A stretch of DNA of 64,000 nt from assembly GCF_038025025.1 (NCBI RefSeq), contig NW_027117338.1, positions 1,984,001 to 2,048,000 of the forward strand, written 5' to 3'. Under the pieces are notes generated by a model. It did not search any database. It saw only the letters and a list, made by a program, of their open reading frames with translations, and was not told where the DNA came from. The DNA is from Phyllosticta citribraziliensis (taxonomy: Eukaryota). How positions within the stretch are numbered: position 1 is the first letter of the stretch; each line of letters begins with the position of its first letter. A program made the position numbers and the translations under genes. Of the stretch, positions 1-64,000 are shown piece by piece.

Positions 1-274
1 GTGGGGCATTCAATCCCCTGACCGCCGGCATTGCCCCACCATGAGCGCTAACCAACAGTTCTCTTCCGCGAAACGTGCGCCGGACCATTAAACGATTGGT
101 CTCTGCTTGATCTCCAAAGTGATCACCCTTCCAGTACACGTCGTCAGAGATTTGCACTGGTCCTTCTAGATTATTATACTATTTGATGTGCACAGCTTCG
201 AGCCTGAAAATGCCAGACTTATGCTAGTGTTGTACTTTTGCCCGTCCACCCTCACCCAGACTGTGTCCAGTCAA

Positions 275-2198
275 TCAAGCACCAAACTGCTTGACAAGGC
301 TGGCAACCTTTTGCGCCAGGTCGTCCGCCTCCGTCCTCGTCTCCGCCTCGGCGTACACACGCACCGCATCCTCAGTACCACTGGCGCGGGCGAAAGCTCT
401 GCCTTGCTTGTACTTGCCGACCAGCTTGTCAATCTCGTCCTGAATGCCTGCGGGGCTCTCCAGCTTGCGCTCTGCATCCACAGCCTTGAAGATGTTGCGG
501 TCCTTGACCTCGACACGGACCAACCTGTTGGGAAGGTCGCTGTAAGTGTGCAGCCACTCTGAGGGACCCCACTTCTTGTGTGCGAGAATGACCTCGACAA
601 GAAGAAGATCCGAGATGGCATCACCGACCGTCTGGTTGATCAGGTCAGTCAAGGCCTGGAGAGTTTCCAAAGCCTCATGCTGAGCGGGAGACTGTGGCTC
701 GTGGGTCGCAATCGTCTTAAGAGCGGCGGGAGAGAAGACAACGGTTCCGTGACCGTTGGCCTCAAAGTAGACACCGACGTCGAAACGCAGCGCGGCGTGG
801 TGGAGGTGCTTAACTCCGGTGGGAGTGCAGACGACGGGAAGGTTGAGGCCAGAAGTAATGTACTTGGTGCTGGCACCGTTTGCGTACGCAGTCTGTACAA
901 CCCCAATCTTGAGGTGGTCCGCCAGACCAGCATGACGGGCCAAGTCGCCAATGAAGGAAGCAGCAAGAGTAGCGATGCGATCGCCGTCCAGCAAGTTGAA
1001 CTTGCCGTCCTTGTCGGCAAAGTAGTAGACTACACGGTCAGCATCGCCATCAAGCGACGCACACCGCTCCAAAGGCTCGGCCTTGGACGACGGAGGGGCA
1101 CGTTGGCCAGTCTTGACAAAGTCGGCACCGCACTGCGAACATTAGCTCCCTCCACAACAGTCTAGATGAACAAACGCACCTGCGAGTTGAGATTCTCCGG
1201 CTTGTGCACATCCTCGTTGACAATCTTGATTTTGATTCCCTTTTCTTGAGGAGAAGGCAGGTACCTGAGCAGATCCCTCAGCTTGGGACCACCCACACCA
1301 TTGGCACAATCCACAATGACTCCCTTGTCTTCGGGAGCATCATCAGGAATAGTCCTATGCTTCAGAGCCTTTCTAAAGGCAGATGCCATCTTCTCATAGT
1401 AGCCCTTCTCGCTAATCTCGCCATAGGCGTGGGCAGTGCCCTTGGTGTTGACGCAGCGGACCAGGTAGTGCAGCTGAGGCGTCGTGAGGATCTTGTAGTC
1501 GGTAGACTCGGTGCCAGTTGCTTCCAGAGCATCCTTCAAGCAGCCAGCCAGCCTGGAGCCAGAGGCGCGAGTGTCTCTCGCGAAAATGACCCTCGCAGGA
1601 GCAGTCTGGTTGACCTTAAGGTCCGCCGCGAGCTTGTTGTAGGCATCGACGAGGGCCTGGTCGGTTTCGGCGTTTGCGAGGACGGTGGCGTGAGCCTCCC
1701 AAGAGGACTGGATGTGGTCAGTGATGGTGCCATACTGCGGAACATTCGAAGCTCATACCTCGAGCATTTCGCCCTGACCCAGATATTAGCATTCAGCGCC
1801 AGTAAGTAGCTTGCGACAAACACACCATGGGGTCCACAAGCTTGACGCCATTATCCTCAGGAGGATTGTGACTGGCAGTAATCATGACACCAATCGTCTG
1901 GCCGTTAAGCTTCCTCGAACGCAAGGCCGCCAGCAGTCCAACGCGGAAGACGACCGAATCCAGGAGGTCACTGTAGCAGCGGAGCCCTGTCAGCTCGACG
2001 TGTCCGCATCCTAGCCTTGAGCTTTATATAGCACAGCGACCACGGCACGAGGAACGTACGCTTTCATTCGGAACTGCGCCAGGTTAGCAACAGCTCGAGT
2101 TGGACCGGGGGAAGGGAACTGACGCCAGCAGTGCCATACTGGAAGACCTTGCCCGGCTGGGGGTGCTTCGCAGAGGCCTCCAAAATCTTCTGGTCCAT
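275..2198 (-). CDS. AGM1: Phosphoacetylglucosamine mutase (AGM1/PCM1/PGM3), 6 exons: 2124-2198, 2060-2073, 1826-1970, 1759-1773, 1180-1707, 275-1132
   Basis: Spliced translation gives YGTAGFRMK, the catalytic phosphoserine motif TASHNP, the metal-binding loop [16 protein letters not shown] and C-terminal [15 protein letters not shown]. All introns are GT-AG. Confidence 0.96.
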
Positions 2199-2534
2199 GA
2201 TAAGATTGAGAAAGTTGGAGAAGAGGGGAAGCAAGCTGAAAGAAAGGCGAGGAGGAGTGTGTCCAACGAAGAGGGGGGCAGTGAGTGACGGCGGGGGAGA
2301 AGGGGGGAAAGTAAACGACGGAACCTCAGCTCCCCGCGGTGACGGCCGATCGCACCTGAGCGCCAGGGCCCGTGGCTGAGGTGTAGGTAGGGCTGAGCGA
2401 GCGGTGAGAGCACCATACCGAAATAATTCCGCCGGCGTCGCCCAGCCGAGCGTTTGACGCCCGGCCAACCCAACTCGAAGCTTGTCGACCATCGACGTCC
2501 GACTTTGTTCGCAATTGACGCTCCGCCTGCAACC

Positions 2535-3168
2535 ATGAGACGAATATTATCTGCAACAGCTCGCAAGGCTTTCGTCCCCGTCATCCGCCCCGTCGGCCCG
2601 CCCTCCACTCCTCTCATCTCCTCCGCTCGCAAACTCCCTCTTTCCATCTCCCGGCCGCCGAACAATGTCGCTCCTTTCTCCACGTCCACTGCGCTCTCTG
2701 CTGAGAAGAAGGCTGGTAGACCCGTCAGAGATCGCCGAGTCAGTATGTTGGCCACGCCAACCGGAGCTGCGTTGAAAAGGAAGCTGACCATCACTTGCAG
2801 CGCTGATCCGCTACTTTCTTTTCCACCCCAAAACTCCACGTCCCCTCCGCTTCTCTCGCCAACGTTTTCTGCGTCATTGGACCATCCACCGCGCCTGGAT
2901 GCTTTTCAAGCGCAAGATGCGCGCCCAAAAAGAACGCGAACTGGAGGCCCAGTACAACTCGATGAACGCCGCCTGCGAAGCCCTTCGCCTCATGGATGAC
3001 AATGGTAGAAAAGCAGCACCCGGTGGCAAGGAGGTTGGGCGCCTGTTCAGAATCGCCATGATGAAGACTGGCAGGTGGGAGCAAGGCTTTCCTATAGAGT
3101 ACGCGAGGCCGCAGGTTGAGACTCCGCCGAGGGATGGTTGGAATCACAACTGGCGCAGGGGAGGATAA
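2535..3168 (+). CDS. Mitochondrial ribosomal protein mL40 (yeast MRPL28-like), intron 2743-2800
   Basis: Arg/Ser-rich presequence MRRILSATARKAF. After splicing it reads TLIRYFLFHPKTPRPLRFSRQRFLRHWTIHRAWMLF...FPIEYARPQVETPPRDGWNHNW, typical of fungal mL40. Confidence 0.85.
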
Positions 3169-3823
3169 ATGCTGTTATAATGGAGAGGAAAATGACTCGA
3201 TTTGACTGCGTCCAAACGTCGTAATTACTCATTTGGTTGCTGCTGAACGGAAGACGTCTACTTATGGCTGGAATGTTTAAAAGCCACTACTGCGAGACGC
3301 GGACCACACAAAACAGACCGTGATCTACTCGATTAAAACCTAACAATGCCAAAGCAAGTCGTGACCCTTTGCAAAAGGGAACGCAGATTTGGTAACCGCT
3401 ACGCGAGGCCTATTCTGATTTGCGACACAAGTCAAACGATCCCCGCCCTCATGCCAGCGAGGCGCCAAGACGTTTGTCTTCCAGTCAATTTAGTTTCTGA
3501 AAGTCCCAGTCCCACAAAAGAAATACGTATGTTACTGTTAGCAAAAACGCGAAGCCAGGAACACATCATCGACCAGGCTGCAATGAAGAGAAGAAAAGGA
3601 AAAAAACAAAATGAGCGTAACGATATCATCCGTCATTACCCGTCGCTGCATTGCTTGCTGCAAACAAGAAAGGCATTTTGAAGGGGTGATGGACCCAGAA
3701 GTCGAAAAGGACCGGACAAAGGAACGAAACCCATGTACGCGCTGCACGAAAACGCCGTAATGATACAAACCCCAAACACCGGCCATGCATAGTCGAAGAA
3801 GACGGGTCGGCGCAACTGCGAGG

Positions 3824-4995
3824 TCACAGAATCACGCAGCACCCGCTGCTCTCAGCCTTGTCCACAGACAGCAGCGCAGCCCGGGTCGCTGCCTCGAAAA
3901 CGTCGTCGACGCCGTCGCCTGTCAGAGATGAGCACTCGAGGTACTTCCGGGCGCCGATTTCTTCCTTCATGTCGCTTCCGGCCTTTGGCGTCGTGAATTT
4001 CAGACTCTTCTTTCTCATCTCTTCCTGGGCCAGAGGGTCATCCCTCAAGTCCTTTTTCAGACCAACCAGGATGATTGGGACGCCTGGGCACCGTTCTCGA
4101 GCTTCTTCGGCCCACTTGTGCTTGACATTCTCAAGTGAGTCGGGGGAATCCACGGAAAAGCCAATGAGGATCACGTGGGCCTTGGAGTAGGCCAATGGAC
4201 GAAGACGTTCATAGTCCTCTTGTCCTGCCGTGTCCCAAAGCGCAAGCTGCACCGACTTCCCATCTACGCGGCAATCGGTCACGTAGTTTTCAAACACTGT
4301 AGGGACCTATCGATGCGTCAATTCCAGGACCTTGGCGGTCGGTGAGAGCCTAGCTCAACTTACATATCGCTGAGACGTTGTTAGCACCCGTAGCCATCAG
4401 AGGTCAAGGCTCAACTTACAGTAGGAAAATAACCTAATGTGAAGACGCTGAGCAGACTGGTCTTGCCGCACGCGCCATCTCCGATGATGACTAGTTTTCT
4501 AATGCAGGGCGGTTAGCATGTTACACCAAACAAGCGATCAACATTCAAGGAATTGAAAGAGTGGGTAACGAAACAAGAGAAACGGAGTGACGTGTCGCGG
4601 CGGCTGCGCAGCTGTAGCCAGTGGCTAGCATATACAATGCGACCAAAAATCCAGGGAAACGCAGCCTATTTTTGGTTGCCTAAGGCTTTCGGGTTGCGGA
4701 CGCCAATGCACGCTATCGCCCTCGCTTCGTTTTAGACTGTGAGAAGCTATGGGGCGCAGCTGTCCACACCAACGGCATGAAAATGTAGCTGCGCTTGAAA
4801 AGGGGCTGACTTGGAAAAACAGACGAGTAGAATGATGGGGTAAGATGGCGCGTATTAGCAAAAGGCCTCGAGGCGTGCCGAGTCTTGCAGCCCTCGTGCG
4901 AGCGCGACGACGTTGTGGCCAAGCAGAATGTCTTGGGAAAAGCAATCCACCTACCTTCGCATAACCTGAGCTTCTTGACCATTTTGTTGAGCCAT
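3824..4995 (-). CDS. rho2: Rho2-type small GTPase; exons 4955-4995, 4420-4498, 4364-4369 (6 nt), 3824-4306
   Basis: [16 protein letters not shown] (P-loop), YVPTVFENY (switch I), [24 protein letters not shown] and C-terminal CCVIL CAAX box. Confidence 0.95.
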
Positions 4996-5594
4996 GCCGG
5001 CCGAGGGTACCGTTGGTGTTTAGAGCGTTGGCGGTGTCCTAGGCGTGGGTCGACTCGCGGCAACGGCCTCGTGGAAAACGGCTCTGGATGGGCTCGGTAG
5101 CGCGCGGCGTAGGAGGGTGGTAACGGTCGTCGGCGGAGTGGGCAAACAGCGTACCCGGTGGGGTACCTTGGGTGCCGCTGGAGCCGCGGGTGTTGGTCGA
5201 CAACGGCGCGATGTACGAGCCGGAGACGGAGAGTGGGAATGAAGGAGAGCGGGCCCTTGGCCGGTCGGACCAGGCGGTCGTCGTGGGTGCTACGAGGGCG
5301 TGGAAAGCGGGCGAACGGCGCTGAGGGCTCGCGAGGACCTTCACCACCAAGGTGTACGGAGCGACGGCGTCGAGGCGACGCGATGCGCGGGGAAGATTGA
5401 GGAATGGACGGGAAACGGATCGGGGGGCCGCGGATGTTATAGAGCGTCGAGCGGGTTCTGCAGATGACGGGCGCTGCAAGGAGAGAGGAGGAGGGTGTCG
5501 TGTATTTGTCCAAGTGATACGAGGTAGGTAGTGGGAGGAACAGCAGGAAATGCAGACGGGAGGGCTTGGCCAGCGACGCAATAACTGGTGGCCG

Positions 5595-5644
5595 CGGTCA
5601 GGTTCAAGTTCAGGTTCAGGTTCAGGTTCAGGTCGAGGTCCAGG
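5595..5644. repeat. (GGTTCA)n hexamer microsatellite, about 5 near-perfect units plus degenerate flanks
   Basis: ggtca ggttca agttca ggttca ggttca ggttca ggtcga ggtcca read directly. Confidence 0.85.
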
Positions 5645-5892
5645 AGCAGCTTCCTTGAGCTGTGTCGGCCGGGTTCGAAAGCACAGGACAGGCGGGACAC
5701 CGGGGCGAGGCAGTGAACGGAAGCACAGGAACGACGACGTGAGCAGACGGGCGCAGCGAGGTGCGGTGGGTTGGAGGTATCGTGCGGTGGTGAAGATGAG
5801 TTGGAGCGGCACTGCATCCCGAGTCCCGCAGCCCAACCCAACCAAGGTACATGCAACCACCGCACCTCTCTCAAAGCCAGAGCCAAAGGCCG

Positions 5893-5955
5893 CCCCGGTG
5901 CCCTAGGTACCCTACCCTACACCTCCAAACCCTACCGTACCCTGCCTTGCCCTAA
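5893..5955. repeat. CCCTA (TAGGG) degenerate array in the rho2/nst1 intergenic region
   Basis: CCCTA at 5901, 5910, 5915, 5930 and 5950; CCCTG at 5940; CCCC at 5893. Confidence 0.7.
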
Positions 5956-6374
5956 TTTGATAGACATCGGCGCCTTTGCCAAGCCCGTCACGTGACCACA
6001 GCACGCCGACCCGGACGACAGCATGACGACTCTGTTGCTTCTTTGAGAGCCGTTTCAATCACCCAACCTCTCGCTCGCCCGCCCGCCCGACCTGACGCGC
6101 CCCACCAAGCCCTCCCGAGCAGCGTCACGGCAATCGTCTCCTCTGCGTGCTGATCCCCCAGCTGCGCCTTGCCCGTCACGCCCTGCTCCCAACCGACGTA
6201 CGTGGTGGGCATTCCATCCGTGGCCTTCTCACGCCTCCTCTCGACGCCGCCGCTCCCATCTCTCCCCGAGACACTCGCTTGCCCTTGGACACAACCGTCT
6301 CTGCTCCTTCCTTCTGACTCCTACCTCTTGTCCACGTCCCAGCGCCCCCGATCCTCCCCGCCTCGCTCGACACC

Positions 6375-9300
6375 ATGGCAAACGGCAGAGCGCACGTCGG
6401 CGCGCCAGCGCCCAGCAACGGCGTCCTGACCGCCAACCCTCCACCGGGCAATCCGAGCGTGAACCGCAAAAAGGCAAAGCGGCGGGCGAAGCAGGCTGCG
6501 AAGCAGGCCGCTGAGCAGCATCCCAACCCGAACCTCAAGGGCGCTTGGATACCCAAAGGCTCTCCATATACCCCCCGGCCCGTGGCTCCAAACGGCGCCG
6601 CTACCCACGACCACGACCAGGCACTCGACTACGAAGGCGACTACGACGATCCCGACCAATTCGATCCCGCTGACGGCGACGAGTACTACACGGATGACGA
6701 GGCGACTCAGACGTATGGCCAGCACTACGACCCCGCCGTGGCATCTGCAAACGGCGACGAGCCGGACAATCTAGCGGTACGCAAATCCAAGAAGAAGCCC
6801 AAGAAGAAGAAGCGGGGACGGCTACATGACGAGCACGAGGTTCCGAGCGGAAGTTCGTCAGGAGTGCTTCCGCATTCCGGCCCCAATTTGCATCCGCCGC
6901 CGCCAGCCCCATCGCTTGCGACTGCAGCTCTCCGAACCGTCCACCGTAGCGCCAACTCCAAGGACCGCATATGGAACACTTCGTCACAGGAGGAGCGGGA
7001 AAGAATTCGCGAGTTTTGGCTCTCTCTTAGCGAGGAAGAGCGCAAGTCTCTTGTGAAAATTGAAAAAGAGGCCGTGTTGCGCAAGATGAAGGAGCAGCAA
7101 AAACACGCGTGCAGCTGCACAGTCTGCGGGCGTAAAAGGACAGCCATTGAGGAAGAGTTGGAAGTTCTTTATGATGCGTACTACGAGGAGCTGGAGCTGT
7201 ATGGCGACCAGCAACATATACCCGACAGCGGCGATACCATGCTAACAAAAGGGAGGCCCGAAAGCCATGCGCATAGTCACCGCTTGCCTCCCGACCGCGG
7301 ACTGCCTGAACCTTACGATGCTGCCAACCGCGTCGAGGAGCTTGGAGACGAAGAGGAGGACGAGGACGACCTCGACGACGAAGACTACAGCGAGAGTGAA
7401 GACGATGACGAGTATAGCGACGAAGAAGAACCGGAGGAGCTGCCCCCGCGAGGTGCGGCTGCGGACTTTTTCCATTTTGGGAACAGCCTAACTGTGCAAG
7501 GTCTGTCGGACGACTACGACTGTAAAGGGAACAGCTGGCGCTTATACTGCATATTAGGTGGTATTCTCACCGTCGCCGACGACCTCCTCAAAAACGATGG
7601 CAAAAAGTTCATCGAGATGATGGAGCAGCTAGCCGCTCGTCGGATGCAACGAGAGGACCAAGTGGTGGAGCATGCTGGCAGCTATGCCTACACAAACGCA
7701 ATGCAACACCCGCACTCCGGCCATCATCATGGAAACCAGCAAGAGGAAGACGACTACGACGAGGAGGACGATGACTACGACAGTCAGGAGGATGACTATG
7801 ACGAGGAGGACGATGAGCTGGTTTGAGTTCCACACGAGCGTCACCTGGCATTTTCTAACAAGCGCCAGGACTCCATGACTGAGCAGCAACGGATGCGTGA
7901 AGGTCGACGAATGTTTCAAATATTTGCTGCCCGAATGTTCGAACAGCGCGTCCTCTCGGCATATCGTGAAAAGGTGGCCAATGAACGTCAACAAAAGCTC
8001 ATCGAGGAACTCGAAGAAGAAACGCGCAGAGATGCCGAGCGGGAAGCCAAGAAGACCAAGGAAGCGCAAAAGAAGAAGGAGAAGAGGGCTCTACAAAAGC
8101 AGAAACAAGCCGAGGAAAAGGCTCGCAAGGATGCAGAGAAGCGAGCTGAGGAGGAAGCTGCCAAGGCTGCGGAAGCGAAGAAGCAGGAGGAATTGCGGAG
8201 AAAGAGAGAGGAACAGAAGAAGAAGAAAGAGGCAGAGCGCAAGGCCCAGGAGGAGGAGAGGAAGCGCAAGGAAGCCGAAAAACAGCGGAGGCTACAACAG
8301 GAACGAGAGCGCCAGCAAGAGGCAGAACGCAAAGCCCAGGAGCAAAAGGCTGCGGAGAAGAAGGCAAGGGAAGATGCAAAGCGAAAGGAGCGCGAGGAAA
8401 AAGAGGCGCGAGAACGAGAAGCACGAGAGCAAAAGGCACATGCTGAACAGCAGCGCCGGGAACAGGAGGCCAGAATCAAGTCGGAGAGAGAGGCAAAAGA
8501 GCGTCAGAGGAAGGACGAGGAGGCGGCCAAGGCTGCCCAACAGTTCGCGACCAACAACCGCCAAGCTCAACCCACACCAGCCTTGCCGCCAGGCCTCGTT
8601 TCAAAGCAATCTTCGACTGGTTTTCCTTCTCCACACGTCCAAGTCGCCACTCCGAACATTCCCAAGGCCCCGACTCCCGTGAAGCCGCGCCAAACCTCAG
8701 AGCAAGGCTCGCATGGATCATCGCCCAAAACACCACATGTCCATCCAGGCTCAAACAAGCCTTCGTCTCCGACATTGTCCGGTGCTGCAGCTCCAAAGAC
8801 TATACTGCAGAAGCCACCAATGTCATCAGCACAGGCAAGCGTACACCACGGGCAGCCTTCCTCGCCGCTGAACCCGCTAGGCCCTCCTGGAATGCATGGC
8901 CCGGCAGGCTTTGGTGGTTTCGCCGGCCTGGGTGCAGCGCCTTCTCAAATTCAAGCATTTAATCAACCGCGTGGGCAAGTGTTTCCTCCACCCATGAATT
9001 CGCCTTACCATGGATTTCCCGCCCCGAACGGGTTGCCGGCACCACCTCCAGGCATGACCATGTCAGGGGTTCCGGTTGGCCGTGGTTATCCCATTGGTGC
9101 GCCACCAGGTTTTGGCCAACCCTTGCCAGGTCTCAGCTCAGTAAACCAGACATCGTCTTTCGGGGCTCCTGTAGGGGTGATGCCCTCGCACTCGCACTCG
9201 CGTCAAGCATCTGCTGGTTCGTTTGAAAAGAGCAGTCTTGCCGGATTTGACTCTCCCGCTGGATTATCACAGACACATCCGATATCGAGACCCGCCCCTA

Positions 9301-10142
9301 TTCAGCGTCCATCTAGCGTGAAGCCTCATGAGCTCGGTCAGGAGCACAAGAGGACCACTCACGCTGACATCGATGACCTTAGCAATCACCTGGGTAGCAG
9401 TGCTTTGCTGGATGATAGCGATGAGCCTATAGCGACGACTTTGGCTGAAGCGCGCAGGAGCAGTCTCGTCCCAACAGGCAGGACCAACAGCAGGATGGGC
9501 TTCGGGGCAACACCGCTCTTTACGGAACAGCCTCGGATCGATCCATTTGCCATGTCCAGTGGAGGTACACCATGGGGAACTCCCACAATGCCAAATCCGT
9601 TTGGTCAAACTGGCTTTGGGGGCAACACGTGGGGTTCGTCACCCACTGCCGGGGGCGGATGGCCGAGCAGCTTTAGCAGCATGGGAGGACCCCTTGGAGG
9701 AGCTCCCCATCGCCCCAGTCTCTCGCGCCCGGGAATGGTACGGCTAATGGTGTGTAGAGCTTGCCAGCAGCTCACGCAAACGAGTGGTAGCTCTGACGGG
9801 TTCTATGACGTCGCTACCATCATTCGCACGATCGACACCTTCCGTATGGGTGAACCGCCGGTGATGGAGCACGAAGTCCACGACATCTGCGAGACTGAGG
9901 GAGACGCGCACAATGGCGGCGGCTTTTTGTTCAGAAAGGACGCGGCCGACGGCGCAAGCGCGCTGGTCAAATTCGAGCCCGACGAAAACAGCAATGGCGA
10001 CGCGCGCGGCTCAGGCCGCTCTCTCGGAGGTCTTGGTGAGATTGGGAGCCCGGTACCCAGCCACTCGACACTTGCTGGCAGCATCTCGCGCGGTCCTTCA
10101 TTCCCGGGCTCGCTTGGAGGCATCTCGTCGCCTGGATTCTAA
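6375..10142 (+). CDS. NST1: Stress response protein Nst1; introns 7501-7557 and 7821-7868
   Basis: Conserved [20 protein letters not shown]...[50 protein letters not shown] and [19 protein letters not shown] blocks, then a long E/K/R coiled coil and a P/S/G-rich tail. Confidence 0.93.
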
Positions 10143-11029
10143 CACTATTGTCGGTTGCCATGCCTCTTTGTCCTTTCACTGTTGGCGGGTCAAAGAGCGT
10201 GGTCGGGATGACAAGCATCGAGACCGAAACCCTTGCCTTCCCTCCAGTGTGGTAGCGTCATGATCATCGTTATCTCACGTGGGGCTAGCATGGCGAGAAC
10301 GCCTCTGGCCATGTTGGCAAGCAGCTAGGAACTCATTCTTTGCATCTCTATCTCTCTTGTGTCCATTACTGGCGTATCCCCCGTACCTCCTCTTCTCATG
10401 ATCATCATGATGACAGCATACCAGTAATATGTGCTTCAGCCGGGTGGGTGTTCTGGGTCTCTGTTCCTCGCAGCCCCGGCTGCAGCAAAGGCGTCTATGG
10501 CTTTGATCTCCTGCTCGAGGCCATCTCAACTCATTCCGTTTTCGCATCTTGTTGTTTCTGCCATGCCCCGGTTGCTCGCCTCTCAGTTGGTGAGAGCTGT
10601 TGAGGGCCGCGGTGCTTCGTTCCGGCCCTTCAGTCGTCCGTTGTCCAGAAGGCACGAGGATTCTTAGAAATGAAAGTCCTTGTCCTTGGTGCTCATGAGT
10701 CTGCTCTTTGTTAGTCACGTACCGACAACAGCTCTTTCCGCAGAAGAAATAGTGGAGGGGGAGTATCTACGCTTCCACAGACAATTGACCTGGAAGCATA
10801 AAACCTACCCCAAGCCAGAGCGCGACGATTCAAGCTCAAGGTCCAACTCGCGAGAACTGCACTTGTGTGCCACAACTTCATCACCAAGCCTCGCCACGCG
10901 AATGCCATTCTCTCTTTTGAAAGCGATTGCATGGAATTTTTACGTTTTGAACGCCTTGGTGGCTGCTGATACTTGAGCGAGTTTACGAATAACGCCTGCC
11001 TCCCACATGCCTAATGCCATTTCTATTCC

Positions 11030-12567
11030 TTAATGCCCATTCTTTGCCTCAAGTGCCTTTTTACACGCCTCCTTGAACACCTTGGTGAATCTCCATGCGT
11101 CAGTGTAGTTGTTGTACAGAGGCGCCGGCGCGACCCTGATAACGTCCGGCCGCCTCTCGTCGATGATGACGCCGTGCGCCTCCAACTCGGCCTGGACAAA
11201 GTCCAACATGCCCGGCTTGAGCAGCAGGCTCAGCTGAGCGCCTCTCTCCTCCGGGTTCGAGGGCGTGATGAGCGAGTAGGGGCGGTCCGAGCTCTTCTCG
11301 CCCGGCGCGTCGCTGAAGAGGAGGTGCTCCAGGTAGGCCGTCAGGTGCAGCGACTTGGTCCTCAGGTCCTGCATCGTCGTCTGCCCGTACACGGACAACG
11401 ACGCCAGCACCGCCGTGCAGTCGAGGACGCTCTGGTTGCTCAGGCGGAAGCCGGCCGCGCCAGGCAGCGGAGTGAACTGGCTGCCCATGCGGAAGCGCAC
11501 GCTCTTCTCACTGCCCCACCAGCCGCTCAGGCGTGGCCGGAAGCCCAGCGCCTCCTCGCTGACCTCGCTGCTGCCCTCGGTGGGCTCGGCCACCTTGCCG
11601 TGGCGCTCGTGCACAAACAGACCACCGATGACGCCTGGGCCGCCGTTCATGTACTTGTAGTTGCACCACGCGGCGAAGTCGACATTCCAGTCGTGCAGCT
11701 CCAGAGGGACGTTGCCCACGGCGTGGGCGAGATCCCAACCGACGGTAATGCCGCGCTCCTGCGCGTAGGCCGTGATGGTGCGGATGTCGAAGAATTGGCC
11801 CGAGTAGTACTGGATACCCGGGAGCAGCAGCAGAGCCGTGCTGTCGGCGTGGGCGTCGATGACTGAGAGAATGTACGAGGTGGGGAGGAGGGAGCTGTTT
11901 GCTTCGGGGGGGCTCAGTTCGACGAGGGCCTCCGAGTGGTGGAGGTGGTGCAGGTGCAGTTGCGATTGGACGGCGTACTACCAGCGACAATGCTGTCAGC
12001 GGGAACAAGAAGAGGGGAATTTGAGGTCTGCCTTACGTGATCGCTGGGGAAGGCCTTGCCCTCGATGATGATCTTGTAGCGCTCCTTGGTCGGCCGGTAG
12101 AAACTTGCCATGAGCAGGTGCAGGTTTGCCGTCAGCGTCTCCATGACGGCGACTTCGCCCGTCTGCGCGCCCACAATCTTGGCCATTTGCGGCTTCAGGT
12201 CCTCCTCCATGTCGACCCACGGGCGGTAGTCGCCATCTTCCAGGTTCTGCCAGTGGCCATTGACGCCCTTGATGGCCCAGGTGTTGAGGTACCTCTGCAC
12301 GTAATCCCGAGTCCGTCGAGGCTGCAGTCCGAGCGAGTTACCGCACAGATAGGTGCATTCTTCACCCGAGCGGCTCTTGACCTGTCCGCTCAAAGCCTGG
12401 ACGGTGCTGCTGTCGGCAATGCGCTTGGTATGGGTGTCGTCGATGGTGGGAATGATGAACTCTTTGCGGATATCGCGAAGCGGGTCCTGAGCGTCGAGTG
12501 AGGTAGCATATTCTTGGCTGTAAGATTCGGGGCCTTTGCTAAAGGGAGGAAGGGTAAACGACGCCAT
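11030..12567 (-). CDS. BNA5: Kynureninase (PLP-dependent), intron 11978-12036
   Basis: YLCGNSLGLQP, METLTANLHLLM, IEGKAFPSDHYA, GWDLAHAVGNVPL, WCNYKYMNGGPG (PLP lysine) and RLSGWWG motifs. Confidence 0.95.
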
Positions 12568-13192
12568 TTTGCTTGTCAGTGTCTGGTGGTGAGAGTAGAA
12601 ACAGTTTGTGCTTATGGGAGATCGAGCACTTTATGTTGCGCGGCGGCAGTTATCTTCTTAGCTTGCGCGGGGGAACGCGAGCGGCATCGCAGCCCGCGTC
12701 GCTAGCGGGCTGATCCTATCACCATTCCGGAACTGAAATAAGGGTCTATAGATAAATGTAAAGTATGGGACCGTCGTTTTTTGACAGGGTCTTGATGGCT
12801 CGACTATTCTTGTTCCTCCAACGAATACAGATTCCATTGCACACGCAAACCATGATAGTTTCCATTGATCCTTGCCTCTACGTCCTTCGCTCACGGCCTT
12901 TGATGCATACCCAGTCCGAATCGCGAGGCAGCGCCAAAGAACCAAAGGCACGAAGTCTGGGCGGGAATGAGCGGCGGATAGTGACGGTATAGCGGCTAGC
13001 GCACCTGCAGGCGGGTGCTGCACCGGGCGCTGCAATCGAGGGTGAGTTGAGCTCTTCCAGGAAATGGTTACTCAGGCTTCCTTCGCTAACCCGCCAATAG
13101 CCCTGTGACGCATCCATGCCGGGGCTCTTCCGCCTCTCCGGTCTCTGGAGTCCGTTATCCTATCGCAACCTCAAATCCCCGGCTTTCGCAAC

Positions 13193-13906
13193 ATGGCCTT
13201 GACACGATCAATATGTCATTCCTGCCTTCGCTCGATCCACGCCGCTGCGCCCACCCGTCCGCGAGCCACATGCACCACCGCCGCTGAAGCCCGCCGCGCC
13301 TTCGCATCGCTGTCGAGATCCGCCACCTCCAGAGTATCCCCGCTCCACGCCTCACCACGCGATGACGCCCTCAGTCGTCGCATTTCACTACGACAGTCGG
13401 TGAGATCGCGCATCCTGCGCCGCTCCTCCATAACTCGACCATTCTCGTCATCACTGTCGCGGCGTGCGGCAATCCTCAATCCTCGCCAGGATGAAGATGG
13501 CAACGAGATGATATTAGAAATCACACCCCGCGCGGCCCATGTACGAACCTCCAACAACACCATCTCGGAACCCACGCTAACACATATGCAGAGACTAAAG
13601 CAAATCATGGAAAATGACAAGAATCCCGATCTCCTCCTCCGCATCACGGTCGAATCGGGTGGCTGCCACGGTTTTCAATACCTCATGTCTGTCACAGACA
13701 TGTCCCAAGTATCGCAAGAAGAAGACACGATATTTGAGGGCGATCACGGCGCTCGGGTTGTGCTGGACGAGTCCAGCCTGGAAATACTAAAGGGCAGCAA
13801 GGTGGATTACACGATGGAGCTGATTGGGAGCCAGTTCAAGATTGTGGACAATCCGGCAGCCAGCAGCAGCTGTGGATGCGGGACGAGCTTTGATATCAAA
13901 ATGTAG
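13193..13906 (+). CDS. ISA2: Mitochondrial A-type Fe-S cluster assembly protein Isa2, intron 13541-13591
   Basis: Arg/Ser-rich presequence, LRITVESGGCHGFQY and C-terminal SSCGCGTSF motif. Confidence 0.93.
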   Translation: MALTRSICHSCLRSIHAAAPTRPRATCTTAAEARRAFASLSRSATSRVSPLHASPRDDALSRRISLRQSVRSRILRRSSITRPFSSSLSRRAAILNPRQDEDGNEMILEITPRAAHVRTSNNTISEPTLTHMQRLKQIMENDKNPDLLLRITVESGGCHGFQYLMSVTDMSQVSQEEDTIFEGDHGARVVLDESSLEILKGSKVDYTMELIGSQFKIVDNPAASSSCGCGTSFDIKM

Positions 13907-14305
13907 AAATACCCCAAGAGTCATTGTACAGCATAAGGCGGCGCAAGACTTCTGTGCTGAATTTGTAATCTATGCGACCAGATTGGTCAAAGAACCTGTA
14001 TCTTCCCTCAGACAACGTGATGGAGCGCAAATTTGCCAATAGCCATAGCAAGTCAATTGAAGAGACTGCAAAACACGGTCCAGAAACCCTTGGTGACGCA
14101 ACAGATGGGGAACAAATCCGACGAATGAAGTGTCGCGTGTATAATGTTCTGGCTTGGCTCCTGAGGCATCATCCTTGCTTAGTCACGCTGACGGAATAAT
14201 GACGGGCCGATCCACAAACGAAAACCACATTCAGTCCACCAAGTCCTCTCTTCTGCAGCGACGACAAGATACCAGCCGACCCTCACCCCTCCGGCCACAT
14301 CCATC

Positions 14306-15051
14306 ATGCCTACTCGCGCTACCAAGACCCGCAAGCTGTAAGCTTTCCGATTGCTCTCGGCGACCTCGACTGCACCTGGATCGACGCAATGTCTTGAGGA
14401 CCTTCACCGCCAGGAGAAAATGATCCACTCGAAATTCTCCAAGGACACCAAAAGACTTGCGGCGCAACCAGCGCAGCGCGAATGGCCCAAACATCACCTC
14501 GGAATACTGCTAATACATCCTCTTCAGTCGCGGCCACGTCTCGGCCGGTCATGGTCGTATCGGCAAGCACCGCAAGCATCCAGGTGGTCGCGGTATGGCC
14601 GGTGGTCAGCACCACCACAGGACCAACGTCGACAAGTACCACCCTGGTTACTGTAAGTCCACCAGCTTGAACGCTTCGACTTCAAAAAGCTAACGCCCCA
14701 CACAGTCGGTAAGGTCGGTATGCGCTACTTCCACAAGCAGCAGAACCACTTCTGGAAGCCCGTAAGTCTACTCCAAAACATCACCGACCATGCGCCTCAT
14801 CTAACACGCCGCAGGTGATCAACCTCGACAAGCTGTGGTCCCTCATCCCCGCCGAGAAGCGCGACGAGTACCTCAAGGCCAAGAGCACCGAGAAGGCCCC
14901 CGTCCTCGACCTCCTCCCCCTCGGCTACTCCAAGGTCCTCGGCAAGGGCCGCATCCCCCAGGTCCCCATCGTCGTCCGCGCCCGCTACGTCTCCGCTGAG
15001 GCCGAGCGCAAGATCAAGGAGGCCGGTGGCGTCATCCAGCTCGTCGCTTAA
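14306..15051 (+). CDS. RPL28: 60S ribosomal protein uL15 (L28/L27a); exons 14306-14337, 14528-14651, 14706-14761, 14815-15051
   Basis: [44 protein letters not shown]...[15 protein letters not shown]...INLDKLWSL...KIKEAGG, with strongly biased C-ending codons. Confidence 0.97.
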
Positions 15052-18000
15052 ATCTCTTTCCCTCTCACGACAACAACACGAAAAATGGACGGATAGGATA
15101 CCACACAAAAAGGGACAAGCAGGAAGGGTCAGGCATGTGTAGGGCTTGCTCGCATCGCGTAACTGCTGCGGCGGCTCTTGCAGCGTGGTGGCTGGGGAAT
15201 GCATTCAGATAGACAATGAATCATTCCCGAACAAACCATTTCAACTTCCCATCATTCGGCTTCGTTGATGAGACGGGGGATTGCATTTTGCAACCCTTTT
15301 GTTGCGGCGCTTGTGCCCAAATGACGGCGCCCTCAAGGTAAGACATGCCTTTAACGTGCACGTGAGGCTTTTCATACCTTGCCTGTGACTGTGATTGAAT
15401 TATGTGACTACTACTTGTAGGCGATGAGCGAAGCCATGCAGGAACCATGATGATATTCCTGTCAGCCTCGTTCTGTTTCACGTGAAGCGTAGGCAAGGCT
15501 TTAAGAGAAAGAGCAGTTTAAGCATGAAAAGAAATGTAAAATCGATTGAGCAAAAACCATACCTTGGCACCCAACCAATCTCACTACTCTGTGATCAGGC
15601 ACTGTTCTCGTCCTTCGTCAACTGTATGTCACGAGGCTTTCGCCCGCCTTCTTCTGACCCTTTTGCTTCTCTGAGTCCCAAAGTCTTCCATCACCGTCGC
15701 TCCGACGGCGTCGGTCTTCTCGTCAACACAGTATCAACTCGATGAAATGGAAGGACCTCGTCCCACGGGTCACCCGGCTCATTCACAGGCAGCGCTGCTT
15801 CAAGCGAACATGCAAACAAATCGCTGTCGAGACAGTTAGACAGCTGGTTTATGCACAATCACGCTGAGAGACATGCCTCTACAAGTGCCGTCGTGTCTTC
15901 TTTCCATCGAATATCTCACGAACCAACCACGGCACTTCAACCACATGCGTGGCGTTCCTGCATCAGCGGCGGCGGGCCACTGACGGGCAACCAAAACCGG
16001 CGACACACGACCGACTCTATCCGTCGGTGGCTGGACCGTCTGGCTGCCCTCCCGTATTCGTGCCTGCCCGTCCTCCCACCACCATCCTTCGGCAGTCGAC
16101 CATCGGCACTTGTGCGCGTTGGTGGTGTGGTGCCTGGCTGGATCCGTGGTCTGCCTTGAGTGCTTTTACGATGAGCTCGCGGTATCTACGCGTCCAGCCA
16201 TCTGCCTACTGCTTGTGAGGGGCGCGTGATAGGCGCGCGCTGAGAGACAAGACTTGAACGAGACTTGGGCATTGGCAATGATTCTCGCGGTGTCGTCAAG
16301 GATTGGAAAGCACACTTGGGCTATGTACAATTCCCTGACGTAGCGGGCACTTCAAGACACGCGAGCAGAGGCTTCAAAGCAGGGGCTCGACCACCACCTT
16401 GCCAGCCGGCTTCTTGGATCCGCCGTCTTGTTGCTTGAATCGCAGCAGTTGGGGAAGAATCGTGGTCAGCGGGACTCTCTGTTGTAAGTGATTGCTACTG
16501 GCCGGCGCTATGTTTCGGGTTCTGTGGAAGTAGAGAAGCTTGTGTTTCTTTTTGGGACCTCGGGCAGATCGTGGCGCGTTGGTTGGGTGGAACACCGGCC
16601 ATAAGCGGTCGTTTTTTGCAGCGTTTGCTGGATCTCAATGAGTCGAGCAGGGAACAAAGGCACTGAACGCTGAGTTGCTGTTTGCTGGCCTCTTGCTTAG
16701 TCGATCTCTTGCTCTGGCCAGTTCTTTCGATTTGAAAGCTGCGGCAGCGTGGCTGACATGCACGAGACGTTTACTCTTGGAGTTAGTTGCAATGGCAATG
16801 GCAGCAATTCGAGACACTTCGCAGTGACGATCGCGAGTAGCATTGTCCACCACCCGAAGAGACGCAGTGAGCAAGAGCAAGCGACTCCCGTGCTATACCG
16901 GCCGATCTCCCGTCTCCACGACGTGTCGCAATGCACGGCTGCACATCTGTAGCGTCCGGGCGCCTTCGGGACGCTTCACTGCTTCCAGAATCGACCGAGC
17001 AAAAGGGCCGGCAGACAAGCAAATAGGCTCCTGAGCCTCCCCCGCACACCCAAGACAATTCTGTGGGGAAGCCTGTCGGCGATGATGGTGTCGCGCCGAC
17101 TGGTTGGCTAATGGTGTGGCTCAAGCTTTGCTGCAGGAGTCAGTTCAAAGTCTCTTCCGGGGAGATAAACGGCGGTGCAGCATACATGCATCGCTCCCAT
17201 GCTACAGAGACAAGACTGCTGGCGCGCGCGGGTCGAAAGAACCGCGTGTCTTGTTTTCTTGTTCCCACTCATGACTGTTTGTAAGTAGACGTGGTTGGTT
17301 AGGCGCATCAATTGGGCTTGGTACCTGGCCCTGTGACACTTGATTAGCGTTTTCAAGAGCACCGACGTCCGGGAATCGAATTTGGCTTTAAGGTCCGGAG
17401 ATCCTGTGGCCATTTGGCACTTTGATAGGAGCTGTGCCACCACCAGAATCTTGTGGTGTGCAGACTCAATCTGGGATGGTGCGGCTCCTTCTTTGGCCTG
17501 GGCGGCAGTTTGACTTGCTTTGAGCAAATCCACCTGCGATTGCCTTACTTCTTCGCCATCTTTGGGTCCCGCAAACCTGTCGTCAACCTCTGTACGAATG
17601 ACCTTCTTTCTATGACTGTATTTTTTCGTGATTAGATGTCGGAGGAAACGTTTGGACTGGGAGCTTTCGACGAGTGTCGGTCACGCGTGCCATGATTGGG
17701 CTGCGGAGAAGGTTGGGCAACGAGACGAGTCCTTCGGCAGTTGACCCAAGTGCCGTGTTCTTGCGTGAAGATGGCGGACGTATCCGATTTGACGTCAAGG
17801 TGAACAGCGACCGACTTGATGGGGGGCGCAGCAGGGGGAGTGGTTTAGAATGCGGGGGAGCAGCGGTGGTCCTGTCCGGGTGGGAAGAGTCGCAGGGTGG
17901 CACGTGGAGTTTGGGAATCTGGGGAACCCGCTCGCTTGCCCATCCGCTTCCGACTTCCCCACACTCGATGGCTTTTTCACAACCGCCGTCTCCGGTCCTC

Positions 18001-19024
18001 AACGCGTGATCTCCACGGCCGCCAGATCAGTTTCCGACAGCTCGTCCCAGCAGCGTGCGAGTGTACCCAAGGACATGTTTCTTGTCGCGTCGACGTCAGG
18101 CCGGCTCGCCTGCCAAGAGCATCGCGACAAGCTGAAGAAAACATCTCTGACATGACGCCAAAGGTTACGGGCGATGCTATACAAAGCAACTGGATTTCAA
18201 GCTTTCCAAAAGAAGAAGCAAATTTCTTTTGGACACGGTGCGCTTTCAGCTCGCCTCAGGTCCAAAACGCCGGGGATTCTCAACTCAAGACTGGCGGCTC
18301 CATGACCCCTGTCGTCGAAGCTTTCCTTGGAGCTGTGCGCAAGGATGGCCGTCTTCTTCGACAGAAGCAAGAAGTCCCAAGAGCTGGGCTTAACCACGAC
18401 AGGCAGGCGCCGCTTTGCCTGTTCTGCCCGAGCGTTTCGAAAGCCCCGAGCCACACTTCATCTCTCTGCTACGACTGGGCAACTCAACTGCCGACTATAT
18501 TGCAACTGCCGATTACCGCAGTAGGGCCAACTCAAAGTTGCTGATGGCGCACACTCACAGGGGAAGTGGCCTGGAACCAGTTCGTTAGCCCCGCAGATAT
18601 CTCCAACCCCGCAGACCCAATGCCCTGTTTGGTCCGGACGGAGCGATCGAGCTGCACGTCCAACTGCAGCGTCTGCATGTATGAGCGTCAAGTGCGACTT
18701 GTCAATCTCGTCACCTCTAGTACCGTTGAACGATCGCGTGGGGGCGCCAAACGCGTGCTTTTACCCCAGGATCTATGCAGATCAAGCGGAGAAGAGTTTA
18801 GGGCAAATTGGTCGACAGGGTCCTAAACCCCCAGATTGGTCGGAGCGCACCTGGTATTATAGGATGCCCCTGTCTATTCCGCCGTCCGGAGAGCTGTCCA
18901 TTGGCGGCAGTCCTAACACTGCCGTCTTGGAACCAGCAATGTTTATATAGACCAGCAAGGCCCTTTCCCGAATCTCACAAAGAGCTTGGCCCTGACCTCC
19001 ATTGTTGGCACACCGTGGTCCAAC

Positions 19025-21008
19025 ATGCAACCAGACCAAACAGACGACCGGATTCTCGACAATGACTCCAAACCCGAGGTCGAACGCTTCGAGGTTGTGT
19101 CCTCCTCCTCCAATGTTCCGTTGGATGGGACCGAGGATGGAAAGGTGTCGATGTCAACCATCGTAGCTGTCTTTGTAAGTCCAGAGGGAGTCACAGCAAG
19201 AGCAAGTTTTGACCATCTGCGGACAGTTTCTCGGGCTTTCTTTCACTGGACCAATCGGTTGCGGTTATACTCTGGTCGCAGGAATCACGCATCAAATCGG
19301 CGCCGCGCTTGGAAATTTGCAGGACATGGTCTGGGTCGCAGGTGGATGGTCGATTGCATCTGCTATTGGGTTCGCTGTCGCCGGTGGCCTGAGTGACATC
19401 TTTGGACGTCGCTGGGTGATTCTTTACGGCAATATGCTCTCAGTTGTTGGTGCTGTGAGTCTTCTCCGTGCGCAAACCTCCGCGAAGACGCTCTTGCTAA
19501 TGGAGGTAAGATTGTCGCTGGCACAGCCGACAAAGTGAATCAAGTGATAGCAGGCTCAACCCTTGTTGGTGCAGGCGCTGGAATGATCTTTGTCGGATAC
19601 CCGGGAATTTCAGAAATTCTGCCTAACAAATATCGGTACGCCCTCCTCTATCCTTCTAAATGCTCGGCTTAGCTGACGAAAGATAGTGGGATTGGACTTG
19701 GATGGACAGAATTTTGCATCAATATCCCATGGGCTAGCTTCAGCGTCATCATAGGCCAGAAACTAGCGAGCGAGGCCACATGGCGTTGGTGCTACTGTGA
19801 GTATCCCCTAACGGTCAGATACCTCGTGGCTTACAAAACTAGACGTTGCGATCATGTACTCCACGATTTCTCTCGTTGGATGCGCCATCTTCTACTTTCC
19901 CCCGACCCGGCCACGCAATGACTTCGACAAGTCTCGCTGGCAAGAATTCAAAGAGTTGGACTTCATTGGTCTCTTCATGTTCACCGGAGGACTCACCATC
20001 CTGCTCGTCGGATTCACTGAGCTGGGTAAGCCTAGTTACAACAAGTCTCTTGTCGCCTCTACGATCGCCGTTGGAGCAGTCATGTTCATCGGTTGCTTCG
20101 GCTACGAGTGGACGGTTGCTCCCAATCCTTTGTTCCCCTTCCACCTCTTCAAAATGGTACGCAAGTTTACGATGCTCCTCCTCGTCAGCTTTGTGGCTGG
20201 GTTCGTGTGGTACTCGATGGCAGCCTTGCTCCCGCAAGCTTCGCTCTACATGTATACCAAGGATCCGACTGAAATCGGCGTAATTGCTATCCCGAACGGA
20301 ATCAGTCTGGTCGTTGGTGGCTGGATCATTCCCTCCTTGTTGCAGTACATCAAGCGTATTCGCGGTCAATTCATTGTGGCCATGTTCGTTCAAACGCTCT
20401 TCACTGCTCTCTACGCCGCAGTCATCCCCAACCACAAGGGCGCTTGGATGACGTTCCAATTCTTCGGCCAAGGATGCTTCACCTGGATCACGACAATTGC
20501 GTACATCGCTGCCGGCCTTGAAGTCCCACAAAAGGACCTTGGAGTCGCTTCTGGTCTCATCGGCACATTCCGGTCTGCTGGAGGCTCTTTCGGCAACTCC
20601 ATCTTCAATACCATCCTGAATAGCGTCATCAATAGCGACCTGGGAGGCAACATTGCGAGCGCCGCCATATCTCGCGGTTTCCCGGCAGACAGGGTCGAAG
20701 GACTTGTTCCTGTGGTCATTCAAGCAGAGTCGGGTGTCCCTGGCGCACCTCAGATGTTGGCGCGGATGGACGGCGTCACGCCCGCGGTCATGGCCGCCAT
20801 AGCCGACACGGTCAAGAACACCTACGCCAAGGCTTTCCGGATGGTCTTCTACGCCAGCATTCCCTTTGGGGTGATCGCTTTGATTGGATCGTTTTTCATC
20901 CACGATTCGAGTGATAAACTTACGAACCACGTCGCTGTGCAGCAGGAGAAGGAGGTACTGTCGGGCAAGACGAATGATCCAAAGAAGCGTATGAGCCAGA
21001 TGGGATAG
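19025..21008 (+). CDS. MFS transporter of the TRI12-like (fungal 14-TM efflux) family, about 4 introns in the 5' part
   Basis: MFS motif A-like GGLSDIFGRRW, SEILPNKYR, WRWCY, FYFPP, LDFIG, DLGVASGLIGTFRSAGG and YAKAFRMVFYASIPFG, with many hydrophobic helices. GT-AG introns start at 19175, 19454, about 19635 and about 19797. Confidence 0.85.
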
Positions 21009-21653
21009 GGTTCAAAGGGAAGTGATTGTTTTATTCTCGTTCCCTAGCTCCTGACTCTCGTGCCTGGGCACTCCATATTGCTTGGTATTTGCGCGATGTT
21101 TTTGGCCGCGGTCCTCTAGATGTACATTTGGCTTTTGCAAGAAAGCTGGTTTGTCCCTGTGCGCGATGCCTGTATGCCGCCTTGTATCTGAAGATGAATT
21201 TTGCGCGGGCGAAATTTCGAAATTGATGTCAATGATGATCCCAACCAGTTGCAAAAGGGGTTGATTGCGGAGACAACGATGAATAGCGAAGGCTGAAGCA
21301 ACTCGAAGCAGAACAAAGAAGACAGTGTCAAACTAATCCAAGAAACATCGAGATCTCCCTGTTCCCACGTTTTGCGACTTGGCTCTCAAGTTCATAGAAA
21401 CATAGGCCAGGGTTCACCTTGACTCCTTCGCTCACGCTGTCGACATTCGCCATACCCACCTTCCACTTAGTTGCGTCAACAAGAGTCTCTGGTGACTTGG
21501 CTGCGAGAATCAGCCCACGGGGCGCTTCCTTCCAGGCAGGCCGCCAGTGCACCATGTTCTTTCAGCCTTGAATCGTTCGACCCTTCAGCTAGGTTACATT
21601 GGCAAGCAAGACAGAAGACTTGGGGGACTCAAGTATCCCGCCACCTCTTCCTC

Positions 21654-21683
21654 ACCGCAACCGCAACCGCAACCACAACCACG
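21654..21683. repeat. (ACCGCA/ACCACA)n hexamer microsatellite
   Basis: accgca accgca accgca accaca accacg read directly. Confidence 0.75.
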
Positions 21684-21760
21684 GAACGACGCACCCCGCT
21701 ACCAACCAACACCACCAGCAAAACAAAAGGACAAAAAGAGACGGCAAAAACAGCTCCAGT

Positions 21761-21838
21761 CAGATCGGCCAGGAGTTGAACCTGGGACTTGCCGTGGATG
21801 CGATGTTTACTCACGACATGCATTACCGCCACCGATCC
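21761..21838 (-). ncRNA. tRNA-like Pol III-type element (atypical tRNA or tRNA pseudogene; identity not assignable)
   Basis: Minus strand reads GGATCGG TG GCG-GTAA-TGC A TGTCGTG-AGTAAACATCGCATC-CACGGCA AGTC CCAGG-TTCAACT-CCTGG CCGATCT G. This gives a 7-bp acceptor stem, a perfect T arm with B box GGTTCAACTCC, and a T5 run 10 nt downstream (21746-21750). Confidence 0.7.
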
Positions 21839-22494
21839 ATAAATGTTTGTATATGGCACTGTATAGGGGGTTAGCGGTTGCAATACATAATATACCAATT
21901 ATTTCTCCCGTCGCCTTTATGTATTTCGCTCATGCGCAAAAGAAGCTAGTGGCTTGCCTTTAATAATCCAAGCTTGAATACCCCCAAGCCATGTCCAAAT
22001 CCAACTTGCTACTCAATTGTGTTGCACGAGAACGCACTTCCTCGCTGTATTTTGTGGAAAACAGTGGTGGAGGGAGTAGAGGCGGCGTCGAGGTGTCCAA
22101 GTAATTGAGTGACATTTCACGAAATTAATTGATTGACTGATTGGCTGGCAAGGTAGGAACACGCGTATATCCTGTTGACCTGGACTCAAGAGCCTCCGCG
22201 CAGGGTACCTGCCGCCCAAATTTTGCGAGTCAAGAACGGGGAGCATTCGCGCAAGCTCCCGTGAGTTGGACGACGGCTAACTGGGAGCGTTTGAAAACGC
22301 GCTGCGCGGCGAGTTGAAGACCTTTCATGATTGGCCCATTGAGGCTTCCTTGGGCTTTTGCCTCGGACACAAACACGCTCGGCTCTCGAATCTCTGGTGA
22401 CCACGGAAGTCTGTTTCAAGAAGGAGATGAAGCTGGCGCCGAATGATTTCTGATTTTTCTTTTTCCTTCGAGGCTCCGCAGGACACCGGACTTT

Positions 22495-23337
22495 TTATTC
22501 TTCAGGGTAGACCATCTTCTTGGTAACACCGCCATCAACGACAATCTCCTGCCCGTTGACGAATTTGCTGGCGCTCAAAAATTCGACTGCCCGGAAGATA
22601 TCCTCGACCTTGCCGACCCTGCCACTCCAATGCCACTCGTGGTCCTCCTTGCTCAAGCCTTCCTCCCATCTCGTCCCCTTCTCGTCCGCCTCCTTGCACT
22701 CGTCGCTCACGTTGATCCACCCAGGCAAAACGGCATTGCACGTGATGCCCATGGGCGCGAGACTGCACGCCAGCGCGTGCGTTAGGCCGAGCAAGCCGGC
22801 CTTTGTGCTGGCGTAGCCTTCAGAGTTGGGCTCCGACTGCTTGGCGCGCGTGCTGCTCATGTAGATGATGGAGCCGCCGGCATCGTCGGCGTGCCTGTTT
22901 TTGCTGCCGCCACTACCGCCTTTGCGCAGCAGCGGGATGCACAGTTGCGACAGCAGCATCGGCGCCGTCAGGTTCGTCTCGACCTGCGCATTCCAGTCTT
23001 CGAGCGACAGGTCCTCGAAGCCTACGCTGCCCACGAAGCCCGTGGCTGCCGCGTTGTTGATCAGCACATCAAGGTGGCCGTCGAAAAAGGCTGACGCGCG
23101 CGCCACGGCTGCGCGGATGTCGCCCGGTTGCCGCAAATTTGTCAAGTGTGCTGAGAAGGCGTCATTCCTGGCGGCTGAGATGGACGCCAGGTGTTTTGTC
23201 GTCGTGTGGTTGAGCTCTTCGGTGTTGTTGTCGATGAGGAAAACGCGATGCCCGCGTTGCAGCAGTAGCCGCGACAGTCCCCGACCAATGCCTCGAGCCG
23301 CGCCGGTGATGAGGAAGTTGAGAGGTTGCGATGCCAT
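22495..23337 (-). CDS. Classical short-chain dehydrogenase/reductase (intronless)
   Basis: TGAARGIG cofactor motif, LINNAA, YASTK catalytic motif, PGWI, and C-terminal VDGGVTKKMVY. Confidence 0.92.
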   Translation of the reverse strand: MASQPLNFLITGAARGIGRGLSRLLLQRGHRVFLIDNNTEELNHTTTKHLASISAARNDAFSAHLTNLRQPGDIRAAVARASAFFDGHLDVLINNAAATGFVGSVGFEDLSLEDWNAQVETNLTAPMLLSQLCIPLLRKGGSGGSKNRHADDAGGSIIYMSSTRAKQSEPNSEGYASTKAGLLGLTHALACSLAPMGITCNAVLPGWINVSDECKEADEKGTRWEEGLSKEDHEWHWSGRVGKVEDIFRAVEFLSASKFVNGQEIVVDGGVTKKMVYPEE

Positions 23338-26119
23338 GCTCTTGAAGTTGTGCCAATGGATTGCTGAGATGATGGGAACGTTCAGGTTTGAGATGAACTG
23401 AAGTTTGGAGTTCGATGAGCGTGACGTCACCAAAAATGGCCCGTGCTAGTTTGACCTTTTCCGGGACCAGCTGTTGATGGCTGTTGTTGGAACTGAGAAG
23501 CCGTCGTTTGGACTTTTCCATGTCGGGTCTTTGAGAAATCATGTCATATACAGGACTGGAGCTGATGTTGCTGTGAATGTCAGATGAAAATAAGAGAATG
23601 AAACCACGTTGAAAAAATCATCCACTGCACAGGACATCTTCAGAATGGAATCAAGTCAGTACAGCATACTCTCAAAACCACGATTGGGAGGAGACCCGGT
23701 CAAGAAGGTCGGATATCGGCAAATCACCACGTGTAGCGCTTTTCCCAACCGTAAACAAAAGTCTAGGAAGATTGGTCTTGAACCCCACGGCGAAACATCG
23801 ACTTTGCTCAATCATGCTCCTTGATCTTTGCAGGCTGTCATTTCAAGCAACCATGCAGAGGCCTGGAGTCAGCCTACCTACCCGAAGTACCGTTTTCAGG
23901 CTCCCACTCGATCATTCTAGACCGTACGTGCGGAGGAGAAGTGCAAGAGGAAGAGAAAGAGGGACGTGCGAGAGTCTCCACGCCCTTCTGGACCGGAGGT
24001 CTCCAGCCGTGCGTCTGCCCTGTTCGCCTTGCGTATAGTGGGTCATGCTAGATGCCACGCGAGAAAGCTCTTGCCTTGAAACTGATGAGATGTTTGTTGC
24101 TAGCGGGACGACCCGTTTCCAGTAACGGCGAGCGTTTGTTTGAGGATTGCTTTCTTTTCTTTTCTTTCCCTGTTGCTCGTTTGGCAGGTCTAGAACGATG
24201 GGTCAATGAGGCAAATAGTGGATCTTTTTGTGAAAGGATAGTGGCGCGTTTTGCCGAGCGGTGACTTGCGGTGGTCGAGCTCAAGAATCATGTCCATTCG
24301 TTTCCTTGAAAAACGACAACTTCGGACCACCATCACCCCATTCAGCGTACCAGTTCAGCTCCTTGACCCCGTCTAGCAACCGCCGGCCGCGGCCACGAAG
24401 CGACGCGACGTGAGCAACGCAGCCAGCGACCTATAGTTGGATCAGACTCGTAAGCATACGAGGCGCGAACTAGGAAGATGCCCGTCAAGCCTTGCCAGCA
24501 AGTGTTCCAGAGAACGAAACATCGAGGGACCCGAGGACGTCGGACCCTTATTCCAAGCCGTTTTTGGACGGTGGAGGCGCGGCAATGGGTATCCGGGGAG
24601 TGGTGCGACTGGGAGTGCCGGGCTAGGCTCTCCCAAGGAACGAGGGGCTCGGTGGGAGAAGGTTCAGTCGGGCCGAACCGTGTTTCGACAGACAAGGAAC
24701 AAGAAAGTTTGCTGTCGACTTTTTCAACGACAACAACAACAGCTTTGACAGATTCGAAGCGCAAAAAGAGGACAAAACGTACAACAGCCGGGATTCGCTG
24801 CTGGTCACCCACGCAACTACTAATCGGCCGCAACGTAGCTTATCTATGGAAGAGCGGACGGGGTTCCGAGTTCTCTACGTGCTGTGGTCGTACGTGGAAG
24901 GCTAACGAAAGAGATTTCAATATAACCACAATCTTTTGATCCTGTTGACTTGTTGATCGCCTCTCGAAGTGACGAGCAACCGGAGTGGAGCACGAATCAC
25001 GTGGGTTCCGTCGCATGCACGGCAGGAAGCGGATCCAGCACCCATCGCGAAATGGCCAATGCTGCTGTCGCCGTCTGAATGTCTCCTTGGATCAATCGGT
25101 GGCCATGCGATGGCGCCGCGCGCCCTTGCCGACGGATTATTCGGGAGTCGGCTCGTCATCTGTCAGCTCGGCTGCGACAATGGAGAGGGCAAACCGAAGG
25201 CTTGAAGCCGGATTTGGCAGCAAAAGTTGTACAAGGCCGACTGGCATTGGTGAGACCGGAGTCACACGCGACGCTGCTGTCTATGAGGGCGCGTGGCCTG
25301 GCGAGCGGGGTTGTACGCAAAGCAGCAGTGTTTGTTTTGGTCGTCCAGTCCAGGGTCGTTGGTAGACGCGCACACATGGAGCAAGTGGCCTGGGCGGATG
25401 CGCGCAGATCCGCAAATCGGTGGCTCCAGCGCACATGCAGGTCAGGTCGTGGTGAGGTGGTGATGTTTGTGGACGGACTCGAGCGGCGGCGACCAAACAG
25501 CGGCGTCGGAGGGTGACGTGCAGCCGTCTAGAGATTCCCCCCTTGCGGCCGACAGAGGGGACCTGGCGACCTGGTACGAGAGAGGGTGACGGGGTGGCTT
25601 TGGCCTTTGAGCTTAGCTGCAATCCTGGTGCTGGTCGCTCGTGCCTGGGTCGTGGCGGTTTCACGCCTGACCAATGGCCTCTGCATACAGCAGGCCTGAG
25701 AAAGCCAACCTAAAGCCAGAGCCCTTTTTTTTCTCCTCGTCCTCTCCAAGACCTTCCTCATTCCTCGACCACTCTCTTTTAATCTCGCATTCTCCCCTCC
25801 CACCTCCGCTTCGAATCCACTCTCATTCGCCCGCCGCACCTCCTCACCCCCGTCGACTCAACAACCTTTTGGGGGCCCTTGGAGGAATCACCCCCCTTCC
25901 ACTCATTCACCACTTTTACGCCGTCTTTCCCGGCGCGCATTCTTGCTAGTGGCGGTTTCGTGATATCCCTCGGCAGCTTCAGCCATCCGAGCCTAGACCA
26001 AGACAGTCTTGAATACTTCGGCAAGGATTTCGCCAGCTCCCAATTCGCAACCGCCGTTGGCCCTGCCGGCAAGTCGATCTCGGGCGCCCCATCTGCCTCG
26101 GGGCCACTCTACGCTACAA

Positions 26120-29092
26120 ATGTCTGTTCATTCCCCCAGGTCTCCAAAGTCTGCAAACTCCAATCGCCTCTCGCGTCAAGGCTTCCAACCCTTGCCCGGC
26201 AACAACGGCGTCGAAATGTCTCCCAACGACGTGACAATCGACATTCCGCTCGAGCCCGTGGCCAGCCACAGCTCTACCGGCAAGCGCACCGGTAGCCATG
26301 CTCCCCTCACCCACGTGGCCACTGTCGAAAACGAAAAAGCTCCTCTTCCACCTCCGCCGCCGGGTGCCAAGGGTAGGAGGTTGAAGCATGTTAGCACCGA
26401 CGACGGTACCGGACGAAACGAATTGGACAACGAAGAGGACTACGTCAATCGCCTCGGCAGATTTTACTACGCCGTTCTCAACTTTAGTATCATCACTCGC
26501 TACTTTCTTTACGTTGCACCGTTGGCCCTCTGTATCGCCGTTCCCATCATCGTGGGAGCTACCGTGGCCCAAACTGCAAAGATTGGAGGCGTTCGTATCG
26601 TTTGGTGAGTCGTGGAATGGTCGAAGTGGTCGCGCGCGGTCCGGTCTCGAGAGGTTGCTTGTTTCGATCAAGTGTCTCTCTGACCAGGAGCGCCACGAGC
26701 TACTAGCGTCAGACCCCATTTCCAAGTACCGTCACTGACTCTTCCAAGGTTTTTCACGTGGGTTGAGGTCGTGTGGTGTTCCATTTGGGTCGCCAAAATC
26801 GTCGCCCATGGTCTTCCCAGGGCCTTTCAGATTGTGGCTGGCGTCGTCAGCTCAGGCGTGCGCAAATACGCCCTGGTCATTCGCAATCTGGAACTCTACC
26901 TCTCTCTGGTCGGATGGGCCGTCACATCACTGGCCACCTTCGTCCCCTTAATGGTCCACAATCCTGACATTCGGGCTGCCAAAGCTTCGGGAGACAAGAA
27001 TGCCGATGCTTTGAAGAGCTGGCAGAAGGTCGTCAGGCAGCTGTTGGCAGCAGCTGTCGTGGCATCGATCGTTCTTTTGGTGGAAAAATTCTTTGTTCAG
27101 CTCATCAGCATCAACTACCACCGCAAGCAATTCATTGGCAAGATCAAGGAGAACAAGCGCCAGGTCCATCTCCTTGGATTGCTGTACGACGCGTCCAGGG
27201 CCCTTTTCCCGTCATACTGTCCCGAGTTTGAAGAGGAGGATTATGTCATCCACGACACGCTCAGGCTCAACCTTCCCAAGAACTTCCAAGGTCACACCAG
27301 GTCTGGCTCGCAAACGCCGATGCGTTTGCTCCATGATGTCGGCCGTGTGGGAGATAAGATCACCGCTGCCTTTGGCAACATTGCGTCTGAAATAACAGGA
27401 AAGAATGTCTTCAACCCCGACTCGGCACACTCCATCGTCATCCAGGCTCTGGAGAAGCCACGCTCCTCAGAGGCACTCGCCAAGCGTCTCTGGATGTCGT
27501 TTGTCGTCGAGGGAAAGAATGCCTTGTATCCTGAAGACATCAAGGAAGTTCTCGGAGCTTCGCGTGAAACCGAAGCAGAAGAAGCATTCTTCGCTCTAGA
27601 TGCTGATGGAAACGGTGACGTCAACCTCGAAGAAATGATTCTGATGGTTACGGAGATCGGAAGGACTCGCAAATCCGTCGCGACTAGCATGCACGACGTC
27701 GACCAAGCGATCAACGTCCTCGATGATATGCTCTGTGTCGTCGTCTTTGTGGCTGCCATCTTCATCTTCATCGCCTTTCTCAACGCCAGTTTCGTCACCA
27801 TGCTTGCCACGGCTGGCACGGCTCTTCTCTCTTTGTCTTTTGTGTTCTCCGCTACCTGCCAGGAAGTCTTGGGCTCCTGTATTTTTCTCTTCGTCAAGCA
27901 CCCTTACGACGTCGGCGACAGGGTCGATCTCACCACTGGAACAGACCAGCTTACCGTCGAACACATTTCTCTGCTCTTTACGGTCTTCAAACGAGTCAAC
28001 AACGGCCGCACCGTCCAGATTCCCAACACGGTACTCAACGGCCTGTGGATCGAGAACACTAGCCGATCGCAGGCTATGCGCGAGCAAGTTCCCATCTACG
28101 TCTCTTTTGACACTTCATTTGAAGACATTACCGCCCTCAAGGTTGAGATGCAAAACTTTGTCCGGGCACCAGAGAACAACAGAGACTTCCACTCGGACAT
28201 TGACGTGGCGGTCAATGGCATCGCCGAGCTCAACAAGCTCGAGCTAGTTATTGAGATTCGCCACAAGTCCAACTGGGGCAACGAGACTCTGCGCTCCATG
28301 CGTCGCTCCAAGTTCATGTGCGCTCTTGTCCAGGCTCTGCGCAAGATTCCCATTGCACCTCCCGGTGGCAACGACGCCGCACTTGGCTCATCGGATCGCC
28401 CGCAATACTCTGTCGACATCTCACCTGGCGAGGCGGAGGAGCGTCGTCAGGCCTACCTCGAAGAAAAGGAATCGAAGCGCCTTTTTCCCTCGAAGAAGCC
28501 AGAGCCGTCGACCGAGCGCTCCTCCAGCATCGACTATCTCAGCCGTGCAAGCGGCACCGGCGCTCATGGATCCACGAGCGCGGAGACCCAGGCCATCAAC
28601 CAGTTGAATGCGCGCAACCCAGCCTTCGACACGTACCGTGACGACGCATATCAAGAGCGTGGCGAGGATGCGAGCTTCACCGCAATTCCCCGCAGCGAAC
28701 GCGCAAGTATGAACGCACAGGATGTCGAAGACGTGCGCAACACGTTGAGGCGCGAAGGCACGCTGGGCAAGCGAAGAGCCGGCGAGCGCGGTCTACAGGC
28801 GCGGGTGCCGTCCCTGACCCGCGTCCCGACCATCAACGAGCCCCAGAGTGCCGTCGAAGCGGGCGCGACGTCGGGATACCAGCAGAGCACCTACGCCTAT
28901 CCCTCGTCAGCGCCTGCTTACAACACCATGGCCCAAGTGCCGCCGAGCTACCAGTACCCGCCCAGCACGCACAGCCAGCAGAGCCAGAGCCCGTCCCTCG
29001 GTCCCAATCCGAACCCCAACCCCAACCGCCGCTCCAACAATCCGTACTACACATCCGGAGCAAGGCCGTCGAGCACCGAGTCTCCACACTGA
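26120..29092 (+). CDS. MscS-like mechanosensitive channel (Msy1/Msy2 type) with EF-hand; intron 26605-26748
   Basis: N-terminal TM helices, EF-hand loop DADGNGDVNLEE, MscS signature FLFVKHPYDVGDRV...VEHISLLFTVF...IPN...IENTSRS, and a disordered C-tail. Confidence 0.93.
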
Positions 29093-31598
29093 TGAGATGG
29101 CGTAGGGGAGCAGGCCTTGATTGGCATCGTGCCGGTGTGTGTTTATGGCGCAAGTCAAGGCAATCGACGACGAGATGTGCGCATCGATCATGAGTTGACG
29201 AATCTCCTTTCCCTTTGCTTTTCCTCTGTGGGAGTAATGTGTTGGGGTGCCTGATTGAGTTGGGCTGAGGGCTGCAAGGGCGGCGGAGACACCGGGTGTT
29301 ACCGGTTGCTACCAAGGCATGACTTTTCTTTCTTCCTTCCAATCATCCGGCATAGCATTTTGCGGCGAGCGTGAGCTTTTCTTTTCGACCATGTACAAAA
29401 AGGATTACAGGAATTTTCGTTTCCTTTTTTTCTGGGTTCTTCATCTGCTCCTGGTCTTTGGCCATGTACAACAATAGCGAGCAAGCAGGCACTTGAAGTC
29501 GAACCAGCTAGCTTTCGCGATTAGATGACTGAGTCGAGTCAACGGACGAAGAAGGGGTAAACGATTCGCGACATTCGGACCAAAACCTGACAGTCGCGCG
29601 CATCATCTGCATAGTCTTGTCTGTTGAGCATGTAACGGTAGACAGCCGAAACAGACCAAGCATTTTGAACCAAGTATTTCAGTGGTTGCGAGCACACGTA
29701 AGCTTGGCCTGAATGAATCTTGCGCGCATTTCTTCCCACCACCACCGCCGTGTTTGAGAATGTTCATTGGCAGGGAGCATTCAAGCTCGTACCTACGCGA
29801 TCCGCTCGGGATCATGCCTTGTGTACGCAACGACATTTCGCACCGAGACTCGTCCACTTCCATCTCGGCGGCCTCCCCGGATGGATGCGATTCCTTTGAG
29901 TCGGACAGGCCGTTTGACTTGGCTGGTGCAACGATTGGCTGTCGGCGTGTGGAGGGGAAAGCAAGGGGTGTGGTGACGTCCGAAAGCTTGTCCGTCTGCT
30001 TAGAGCAGGAGCGGATGTCCCAAGCTATGTAGACATGGAAGGCGTGCGAGGTGCATAACTCGGAGCACTCACTTGAGATGAAGACCGGCGGAAAGACGGA
30101 TGAGCGGACGGGAGGATCTGGGTGGACACTAAATGATGAACTTTGAACCGATACTAAGGCAGGAGTTCTTCGCAGAGCGTGCTACGTCCTGGTATGTAGC
30201 ATTCGGCGAGTACAGTAATCAGCGACGAAAGACGAGTCGACGGGAGACAAGGCTGCAGCTACCAGCTCCGGACAAGTTCGGTGGAAGCAAGTAACTTGAA
30301 TAAAGGTCACCAGGTGTCGTTCCAACTTGTTTCGTTATCGGGTCTCGGCTGTCATGTTTCGTTGGACACGGTTTCCTTGTGTCTGTCTGAGCCTGTCCGT
30401 CTTTTGGGTCTGGCCCGCTTGGTGTTCCGTTCTGAGCTCCTGTTTGGCTTCTTTCATTGCAAAGTAGGGACTTGGCTGACATACTGGCCGGCTAGTCTCT
30501 GCTAAGGGACTTGTAGGGACGCGGCACGGTGTTGCTGACACACTGGAATGTGCTGAGGCTTACATGCTGCTCGCTTGAATGTAGGCGCCACGGCTGAACT
30601 CCACATCGCACATGGGTTTCTTGGATATTCTTTCTTCAGCTTTGGTGTTACGCAAATCGATCCTTGAGTGTGGATAGGAGAGAGCGAGGCTGGACAACAA
30701 AGGTCGTGGCACATACAAGACAGAGAACGTGTGACTGGGGAACTCTCTCCGTCTTACTCAACCCCCGCAAACAAGGAAACGTCGAGCTCATCATCATCCT
30801 AGAGATAAAGAGCACGAAAAGTATTCGACCTCTCCAGGACGATAGCAGTGGCCACGACTTTTAGCAGCCTCGGGGGTAGACGGAAGGGAGGTGACTCGGC
30901 CGTCGTCGGAGACCCGGACGTTCGCTGGGCCGAGTGCTTACGAGGGGATTACGTAAGTTGGTTGTTCGCCGGCGGCGTCGGAGCCCAAGACGTGCGAACA
31001 AAGCGGGACAGGAGAAGCTCAGAAGATATCCCGGAGGCGGGCACTCGTCTCGCGCGTTTTATGCTTTGGAGATGGTGTTTTCAATGGCATTCGGATGGGC
31101 CGGGAGAGACGCGAGGCAGAAGAACGAATGCGAGGATGAAGTGATGGTAGAAGGCCGAGTGCTGACTGATGAGCTGGACGGCCTGGTGGTGATTAGTGTC
31201 GCCATTCAGAGCTTAGCCCCGGAGATCGTCGACTCTTTGTCCGTAACGGAGGGGGCGTCTTGGCGGCTGGCATCCAACAAAGGCGGTGAAAACCGGCGGG
31301 GAGAAAGCAACTTATGTCAGCCCTCTCCGCGCTGAACCAGAGAGATCCGTGATAGAGTCTGCTACCATGTAAGTCAACCTCGACAAGAGCCTCATTCATG
31401 TCCACGACGCCGACGCCTTCGCCGGCGGCCTCGCGACGACTCATCATGGCACCACCTGCTAACCTGACCGCCCGACAGCTGCCAATCTCAACCTCTTCGG
31501 CCACACCTCACCTCGTACCTCGCCTCCATCCCACCCTGCGCCGACAGCAATCCCATCTGCATCCGCCAACCACCATCCGCCCATCGGCCGTGGATTGA

Positions 31599-32674
31599 AT
31601 GACGGCCGCCAACAGCTGGAACAACCTCTCAGCAATGAATCAATCGCCTTCGGTAAGTCCGCCATCCGCCACCTCCTCCGCGTTCAAGGTACTGACCCCA
31701 GCTGCAGGGCTCCCACAATATAAACATCGAGATGAGTAAGCCGTGCTGAGCTCATCCTCGGTCCATCACCTCAAATGTCTAACATGTTCGCGACTCCAGG
31801 TTTAAGAGAGCATCTCCTCGCCGCCGGCGCAGGTCAGCCTCAACAAGCTCCTCAGCCCATTACTCCTGGCCCCCCGTCCCACGCCCCCCCAGACCCTCAT
31901 GCGCACGGCGGCCTCGACCCCTCCATTGCTCCTCCAGGATACCCGATGAGCGCGGGCGATGCGGGCGACGGCCACCTGAGCGAGTCGGGTCGCAAGGGCC
32001 GTCGCGAGCTCTCCACTTCGAAGCGCGCCGCTCAGAACCGTGCTGCCCAGGTATGACTACTGGATTGCGAGAGGAACACACCGGCCAAGGCTAACTCGAC
32101 GCAGCGTGCCTTCCGCCAGCGCAAGGAAGAATACATCAAGTCGCTCAAGGACCAAGTCAACCAGCTCCAGGACATGGCCGAGCAGTTCCGCACCATCCAG
32201 TCCGAGAACAATACGCTCCGCGACTACGTCATCAACCTCCAGGCTCGGCTCCTCGAGTCCCAGGGCAGTTACCCTGATCCGCCGTCCTCGATCGACCTGT
32301 CTCGTCCGCATACCGACCTTCCCGCCTCCGTTGTCCAGGCTGCGCAGAACCCGCCCGTGGACCCTAGGACCAAGGCTGCTCCCGTCGCGCCCATGTCTAC
32401 AATGCCCCAGGGTGATCGCCAGGCCGGAATGACCGAACGCGAGATGACAGAACGCCTTGTTCAAGAGGCAATCAACACGGCGGCCGGCGCCGTCAGCTTG
32501 AACACGCATGGCCGCAACGTCAATGGCGGCGGTACCAAGCACTCGCACGAAGAAGCTCAATACCTGCCTGCCTCGAACGAATATCCGCACAAACGACAGA
32601 AGAGCGAGGATACGGCAGGCGCTCCGCAAGAAGGTAACGTCGGGTCTTCTTCGTCGTCTGCCGCCTCTTCATGA
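31599..32674 (+). CDS. kapC: bZIP transcription factor, KapC-like; introns 31653-31707, 31736-31799, 32051-32104 (start at 31599 or in-frame 31635)
   Basis: GRRELSTSKRAAQNRAAQRAFRQRKEEYIKSLKDQV...ENNTLRDYVINLQARLLE, an AP-1/Yap-like basic region plus zipper characteristic of KapC. Confidence 0.82.
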
Positions 32675-33805
32675 GCCCTTCCACTTCCTGCTGGTCCCTT
32701 TCAACATGATATCCCAATTCATGCTTAATGACTCTTCCCCGGTGCCCTTGCGTTTTCGTTCGGAATCTTGTCCAAAACCCCAAGGAGGATCGCAGGCCTC
32801 CTCACGCCACATTATCGAAGCGGTCTCGAAGCACATTACGACCGGACAGGCTGTCGCGAAGCACTGCAAACTTCCAATCACTTTCGATCCCTACTTCAGA
32901 CCTCTCACTTTTCCACGCCCTACTCCACAGGACATCGACCTTGAATTATGGGCATGGCAGCTGCTAACCGAATGCCTCGATTAGCCTCTCACCGCTCTGT
33001 TGACCACAATCCGACCCAACGCCCGAATTCGACATCAGTCCCTGCGGTTCCGACGTCTGGCAGCTAGCACCAGCTTTTTGCCCTGTTATCTTCGAGAGAA
33101 GTCTAGGCAAAGTCGTTCGGGCCCGCAAATTCTCCCTCGCTGCATTACGTCCTCAAGTTCTTATGCATTAAGTCGACTTTTTTTTCATTTCTGGGGACCG
33201 CTGGTGATGGTGCCAGGTGGGTTCCCATTGGACTGCGAAGCTAAGTTAAGCGTTGCTTGGGCTCCTACCAACCAGCCCATTGCTTTCTTCCAGGACAAGA
33301 TGGTACGGGACGCGAAGGCGTAGGAGGACTCGGGTTTCCCTTTCTCCCCTTTTTACGGATTGCGAATCTCGATTCCTGATTTTCTCTTGTGCTTGTGCTC
33401 TTTTCGTCTCGTGATGCGTGCATTTACTTTCTCTTTTGTTCTCGTTTCTTTTACTGGTATTCTTTCTTCGAAGTTACCTTTTCACAGGTGTTGGTGTAGC
33501 GTTCAAAGGTGCTCGTAGTGAGCTCAAATTCGGTGGGTTGATGGGCTGGTAGATGGTCGGGGCATGCACGGATTGCGGTTTACTCTGTCGCGGCCAGAAG
33601 TGACTTTCGTCAAGTATCGCTTTTTTCTTTCTTTGGGCGCGGAAACTTTTCTAGCTTGAGCCAAATGGATAAAAGAACGTATTTCTATGACTGGCGCCTT
33701 AGAAGTTGCGTTTATTGCACACATGGTGGAAACCGAGCGCGCAGAATTCGATGATCCGCCACGGTAGGTGTTGAAAGACTGAGACTCCCTAGAAACACGA
33801 GTGCA

Positions 33806-33970
33806 CCTAGGGACCATTCATTTGCTCCATTGACTACGCTTAAGGAGCATTCATTCACTGCGACAGCTGCGCTTAAGGAACGTTCATGTACTGCCAGAGT
33901 TGTGTTTAGGGAGTTGTTAATTATTGCCGTGGCTATAACCAAGGAGTCGCACTTTTCGACGCCCACTGTG
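33806..33970. repeat. Degenerate 33-bp tandem repeat, 5 units
   Basis: Units start at 33806, 33839, 33872, 33905 and 33938 (cctagggac, cttaaggag, cttaaggaa, tttagggag, accaaggag) with exact 33-nt spacing. Confidence 0.7.
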
Positions 33971-36000
33971 ACGCCACTTTTCTACCATCGCAAGCCGGAT
34001 GTGCTTATGCTACCTTAACTCATACACCCTACAAAAGTCGTCTGCCAAGCCACACGCTCAAATTATGTCTACTCTCCTCCTTGTATCTTGGCCCAAAGCA
34101 CCTTGGCTATATATGCGCACTGTGGCTCGCCCATTCGACCCTGCCTCCCTGGACGGTGGCGGTGGTATTGGCGGTGGTGGCGGCTGCGCAACGGCGCAAA
34201 AAGCGAAATGGACGGACGGGCGGGGAAGTGGGAATTGGGAGGAGCACTGTAGAGGACGGGGAAATTGTTTGTGGGATGGACACGTAAGTAGGTATGGCAG
34301 ACAGGCGAGGAAGCCACCTAGTAGTGGCTGCCTAACTAGGTAGGTTGGTAAATAGGCCGAAGGCTACCAGTGCAAGAACAGTGAGGTGTGTGGCGGTGAT
34401 GTCACTTGGTGCTACTTGTTTTGCCTGCCTTTCTTTAGTGCTTCGGGGAGTGCTTGCATGTGGCGTCGTGGCGGGACTTGTCCTCTGCAGGGAAGGAAGG
34501 CGCGGATTGACGGATCGACGGATCGACGGGAGGCCGACAGGGAGATTGATAGGATGACGACAGCAGGGCTAGAGAAGTTGGATGAAGGAGGGAGTGGGAG
34601 ATGGAGCGTGAGGCTTGGGCTGTGGTGGCCGTGCGGTTGACAACCGGGAAGAGGATTTCTTGCGGGACGTCGACCAGGAGTTGATTTGCATTTGGCCCTC
34701 TTTCGCCCCGTTTGTTTAGTTCTGCTTTTTTCGCAGCGATGGTTTGAACTGTGTTCTTTGCCGTTTCGAAAAAGAGAGGTTGCAATACGGCGGACGTATG
34801 GATTCATCGATTGATTGATCAGTGACGTCTTTTGGTATGGTCGCTCGCTACTGCAGAGGCAACATGGCATTTGGGCACATCGTGAGCCGTCTGTCTAGTC
34901 TTGCACAAATGCACCGTCGGCAGGCAGCCAAAACGTCCTATGCTGGAGCGAAAATGCCTGCACTGCGATTCTCCGTGGGGCAGAAAACAGGGTCAGGCCG
35001 TCCTGTCCTCCACCGTCTTTGGCGTGTGGCTGTGACCGTATGAGTAGGCAACCAAGGACGTTTAGCCATATGTGGCTGCTACTAGGTGATGACGTTGCGG
35101 CGGAAGGGCGGGTAGGGGCATAAGGAGCCGCGGGTGTTTGAGGAGGCGAGAAAGTTGAGGAAAATCCGATTGCGAAATCCGATTTCGAAATGAAACGGTT
35201 GAGACGTGAAACGTGGATTTTGGGATGGCTTTCTTGACCTTTTGGTCTTCTTTTGCTCCATTCGGTTCCGCTTGAACCGTCGGGGTAACTGGTGAGATAC
35301 GCGAGAATTGGCTGGAGTATGGAGAAAACAACGAGGGAGATGGCGCATACCGCAGAATGGGTATTACGGGGGGCATTCAAGTGACTTGGAACCAACAGGC
35401 AAGAAATTTTTCAATTTACTCGACAGTGTCCATGTGAGAATGTATGCTCAAAGAATGGCTTTGGTAAAGATTGGAAAAAACCACCACAACGACCCACATC
35501 ACTTTTAATTGAAAGAATGGAGCGAAGCGAAGGTAAATGAAACGGGTATCTACCCATAGACAAGACTGAAAAAAGAGGAGCGTGCAAAAACGGAAGCCAG
35601 CCAACGATTTTGCGGCATCCCCTACAACCCATTCGCGCCGAGATGTGACCAAATCCCACCTCATATTACATGTGCTGCAAGCCCGGGCATCCGTCCCTGA
35701 ACCAAATGTTCGTCGTCATGCAAGGAAGAGAAAGGAAATCTACTGTACAAAGGAAAGGTTCATGAACCTCGTAAACGTGTAACTCTCGAACAAGAACCAG
35801 GCAGTAGACCTCATAGAATACTGTAAGCTTGCTTAACGACTCTTGCTTTTTCTTGATTGGTTTGCCGACTTGCCCATTCGCTTGACTTTACACAGCGTAG
35901 ATTTCGTCACTCCACGCAAGCGAGCGAGACAGAAACATTGCCGGCCAAGCGGGAGAGGAGGTTAGGGAGCCAGTCAGCAGTTGCGTACAATAAATGCCGC

Positions 36001-38705
36001 TCACATATACGCAAAGTAGAACAGGAACTGGACACCAAACAAGATTGTCGCCACAAATCCAGTCGAAGGCGGCGAAAACTGCCTGCCCTGGTGGTTGTTC
36101 AACGGCGGCGTCGTTCCAGGAGGTGTAGTCCCTGAAGGCGACGGGACGATAGGAACAGTCAGCATCATCGACGTCGTGTTACCCGTATTGTTGCCCGGAA
36201 CACCAGTCGGACGGAAACCAGGGCCCGTGCCAGTAGGGAACGGCGGGAAAACGCCTGGCCTGGGTGTCGTGGTGAAAACAGGAGTGGTCGGCGGGAAAAC
36301 ACCGGGTCGATAGGGTGTGTTCGTAGCCGGAGTGACGGGGGTCCGAAGTGGTGTGGTTGGCAGAGTTCCTGTTCCAGGAATAATGGGCGTGCCACGAATC
36401 GGTGTAATTGGCGTGACTGGCGTCCGCGTCCCGGAAGGCGTCTTCGGCGTCGAGAATGGACCGAAGACGACAGGCGTCGTAGGTAGCTCGACATTGAACG
36501 AAGTCTTGGGAGTCTTTGGCGTCATGGGAGACATTGGGGTCATAGGTGTCATAGGTGTTTTGACTATGGGGGTCGCGGGAGTCGTAGGAGTCAGCAGTGT
36601 CGTAGGAGTGACGGGGGTAGTGAAAATAGGAGTCGTGCCAGGCGGAGGAACTTGGTTGCCCCCCGGTGGGACGCGAACAGGAGGGCCCCCTTGGACTGGT
36701 GTTGTCTCGGGTCGAGGAGGAACAACAACTGGCGGAATCTGCGGCGTTGCAGGTGGAGCAGCGGGTGGCGTGACGACCACGATGGATGTTGAAATTGATG
36801 GCGTCGAAACCGGCGGGGGGACAACAATTGGCGGGCCACGGTTCGGCGGCTGCTCTGGAGGAGGCGGACCGCGATTCGGTGGCTGTTCAGGTGGTGGCTG
36901 CTGAGGAACACTCGGTGGACCGCGGCTGGGTGGTTGTTCAGGGACGGGCGGAGGTTGCTGAGGAACGCTCGGTGGACCGCGGCTGGGTGGTTGTTCAGGG
37001 ACGGGCGGTGGTTGCTGAGGAACGCTCGGTGGACCGCGGCTGGGTGGTTGTTCAGGGACGGGCGGAGGTTGCTGAGGAACGCTCGGTGGACCGCGGCTTG
37101 GTGGCTGTTCAGGAACAGGCGGGGGCTGCTGAGGCACCCTTGGTGGCTGCTCAGGGGGTGGTCCACGATTCGGAGGGAGCTCAGGAACAGGAGGAGGCCG
37201 CTGTCCACTTCCAGGAGGCGATCCTTGCTTGCCACCAGGCGGGCGAGGAGGGGGAACAAAGGCCACGGGCGGCGCTGGAGGAGGAGATTCGGATGTCTTG
37301 GGCGGAGGCGGAGCTGGCCTGGGCGGGACGACGACAGCAGGCGGCTGCTGCGGTGGAGGCCTCTCCGGTGGGGGCGATTGCTCTGGAGGCGGTTGCTCTA
37401 CGGGAGGAGGCTGCTCTGGCGGAGGAGATTCAGGTGGAGGTTGTTCGGGCGGAGGAGATTCGGGCGGAGGAGATTCAGGCGGAGGAGATTCAGGCGGAGG
37501 AGATTCAGGCGGAGGAGATTCTGGAGGAGGAGATTCAGGCGGAGGAGATTCTGGAGGAGGAGATTCTGGTGGAGGAGAAGATTCAGGGGGCGGCGCCGGA
37601 GCCTCAGGCGGCGAGACAGGAGGCGGCCTGACAACAGGAACTTCCGGAGTTGTTGGCGGTGGCTGTTGAGGGGGAGGTGGAGGCCTGACGACAGGAACTT
37701 CCGGAGTGCTTGGCGGTGGCTGTTGAGGGGGAGGTGGAGGCCTGACGACAGGAACTTCCGGAGTGCTTGGCGGTGGCTGCTGAGGTGGCTGTTGAGGGGG
37801 AGGTCTAACGACTGGAACTTCTGGTGTGCTTGGTGGTGGCTGTTGAGGCGGTTGTTGAGGGGGCACACCGACGGGGACAACTGGAGTCGTCACCTGTGGC
37901 GGCGGTTGAGGAGGCCCTACAAAGGGCACGACAGGAGTCGAAACCGCGGGAGGCGTCACAGGAACTTGGGGGGTGGTGAAAGGCAAAGTTGAAGTGACCG
38001 TAACTGGCGTTCCAGGAACTGTGACAAAAACCGTAGTTGGAATGCAGATTTCCGAGACCACCGGCGAAAAGACTGGCGCTGCTGGTATGATAGGTATGAC
38101 TGGACTTGTGGACGTAGGGACTGGAGTCGAAATCGACGTGGTAGGCACAGGCGGCGGAGGCGCAACTACGCCAGGCTGGCTGGTCTTGATGGTGATCCGT
38201 GCCGTTAGTGTCGAAGTGATTTTTGTTGTTGTTGTAGGTTCAGGCGTAGTGGCCGGGGGAGCGGTTCCACCACCGAACGGTGGAAGCACTCCAATTGGAG
38301 TCTATCAGAGCCCTCACGTTGGTGTGGTCCCAAGGGGATTGCTTGAGTGTTTGGGGCAAGACTCACCTGGGTGGGCGCGCCAAGTGGCGTGGCTGTCAAA
38401 GAACCAGTGCAATTCTTTGCAATATATGTAAACGGGGTTGGAGTGCCAGCCTCGTTCGCCGTTGCCGTAATCTGACATGACTGAGGAAGTCCAGTAATAG
38501 GCGCAGTAATGAGGAGGACAGGAAAGGAAGTCTTGTCATTCTTCACATCGACGCGCAGCGCAGGCTGTCCAAGAATGTTGACTGGGACGGAATCGCGACG
38601 CGCAAGCGCAGCGCTGGCTGGTGCGATCCCAATGAGCAAGGCGACGACGGTCATGTACACCAGGCAGGCCATGGTGATCCCACCAGGGCGTGCTGGGCGA
38701 GGCAT
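36001..38705 (-). CDS. Secreted, probably GPI-anchored Pro/Thr-rich repeat surface protein (about 880 aa); intron 38302-38366
   Basis: Hydrophobic signal peptide (LVYMTVVALLIGIAPASAALA), a small 2-Cys N-terminal domain, long Pro-rich tandem repeats, a TP-rich stalk and a hydrophobic C-terminus FVATILFGVQFLFYFAYM. Confidence 0.82.
36830..37870 (-). repeat. Nested coding minisatellites: 57-nt (VPQQPPPVPEQPPSRGPPS), 15-nt (ESPPP) and about 60-nt (PPQQPPPSTPEVPVVRPPP) units
   Basis: ctgaggaac recurs at 36901, 36958, 37015 and 37072 (57-nt period); ggaggagattc recurs every 15 nt over about 37420-37570; acaggaacttccggag recurs at 37634, 37691 and 37748-type spacing. Confidence 0.9.
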
Positions 38706-39509
38706 CTTTGCGCAGTCGGTTGCGCGCAAGAAGTGCAAATGAAATGAACGAGTGAGCGTCGTGTGGATCGATTCTGAATCAGTGAACGTTTTTTTCGCGC
38801 CGGCGCAATACAATCTTTGTGAAAGGAGTGTCAGTGTAGCTGAGAGAGAGGTGTGGAGGAGGAAAGGAGAAGTAGTGGTAGGGTATATTTCTATGAAACG
38901 ACCAAATCACGTGGCGAAGTCAGATCGCAGGACCCTTGTTCAGGGCCAAACCCGCACCCTCTAGGCAAGGTAGCCACAGTCGCTAATCCTTCCGACTGTT
39001 TGCTGTCTGTCCAAGCCGCTTCTGTACCACGTAGAGAGTCAGCTTTGTCCACGCTGTCACCTCCCGCGCTACACAGCCGCCTCCGATTTAGGGCCTACCT
39101 ATAACACCTCTTATAAGACATTGGTCTTCGCTGCAATGCCATGTTCATAAGATTGTTGTATTCCAAGTCTTCTTTCTGCCAGTTCATAGGTCCAGCAATT
39201 GTCAGCCAAAGGATATGTGCAGCATTGGAGTGGTTGAGTACAGTCTATGTAGTGCCGTCGGTCAATGGGCTTCCTGGCTTGTCTGCATTAGACCGTCAGC
39301 TTTTTCCACAAGGTCGAGAAATTCAATCGAAAATGACCTTACTAGTAGCTGCAACTGGCATTCTTCCGTCCATCTGCCCTAGAGCGTTCAATGATAAGAA
39401 ACCACGCTTAGAACAACTCATGTATCCCGATTTCCCTGCCCCGTGCGCGAGATGGAACAAGGCACATCCAAGCTAATCAGGGTCGACAGCAGCGGGTCCC
39501 TGGACACTC

Positions 39510-40492
39510 TCAATCCTTGTACATGGCCTCTAGGTACTCTAGCATCTTTCTTTGCAACTTGACCAGTTCGGACTCGGTAATTTTCCTCTTTGCCAGCAAA
39601 AGTTGCTTTTCTTCCTCAGCATTTTCATCCTTCACGATTAATTCGGGCCTGACGCCGAAAAACGGCACGCCAAGACTCTTCAGATGACCAGACATGGCGA
39701 TGAACATTTCGCGCAGTGCCCGGTGGATTTTGGCGTCGTAGGCCTGGAGCTCCTCTGGAGAAACTCTCTGATTCATTCTGGCTCGTCTGCCGCCCCACCT
39801 ATTTCAAGTCAGATTCAAAAACACCTAAAGAGCGTGCGGTGTTTGGAAGCTCACCACATAAGCTCATTCTCATGCTGATCCGCAATCATCTGTAATATAG
39901 CCTAAGTTTAAGCTTGGCGGCACAGGAGCTTGGTACCTACCTTTTGGACCACGACTCTGATACCGGGGTTTTGAGCCGCAATTTTGGTTATGCACCGCAG
40001 ACCCTGCGACCATTCCAGTATAGTTGCAGGATCTATCATGGGAGGTTTTCCCGCCTGGGCTGCTTGCGGCTTGGGTGTTGGAGTCTTTTGTGGCGTTGTA
40101 GAACGAGGGCCGCTAGCCATTTGAGGGTAGTTCATGGGTTGTGACAAACGTGCTGATGCCTGAGAATCTTGAGAGATATTAAAGGTATTGACGGAAGGTG
40201 TAGAATTGTCGTAGCCGGGGACATTGTGAGAAGCTAGCGAGAAATCGTTATGAAAAGGAGCGGGTGCCGTGGATGCGGAGTTCTCATAGGCTGCTGCTGA
40301 GCTAGAAGCGTGGGTTGACGTGCCGTAGCTCGCCGGGGGTAGTCCAATTGGAGACGGATATTGTTGCTGAGGAGCAGTGGCTTGACCTGCTTGTCTCTGT
40401 TGCTGCTCCTGCTGCTGCTGTTGTGCGATTGCCGCCAGATTGTTCAGTATCGTGGCCAAGTCGGGCGTTTGGCCATGGTTGGGTTGGTCCAT
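39510..40492 (-). CDS. Conserved fungal protein, DUF2458-like; 2 introns (39890-39940, 39798-39854)
   Basis: Q/S/P-rich N-terminus, then DPATILEWSQGLRCI...MIADQHENELMWW...ELQAYDAKIHRA...LGVPFFG...ELVKLQRKMLEYLE. Confidence 0.7.
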
Positions 40493-40855
40493 GATGGAGA
40501 GAAGGTAGCTTGAGCTCCGCTGCTGTGTTTTTGCACAACTGGGCTCAGCCACTGGAGAGGATATAGAGCTCAGAGTGCCAACATGTCCACCGAAGCGGCT
40601 CCTTCCACATGCCAAGCCGAGGTGCGGATGGACATTACAAGCAGTTGGAGACGTGCTTGGAGTCGTTGTCGTTGTCGTGACGTAGGGACCAATGGCACGG
40701 GCTGGATTTGGTGGCCGCGCCAAGCCAGCGCAACCCATGGCCATCGAAGAAAGTTCGGCCGCGGATGAGACCACTCCTCGACATCGCCAACTTCTCCGCC
40801 ACTCCCACCGCACCGTCCAACGCATTTTCGCCAATTCGAGCAATCTCCAGCGACA

Positions 40856-41706
40856 ATGCCACGAGCCGTCAAAGATGCGACCATGTTTACGGCCACCGGG
40901 CCCTACGCGCACTCGAAAGCTACAAACGTTCCACTGAACCAAGCTCCCGCCGGCCAACGAAAGGAATCGCCGCAAGAAAAGATCGCCCGCCTGCGGGCCG
41001 CTGCACAGCAAGCAAAAGTCGGCCAAGAGTCGCAATTCGACAGATATGTGTCCAAGGGACGTGCATTCGCCGACAAGGCCCATCGCTTCACAACGTTGAG
41101 CTTGATAGCATTTACCGGTATGAGTCTCTACCGTGGACCTCTCGGATGCTACAAAATCTAATTGGAGCTGCAGGGGTCGCTGGCATTGTGTCCGCCCTGG
41201 CCGTGACCGACATGATCATTTACAACCGCAAGAAGAAGAGGGAGTGGTTCCACGAGCAAAAGCAGAAGCACGCCATTGCCCTCGCCGAAGCCAGACTAGC
41301 CCTGACCGACGGAACCATTACCCACGACCAAATGCTCCTTCTCAATCGTGAGCGTGCAGCCGAGGAGGCCGAAGCAATCAAGAGGAATAAAAAGGGGATT
41401 TTTGCGCGTGCAAAGGAATCCATGTTTGGGGGGCTATCAAAAGAAGAGCAGACTGGTGGAAAACTAGCTGCCACAACCCGGGATAACGCAGGTGGCGAAG
41501 GTGTTTTGGCTGCTGTCCAAGACGCTGCCACGCACGGCAAAGAGGCCATCGGCGAATCAAGCATCGCAAGGACCTTGGAGAAGAGGAGAGAAGGCGAAAA
41601 GGCTCAGTCGCTGACACCAGGACCGCTTGATCGCATGGCCGATGACGCGACGCAGGCAGCCACCCAAAAGTCCAAGAGCTGGACAAGCTGGATAACTGGT
41701 CGGTGA
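40856..41706 (+). CDS. Cox14-like cytochrome c oxidase assembly domain protein; intron 41118-41173
   Basis: DATMFTATGPY...ESPQEKIARLR...GRAFADKAHR followed by one TM segment and YNRKKKREW, matching Pezizomycotina COX14-domain proteins as I recall them. Confidence 0.72.
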
Positions 41707-41907
41707 GGACCAAATCACGGCTAGCATACGATTGAAACTGGCCTTGGTCACAGCGGCATTGCACAGACTTTCTTGTATCATAGTATACCTCCCATCCTGC
41801 GACTGGGATATCAGAGAGATGCATAATCGGAGTCCAGCGTTCGGAGTTTGGGTCTGAACTGATTTTTGCGGGTATTCTACAAACGCCTGACCATTACAAA
41901 ACAAGCC

Positions 41908-42554
41908 TTATTGGTCTCCTTGGGTTGAGACTGGAATATACGTTCTCCGCTCGTTGGCTTTCTTTGGAAAGTGTCAGCGCAATATCGTGGCTGGCTTGGG
42001 GGTCAATACCTCTCGCCACTGCTCAATGTAGGGTCTCAAGGCAGCATATATCAACAAGCCTGCTGTTGCGATGATGAATATCAAGACGACTGCCTGGTCC
42101 TTGGCCGAATCCCTCTCTGGGTGTCGCGTTAGCTGCGTAGGATGGGGCGTCTGGGGCAGGCTTACGGAAGCATTCGGTGAAGACGTCCTCCTCTTTTGCT
42201 CCTTTACATATGGGTAGATTGTAGTTCAGACAGAACTGCCTATTGCAATCGTTGCATGTCCTCTCCCTGTGTTTGGTCTTGGTGGCTCGTCGTTCGTGGT
42301 CGCGGTCGAACAGGTCTGAAATGTCCTTTACGTTGTTGGTGCCCGTCTTGGAGTATGTCGAAGATGGCAGCCCATTCAGCTGAATGATGCTGCTGTTGGT
42401 GAAGCAAGTGCACTTGCAGAATGACGCTGGTGCTACTCAAGGTGTTAGTTGGTGTCGCTGCTGGGGATGGGGGAGGCTGACATGCTGCAAAGACGGCAGA
42501 GAAGAGGGAGAAGACGGCCAACAGCGTCAGCACCGCGTAGCTATGTCGCGACAT
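41908..42554 (-). CDS. Small Cys-rich secretory-pathway membrane protein (conserved fungal hypothetical), 3 introns
   Basis: Signal peptide, spliced FCKCTCFTNSTII...CNDCNRQFCLNYNLPICKGAKEEDVFTECF-RDSAKDQAVVLIFIIATAGLLIYAAL (TM), ending YIPVSTQGDQ*. Only partly visible in the ORF track. Confidence 0.8.
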
Positions 42555-42882
42555 GGTGTCTGAGGCGGAGCGGAAGATTCGTGGGGGTTGTAGGCATGCG
42601 CCTGCGCAATGGTCGCGCTCAGCGAGCGTCAGGTCGCGGGCAAGCATCCAAGCCGCAACGCAACTTACCCTGCGAATCTTGGCGTGGGACGAGCGTACCG
42701 GGGGACAAGGAAGCTGTCGGTGCGGCCCGAGACATTTTGCTTGCGACTCGTCTCTAATCCTGCGCCTCCGCACCCAACTCCAATCGCCAGCTCAACATGC
42801 GCTGAAATGTCGCAATAGCATTCTCGCCCTCAGCCTGACTCTGGTGGTTGCCTACAACACTCGTCTTACCGCTGCGCCTGCC

Positions 42883-44592
42883 ATGACCGTCGCACAAGCG
42901 CTTACCGATTCATCCTCCGCTCGCGAAGAAAGCACCCCGGAGCGCACTCGCCTCCACATCACACCCTTCAATCCTGACTTGCTGAAGACCTTTGTCCCCT
43001 CTTCAATTCTCCCGCACGCGTCGGGCATATCATACCACTCCGTGCAGACTTTCCCGGAAAAGGGCTTCGGCTTCGTCGAGATACCAACCATGGAAGCACA
43101 AAAGATCAAGAAGAAGTTCAACGGGTCGATTCTGAGGGGGCAAAAGGTGCGCATTGAGGACGCGCTCCCAGAAAAGAGAAAACGAGTGCTTGAAGATATA
43201 CAAGCGGACGTCGCAGCGGAGGAGCCAGACAAGAAGCCTAGAAAGAAGGCGAAGAAGGCCAAGGCCAAGGACGGTGTTCTCTCTGGAGTCGAGTTGCCGG
43301 ACGGCCGCAACGTCAAGCGCGGCTGGACTGAGCCAGAGTCTTCCACAAAGCGCAAAAGCAAGGACAAGAAGGAAAAAGACAGCAAGAACAAGTCACAGTC
43401 ATCCAAGTACACGACGGAGCCAGAAGTGCTGTTCAAGACAAAGGTGCCTCCGAATACTGTTCCGCTGGTCAAGGCCGACAAGGCCGTGGAAAAGCCCAAA
43501 AAGTCGAAAAAGTCCACTCGCGAAGTTCTTGTGCACGAATTCGCCAAGACTACGAAGCATGCTGCATTCTTAAAGAGCAACCAGATCCCCAAGGATGCCA
43601 AACATGCGGCCGAGTATGTCGAGGGCCAAGGCTGGGTCGATGAGGAGGGAAATATCGTGGAACCCGAGTCAGACAAGCGTCGCAAGCGCAAGGAGGCTGA
43701 AGCTGAAGCCGCTCGCAAACGTGCTGAGGCTGTTGCCCTGAAGACGCGCACTAGTTCAGAGGCAAGCAAAAGGAAGACTGCCCTCGAACGCGCGGAAGAA
43801 TTGGAGGCTCGGAAACAAGCCTCGGCGGCTGACACAAAACGCCAGGATATCTCTGAGGATGAATCAGATGATGCCTCGTCAGTTGTTTCTTCGAGCACCT
43901 CCAATGTGAGCAGCAGTGAAGGTGAAGCCCCTGAAGATTCGGCTTCCGGAGAGTCGTCTTCAGCCGAATCTGATGTCATCAGCCAGCAGGAAAAAGATGG
44001 CGAGGCTGCGCCAAAAGAGGCCGTTGACACTGAAATGGCTGATGCAGTGGTTGAGGCAACTGACGACGCCGGAAACGCGCCAACCGAAGTCCATCCCTTG
44101 GAGGCGCTCTTCAAGAGACCCCAATTGCCTGATTCAGATGCACCGTCCAAGCTCGCTCCAATCAACACCTCGTTCAGCTTCTTCGGAGGAGATGCTGACG
44201 AAGAAGCCAATGAGGAACAAGTAAATACGGATGCGCCACTCACTCCATACACGCGGCAAGACCTGCAGGTACGCGGCGTTCGAAGTGCAGCGCCAACGCC
44301 GGATACCGCTGCCGTGGGCAAGAAATTCTGGCGGGACGAGATGGACGAGGATGACGAAGATGTTGAAGACAGCCTACTCATGCATCATGATGTCAATGCA
44401 GTGCCGGTAAGATCGAAACACGCTGACGCCGCCCAAGAAGAAGGTGCTGGAGAGGAGGAGCAAAGCGAGTTTGCTAAGCACTTTTGGGAGCATCGCGGCG
44501 AGTACAACCGGGCTTGGAAGAAAAGGAGAAGAGAGTCGATGAAGGCGCAGCGACAGAGAGAGAACAAGAGGCTTGGTAGAAAAGTGGTCTAG
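42883..44592 (+). CDS. RRM-containing, Lys/Ser/acidic-rich probable nucleolar protein (Nop8/Srp40-like)
   Basis: N-terminal RRM (RLHITPF...KGFGFVEI...FNGSILRGQKVRIEDA), K-rich and S/D/E tracts, and C-terminal FWEHRGEYNRAWKKRRRE. Confidence 0.78.
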   Translation: MTVAQALTDSSSAREESTPERTRLHITPFNPDLLKTFVPSSILPHASGISYHSVQTFPEKGFGFVEIPTMEAQKIKKKFNGSILRGQKVRIEDALPEKRKRVLEDIQADVAAEEPDKKPRKKAKKAKAKDGVLSGVELPDGRNVKRGWTEPESSTKRKSKDKKEKDSKNKSQSSKYTTEPEVLFKTKVPPNTVPLVKADKAVEKPKKSKKSTREVLVHEFAKTTKHAAFLKSNQIPKDAKHAAEYVEGQGWVDEEGNIVEPESDKRRKRKEAEAEAARKRAEAVALKTRTSSEASKRKTALERAEELEARKQASAADTKRQDISEDESDDASSVVSSSTSNVSSSEGEAPEDSASGESSSAESDVISQQEKDGEAAPKEAVDTEMADAVVEATDDAGNAPTEVHPLEALFKRPQLPDSDAPSKLAPINTSFSFFGGDADEEANEEQVNTDAPLTPYTRQDLQVRGVRSAAPTPDTAAVGKKFWRDEMDEDDEDVEDSLLMHHDVNAVPVRSKHADAAQEEGAGEEEQSEFAKHFWEHRGEYNRAWKKRRRESMKAQRQRENKRLGRKVV

Positions 44593-45788
44593 ACGTCACG
44601 AGAAGGTTGACATGGCCGGTTGCCGCAAGCCTGTCATTGCCACTGTGTACGTAGGCCACATGAAAGTCGCGTGGGATTTGTGCAAATGCAAGCCTATTTT
44701 TGGGAGCTCCACAGGCGCAGAAGCGTCGCACGATCCGAATTATTCGAGATTGTTCAGGCGTCGACGATCTCCGTTCTGATTGCTTTTCTTTGGCAGTCTC
44801 TTGGCACCGGTCTCCTATTTGCGAGCAAAAAGTCTCGGTTTGATGGCACATGCCCGCCTTCAACCCCCGATACTGGCTGATTGCGTCTTGTTGCTTTTCC
44901 CCAAGGCCCCAAAAATTCTCGAGCTTGGACACTCGGCGCCACCGTCTTGACAAACTTTTTGCCCAACTCTCATCTACGGCCGAAGCTTGTTATAGTTGGT
45001 GTTTAAAACAAGGCTGATCGCCATATTAAATCAGAGTCGACTGTAGTGCTGCATCATGCACTAGCAACCGGCTGGTATCCCAAGGCCGGGGTTTGATTGA
45101 CAGCCAGTTTTGGTCGGGCCGCGAGCGCGAGTGCTACCAACCTCGACGCCATGACAACCTGTACGACCAAAGGTCCGCCCGCTGGAAGCATCCGTCTGCT
45201 GGACCAAAAGCGCCATGTCAGCTCCCCCCATCCATCAGAGTTTAGTCACTCGGCTCGATCCACTGACAAATTTCTTGAAGAAAGAGGCAGAGGTCACGAT
45301 TAGGTTTGGAGGGTTTGTGTAGATTCGCTTGCTTTCTTTTCCGCGTTTTCATTGCTTCTTCGAGGAACAGCAACAGGACTTTGGGGGCTCATCTCACCAG
45401 GGCCACGGCTTATTTGCCGAAACGGCAATCGTCCGAGGCCTTTGATTCAGTGTGGTGTTTTCCATGTTCCTGTTGCCAGTCGTGCTGGAGTGAGATGCAA
45501 ATGGGACAAAACTACCTGATATCATGTTTGTCTACATCCTACCCACAACACCTCATTTTTTCCTCCACTCCTTTGGTGTAGCTTACTGTCTTTCTCTGTT
45601 TTTTGGTCCCTGCATGCCATTCCTTCAGCCTGACCTCTTCCACGTAGTGTGTTACCATTTTCGTCTCACTCCACCTTTCCGTTCCCCCGTCGTCGAGCCC
45701 AGCTGGTGGCATCCCACGTTTTTCACTGTTACAGAGGCACTCGAACACCCTTGCAAAACAGCTGACAGGCGCTGCGCAAATTACTGCT

Positions 45789-47918
45789 ATGGCGGACTCT
45801 CGCCAGCCTTCTTTCATTGGATCAGTCGCGTCGAGTACAAAGAGTCTTTACGTCCCAAGACTCGTCGACAGCTTCCTCTTGCAATCAAACTCAACATTCT
45901 CGGCACCAGCACCTGAGGTCTACCTCGCCCGTCCTCAGACCCCAAGTCGATCCCTTGAACAATCTCCCCCATATTTCAATCTCCAAAAGATCCCCAAAAG
46001 ACTCTACTGGGCCGTTGGATTAGCCCAACTGTTCCTCATATCATCAACCGTCGCGCTTGTTCTATTGGCCCAGAAAGCAGCGGCGCAGAGTCCCAAATCC
46101 ACTTCATTGATTGCTTGGTTCACAGTATCAAGCATCCTTACGATTGCTCTAGCTCTGACTGTTGGGATCATGTGGAACCAACGCAGAAAGAGACGTTGGA
46201 TGCAACGGAAACCCAGTATCCTGGGATTCGAAAAACAGAATCAGATCCAGCCCCAAGACACTGCGCGGAGCGGCCGCAAAAGGACGTTCTTCAATCGCCT
46301 CAAGAATTCTTCATCTCAAGTCGACGTCGCCAGGAACACGCCCATTTCCGAGACGGACCAACCTCCGAAGACTCCTCCATGTTCTCGACGCGCTCCAACA
46401 TCGCGTGGTAGCGTCTCGCCTGCCCGCACTATGGACAGTGATAGTAGCCTTGCTGGCGAAGGCTACGAGCTCCACTACATCCGATCAGCACTCTCATCGC
46501 CCTCTGAAGAGCTACAGCCCTCGCCAACCCGGTCGGTCGATACGCCCAAGCGGCCTACCCCCGTGAGACTTCCACCTCTTCGCACCGACCCGCACACCTT
46601 GAGGCATGGCTATAAATCATCGGTGTCTCTGGACAACAGCCAGTTGGAGTCTCGTTTTGGCCCCACCATCATCGACGACGACGGCGACGAGGTCCAGCGA
46701 ATGAACCCTCCACCTGCCAGTCCTGCTGGGTCCGACGGAGGCTACTCAGACGGGGAGCTCTATCCTCATAGCATCAAACCAGTGCCGCCGCTCCTCCTCC
46801 ACGAGCGTTCGTGGCTTGCCCTCTCGGCTCGCGAAGACGTCTCTCCGCTCGACAACCATCATTGCGGCTACAATTGCCCCTACAATTGCCACAACGGACG
46901 CCGAAACTACAGCCCTCCGTCCGGCCTCGGCTCGCCGAACGAAATTAACTCGCTCTACGCGCAGCTCTCAGCTGTCTTTGAGAACCCCAAACACCGCAAT
47001 CGCCACCGCAACCACAGACACGCCCATGCCTACGACCAGCCTGTTGCCCCTGAGCTGACGAGTCGCTTCAGCCCGGGTTCCACCAGCGCCAGCAGCAGCA
47101 GCGGTCCTGCGTCGCCTGCGTCTTCGAGCCCAACGTCCGATGAGCCCTCTGTGGCGGCGTCGTTGGACATGTTGTCGCCGATAGTGTACGGTGTGGATGT
47201 GGCGCGCGACGTCGAGGTGTTTTCGGCGCCACGGAGCATGATTTCGCTCGAAACGCTGCCGGTCCCCCCGCCGCAGTCGTCGTCCAAGGTCAATCTATCC
47301 GAGGCACGCGCGTCGCGGACGACTGCGGCGTCGGTGTCGGCGTCGCCGGCCTTGTCTCAGTCGCGGCCACACACTGCGCTGCACCTGTCTCTGTCATCCA
47401 GGAACAGGTTCGTCGACGCCGAGGAACAACAACGACCTGCTGCATGGGAGCGCAGTGGCAGGCCCAATGAAGTCGACGAAGCGGACAACCTTTTTGTTGG
47501 ATTGGCAAACTCGCCGCCGTCGTCGCCTTCCATGTGCTTGGAGACGACTGCCCAGACGGAAATCTATGGTGGCGGCGACTACCAAGAAGACGTCTGGCCC
47601 AGGCACACGTCCTCGGCGGTTGCATTGCCCCTCGCTGACCGTACCAACCCCTATTTCCCTGCTGCGAGTGCTGCGTCGCTTCCATCCTCAGCGCAGACTG
47701 CATTTGGCACGCCTTCCATCGGCGCACCTCTGGCGCGTCAGACGGCAGTGCCACAGCTCGGGCCGCCTTTCTCTCCTAGATCGACGACACCAGACAAGCG
47801 AGGGCGTGGTGGGATTTCCAAGACTCTGAGCGGGGTTGTGCAGGGTCTGAGTATGTGGAATAGGAGGAAAGTCGGTGGCAGCGCGAACGGCGAGAAGGGG
47901 AAAGCAGGATTCCTTTGA
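45789..47918 (+). CDS. Hypothetical protein with two N-terminal TM helices and a long Ser/Pro-rich disordered tail
   Basis: 709-codon ATG-initiated ORF. TM segments LYWAVGLAQLFLISSTVALVLLA and LIAWFTVSSILTIALALTVGIMW are followed by the basic stop-transfer RRKRR. Confidence 0.7.
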   Translation: MADSRQPSFIGSVASSTKSLYVPRLVDSFLLQSNSTFSAPAPEVYLARPQTPSRSLEQSPPYFNLQKIPKRLYWAVGLAQLFLISSTVALVLLAQKAAAQSPKSTSLIAWFTVSSILTIALALTVGIMWNQRRKRRWMQRKPSILGFEKQNQIQPQDTARSGRKRTFFNRLKNSSSQVDVARNTPISETDQPPKTPPCSRRAPTSRGSVSPARTMDSDSSLAGEGYELHYIRSALSSPSEELQPSPTRSVDTPKRPTPVRLPPLRTDPHTLRHGYKSSVSLDNSQLESRFGPTIIDDDGDEVQRMNPPPASPAGSDGGYSDGELYPHSIKPVPPLLLHERSWLALSAREDVSPLDNHHCGYNCPYNCHNGRRNYSPPSGLGSPNEINSLYAQLSAVFENPKHRNRHRNHRHAHAYDQPVAPELTSRFSPGSTSASSSSGPASPASSSPTSDEPSVAASLDMLSPIVYGVDVARDVEVFSAPRSMISLETLPVPPPQSSSKVNLSEARASRTTAASVSASPALSQSRPHTALHLSLSSRNRFVDAEEQQRPAAWERSGRPNEVDEADNLFVGLANSPPSSPSMCLETTAQTEIYGGGDYQEDVWPRHTSSAVALPLADRTNPYFPAASAASLPSSAQTAFGTPSIGAPLARQTAVPQLGPPFSPRSTTPDKRGRGGISKTLSGVVQGLSMWNRRKVGGSANGEKGKAGFL

Positions 47919-48171
47919 CAAATGCGTTTCGTAATGCTTCTATGAAGAGGGAGACTGCAGAGTATGGAAAGGGGAGCAGCGCTGTTTTGATGAACCTCGT
48001 TGTTTTGCTCGCGCACGAAAAGAAAAACCGCTCTATCCAACCTCTAAGAACTTCATCCAGTGCGAATGTCAGAAAGAGAAAAGGCCGCACATTGATTTGT
48101 GTTCTTCTCTCTTGAGCCGTCAGGTCTTGTTCGCATCACTGGCACGCAGTGTCCTTACTCATTTCACCACA

Positions 48172-49650
48172 TCACCGTCTACCCAAGTCAATGTCCAAGC
48201 ACTTGACACACCTCTTGTCACCATCAGGCTTTGCGCCATCCTCGATGCCAAAGAAAGGTTTAAATGCCACATCGACCACGTCCTCCATCAGTCCCCTGAC
48301 GAGGCCCTGCAACTCGTCGCCCGTCTGCCTGAAATCCGGAAACGCGTTGATCTCAAGCAGGAACGCGTCACCGCGCTCGTCGACCATGAAGTCGACGCCG
48401 AACAGCTCAAACGCCGACGGCAGCGGCTGGAAGTGGATCATCATGCCGCGCGCGGCGGCCTCGAACGCGGCGCCTGTGACGGCACAAATTTGCGAAAAGA
48501 CGGCATCCTTCCAACCCTTTGAAAGCTTCGCGACGTCGTCGGGAAGGTCCCAGTACGCACGTACCGAGCCCTCGCGGGCGTCGCTGCCCTGGATGCACGT
48601 GTTGGTGAGGTGCGCGCGCAGGTCCTGCTCGTCGGCGGCCCAGGGCGGGCTGTAAGGGGCGGCGGCGAAGAGAGCGAGCATGGGTCGGTAGACGAAGACT
48701 TTGAGCGCCCCGACTGCGAGAACGTAGGTGCGGATGTGGAATTTGCGGCCGTCGAAGGTCAGGGGCGGGTCGATGTAGGGCTGCGCGATGAAATGGCGCA
48801 GCTGCGACGTGATGATGTAGTCCTTTTGCTCCGTCTTGACGTCGATCTTGGAGAAGTCGGGGAACTTGCTGCCGTTGGTGGTCGCTGGGGAAAAGGGAGT
48901 GAGGGGTGTTGCTGTCGCGTCGCTGCGGGCGTCTGAGCTGTCGATGCCGTTTGCTTCGGCGCGGATCGTCACGTTGAGCTCGCCTTCTGACGGTCTCTTT
49001 TCGTGGGCTTCTTCCGTCTCCAAATCCGAATCCTCGTCAACTTCTGAGTCTGGTCGCTCTGCCTCCCACTCTTCGAAAATGGATTGCAATTCTTCTTCTG
49101 TGCTGAAGAGGCGGATTCCCTGGCCGCGATCGCTCATGCCTGGCTTCAAGATCCACCACTCGCGGTCCTTTGGCTCCTTGTCATCGTTTCGGGCGAAACT
49201 TTCGCGGAGGTCGAATGCCTCAACGAGCGCATCATCCAGGAACTCAGCGTAGTCGAGTTCGAAGTCAACGCTGGGCTTGACATGGGATTTGAGAAGGGAA
49301 TCTGGATGCTTTACGATCCAATTCGACACGGTGGTGGAAAGGTAGTGCTTTCTGATGAGAGCCTTTCTGATGACGTAGGCATTGATCATAGAGTTTGGCG
49401 AATCGACCGCCCTGTCAAAATCGATGGACTCATAGTCTCGGAATTGGAGCAGGGGCTTTGCCTCGCCAGCATGTTCGTCGAGAGATTTGATGAGCGTGTA
49501 TGAGTCTTTTGGTAGGCGCGAGGCTAGGGCATCGAGGATCAAGGGTTGAACATATTGGTCTTCGTAGTCCACAAGCGCAGAGATGGTCCGGTCTGATGCA
49601 GACATGTCGGTGTATGCGTAGGTGGCGCGGCTACCGGAAAGAGCTGGCAT
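48172..49650 (-). CDS. Tubulin-tyrosine ligase-like (ATP-grasp) protein, Pby1 TTL-domain type
   Basis: NAYVIRKALIRKHYL, WWILKPGMSDRGQGIRLF, QPYIDPPL...RKFHIRTYV, HLTNTC, FELFGVDF and LLEINAFPDF. Confidence 0.9.
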   Translation of the reverse strand: MPALSGSRATYAYTDMSASDRTISALVDYEDQYVQPLILDALASRLPKDSYTLIKSLDEHAGEAKPLLQFRDYESIDFDRAVDSPNSMINAYVIRKALIRKHYLSTTVSNWIVKHPDSLLKSHVKPSVDFELDYAEFLDDALVEAFDLRESFARNDDKEPKDREWWILKPGMSDRGQGIRLFSTEEELQSIFEEWEAERPDSEVDEDSDLETEEAHEKRPSEGELNVTIRAEANGIDSSDARSDATATPLTPFSPATTNGSKFPDFSKIDVKTEQKDYIITSQLRHFIAQPYIDPPLTFDGRKFHIRTYVLAVGALKVFVYRPMLALFAAAPYSPPWAADEQDLRAHLTNTCIQGSDAREGSVRAYWDLPDDVAKLSKGWKDAVFSQICAVTGAAFEAAARGMMIHFQPLPSAFELFGVDFMVDERGDAFLLEINAFPDFRQTGDELQGLVRGLMEDVVDVAFKPFFGIEDGAKPDGDKRCVKCLDIDLGRR

Positions 49651-51011
49651 GATTGCAGGTTAGGATTGCACAGCAAGTTGAAAATGATTCAAAGTGAAAG
49701 GTGAGTGGGCAGTTGCAGAGCTCGAAGCGGGACGAGGAAATTTTTGTGGCAACAAAATAGCCTTTTAACATGGATGGCAGGAAAACGTTGGCCGGCAAAG
49801 CACTGGGGAATTCGGGGAATATAACGAGTACAACTTGATGGAGTAACAAAACGGGGAAGAGCTACCGTGGACTGCCTTGTTTCAGCTTGGGTCGACGAGG
49901 TCAGATGTTGTCGAGGGCTGTGGATGGAGAAGTTGTTGGATCTTCCAAGTTCCGGGTCTGAGGTCCGCTAAAGGGCCGAGCGGCCCTCCCGCTGATCCAC
50001 TGCTGCACAAGCCTGCAAGGGACAGACAGACACCTCACCAACTCCACAACTTTTGCTTCTTTTGGCCAAGTTTGGCACCTTGCGCATGAAATGCGCTATC
50101 CGAAGCATGCACACGGCTCCAGTTTTTCGCCAGAATTTGTCTGCCCCCACGTCTGCAAGCTGCAAGGCTAAAAGCCGACGATGCTTGGCACGCCGGCGAT
50201 ATGGAGTTGACTGTGAGCCATGGGCACCTTGCGACCTAAAGCCCTGGAGATCAAACCGTCGAGGGAGAGATATCTTTCGATGAAGCGGCGCGAACCATTG
50301 GTGCCACGACCTCCTTTATTACCATCTTGAACGCCTTAACCTAGTCCTGGGATAACACTTTGAGCTTGTTTGATTTTGCCGCCTCTTCGAAGGCCGTTTT
50401 TTCTTCTTCTCTCGACCTCCTCGATGTGATGGTGACTTCAAAGGATGCATCGCAGTCATGGCCACCTACTCAATCTTGCGCATCCCGGATTTTAGAAATG
50501 ACTCTAGACCGCAACTCTGGCTGGCTTCCTTGGAGCTCACCCAGCTGTTACAAAGTCACTCGGGCATAAATCGGGACATTGGCGAATCAGAGAGATTCTT
50601 CGGCACCTTCCAGGCCCTTTGGCTTTTAACGGACCAGGCCTCGACTATAAAGAGCCAGAGCAGCTGCTCTCTTGGGCAAGATCTGCTGGCAGCCCTCACT
50701 GGCCTGCATATGCTCATCTCCAAGCTCCAAATGCACCAATCTTGCTCGATGACGTCCTGTGTCTCATGAGGCCGAGGCCTGACGATTGCCATGCTTGGAT
50801 CCCGATTCCCAGATTAGGAAGCTGCCATCCGTCTCGAAGACGCCAGATCATTTGAAAACAGAAGGTCCGGAACCATCCAACGCCTCCCCAAATAATGTGA
50901 GATTTGTCCCCCTTGCTGAATACGGCAGAAATGCCTTTTCGCATGCCAAATTGATCAGCTGTTTCCAAAACACAGTTCCAAGTGGTGCCAGATAAGCCAA
51001 ACTCCAAGGGG

Positions 51012-52367
51012 CTATTTTGACGGCTTCTTGGCGAAGAAAGAGCTGAGCTTCATCATGCCCGAGGTGTTTGTCTTGGCAAGGGCCTTCACTCCCCGGCTTT
51101 GGTTCTTCTTCTTTGAGTCCTCTTCTTCCTTCTTTCGTTTCTTCTCTGCCCGTGCTTCGGCTTCCTCCTCGTCTATCCCGCGCTTTCGACTGATGTTGTC
51201 TGACAGAGAGCGGAGCGCCAATGCCTCAGACCTCAATGATTCTAGGTGCTTGAGATGCTGGTCCAAGGGCTCAAAGTCAATGAGCTTGGATGACGATATG
51301 TTTGCTTTGATATGGCTTTGAAGGGTGGCAGGAAGGTATGACGTCGACATGAAATCGAGAGCCGTACGTAACCGCAGCAGCTGAGGAACACCTTCCGGCG
51401 CGGAGATAGGGAGTCTTGTGTCTGCGTTTGGCTTTGCTTCTTCAGGAGAGGCAGGTATCGATGTTTGCGTGGTCAAAGCGCTCGCTTCGGAAGCTGCAGT
51501 TGTTTGAGTGTCGAAGGTGGTGGTTTGACTGTCCTCGTTTTCCGGAGCTTCTCCATCAGCATCAGCATCAGCATCTTCAGCCACGATCACTGTGCTCTCT
51601 TCTCTTTTGATGCTCATGATGGGAACTTCAAGCGCTTGTCTGACAAACTTGTCTTCCATGGATGCCGGCAGTCCGCTGGCAACAATGCGCTCCGCTTTTG
51701 ATAGCAATTCTTTGGCGAGTTTGTCGCTCGACAACCTATACATCTTTTCCTCCCCGGCATCCGCCGTATCACATGCTGCTGCCAATCTGTCTTCCAAATG
51801 TGCCCTGAATTTTCCATTGCGAAGAAGAACTCGCAGGTGTAAAGATGGGCTCCCAAGAGCGTCCAAGTGATCCTCGACAGAGAGGAAAAACTTTTTCTCT
51901 GATTGCTTTCCGGAAGACCAAAGTGCTGGGAGCAGGAGGAAAAGCGCGTCGAGCGGAGTAGCTACAAATAGATCCGCGCTCTTTACTGCATACCCCTTGC
52001 TGAGAGAGTCTGCCGAATCCTGTTTGCCGTCTCCGGCTGCAGTGTTCTGTTCTGAAGCTTCTAGAAAAGGTTCAACATTTTCCCTTTCCGGACTCTGAGG
52101 AGCTAGCAGCCAGCTTCGTGGGCTAGTCTTTGGCGCGGCTATCCTGGTGAATTCAAAGAATCCTTGGTCTGGGCAGCAAAAGTACCGATTTTCCTGGGCT
52201 GTCGCCGGGTTCGGAAACGTGACGATTCGCGCATCGGGCGATGAATTCTGCGGTAGTATAAAAAGTTTGGGAGGGTTAGACACGCCGACCGGAAGAGTTG
52301 GCGCTGCAGGGGTTGCGTCGTCGACGTCTTGTTTGGGAGCCGATTGTTTTTTCGAGCGTGTTTTCAT
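51012..52367 (-). CDS. RNH202: Ribonuclease H2 subunit B (Ydr279/Rnh202 family)
   Basis: FEFTRIAAPKTSPRSWLL, LFVATPLDALFLLLP, EKMYRLS, and a C-terminal PIP-like GMMKLSSFF. Confidence 0.85.
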   Translation of the reverse strand: MKTRSKKQSAPKQDVDDATPAAPTLPVGVSNPPKLFILPQNSSPDARIVTFPNPATAQENRYFCCPDQGFFEFTRIAAPKTSPRSWLLAPQSPERENVEPFLEASEQNTAAGDGKQDSADSLSKGYAVKSADLFVATPLDALFLLLPALWSSGKQSEKKFFLSVEDHLDALGSPSLHLRVLLRNGKFRAHLEDRLAAACDTADAGEEKMYRLSSDKLAKELLSKAERIVASGLPASMEDKFVRQALEVPIMSIKREESTVIVAEDADADADGEAPENEDSQTTTFDTQTTAASEASALTTQTSIPASPEEAKPNADTRLPISAPEGVPQLLRLRTALDFMSTSYLPATLQSHIKANISSSKLIDFEPLDQHLKHLESLRSEALALRSLSDNISRKRGIDEEEAEARAEKKRKKEEEDSKKKNQSRGVKALAKTNTSGMMKLSSFFAKKPSK

Positions 52368-52717
52368 ATTGATAAGGGCGATCCAATGACCCAATCCCAA
52401 GATGGTGGAAGCAAGAGGCTGTTTGCGCTGAGCGGAGGGGTTGATGTGGTGGAGAGAGAAGACGTGAGGGACGCGTCGTAAATGAAGACGCGAGCGCGGC
52501 ACAGGACCCACCTAGCAATATCCCTGCCGTCCCTGGGCGCACCAGCGACACCCTTCCCTTAGCTACAGTGCACAAACAAAACACCGTCCTAACAACCACC
52601 CTCGCCCGAATCTACGAGACTTTGTGCACCGCCAACTTCGGACATGGTTTGCGACTCGCGCATGTTTACAGATTCGTTGGTGTTGACTGTGCTTCTCGAC
52701 AATCCAAACGTCGAGAG
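52368..52717. promoter_or_regulatory. Bidirectional promoter of RNH202/MCM10 with MCB-like elements
   Basis: ACGCGT at 52471-52476, ACGCGA at 52488-52493 and further CGCG cores nearby, between two divergent S-phase genes. Confidence 0.6.
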
Positions 52718-55476
52718 ATGATCGTTCGCGAATCCGCAATGTCGCATGGTAGTCGCCCACACTGAAGCGCCCTCTTTCCACACTCTAATTCGTACCAGTA
52801 CCCTCTAGAAACCAACCTGAGTGGCCACCGAGATCACCGCACCAGGCGCTCATGAGCTCCCCGAGCGGACGCAAGAAATGGCAGCAGCGTCAGCTCGAAC
52901 AAACTTCTCCCTCGCCCTCTCCGGCCAAGCGCGGCTCACGAGCGTCGCAGCTACTATCTGACGGCGTAGACATCGGCGACGATGAAGACGAAGACGAAGA
53001 GACGCTTCAGCTGAAGCTCCAGGCGATCGAGGCGCGGCTGAAGCTCAAAAAGCTGCAGGCGTCAAAATCCAAACAGCCGACCGAGCCGCAGACCGTACCA
53101 GACGACAAAAGATATGGCATGTTTAGTCCGAGCTCAAGGGCACGACGAGGGAACACCAGCGTACCGGCTCAATCCAATCGCACAGAGCCAGCGGTCCAAG
53201 TGCCGCTTTCGCCGACACCAGATCGCAGGGCTGCACCGAACGCTGTTTCGCCAGCAAAGCTGCTCGGCATCGACAAAGGGCTGCGGGCGCAAGACGTCTC
53301 CTTGAAGCGCCCAGCAATTCCCAAGTTCAACCCGAGCGCACCTAGGGCCGGTTCCGCGTCAGGTCATTTCCGGACGAGTTCGACGGCAAGCCAAAATTCC
53401 ACTCTGAACTTCCAGAAACCCAAGTCGTTTAGCGAGCGATTAGCAGAGAGTCGCTCCAAGTCGAACGAAAAACAGGCAAAAGATGAACGGATTGAGAAGG
53501 CGAGGACGCGTGGATTTGGTCTCAGCGCGGCTGAAATGGCTAGACAAGAATCGCGCCCGTCCTCACAACACTCAAACGAGAGTGTCACCCGTTCGTTTGA
53601 AAGCCGACCGAAATCCATTCTCAAGGATCCCACACGGGAATTCCAATCTCACGACACAAGAAACAACTCCTTTACTTCAACCACCAACGGCAGTAGACCT
53701 GCGTCGCGTCAAGCACCTCCCCAAAAGACCACTGCTTCAAAAACAAAGGAACGACCAAAATCTTTCTCTGGTTTTAGCGAGAAAAAGTCTGCCCCTGAAG
53801 AGAATGACGCAGCAAAAGAGAAGGAATGCTTCGAGACCTTTTCCGGATTCCATCTTTCCCGGCGCCAAATCTCTCACAACATCCTCGCACGAGCATTTGA
53901 CAAAAAGGAAATTTTTCCGCTTCCCCGCCTACTCTCCACCGTAAAGTCCCCCGATTACGAGCCCCCAGATGTGGAAGCAGACTTCGTCGTTCTAGGAATA
54001 ATTTCATCGAAAACTACGCCTCGAGACACACGCAACGCCCAAAGGACAGCTTCTGGAGCAGAACCTGAAGAAAGTGGACCCAACCGATCCAAGTTCATGA
54101 TTTTGCGTCTTACGGACTTTAAGTGGGAAGTTGACTTGTTTCTATTCGAGGAAGCCTTTTCCCGTTTCTGGAAGCTCACGCCTGGCACTGTCATTGCAAT
54201 CTTGAACCCGGGGATCATGCCTCCTCGTGACAAGGCCAATGGCCACTTCTCGCTCAAGATGAACTCAACTGACGACACAATCCTCGAGCTTGGCACTGCC
54301 CGAGACCTCGGGTTTTGCAAAAGCATCAAGGCCGATGGCCAACAGTGCAGCCACTGGATTGATCAGCGAAAAACGGAATACTGCGACTTTCACGTTTACT
54401 TACAGCTTGAGAAGACGAAGAGCGGTCGAATGGAAGTCAACACTATGACAGGCTTCGGTAAGGGTCCTCGCTCATCCCGCTTCGAGCCATCCAAGAAATA
54501 CGACTCTGGCCAAGGCAAAAGATATGACAAGTATCTCAAAGAGACAATGTACATCGTGCCCGACGGCCGCAGTACAGCCGACAAACTCGACCACGACGAG
54601 GATGCTTGGAATCGGGGCATGAGCCGCGAAGAGCTTCACCGTAAGCGCCTCGAGGAAAAGGAGCGAGAGCGCGAGCTTGCTGAGAAGCTTGGAAAGATGG
54701 GAAACAAGGTCGGCAGTGAATACATGCGTGTAAGAGGCGCGACCTCTGCGGCCAGCAATCACGAAGGCAGTCAAAGCAGACCCCGGCCAAGCTCGGCCAC
54801 AAGCACCACGTTGACGACACAGCAAAGTGCAGCAGCAGCACAAACCCGACCCCGGAGTCGTACAAACACGCCCTTCGATGATCCCTTCGTCACTGCCGGC
54901 GCAGAGCACCGTGACGGCCCTCCACCTCCTGATGCTGCTGCCCTTGGACTGCTGGGAAAACGTGCTGCAGACGTCTCTCTTGCTCCCGTCAAGCGCAAAC
55001 GCGCTGCTGGTGCCACCGCATCTGCGAGGTCTGGTTCTGCTGGCACTTCCACGCAAAGGTCGGAGCCGATGGGCTGGGGAGGAGCAAACAAACGCGGGCT
55101 TTTACTCAGTCCATCCAAAATGCGTCCGGCTGGTGATGACGGCGGTAGCAGACGTGTAGACGAGATGCTCGCCTTGCGGCAGGGGAGCAGCAAAGGCAAT
55201 GCCCCCGGTGGTGCCGTTGCAGCGCAGGCGACCAACGGCAGCACTGCTGCTTCTGGCGACAAGGAAAAGCCCGCTCTGAGGATCGCGACCGACGAAGCTT
55301 CTGTGTCTAGTTTCGATAGCCAGAGTCAGAGCCCGGTCAAGAAGAAGGCGCGGCTGGTGATCGAAGGCAAAGGCATCCGGGAGCCGGGCCGCGATAGCCT
55401 GGGAGTGGCTGCGGGCAAGAGGTTATTGTCCGCTGCAGGAGACACAGATGACGATGACGACTTGGAGATTATTTGA
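52718..55476 (+). CDS. MCM10: DNA replication factor Mcm10 (Cdc23); probable exon 1 52718-52748, intron 52749-52798
   Basis: WPPRSPHQAL N-terminal motif and coiled coil, an OB-fold (DFVVLGIISSK...KFMILRLTDFK...GTVIAILNP) and a CCCH zinc finger CKSIKADGQQCSHWIDQRKTEYCDFH. Confidence 0.88.
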
Positions 55477-56617
55477 AGCGATACCGTGTGCTGTCTCAGT
55501 TGGATTTGTCGGCCTTGTTTGGAACTGCTGCCGGCGAGCGAGCACTACTTGGATTTTACGCGGCTGTTCAAGAAAGAAAGCAAATCGCGGTCATCTTGAC
55601 TGCAGACCAAAGGCGGAGCTAGGGCGAGTCTACGTCGGTCGGCCGGTCTTGCTTGACGAACTCCCTCCTCGCAGTCGCCCGTCCAAGGTGGTTGGTATAA
55701 GTGGTGGTATCAAAGTGGGCCGGTATGTACTTGTACAGGCGCCAGTCATGTTTCTGTTTCCTCTATTTTCGGTCCAGCCAGCAGTCCAAAACTCTTTCTT
55801 TTCTCCAATCTTCTTCTCAATCTTGTTGTTCCATCACGCAGCATGCATTTTTACAACTTATGGCTCTCCTTATCCACCTTTTCTCCTTCTTCCCTCGTCA
55901 TCGATGCCATCCCCTAGTCTCTCCTCGCCCGCCTCTTTGTACGATATGATATCCCGCGCTTCTGGTTCATGGTTCGACGATAAGACAAACGCAACGCAAA
56001 CGCAAGAGTATCTTATTTGTCTAGTTTCACAGTTTAGTCTTGTTGTCTGTTTATTGTCCTCGCCTGTTTGCTGCGCAAGGCGGAGAAGAGAGAAAAAAGA
56101 AGATTCGCAGAACACACAAAGTAAAGCGCAACAAAGCAACTTAATTAGCAGCACCATCAATAGCAATAGCAACATACTTTTCAACTATCCACTCTCCAGG
56201 TGGACACGCACTTGTTGTCGTCGACAGTAACAATTACCACTGAGCCACGGAAGTGGCCCTGAATGTTCACTCCTTTCTTTCTGAAGGAGCAAAGTCACTC
56301 ACTAGACCGCTTTTCACTTTGTCTCAAATAATAGCCCGCTGTCATAGCAAAACGAGAGGCGTCAAAGGGCGCAAACAAGTCGGAAGGACATGCCCGTCTT
56401 GGCAGCATAAGTGGGGCGCACCGATGCGTTGTGGGTTGCGAGTGCACGCAAAGGGAAGGAAGCTATGGCCACGCGCTGCTCCGCGCCCATACGCCCTGGG
56501 ATCTGGCCTAATTTTGACATCTGGCATCCTCCATGGACTACTCATGACTTAAGGAGCTTGTGAAGCCTCGCGCAGGCGGGCGCTGCAGCGACGCAGCTTT
56601 GAGCTGCCCAAGCAGAC

Positions 56618-56919
56618 CGATAAACAGATGGGCGACGGTAAAGGAGGATCATTGGTATCTTATCATTCTCTTCATCGTCATCATCCCACTTTTCGCAAGT
56701 GTTCTGCATCCTGCCGAGACCGCTGCCCCTCCCTCCGCAAACAGACCCCGATGTTGGTTTGCTCATCAGTCATGTTTATCAACGGCATGACCTGACCGAT
56801 GGAAGACTAAGGCGCCCGCGGCGGGGGCTTGCGCTCTTTGCCCGGCCGGGCACTTATCAACGACACGACCCGCGCAGCCACGTCAGAGCGTCGCGATTAA
56901 TTACTGGAGAGTATAAAAG
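56618..56919 (+). promoter_or_regulatory. Amidase promoter: four HGATAR sites, a 14-bp palindrome, a CreA-like site and a TATA box
   Basis: CGATAA at 56618; TTATCA at 56660, 56776 and 56854; GCGGGG at 56821; TGCCCGGCCGGGCA at 56839-56852; TATAAAA at 56913. Confidence 0.5.
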
Positions 56920-57077
56920 AGATGTAATCTGCAGATCAAACTAGTTGGACCCTGAGCCTCTCTTCTCTCTTCGCCTATCCAGCGTCTAGTCTTCTCTCAC
57001 AGCAGAGAAATAGACCCGCTGCGCATCGGTATCCAGCTTTGCTTCCGCTTTTAGCACGACTATCAGTACCCTCCACT

Positions 57078-58950
57078 ATGCCCGACCCCATCGCCAGCAA
57101 TAAGCCATGGCAAGAAGTTGCCGCCAGCCTCCAAGCGCACCGCGACGCGACCATAGCCGCGGTACGAACGCCGCTTCCCCCATTGCCCTCTTCGATACCG
57201 CGCAACACCATGGGCCTCGCAGCCCAACTCTTAACGGGCGACGAAGTCGCCATCACCGAGACGGCCCCTGAGGCGCTGCTATCGCAGCTGTCCGCGGGCA
57301 AGCTGTCCAGTACGGCCGTGACATCGGCCTTCCTGCGCCGCGCCGCGCTCGCCCAGGCGGCCACAAACTGCATCACGGAGCTGCTGCCAGAGCGCGCACT
57401 GGCGCGGGCCCAGGAGTTGGACGCGCACCTTGTGCTCAAAGGCACGCCCGTCGGCCCGCTGCACGGGCTGCCCATCAGCGTCAAGGAGCACGTCACCATG
57501 GGCGGCGGACTCAAGACGAACGCAGGCTTCTGCGCGTGGGCTGAGCACGAGGGCCCCAATGCCCTCATTCTGAATTATCTATGGGACGCGGGCGCCGTCT
57601 TCTATGCGCGCACGACGCAGCCGCAGACTCTGATGCACCTGGAGACGTCGAACAATATTTACGGCGCCTCGGTGAATCCGTTCAACACGGCGCTGACTTG
57701 TGGTGGTTCGTCCGGCGGAGAGGGCGCGCTAGTTGGGTTCCGCGGCAGCTGTTTGGGCATCGGGACTGATATTGGCGGCAGTATCCGCAGCCCTGCAGCA
57801 AATCAGGGGCTCTGGGGACTGCGGCCGAGCGCGCACAGGTTGCCCAACACTGGGACTACGTCGACAATGATGGGAGAAGAGCAGATCGTTCCAGTCATTG
57901 GACCAATCAGCACGTCTTTGGAGGGTGTCAAAGTCTTCACTAAGACCCTCATTGACCAAAGACCGTGGCTGAAGCAGCCAGACCTGATTCCCATCGGCTG
58001 GAGAGACGACGTGCAGTGGCTGAAGAAGAATGACAAGGGAGCCAAGAAGCTCAAGATTGGCATTCTCTCTGATGATGGTGTCGTGCGGCCTCATCCTCCT
58101 GTTCTGAGAGCAATCAACGAGGTGGTGGATAAACTCAAGGGCGTTGACGGCGTCGAGATTGTCGAGTGGAAGCCGTACAAGCACGATCTTGCCTGGGACG
58201 TGATCGTAAGCATAACGCCACAACTTTAATACCTGGTTCGACTGACCGACTGACGCTTGACAGGCCAGACTCTACTTTTGCGACGCGGGTCGCGAAGAGC
58301 TGCAGGCCATGGAGGCGTCTGGAGAGCCTCCACGCCCTCTGACCAAGTTCATCATCCATGAAAACTCCCACGTGCCAAAGCAGGCGTACACGGCGCCGGA
58401 GATATGGAAGTTCACCAGAGACCGCGACTCTTACCGCACCCAGTATGCCGAGCACTGGAACTCGACCGGTGGCGCGGATGGATCAGACATGGTGGACGTG
58501 ATCTTGTGTCCGGTTGGACCGGGGGCTGCTCCGCCGCTCGACCAGTCCAAGTACTGGGGTTACACCTCTCAGTGGAATCTACTAGACTATCCGGCGCTCG
58601 TTTTCCCGGTGCGTTGCACACCTCCACACCTGGTGCTTCCGATTTGCATCTAGATTGCTGACGAATTGCAGGTCTCGCAGGTCGACCCGGCCGTTGACGT
58701 TAAGGACGAGGCGTACAAGCCACGGAACGAACAGGACGAGTTCAACCACAAGCTCTGTATGTATTACCTTCATGACGACGAACAGGAGACTGATTCGAGA
58801 GCAGACGAGCCAGAGGTGTACCGCGACGCGCCTATTTCGTTGCAGCTGGTGGGACGGCCGCTGGACGATGAAAAGGTCATTGAGGCCATGGAATTGATTG
58901 TTGAGAAGACGGGATTGCCGTTCGCTGGCTTTGGTGTGAAGAAGGACTAA
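57078..58950 (+). CDS. Amidase-signature family enzyme (AmdS/acetamidase-like); introns about 58206-58263, 58609-58670, 58757-58804
   Basis: GPLHGLPISVKE (catalytic Lys), GGSSGGEGAL, GIGTDIGGSIRSPA (catalytic Ser) and YWGYTSQWNLLDYP. Confidence 0.93.
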
Positions 58951-60199
58951 GCGACCTAGGAGCGAGCCGACATGCCGTGTTGAAATGGACACAGGAGGTC
59001 GTCATCGAAGACGCGTTGACACGCGCGAATGATTTTTTAAAAGGTGTTTCGGGGAGACAAATGTTAGACAGGCAGACACAAGGATACGACGACACGTTCC
59101 CCCGCCGCTCTTTGGGTGCGTGCAGACAGTTTGCCGAAAGCGGAAATCGCAAGCGCTAGCTACGTGACCGCATCTTCACCACATCTTTTGCCTCTGCCTC
59201 TGACCTCTTCAGGTCCTGCGTGACGCCGCCCAAACGGCCCTTCGTATCATCGCAGGTCCGCTTTTGATAGCCCTCCCGGTTCGGCCGCATTCGGTTTTGC
59301 ATCCGAGATCCAGGGTCAAGGAAAGGGCAAGCTGTGCGAGAGAGAGCCTCGAGCCGCGCTTCTCACACCAACCCTAACTTTCTTCCAACGGCAGACAAAT
59401 CAACCTCGCGCAGCACACCAAGCAAAGAACAATCAGGAAGGAGTTGCGCGGAAGAGCCTAGACGGGCCTCGAGGTTGATCCCCGCATTGATCCTCGTCCG
59501 GCGCCAGCCAGCCGAGCGGCCCGCGTGCAGTCGCCAAACCAAACCCCCACGACGGCATTTCCCAAAGAGGAAATTCCGTCGCTGTCGTGGACCTCGACGC
59601 TGGCGCCGACGACTCCTCCGAAAGCCACCCCACCAGCCGGGACCCAAAAGCCTTACCCCGCGGGACCCGATACGGAGCCGCAACACTAGTCGTGGACATT
59701 GACCTGTTGACATGCACGCCCTTTCAGGCATGCCGGTGGCTGGCTGTCGTGAGTGGTGGGAAGGCAAAAGATCTGGGAAGCCACTTTTTTCTCTGCTGCA
59801 CTTTGTGTGGTGCCAGCAGGGTTGTTGATGCTGGCACCTCGTGACAACCAGGTACGCATTGCGCGTTGTTCTAATTGGGAATGAGCAAACGCGGTCGAGT
59901 GGCGGCTCCGGACGCTCTTTGAGCTGCTGTACGCATCCATTCGACGTGACAAGTCGTCGAGTTGATATAAATTCCCGCTCCCCAATCTTGCTCTCTTTTA
60001 GGTCGTCTCCCAAGTACTCCCGTTTTCTCGTCCCTGGCCTCTTCTGCCCACTCTGACAGCCCCTACGTCGTAACGATTCTCCCTTGCCATTGCCCCGAAT
60101 CGCTTGGCTAGACCAGGCTTTGTCCTCGACCACCGTCACAACTCGCGCTCAATTCGTCCAAAGCATTCGTTTGAGCCCCAAATTGCTCCTTTCTCCAGT

Positions 60200-61361
60200 A
60201 TGCCGCCATCCCCGATCCCCCAAAGCATGCTCCAGCGCATCCCTGGAATTCTGCGGCCGGCATCCTCGTCACTCAGATCCGCGCTACCAGCGACGGCCAC
60301 AAAGCCTCAAGGACATGCATTCAGCACCGGCGCGCCATTGCGGATCACGTCGAGGAGACCGACCGACAATGCTCCAAGAGCCACCGCAGCAGCGCCATCT
60401 CCGCCATCCGCTGACACGAACAGCAGCAAAACAGCGTACCTAGGCACGATGAAGCGACTTCCAGAGTTCAGCTTGGCGGGCAAGGTCATCCTGGTTAGCG
60501 GCGCGGCCAGAGGTCTCGGGCTGGTGCAGGCCGAAGCTTTGCTCGAGGCTGGCGCAACGGGTAAAGATCTTCGTCTCGCAAACCATGTTTACGTTTGTCA
60601 ACAGCTAACCATGCATTCCCTCCCGCAGTTTATGCTCTTGACCGACTCCCGATTCCTTCGCCCGACTTTGCGCCTATCCAAGAGCGCGCCCTCAACCATT
60701 TGGGCACGGAGCTGCACTACCGTCAGATCGATATTCGGGATGTCCAAGGGCTGAACAAGGTTGTTGGCGAAATTGCAGAAAAGCATGGCCGATTGGACGG
60801 ATTGGTTGCCGCAGCTGGTATCCAGCAAGAGACGCCGGCGTTGGAATACACCGCGGAGGATGCCAACACCATGTTCGAGGTGAATGTTACTGGCTCGTTG
60901 ATGACGTGCCAGGCTGCAGCAAAGCAGATGATCAAATTTGGCAACGGCGGCAGCATCGTCATGATTGCGAGCATGAGTGGAAGCCTTGCAAATAGGGTGA
61001 GTCTTGCCGTGCGCTCCACCCTCATGACTGGCGCTAACTTGGCTTCAAGGGTCTCTCCTGTTCCGCATATAACTCTTCAAAGTCGGCTGTCCTTCAGCTC
61101 GGGCGGAGTCTTGCTGCTGAGTGGGGAGCACATGGTATCCGCGTAAACACCATCTCCCCAGGATACATTGTCACATCCATGGTTGAAGAACTGTTCAAGT
61201 TGTACCCAGAGCGGAAGGCAGAGTGGCCCACTCAGAACATGTTGGGCAGGTTGAGTGCCCCAGAGGAGTACCGTGGAGCAACTGTGTTCTTGATCAGCGA
61301 CGCCAGTTCGTTCATGACCGGGTCAGACTTGAGGATAGACGGCGGCCACGCGGCCTGGTAG
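60200..61361 (+). CDS. SDR polyol dehydrogenase (D-arabinitol 2-dehydrogenase/sorbose reductase-like); introns 60561-60628, 60997-61049
   Basis: SGAARGLG, AAAGIQ, IASMSG, YNSSK catalytic motif, IRVNTISPGYI and TGSDLRIDGGHAAW. Confidence 0.88.
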
Positions 61362-61740
61362 ACACACAGATAGACAATCAAGACGGAATAGAATGCAGTC
61401 GAATTGCTGTTTTCCTTGTCGATTTTAACGTCGGCACAAGCTGCTAAACATGCACCGAAAGGCTCGTGAGAAGCTTCAGGCATATTTCCGTAGCCCAAGT
61501 CGCATGTCCGTCTCATTGCCGGACACTTGCTTGTTGCCACCTATTTCCGGAAGCGTGTCCCGTAGCATAGCAATGCTTGGGGTTCAGATGTGCGGCCAAA
61601 AATGCCATTCCCGGAAGAATCAAGTCTTTTGTCCCGCCTGTAGCAGACGCCGAGCTGCGGGACAAGATCCCCAGCGTTATTCCCGGCCGGCAAACTCAAT
61701 GATCTCGATTGTTCTTCAAGATTGGCATCCCGAAATCCTT

Positions 61741-62465
61741 TCAGACAGCCTCGACAACCCTTCTGGGTCCAAGCCTCTTCACGAAACCCCTTTCCAGTCC
61801 CATCTCTTCCTCAATTGCGTCGTCCGTCTTTCCCTCTCGATCCCGCATCACCAATACCCTTCGAATCAGCGTCGGGTCTAGAAACCGGCGTCCGGGGGCG
61901 CTCGGCTTGGCAGCGTTCTCCAGATCGGCCTCGGCCTCGCGCTGCAGACGATCGCGTGCAGAAAGTATGGACAGAGCAGGATTGGGCATAGACCCCGGGC
62001 GGTTGGGCCTGGCGGCGGTGGCAGCAGCGGCTCCTCCAGGCGGTGGAGGCGCGAAAGGGTTGGGGCCAGCGGAGAAGTCTGGCATGTTCGACTCGGACGG
62101 CCTGCGCGGGTCAAAGGGCGACGTGCTTCTATGCGAGTAGTAGGGGTTGGGTTGGACGGCGCCGATGGAGCGCAGTTTTGCGGCCAGCGCAGGGTCTTGA
62201 GCGTCACTTGTTATTGCTGGAATTGGGTCAGCGTGGAGAGTCTCGAAGTGTTATTGAAGGCGGAGGTCGCTGAGCAGGACGTACCGTCATCTTTGGCCTC
62301 GCTGGCTTCTGGTGCAGGGTGCACTGTTGGACCAGGTTGCGAGGCGCGAGATGCTGCGGCTGGTGATGGTTTGGGAGAGCGAGTTGCGGCCTGCGAGGCT
62401 TGTTTGGGATACACGCGCGCAGCTTTGCCAGCGCTGCGAGAAGCTTTTGAAGCCGAAGATCCCAT
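61741..62465 (-). CDS. Conserved fungal protein with N-myristoylation motif and C-terminal helix-turn-helix-like segment; intron 62217-62284
   Basis: MGSSASK start; spliced ITSDAQDPALAAKLRSIGAVQP; C-terminal FLDPTLIRRVLVMRDREGKTDDAIEEEMGLERGFVKRLG. Confidence 0.72.
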
Positions 62466-62875
62466 GTCTGGGCCGTGAAGGTATTGCGACGCGAATTGGG
62501 CTGAGAGAAATGCGACGGCGAAGTGGAGCAGAGAGAGGCGTTGGATGACGCTGCAGATCGGGAATGAGCGAGGGGACCCTTGCGGTCCAAGCTCATCCGT
62601 AATGCGGGTCGGCTGATTGGTGGAAATGGTCGTCAATTCTTCACTATTCACAGTCCCTGGTTATATATTCTCACATTGCACAGCGTAAATACGCCGACTC
62701 TCATCACATATGCACACCTGAAAATCTCTACAGGGCAAAATGCCCATCAACAAGAATATCGACAAGTCGTTCCAACACAAGAGACGTGGATTTCAGCCCT
62801 CCGCAGGCTCATCATTAAAAAATGCTATAATACAACGAGAGATTTCAACCCGAGAGACCAGCCCGAGTCCAACCC

Positions 62876-64000
62876 TTAAGCCAAGTAAAGATCAATGGCA
62901 TCGAGGACGACGTTGGGCGCCAGATACTCGTCGCCCGACGATCCAGAGATGACACTGATGGAGATGGTGTTGTCGCCCTCGACAATGGTGCCCTCGGGGA
63001 TCGAGACCTCGTAAATCTCGCCGTTGCCGCGGTAGCCACCGCGGGTGACGCCACGGCTGTCGATCTTGGTCGGGGCCGCGGGGGCGTCGGCCTCGTAGCT
63101 GTTGATGGTGGCCTGTGGCCTGCCGCCGGCGAAGGAGAGCGTGGTGCCGATGCGCAGCGTCGCGGCGCCCGTCTGGGCAGAGGTGGCCGTGAAGGTGATG
63201 GTGAGCGGGTCGTTGATGCCCATGAACAGCGCCATGGGGACGTCCGTGACCTCGGACGTGCCGACCGTGTAGTTCAGCGGGCCCCACGACTCCATGCGGC
63301 TGTCGGACGGGTGCATGCGCTGGAACTTGTCGCCGTTGCGGAACTCGAAAGGCTGTCCGTCCCACTCGCCGATCGTGAAGATTGCGTCAGGTGCGTTGAA
63401 CGAACTCTTAATGTCCGAGGTCTCAGTGGAGCCTGCGGTGACGGTAACGCTTGCGGTGGCCACCTTGAGCTCTTGCTGGTACAGAACTTGGGTGTAGGTG
63501 CCGGGCTGCATGGCGGGCGAAGTGAAGGCACCCGACGAGTCTGCGTAGACCCAGTATTGGAAGTCGTCATTGTACCAGTGAAGGACAATATCCTTTCCGC
63601 TGGTGGTACCAGAAGCAGTACCCGTGACGGAGCCGCGCGCATCCTCCGCAACGTAGCCGTCAATGCTGAGGTCCGAGAAGAACGAAAAGTCGAGCGAGTC
63701 GGCCGACGGGACGCCAGAGCGGCTGAACTGAAGAGCATAAGGCCCGTGGAAGCCCTGGCGGAATTCCTCAGTCTGAACATGCCCGCTGTTCATGTAGCTA
63801 TCGAGCCAGGTAAGCATGTCATCTTCCAACATTCTCAACGAGACTTACAAGTAAAGGTTGGTAGAGTCGCCAGCATTGTTGCTGTTGATGTCCTTGAAGA
63901 AGGGGCCGCCGCTGGAGCACTCGTACGAAAGGGGCTTGAGCAGCATGCAAGCGTGGATGGGATCGTCCTCACGGTAGACGCATTGGACGCTGTCATCAAT
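62876..64000 (-). CDS. Rhamnogalacturonan lyase (PL4), 5' end outside the window; intron 63798-63848
   Basis: [21 protein letters not shown]...[37 protein letters not shown] and [11 protein letters not shown] are RglA/RhgB-type motifs. Confidence 0.92.

Follow-up and report, generated by a model that had tools for sequence, protein, structure and literature searches.

In a 64,000-nucleotide stretch of fungal, Phyllosticta-like DNA, referred to here as the window, a spacer between convergent genes contains a sequence that can be read on the minus strand as a tRNA with a very small D arm and a long anticodon arm. The question raised by this locus is whether it represents a functional RNA of unusual design, a binding site for TFIIIC, the head of a mobile element or the remains of a tRNA-type gene. 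The first-pass annotation considered the element to be intact, but the relatives described below identify its D arm as the product of a deletion. Altogether, a Phyllosticta-like fungus probably carries a multi-copy family of tRNA-derived, Pol III-type genes, of which the element would be a degenerate paralogue and in all likelihood a pseudogene.

Anatomy of the Element

The features of the element, with their positions in the window, are the following:

21762..21838, minus strand: tRNA-like cloverleaf body, identified from the sequence, from an MFE fold that is a cloverleaf and as the sole T-arm plus acceptor geometry in the window; composed of acceptor, truncated D arm, long anticodon arm, 4-nt variable region and T arm
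21838-21832 and 21768-21762, minus strand: acceptor, GGATCGG/CCGATCT, 7 pairs including G1.T72
Directly after the acceptor 5′ strand, minus strand: linker between acceptor and D arm, T8 and G9, read from the sequence
21829-21820, minus strand: truncated D arm, GCG-GTAA-TGC, three base pairs closed by the tetraloop GTAA; A26 comes next
21790..21818, minus strand: anticodon arm, 7-bp stem TGTCGTG (21818-21812)/CACGGCA (21796-21790)
21811-21797, minus strand: anticodon loop, 15 nt, T32-G33, without U33
Between anticodon arm and T arm, minus strand: variable region, AGTC, 4 nt, read from the sequence
21785-21769, minus strand: T arm, CCAGG-TTCAACT-CCTGG, T stem 5/5 paired, B-box-like GGTTCAACTCC
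21761, minus strand: discriminator G, read from the sequence
21750-21746, minus strand: T5 run, 10 nt past the discriminator, Pol III terminator-like
21839..21850, minus strand: 5′ leader, common to at least two relatives; records 3, 6, 12 and 18 align through 21850
21697..21761, minus strand: 3′ flank, alignable to one relative and far more diverged than the body

The stems, loops, variable region and T5 run that had been proposed for the minus strand are thus all present in the sequence. The MFE and the centroid structure calculated with ViennaRNA both correspond to the described cloverleaf, with a free energy of -25.7 kcal/mol. The advantage over shuffled sequences is only modest, as 12 of 200 shuffles fold equally well or better (z = -1.79). 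A custom scan of the window searched for T arms (5-bp stem, TTCRANY loop) that border immediately on a 7/7-paired acceptor, and found one site, which is the element. The same scan finds at least one site in 10 of 200 dinucleotide shuffles. Taken by itself the anatomy is suggestive and does not decisively exclude a chance origin. Chance is nevertheless rejected on the basis of homology, as the organism has other loci from which numerous contigs align to the element.

The features of a canonical tRNA that can be recognized are the 7/7 acceptor pairs (one of them G.T), the 5-bp T stem and a loop of the GTTCRANYC type. The D arm departs from the canonical form, as the window copy has neither A14 nor G18, while the relatives carry both. 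The A-box consensus is TRGCNNAGTGG, and the window copy agrees with it at 8 of the 11 positions. The B-box consensus is better preserved: the motif GGTTCRANYC has a single match on both strands of the 64-kb window, and this match is the GGTTCAACTCC of the element.

Recognition by tRNA and RNA Family Models

ARAGORN called no tRNA in the window, neither at default settings nor with introns allowed. When the threshold was lowered to 80%, the program made 126 calls in the 64 kb, among which the element appears as a distorted 'Arg(tcg)'. The Rfam model for tRNA (RF00005) gave no match at E ≤ 10 in a 601-nt or a 111-nt search. Above the Rfam gathering scores, the window yields only one 5S rRNA gene. 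The best Rfam match of the element itself, obtained in the 111-nt search, is mascRNA-menRNA (RF01684), with 18.6 bits and an E value of 0.084.

This match, together with the clean cloverleaf fold and the presence of a terminator, would fit a functional non-decoding tRNA mimic, in which the reduced D arm and the long anticodon hairpin have been selected. The element indeed resembles mascRNA/MEN-beta in that an acceptor and a T arm, whose loop is B-box-like, enclose a reduced, non-decoding middle part. However, the score lies far under the gathering score of 42.5, the match covers the acceptor and the T arm only, and the z-score of the fold is no better than -1.79. Moreover, mascRNA is a vertebrate RNA, and the element, unlike mascRNA, does not form the 3′ terminus of any long non-coding RNA known. 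The reduction of its middle part also has a different nature, which becomes apparent from the relatives.

A Multi-Copy Family of Relatives

Four public sequencing runs contain parts of the region 21300-22300. Of these, X1 and X3 come from organism A, X2 from a surface metagenome and X4 from organism B. The contigs aligned to 21000-22500 at a likeness of at least 80% comprise 22 pieces from X1, 8 from X2, 11 from X3 and 1 from X4, and the records cited here are taken from 25 of these 42 pieces. None of the four runs is on record as RNA. For X1 and X3 an RNA origin is a guess, and the ends and levels of transcripts are not visible in contigs.

Among the matches listed, contigs from other loci follow the element over 21762-21803 and then continue into flanks of their own (records 4, 5, 11, 13 and 19-23). 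Single letters also differ from the window. Position 59 is a C in the window and a G in most relatives, which is seen on the plus strand as G to C at 21775 in 9 contigs of X1 and 8 contigs of X3. Likewise, 21766 reads T instead of C on the plus strand in 5 contigs of X1. We infer that the acceptor strands GGATTGG (5′) and CCAATC (3′) found among the relatives are linked in one gene. Judged from these alignments, the element is a member of a multi-copy tRNA-like family of the same organism. T runs also occur in the trailers of the relatives, as read from their loose ends. Exact-pattern scans of metagenome contigs, using a 28-nt pattern of loop, stem and T arm and a 24-nt pattern of T arm and acceptor, returned 0 loci. 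Literature searches yielded no description of such a tRNA-like family for Phyllosticta or the Dothideomycetes. One contig of X3, with a length of 1222 bp (records 18 and 20), apparently contains two family members about 500 nt apart, which suggests that the family may be locally clustered.

Three kinds of relatives, from X1, X2 and X3, align across the D arm among the matches listed. The first kind is X1 record 6, whose alignment spans 21776-21850 and shows 4 substitutions as well as 7 inserted letters. Five of the latter lie behind 21826 and read CACTA on the plus strand and TAGTG on the minus strand, which gives the D arm GCGT-AGTGGTA-ACGC. The second kind consists of X1 record 7 and X2 record 14. 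These align over 21776-21827 with 3 substitutions (21810, 21811 and 21822) and without gaps, and their loose end behind 21827 continues with the same 5′ part of the D arm and the acceptor strand GGATTGG. The third kind, which comprises X1 record 3, X2 record 12 and X3 record 18, aligns from 21743 or 21760 to 21850. Here, GCCA is inserted behind 21824 and TA behind 21826, resulting in the D arm GCGT-AGTTGGCA-ACGC. In all three kinds the D arm is canonical, with a 4-bp stem, A14, G18-G19 and A21. Over this region the relatives have 5-6 more letters than the window and a C where the window has T at 21822 (A to G on the plus strand).

Authenticity of the Window Sequence

A shortened arm in a single copy could in principle originate from the assembly. 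However, X2 record 15, an independent contig from a DNA metagenome, is identical to the window over 21817-22500, including the truncated D arm. The truncation is no assembly slip. On the other side, X3 record 17 is identical over 21000-21792, including the T arm with C59 and the acceptor 3′ strand. The letters of the window itself are thus matched by contigs on either side of 21793-21816, and by none in between. The assembly may itself have been derived from one of the runs X1-X4. The single contig of X4 is identical over 21500-21761 and ends at the edge of the element, so that it is uninformative on conservation.

Contig depth differs on the two sides of the element (21000-21792 and 21876-22500), with 1103 versus 126 in X1 and 464 versus 20 in X3. 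This 10- to 20-fold difference in X1 and X3 looks like RNA or an artefact and is no evidence of expression. The X3 contig that ends at 21792 does so in Illumina adapter letters.

The D-Arm Deletion and Probable Decay of the Window Copy

Compared to its relatives, the window copy carries a private 5-nt deletion in the D arm and a change of C23 to T. The miniature D arm with a GNRA-type loop that had been noticed in the first-pass annotation, GCG-GTAA-TGC, does exist, but it is a remnant of this deletion, and a design is not supported. The short D arm is regarded as a disabling lesion because the deletion removes conserved residues of the D loop as well as positions of the A box.

The history of the locus was probably as follows. 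A family member would have been duplicated at the DNA level together with short flanks. Then T13, A14, G15, T16 and G18 would have been lost from the D arm, with point changes consisting of C23 to T, two substitutions in the loop and G59 to C. What looks like a miniature GNRA D arm would be the remainder after the deletion. The residues of the D loop that dock on the T loop would have disappeared and the A-box half of the promoter would be broken, which would make a role as decoding tRNA impossible for the window copy. Since the B box and the T5 run are intact, transcription may still take place. With these elements surviving, TFIIIC could still bind, and the locus would at most produce a weak, unstable and badly folded transcript that is prone to degradation.

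The same comparison bears on the mimic with a selected D arm. The D arm is normal in three kinds of relatives, so that the short arm is a private loss of 5 nt, and the A box is damaged as well. A designed mimic, as put forward earlier, is consequently given very little weight. The option of a recent pseudogene, which had also been raised, is the one that fits relatives with normal D arms differing by the 5-nt deletion. It had been stated in advance that a near-identical normal tRNA, distinguished by a small D-loop deletion, would argue against a functional element. Relatives with this difference do exist, but the parent is not demonstrably a normal tRNA.

Some observations do not fit easily with a pseudogene. 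Each of the four stems has retained its pairing, and a clean cloverleaf is obtained as MFE fold. Pairing that includes G.U pairs had been considered as not expected from decay. This argument is weak, as wobble pairs are the product of C-to-T transitions in G-C pairs, and G.U pairing has the look of early decay because half of all transitions in a G-C pair give a wobble. Two of the three wobble pairs, G1.T72 and T29.G41, are common to the relatives, and the third one, G12.T23, is a C-to-T change in a G-C pair. For annotation, the label tRNA-like pseudogene would suit the locus better than that of a new RNA class. It also illustrates clearly that the loss of a few letters may imitate a minimal D arm that looks 'designed'.

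The Anticodon Arm and the Parent Family

Unlike the D arm, the anticodon arm is shared. Among the matches listed, every relative that reaches this arm has the same stem, with T32-G33 directly after it and without U33. The stem shows some variation. It has 8 pairs in some relatives, in which the A of the window at 21811 is replaced by G. According to the loose ends behind 21803, the T at position 29 is a C in one group, and another group has T at position 30. Positions 34-36 read AGT in the window copy, GTT in the closest relatives and GCA in another group. Some relatives additionally carry 1-3 extra letters in the loop (insertions behind 21802, 21808 and 21813), and the loops of the relatives range from 12 to 17 nt. 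In contrast to these variable parts, TCGCATCC beside the 3′ strand of the anticodon arm is constant. From the distribution of these features over the matches, the unusual anticodon arm is inherited from the family and not private to the window copy. The anticodon loop of some relatives, GGTTCAAAC, resembles a second T loop.

An alternative explanation for the long arm is that the locus is a working tRNA gene with an intron, encoding Thr-AGU or, in the other register, Tyr-GUA. The standard intron of eukaryotic tRNAs lies between positions 37 and 38. Under this rule, positions 34-38 of the window copy read AGTAA, as in a Thr anticodon loop, with an intron of 12 nt, and position 33 is a G. The likeness to intron-containing fungal nuclear pre-tRNA genes extends to the approximately 12 extra nucleotides in the anticodon arm, the extended helix and the T run downstream. 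However, when all contiguous 12-nt excisions from the 29-nt arm were enumerated by hand in both registers, none resulted in U33 together with a purine at position 37 and a 5-bp stem, so that, in contrast to these pre-tRNA genes, excision does not lead to a 7-nt loop of this composition. The absence of U33 in either register had also been remarked on earlier. Other differences are that the 3′ splice site would be situated inside a continuous helix, and that the relatives, which read GTT or GCA instead of AGT, have insertions and deletions within what would be the mature loop. In addition, A14 and G18 are missing, and both ARAGORN with introns and the Rfam tRNA model fail. Of the readings considered, a working intron-bearing gene is the least probable, being highly improbable.

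Several isotypes were considered for the parent. Asn-GTT, Cys-GCA and Thr-AGT were rejected on account of G33, and Ala-CGC on account of A3-T70.

As the relatives themselves have no canonical anticodon loop, the parent is possibly non-decoding, and the window copy is not necessarily a pseudogene of a normal tRNA. Since the parent is not demonstrably a normal tRNA, a tRNA-derived repeat or gene family is a possible source. In a subset of fungal genomes, tRNA-derived elements with non-canonical cloverleaves occur, according to the tRNAscan-SE 2.0 paper (PMC8450103). With the fungal nuclear tRNA pseudogenes and tRNA-derived repeats mentioned there, the element shares a cloverleaf-like form, remnants of A and B boxes, a multi-copy nature, a non-canonical structure and a low score with tRNA finders, or none at all. 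It differs from them in the 5-nt D-arm deletion that marks the window copy, in being apparently duplicated at the DNA level with flanks instead of by retroposition, and in a parent family that combines normal D, T and acceptor arms with an anticodon stem of 7-8 bp and no U33.

A further reading, which is unlikely although not negligible, is that the parent family consists of lineage-specific, structured, non-decoding tRNA-like Pol III RNAs, of which the window copy would be either a decaying member or a short-D-arm variant that is still made. Such a family would have normal acceptor, D and T arms, while its anticodon arm would have been replaced by a hairpin of 7-8 bp with a variable loop, a constant TCGCATCC and no U33. 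The wider interest of the locus lies in this parent family, as all members observed share the non-canonical anticodon arm. A genome-wide view could tell an expanded tRNA-derived repeat from a family of non-decoding RNAs.

Mode of Copying and Flank Homology

Homology between the element and its relatives is not restricted to the body. Relatives of the first and the third kind align through the 12-nt 5′ leader, and those of the third kind also through 19 nt of the trailer, including the T5 run. Duplication at the DNA level is deduced from the homology in the leader, which would not be copied by retroposition.

The most extensive flank homology is found in X1 record 2, whose alignment runs from 21697 to 21827, contains 23 differing letters as well as 3 gaps and thereby includes 65 nt of the 3′ flank. 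Ten of the listed substitutions and all 3 indels are situated in 21722-21758. Another 7-9 substitutions have no listed position and are probably located in the flank, near the end of the alignment. On this basis, the body probably contains 4-6 substitutions in 66 nt, compared to approximately 17-19 substitutions and 3 indels in the 65 nt of flank. A body that is less diverged than its flank would fit some past constraint on the window copy, which would speak against a pseudogene. Constraint on the relative alone could explain the better preservation of the body as well.

These data are also relevant for the suggestion that the element is the tRNA-related head of a SINE or of another mobile element. 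The multi-copy nature of the family agrees with it, and tRNA-derived repetitive elements with non-canonical cloverleaves have been reported from some fungal genomes (PMC8450103). However, several relatives diverge at the acceptor 3′ end or 1-2 nt past it, their loose ends showing flank divergence from 21758-21762 onward, and they have T runs of their own without a shared body. Furthermore, the homology reaches into the 5′ leader, and neither terminal inverted repeats nor flanking direct repeats were found around the element. The earlier proposal of a SINE head finds little in these observations and is considered very improbable, in comparison with a decaying copy that was duplicated with its flanks.

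Genomic Context and the TFIIIC Alternative

The element lies in a spacer of 1.5 kb between the following two open reading frames:

19812-21008, plus strand: TRI12/MFS transporter fragment
22495-23445, minus strand: short-chain dehydrogenase (SDR), 93%, 92% and 85% identical to proteins from three species of Phyllosticta

The MFS (plus) and SDR (minus) genes are convergent and flank the element, as the first-pass annotation had indicated. Four open reading frames distributed over 21012-21963, including those that overlap the element, gave no hit to Pfam at E ≤ 1.

In yeasts, insulator function can be provided by tRNA genes and by B boxes. By analogy, the locus could have been kept as a TFIIIC-binding boundary between the MFS and SDR genes, dependent on the B box only and comparable to an ETC site, whatever the fate of any RNA. 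This possibility agrees with the intact B-box-like GGTTCAACTCC, being the only such motif in the 64 kb, as well as with the position between convergent genes and a 5S rRNA gene 2.9 kb away. With yeast ETC sites and tRNA-gene insulators the element has in common an isolated, intact B box in a spacer between Pol II genes. It differs from these sites in having retained a whole tRNA-like body and a terminator, and a boundary function would be a prediction here. Two points oppose this reading. Firstly, position 59 in the B-box region differs from most relatives. Secondly, the B box of a tRNA-type gene that decayed recently would in any case persist for some time. A boundary selected for its B box is for these reasons regarded as rather unlikely, and decay of a family member accounts for the same motif.

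Some other features of the region deserve mention. A hexamer array, (ACCGCA) x4.5, is located at 21654-21680 in the 3′ flank of the element, and the long contig of X1 breaks there. A scan for bacterial-type promoters and terminators found nothing, which is irrelevant for a fungal locus. The 5S rRNA gene (RF00001, 80 bits) occupies 24776-24895 on the minus strand, which is the strand of the element, and represents a dispersed 5S gene beside a tRNA-type locus. Further away, at 52789-55476 on the plus strand, the window contains an MCM10 homologue with zf-primase and MCM10 OB domains, an ordinary housekeeping gene that confirms a eukaryotic context.
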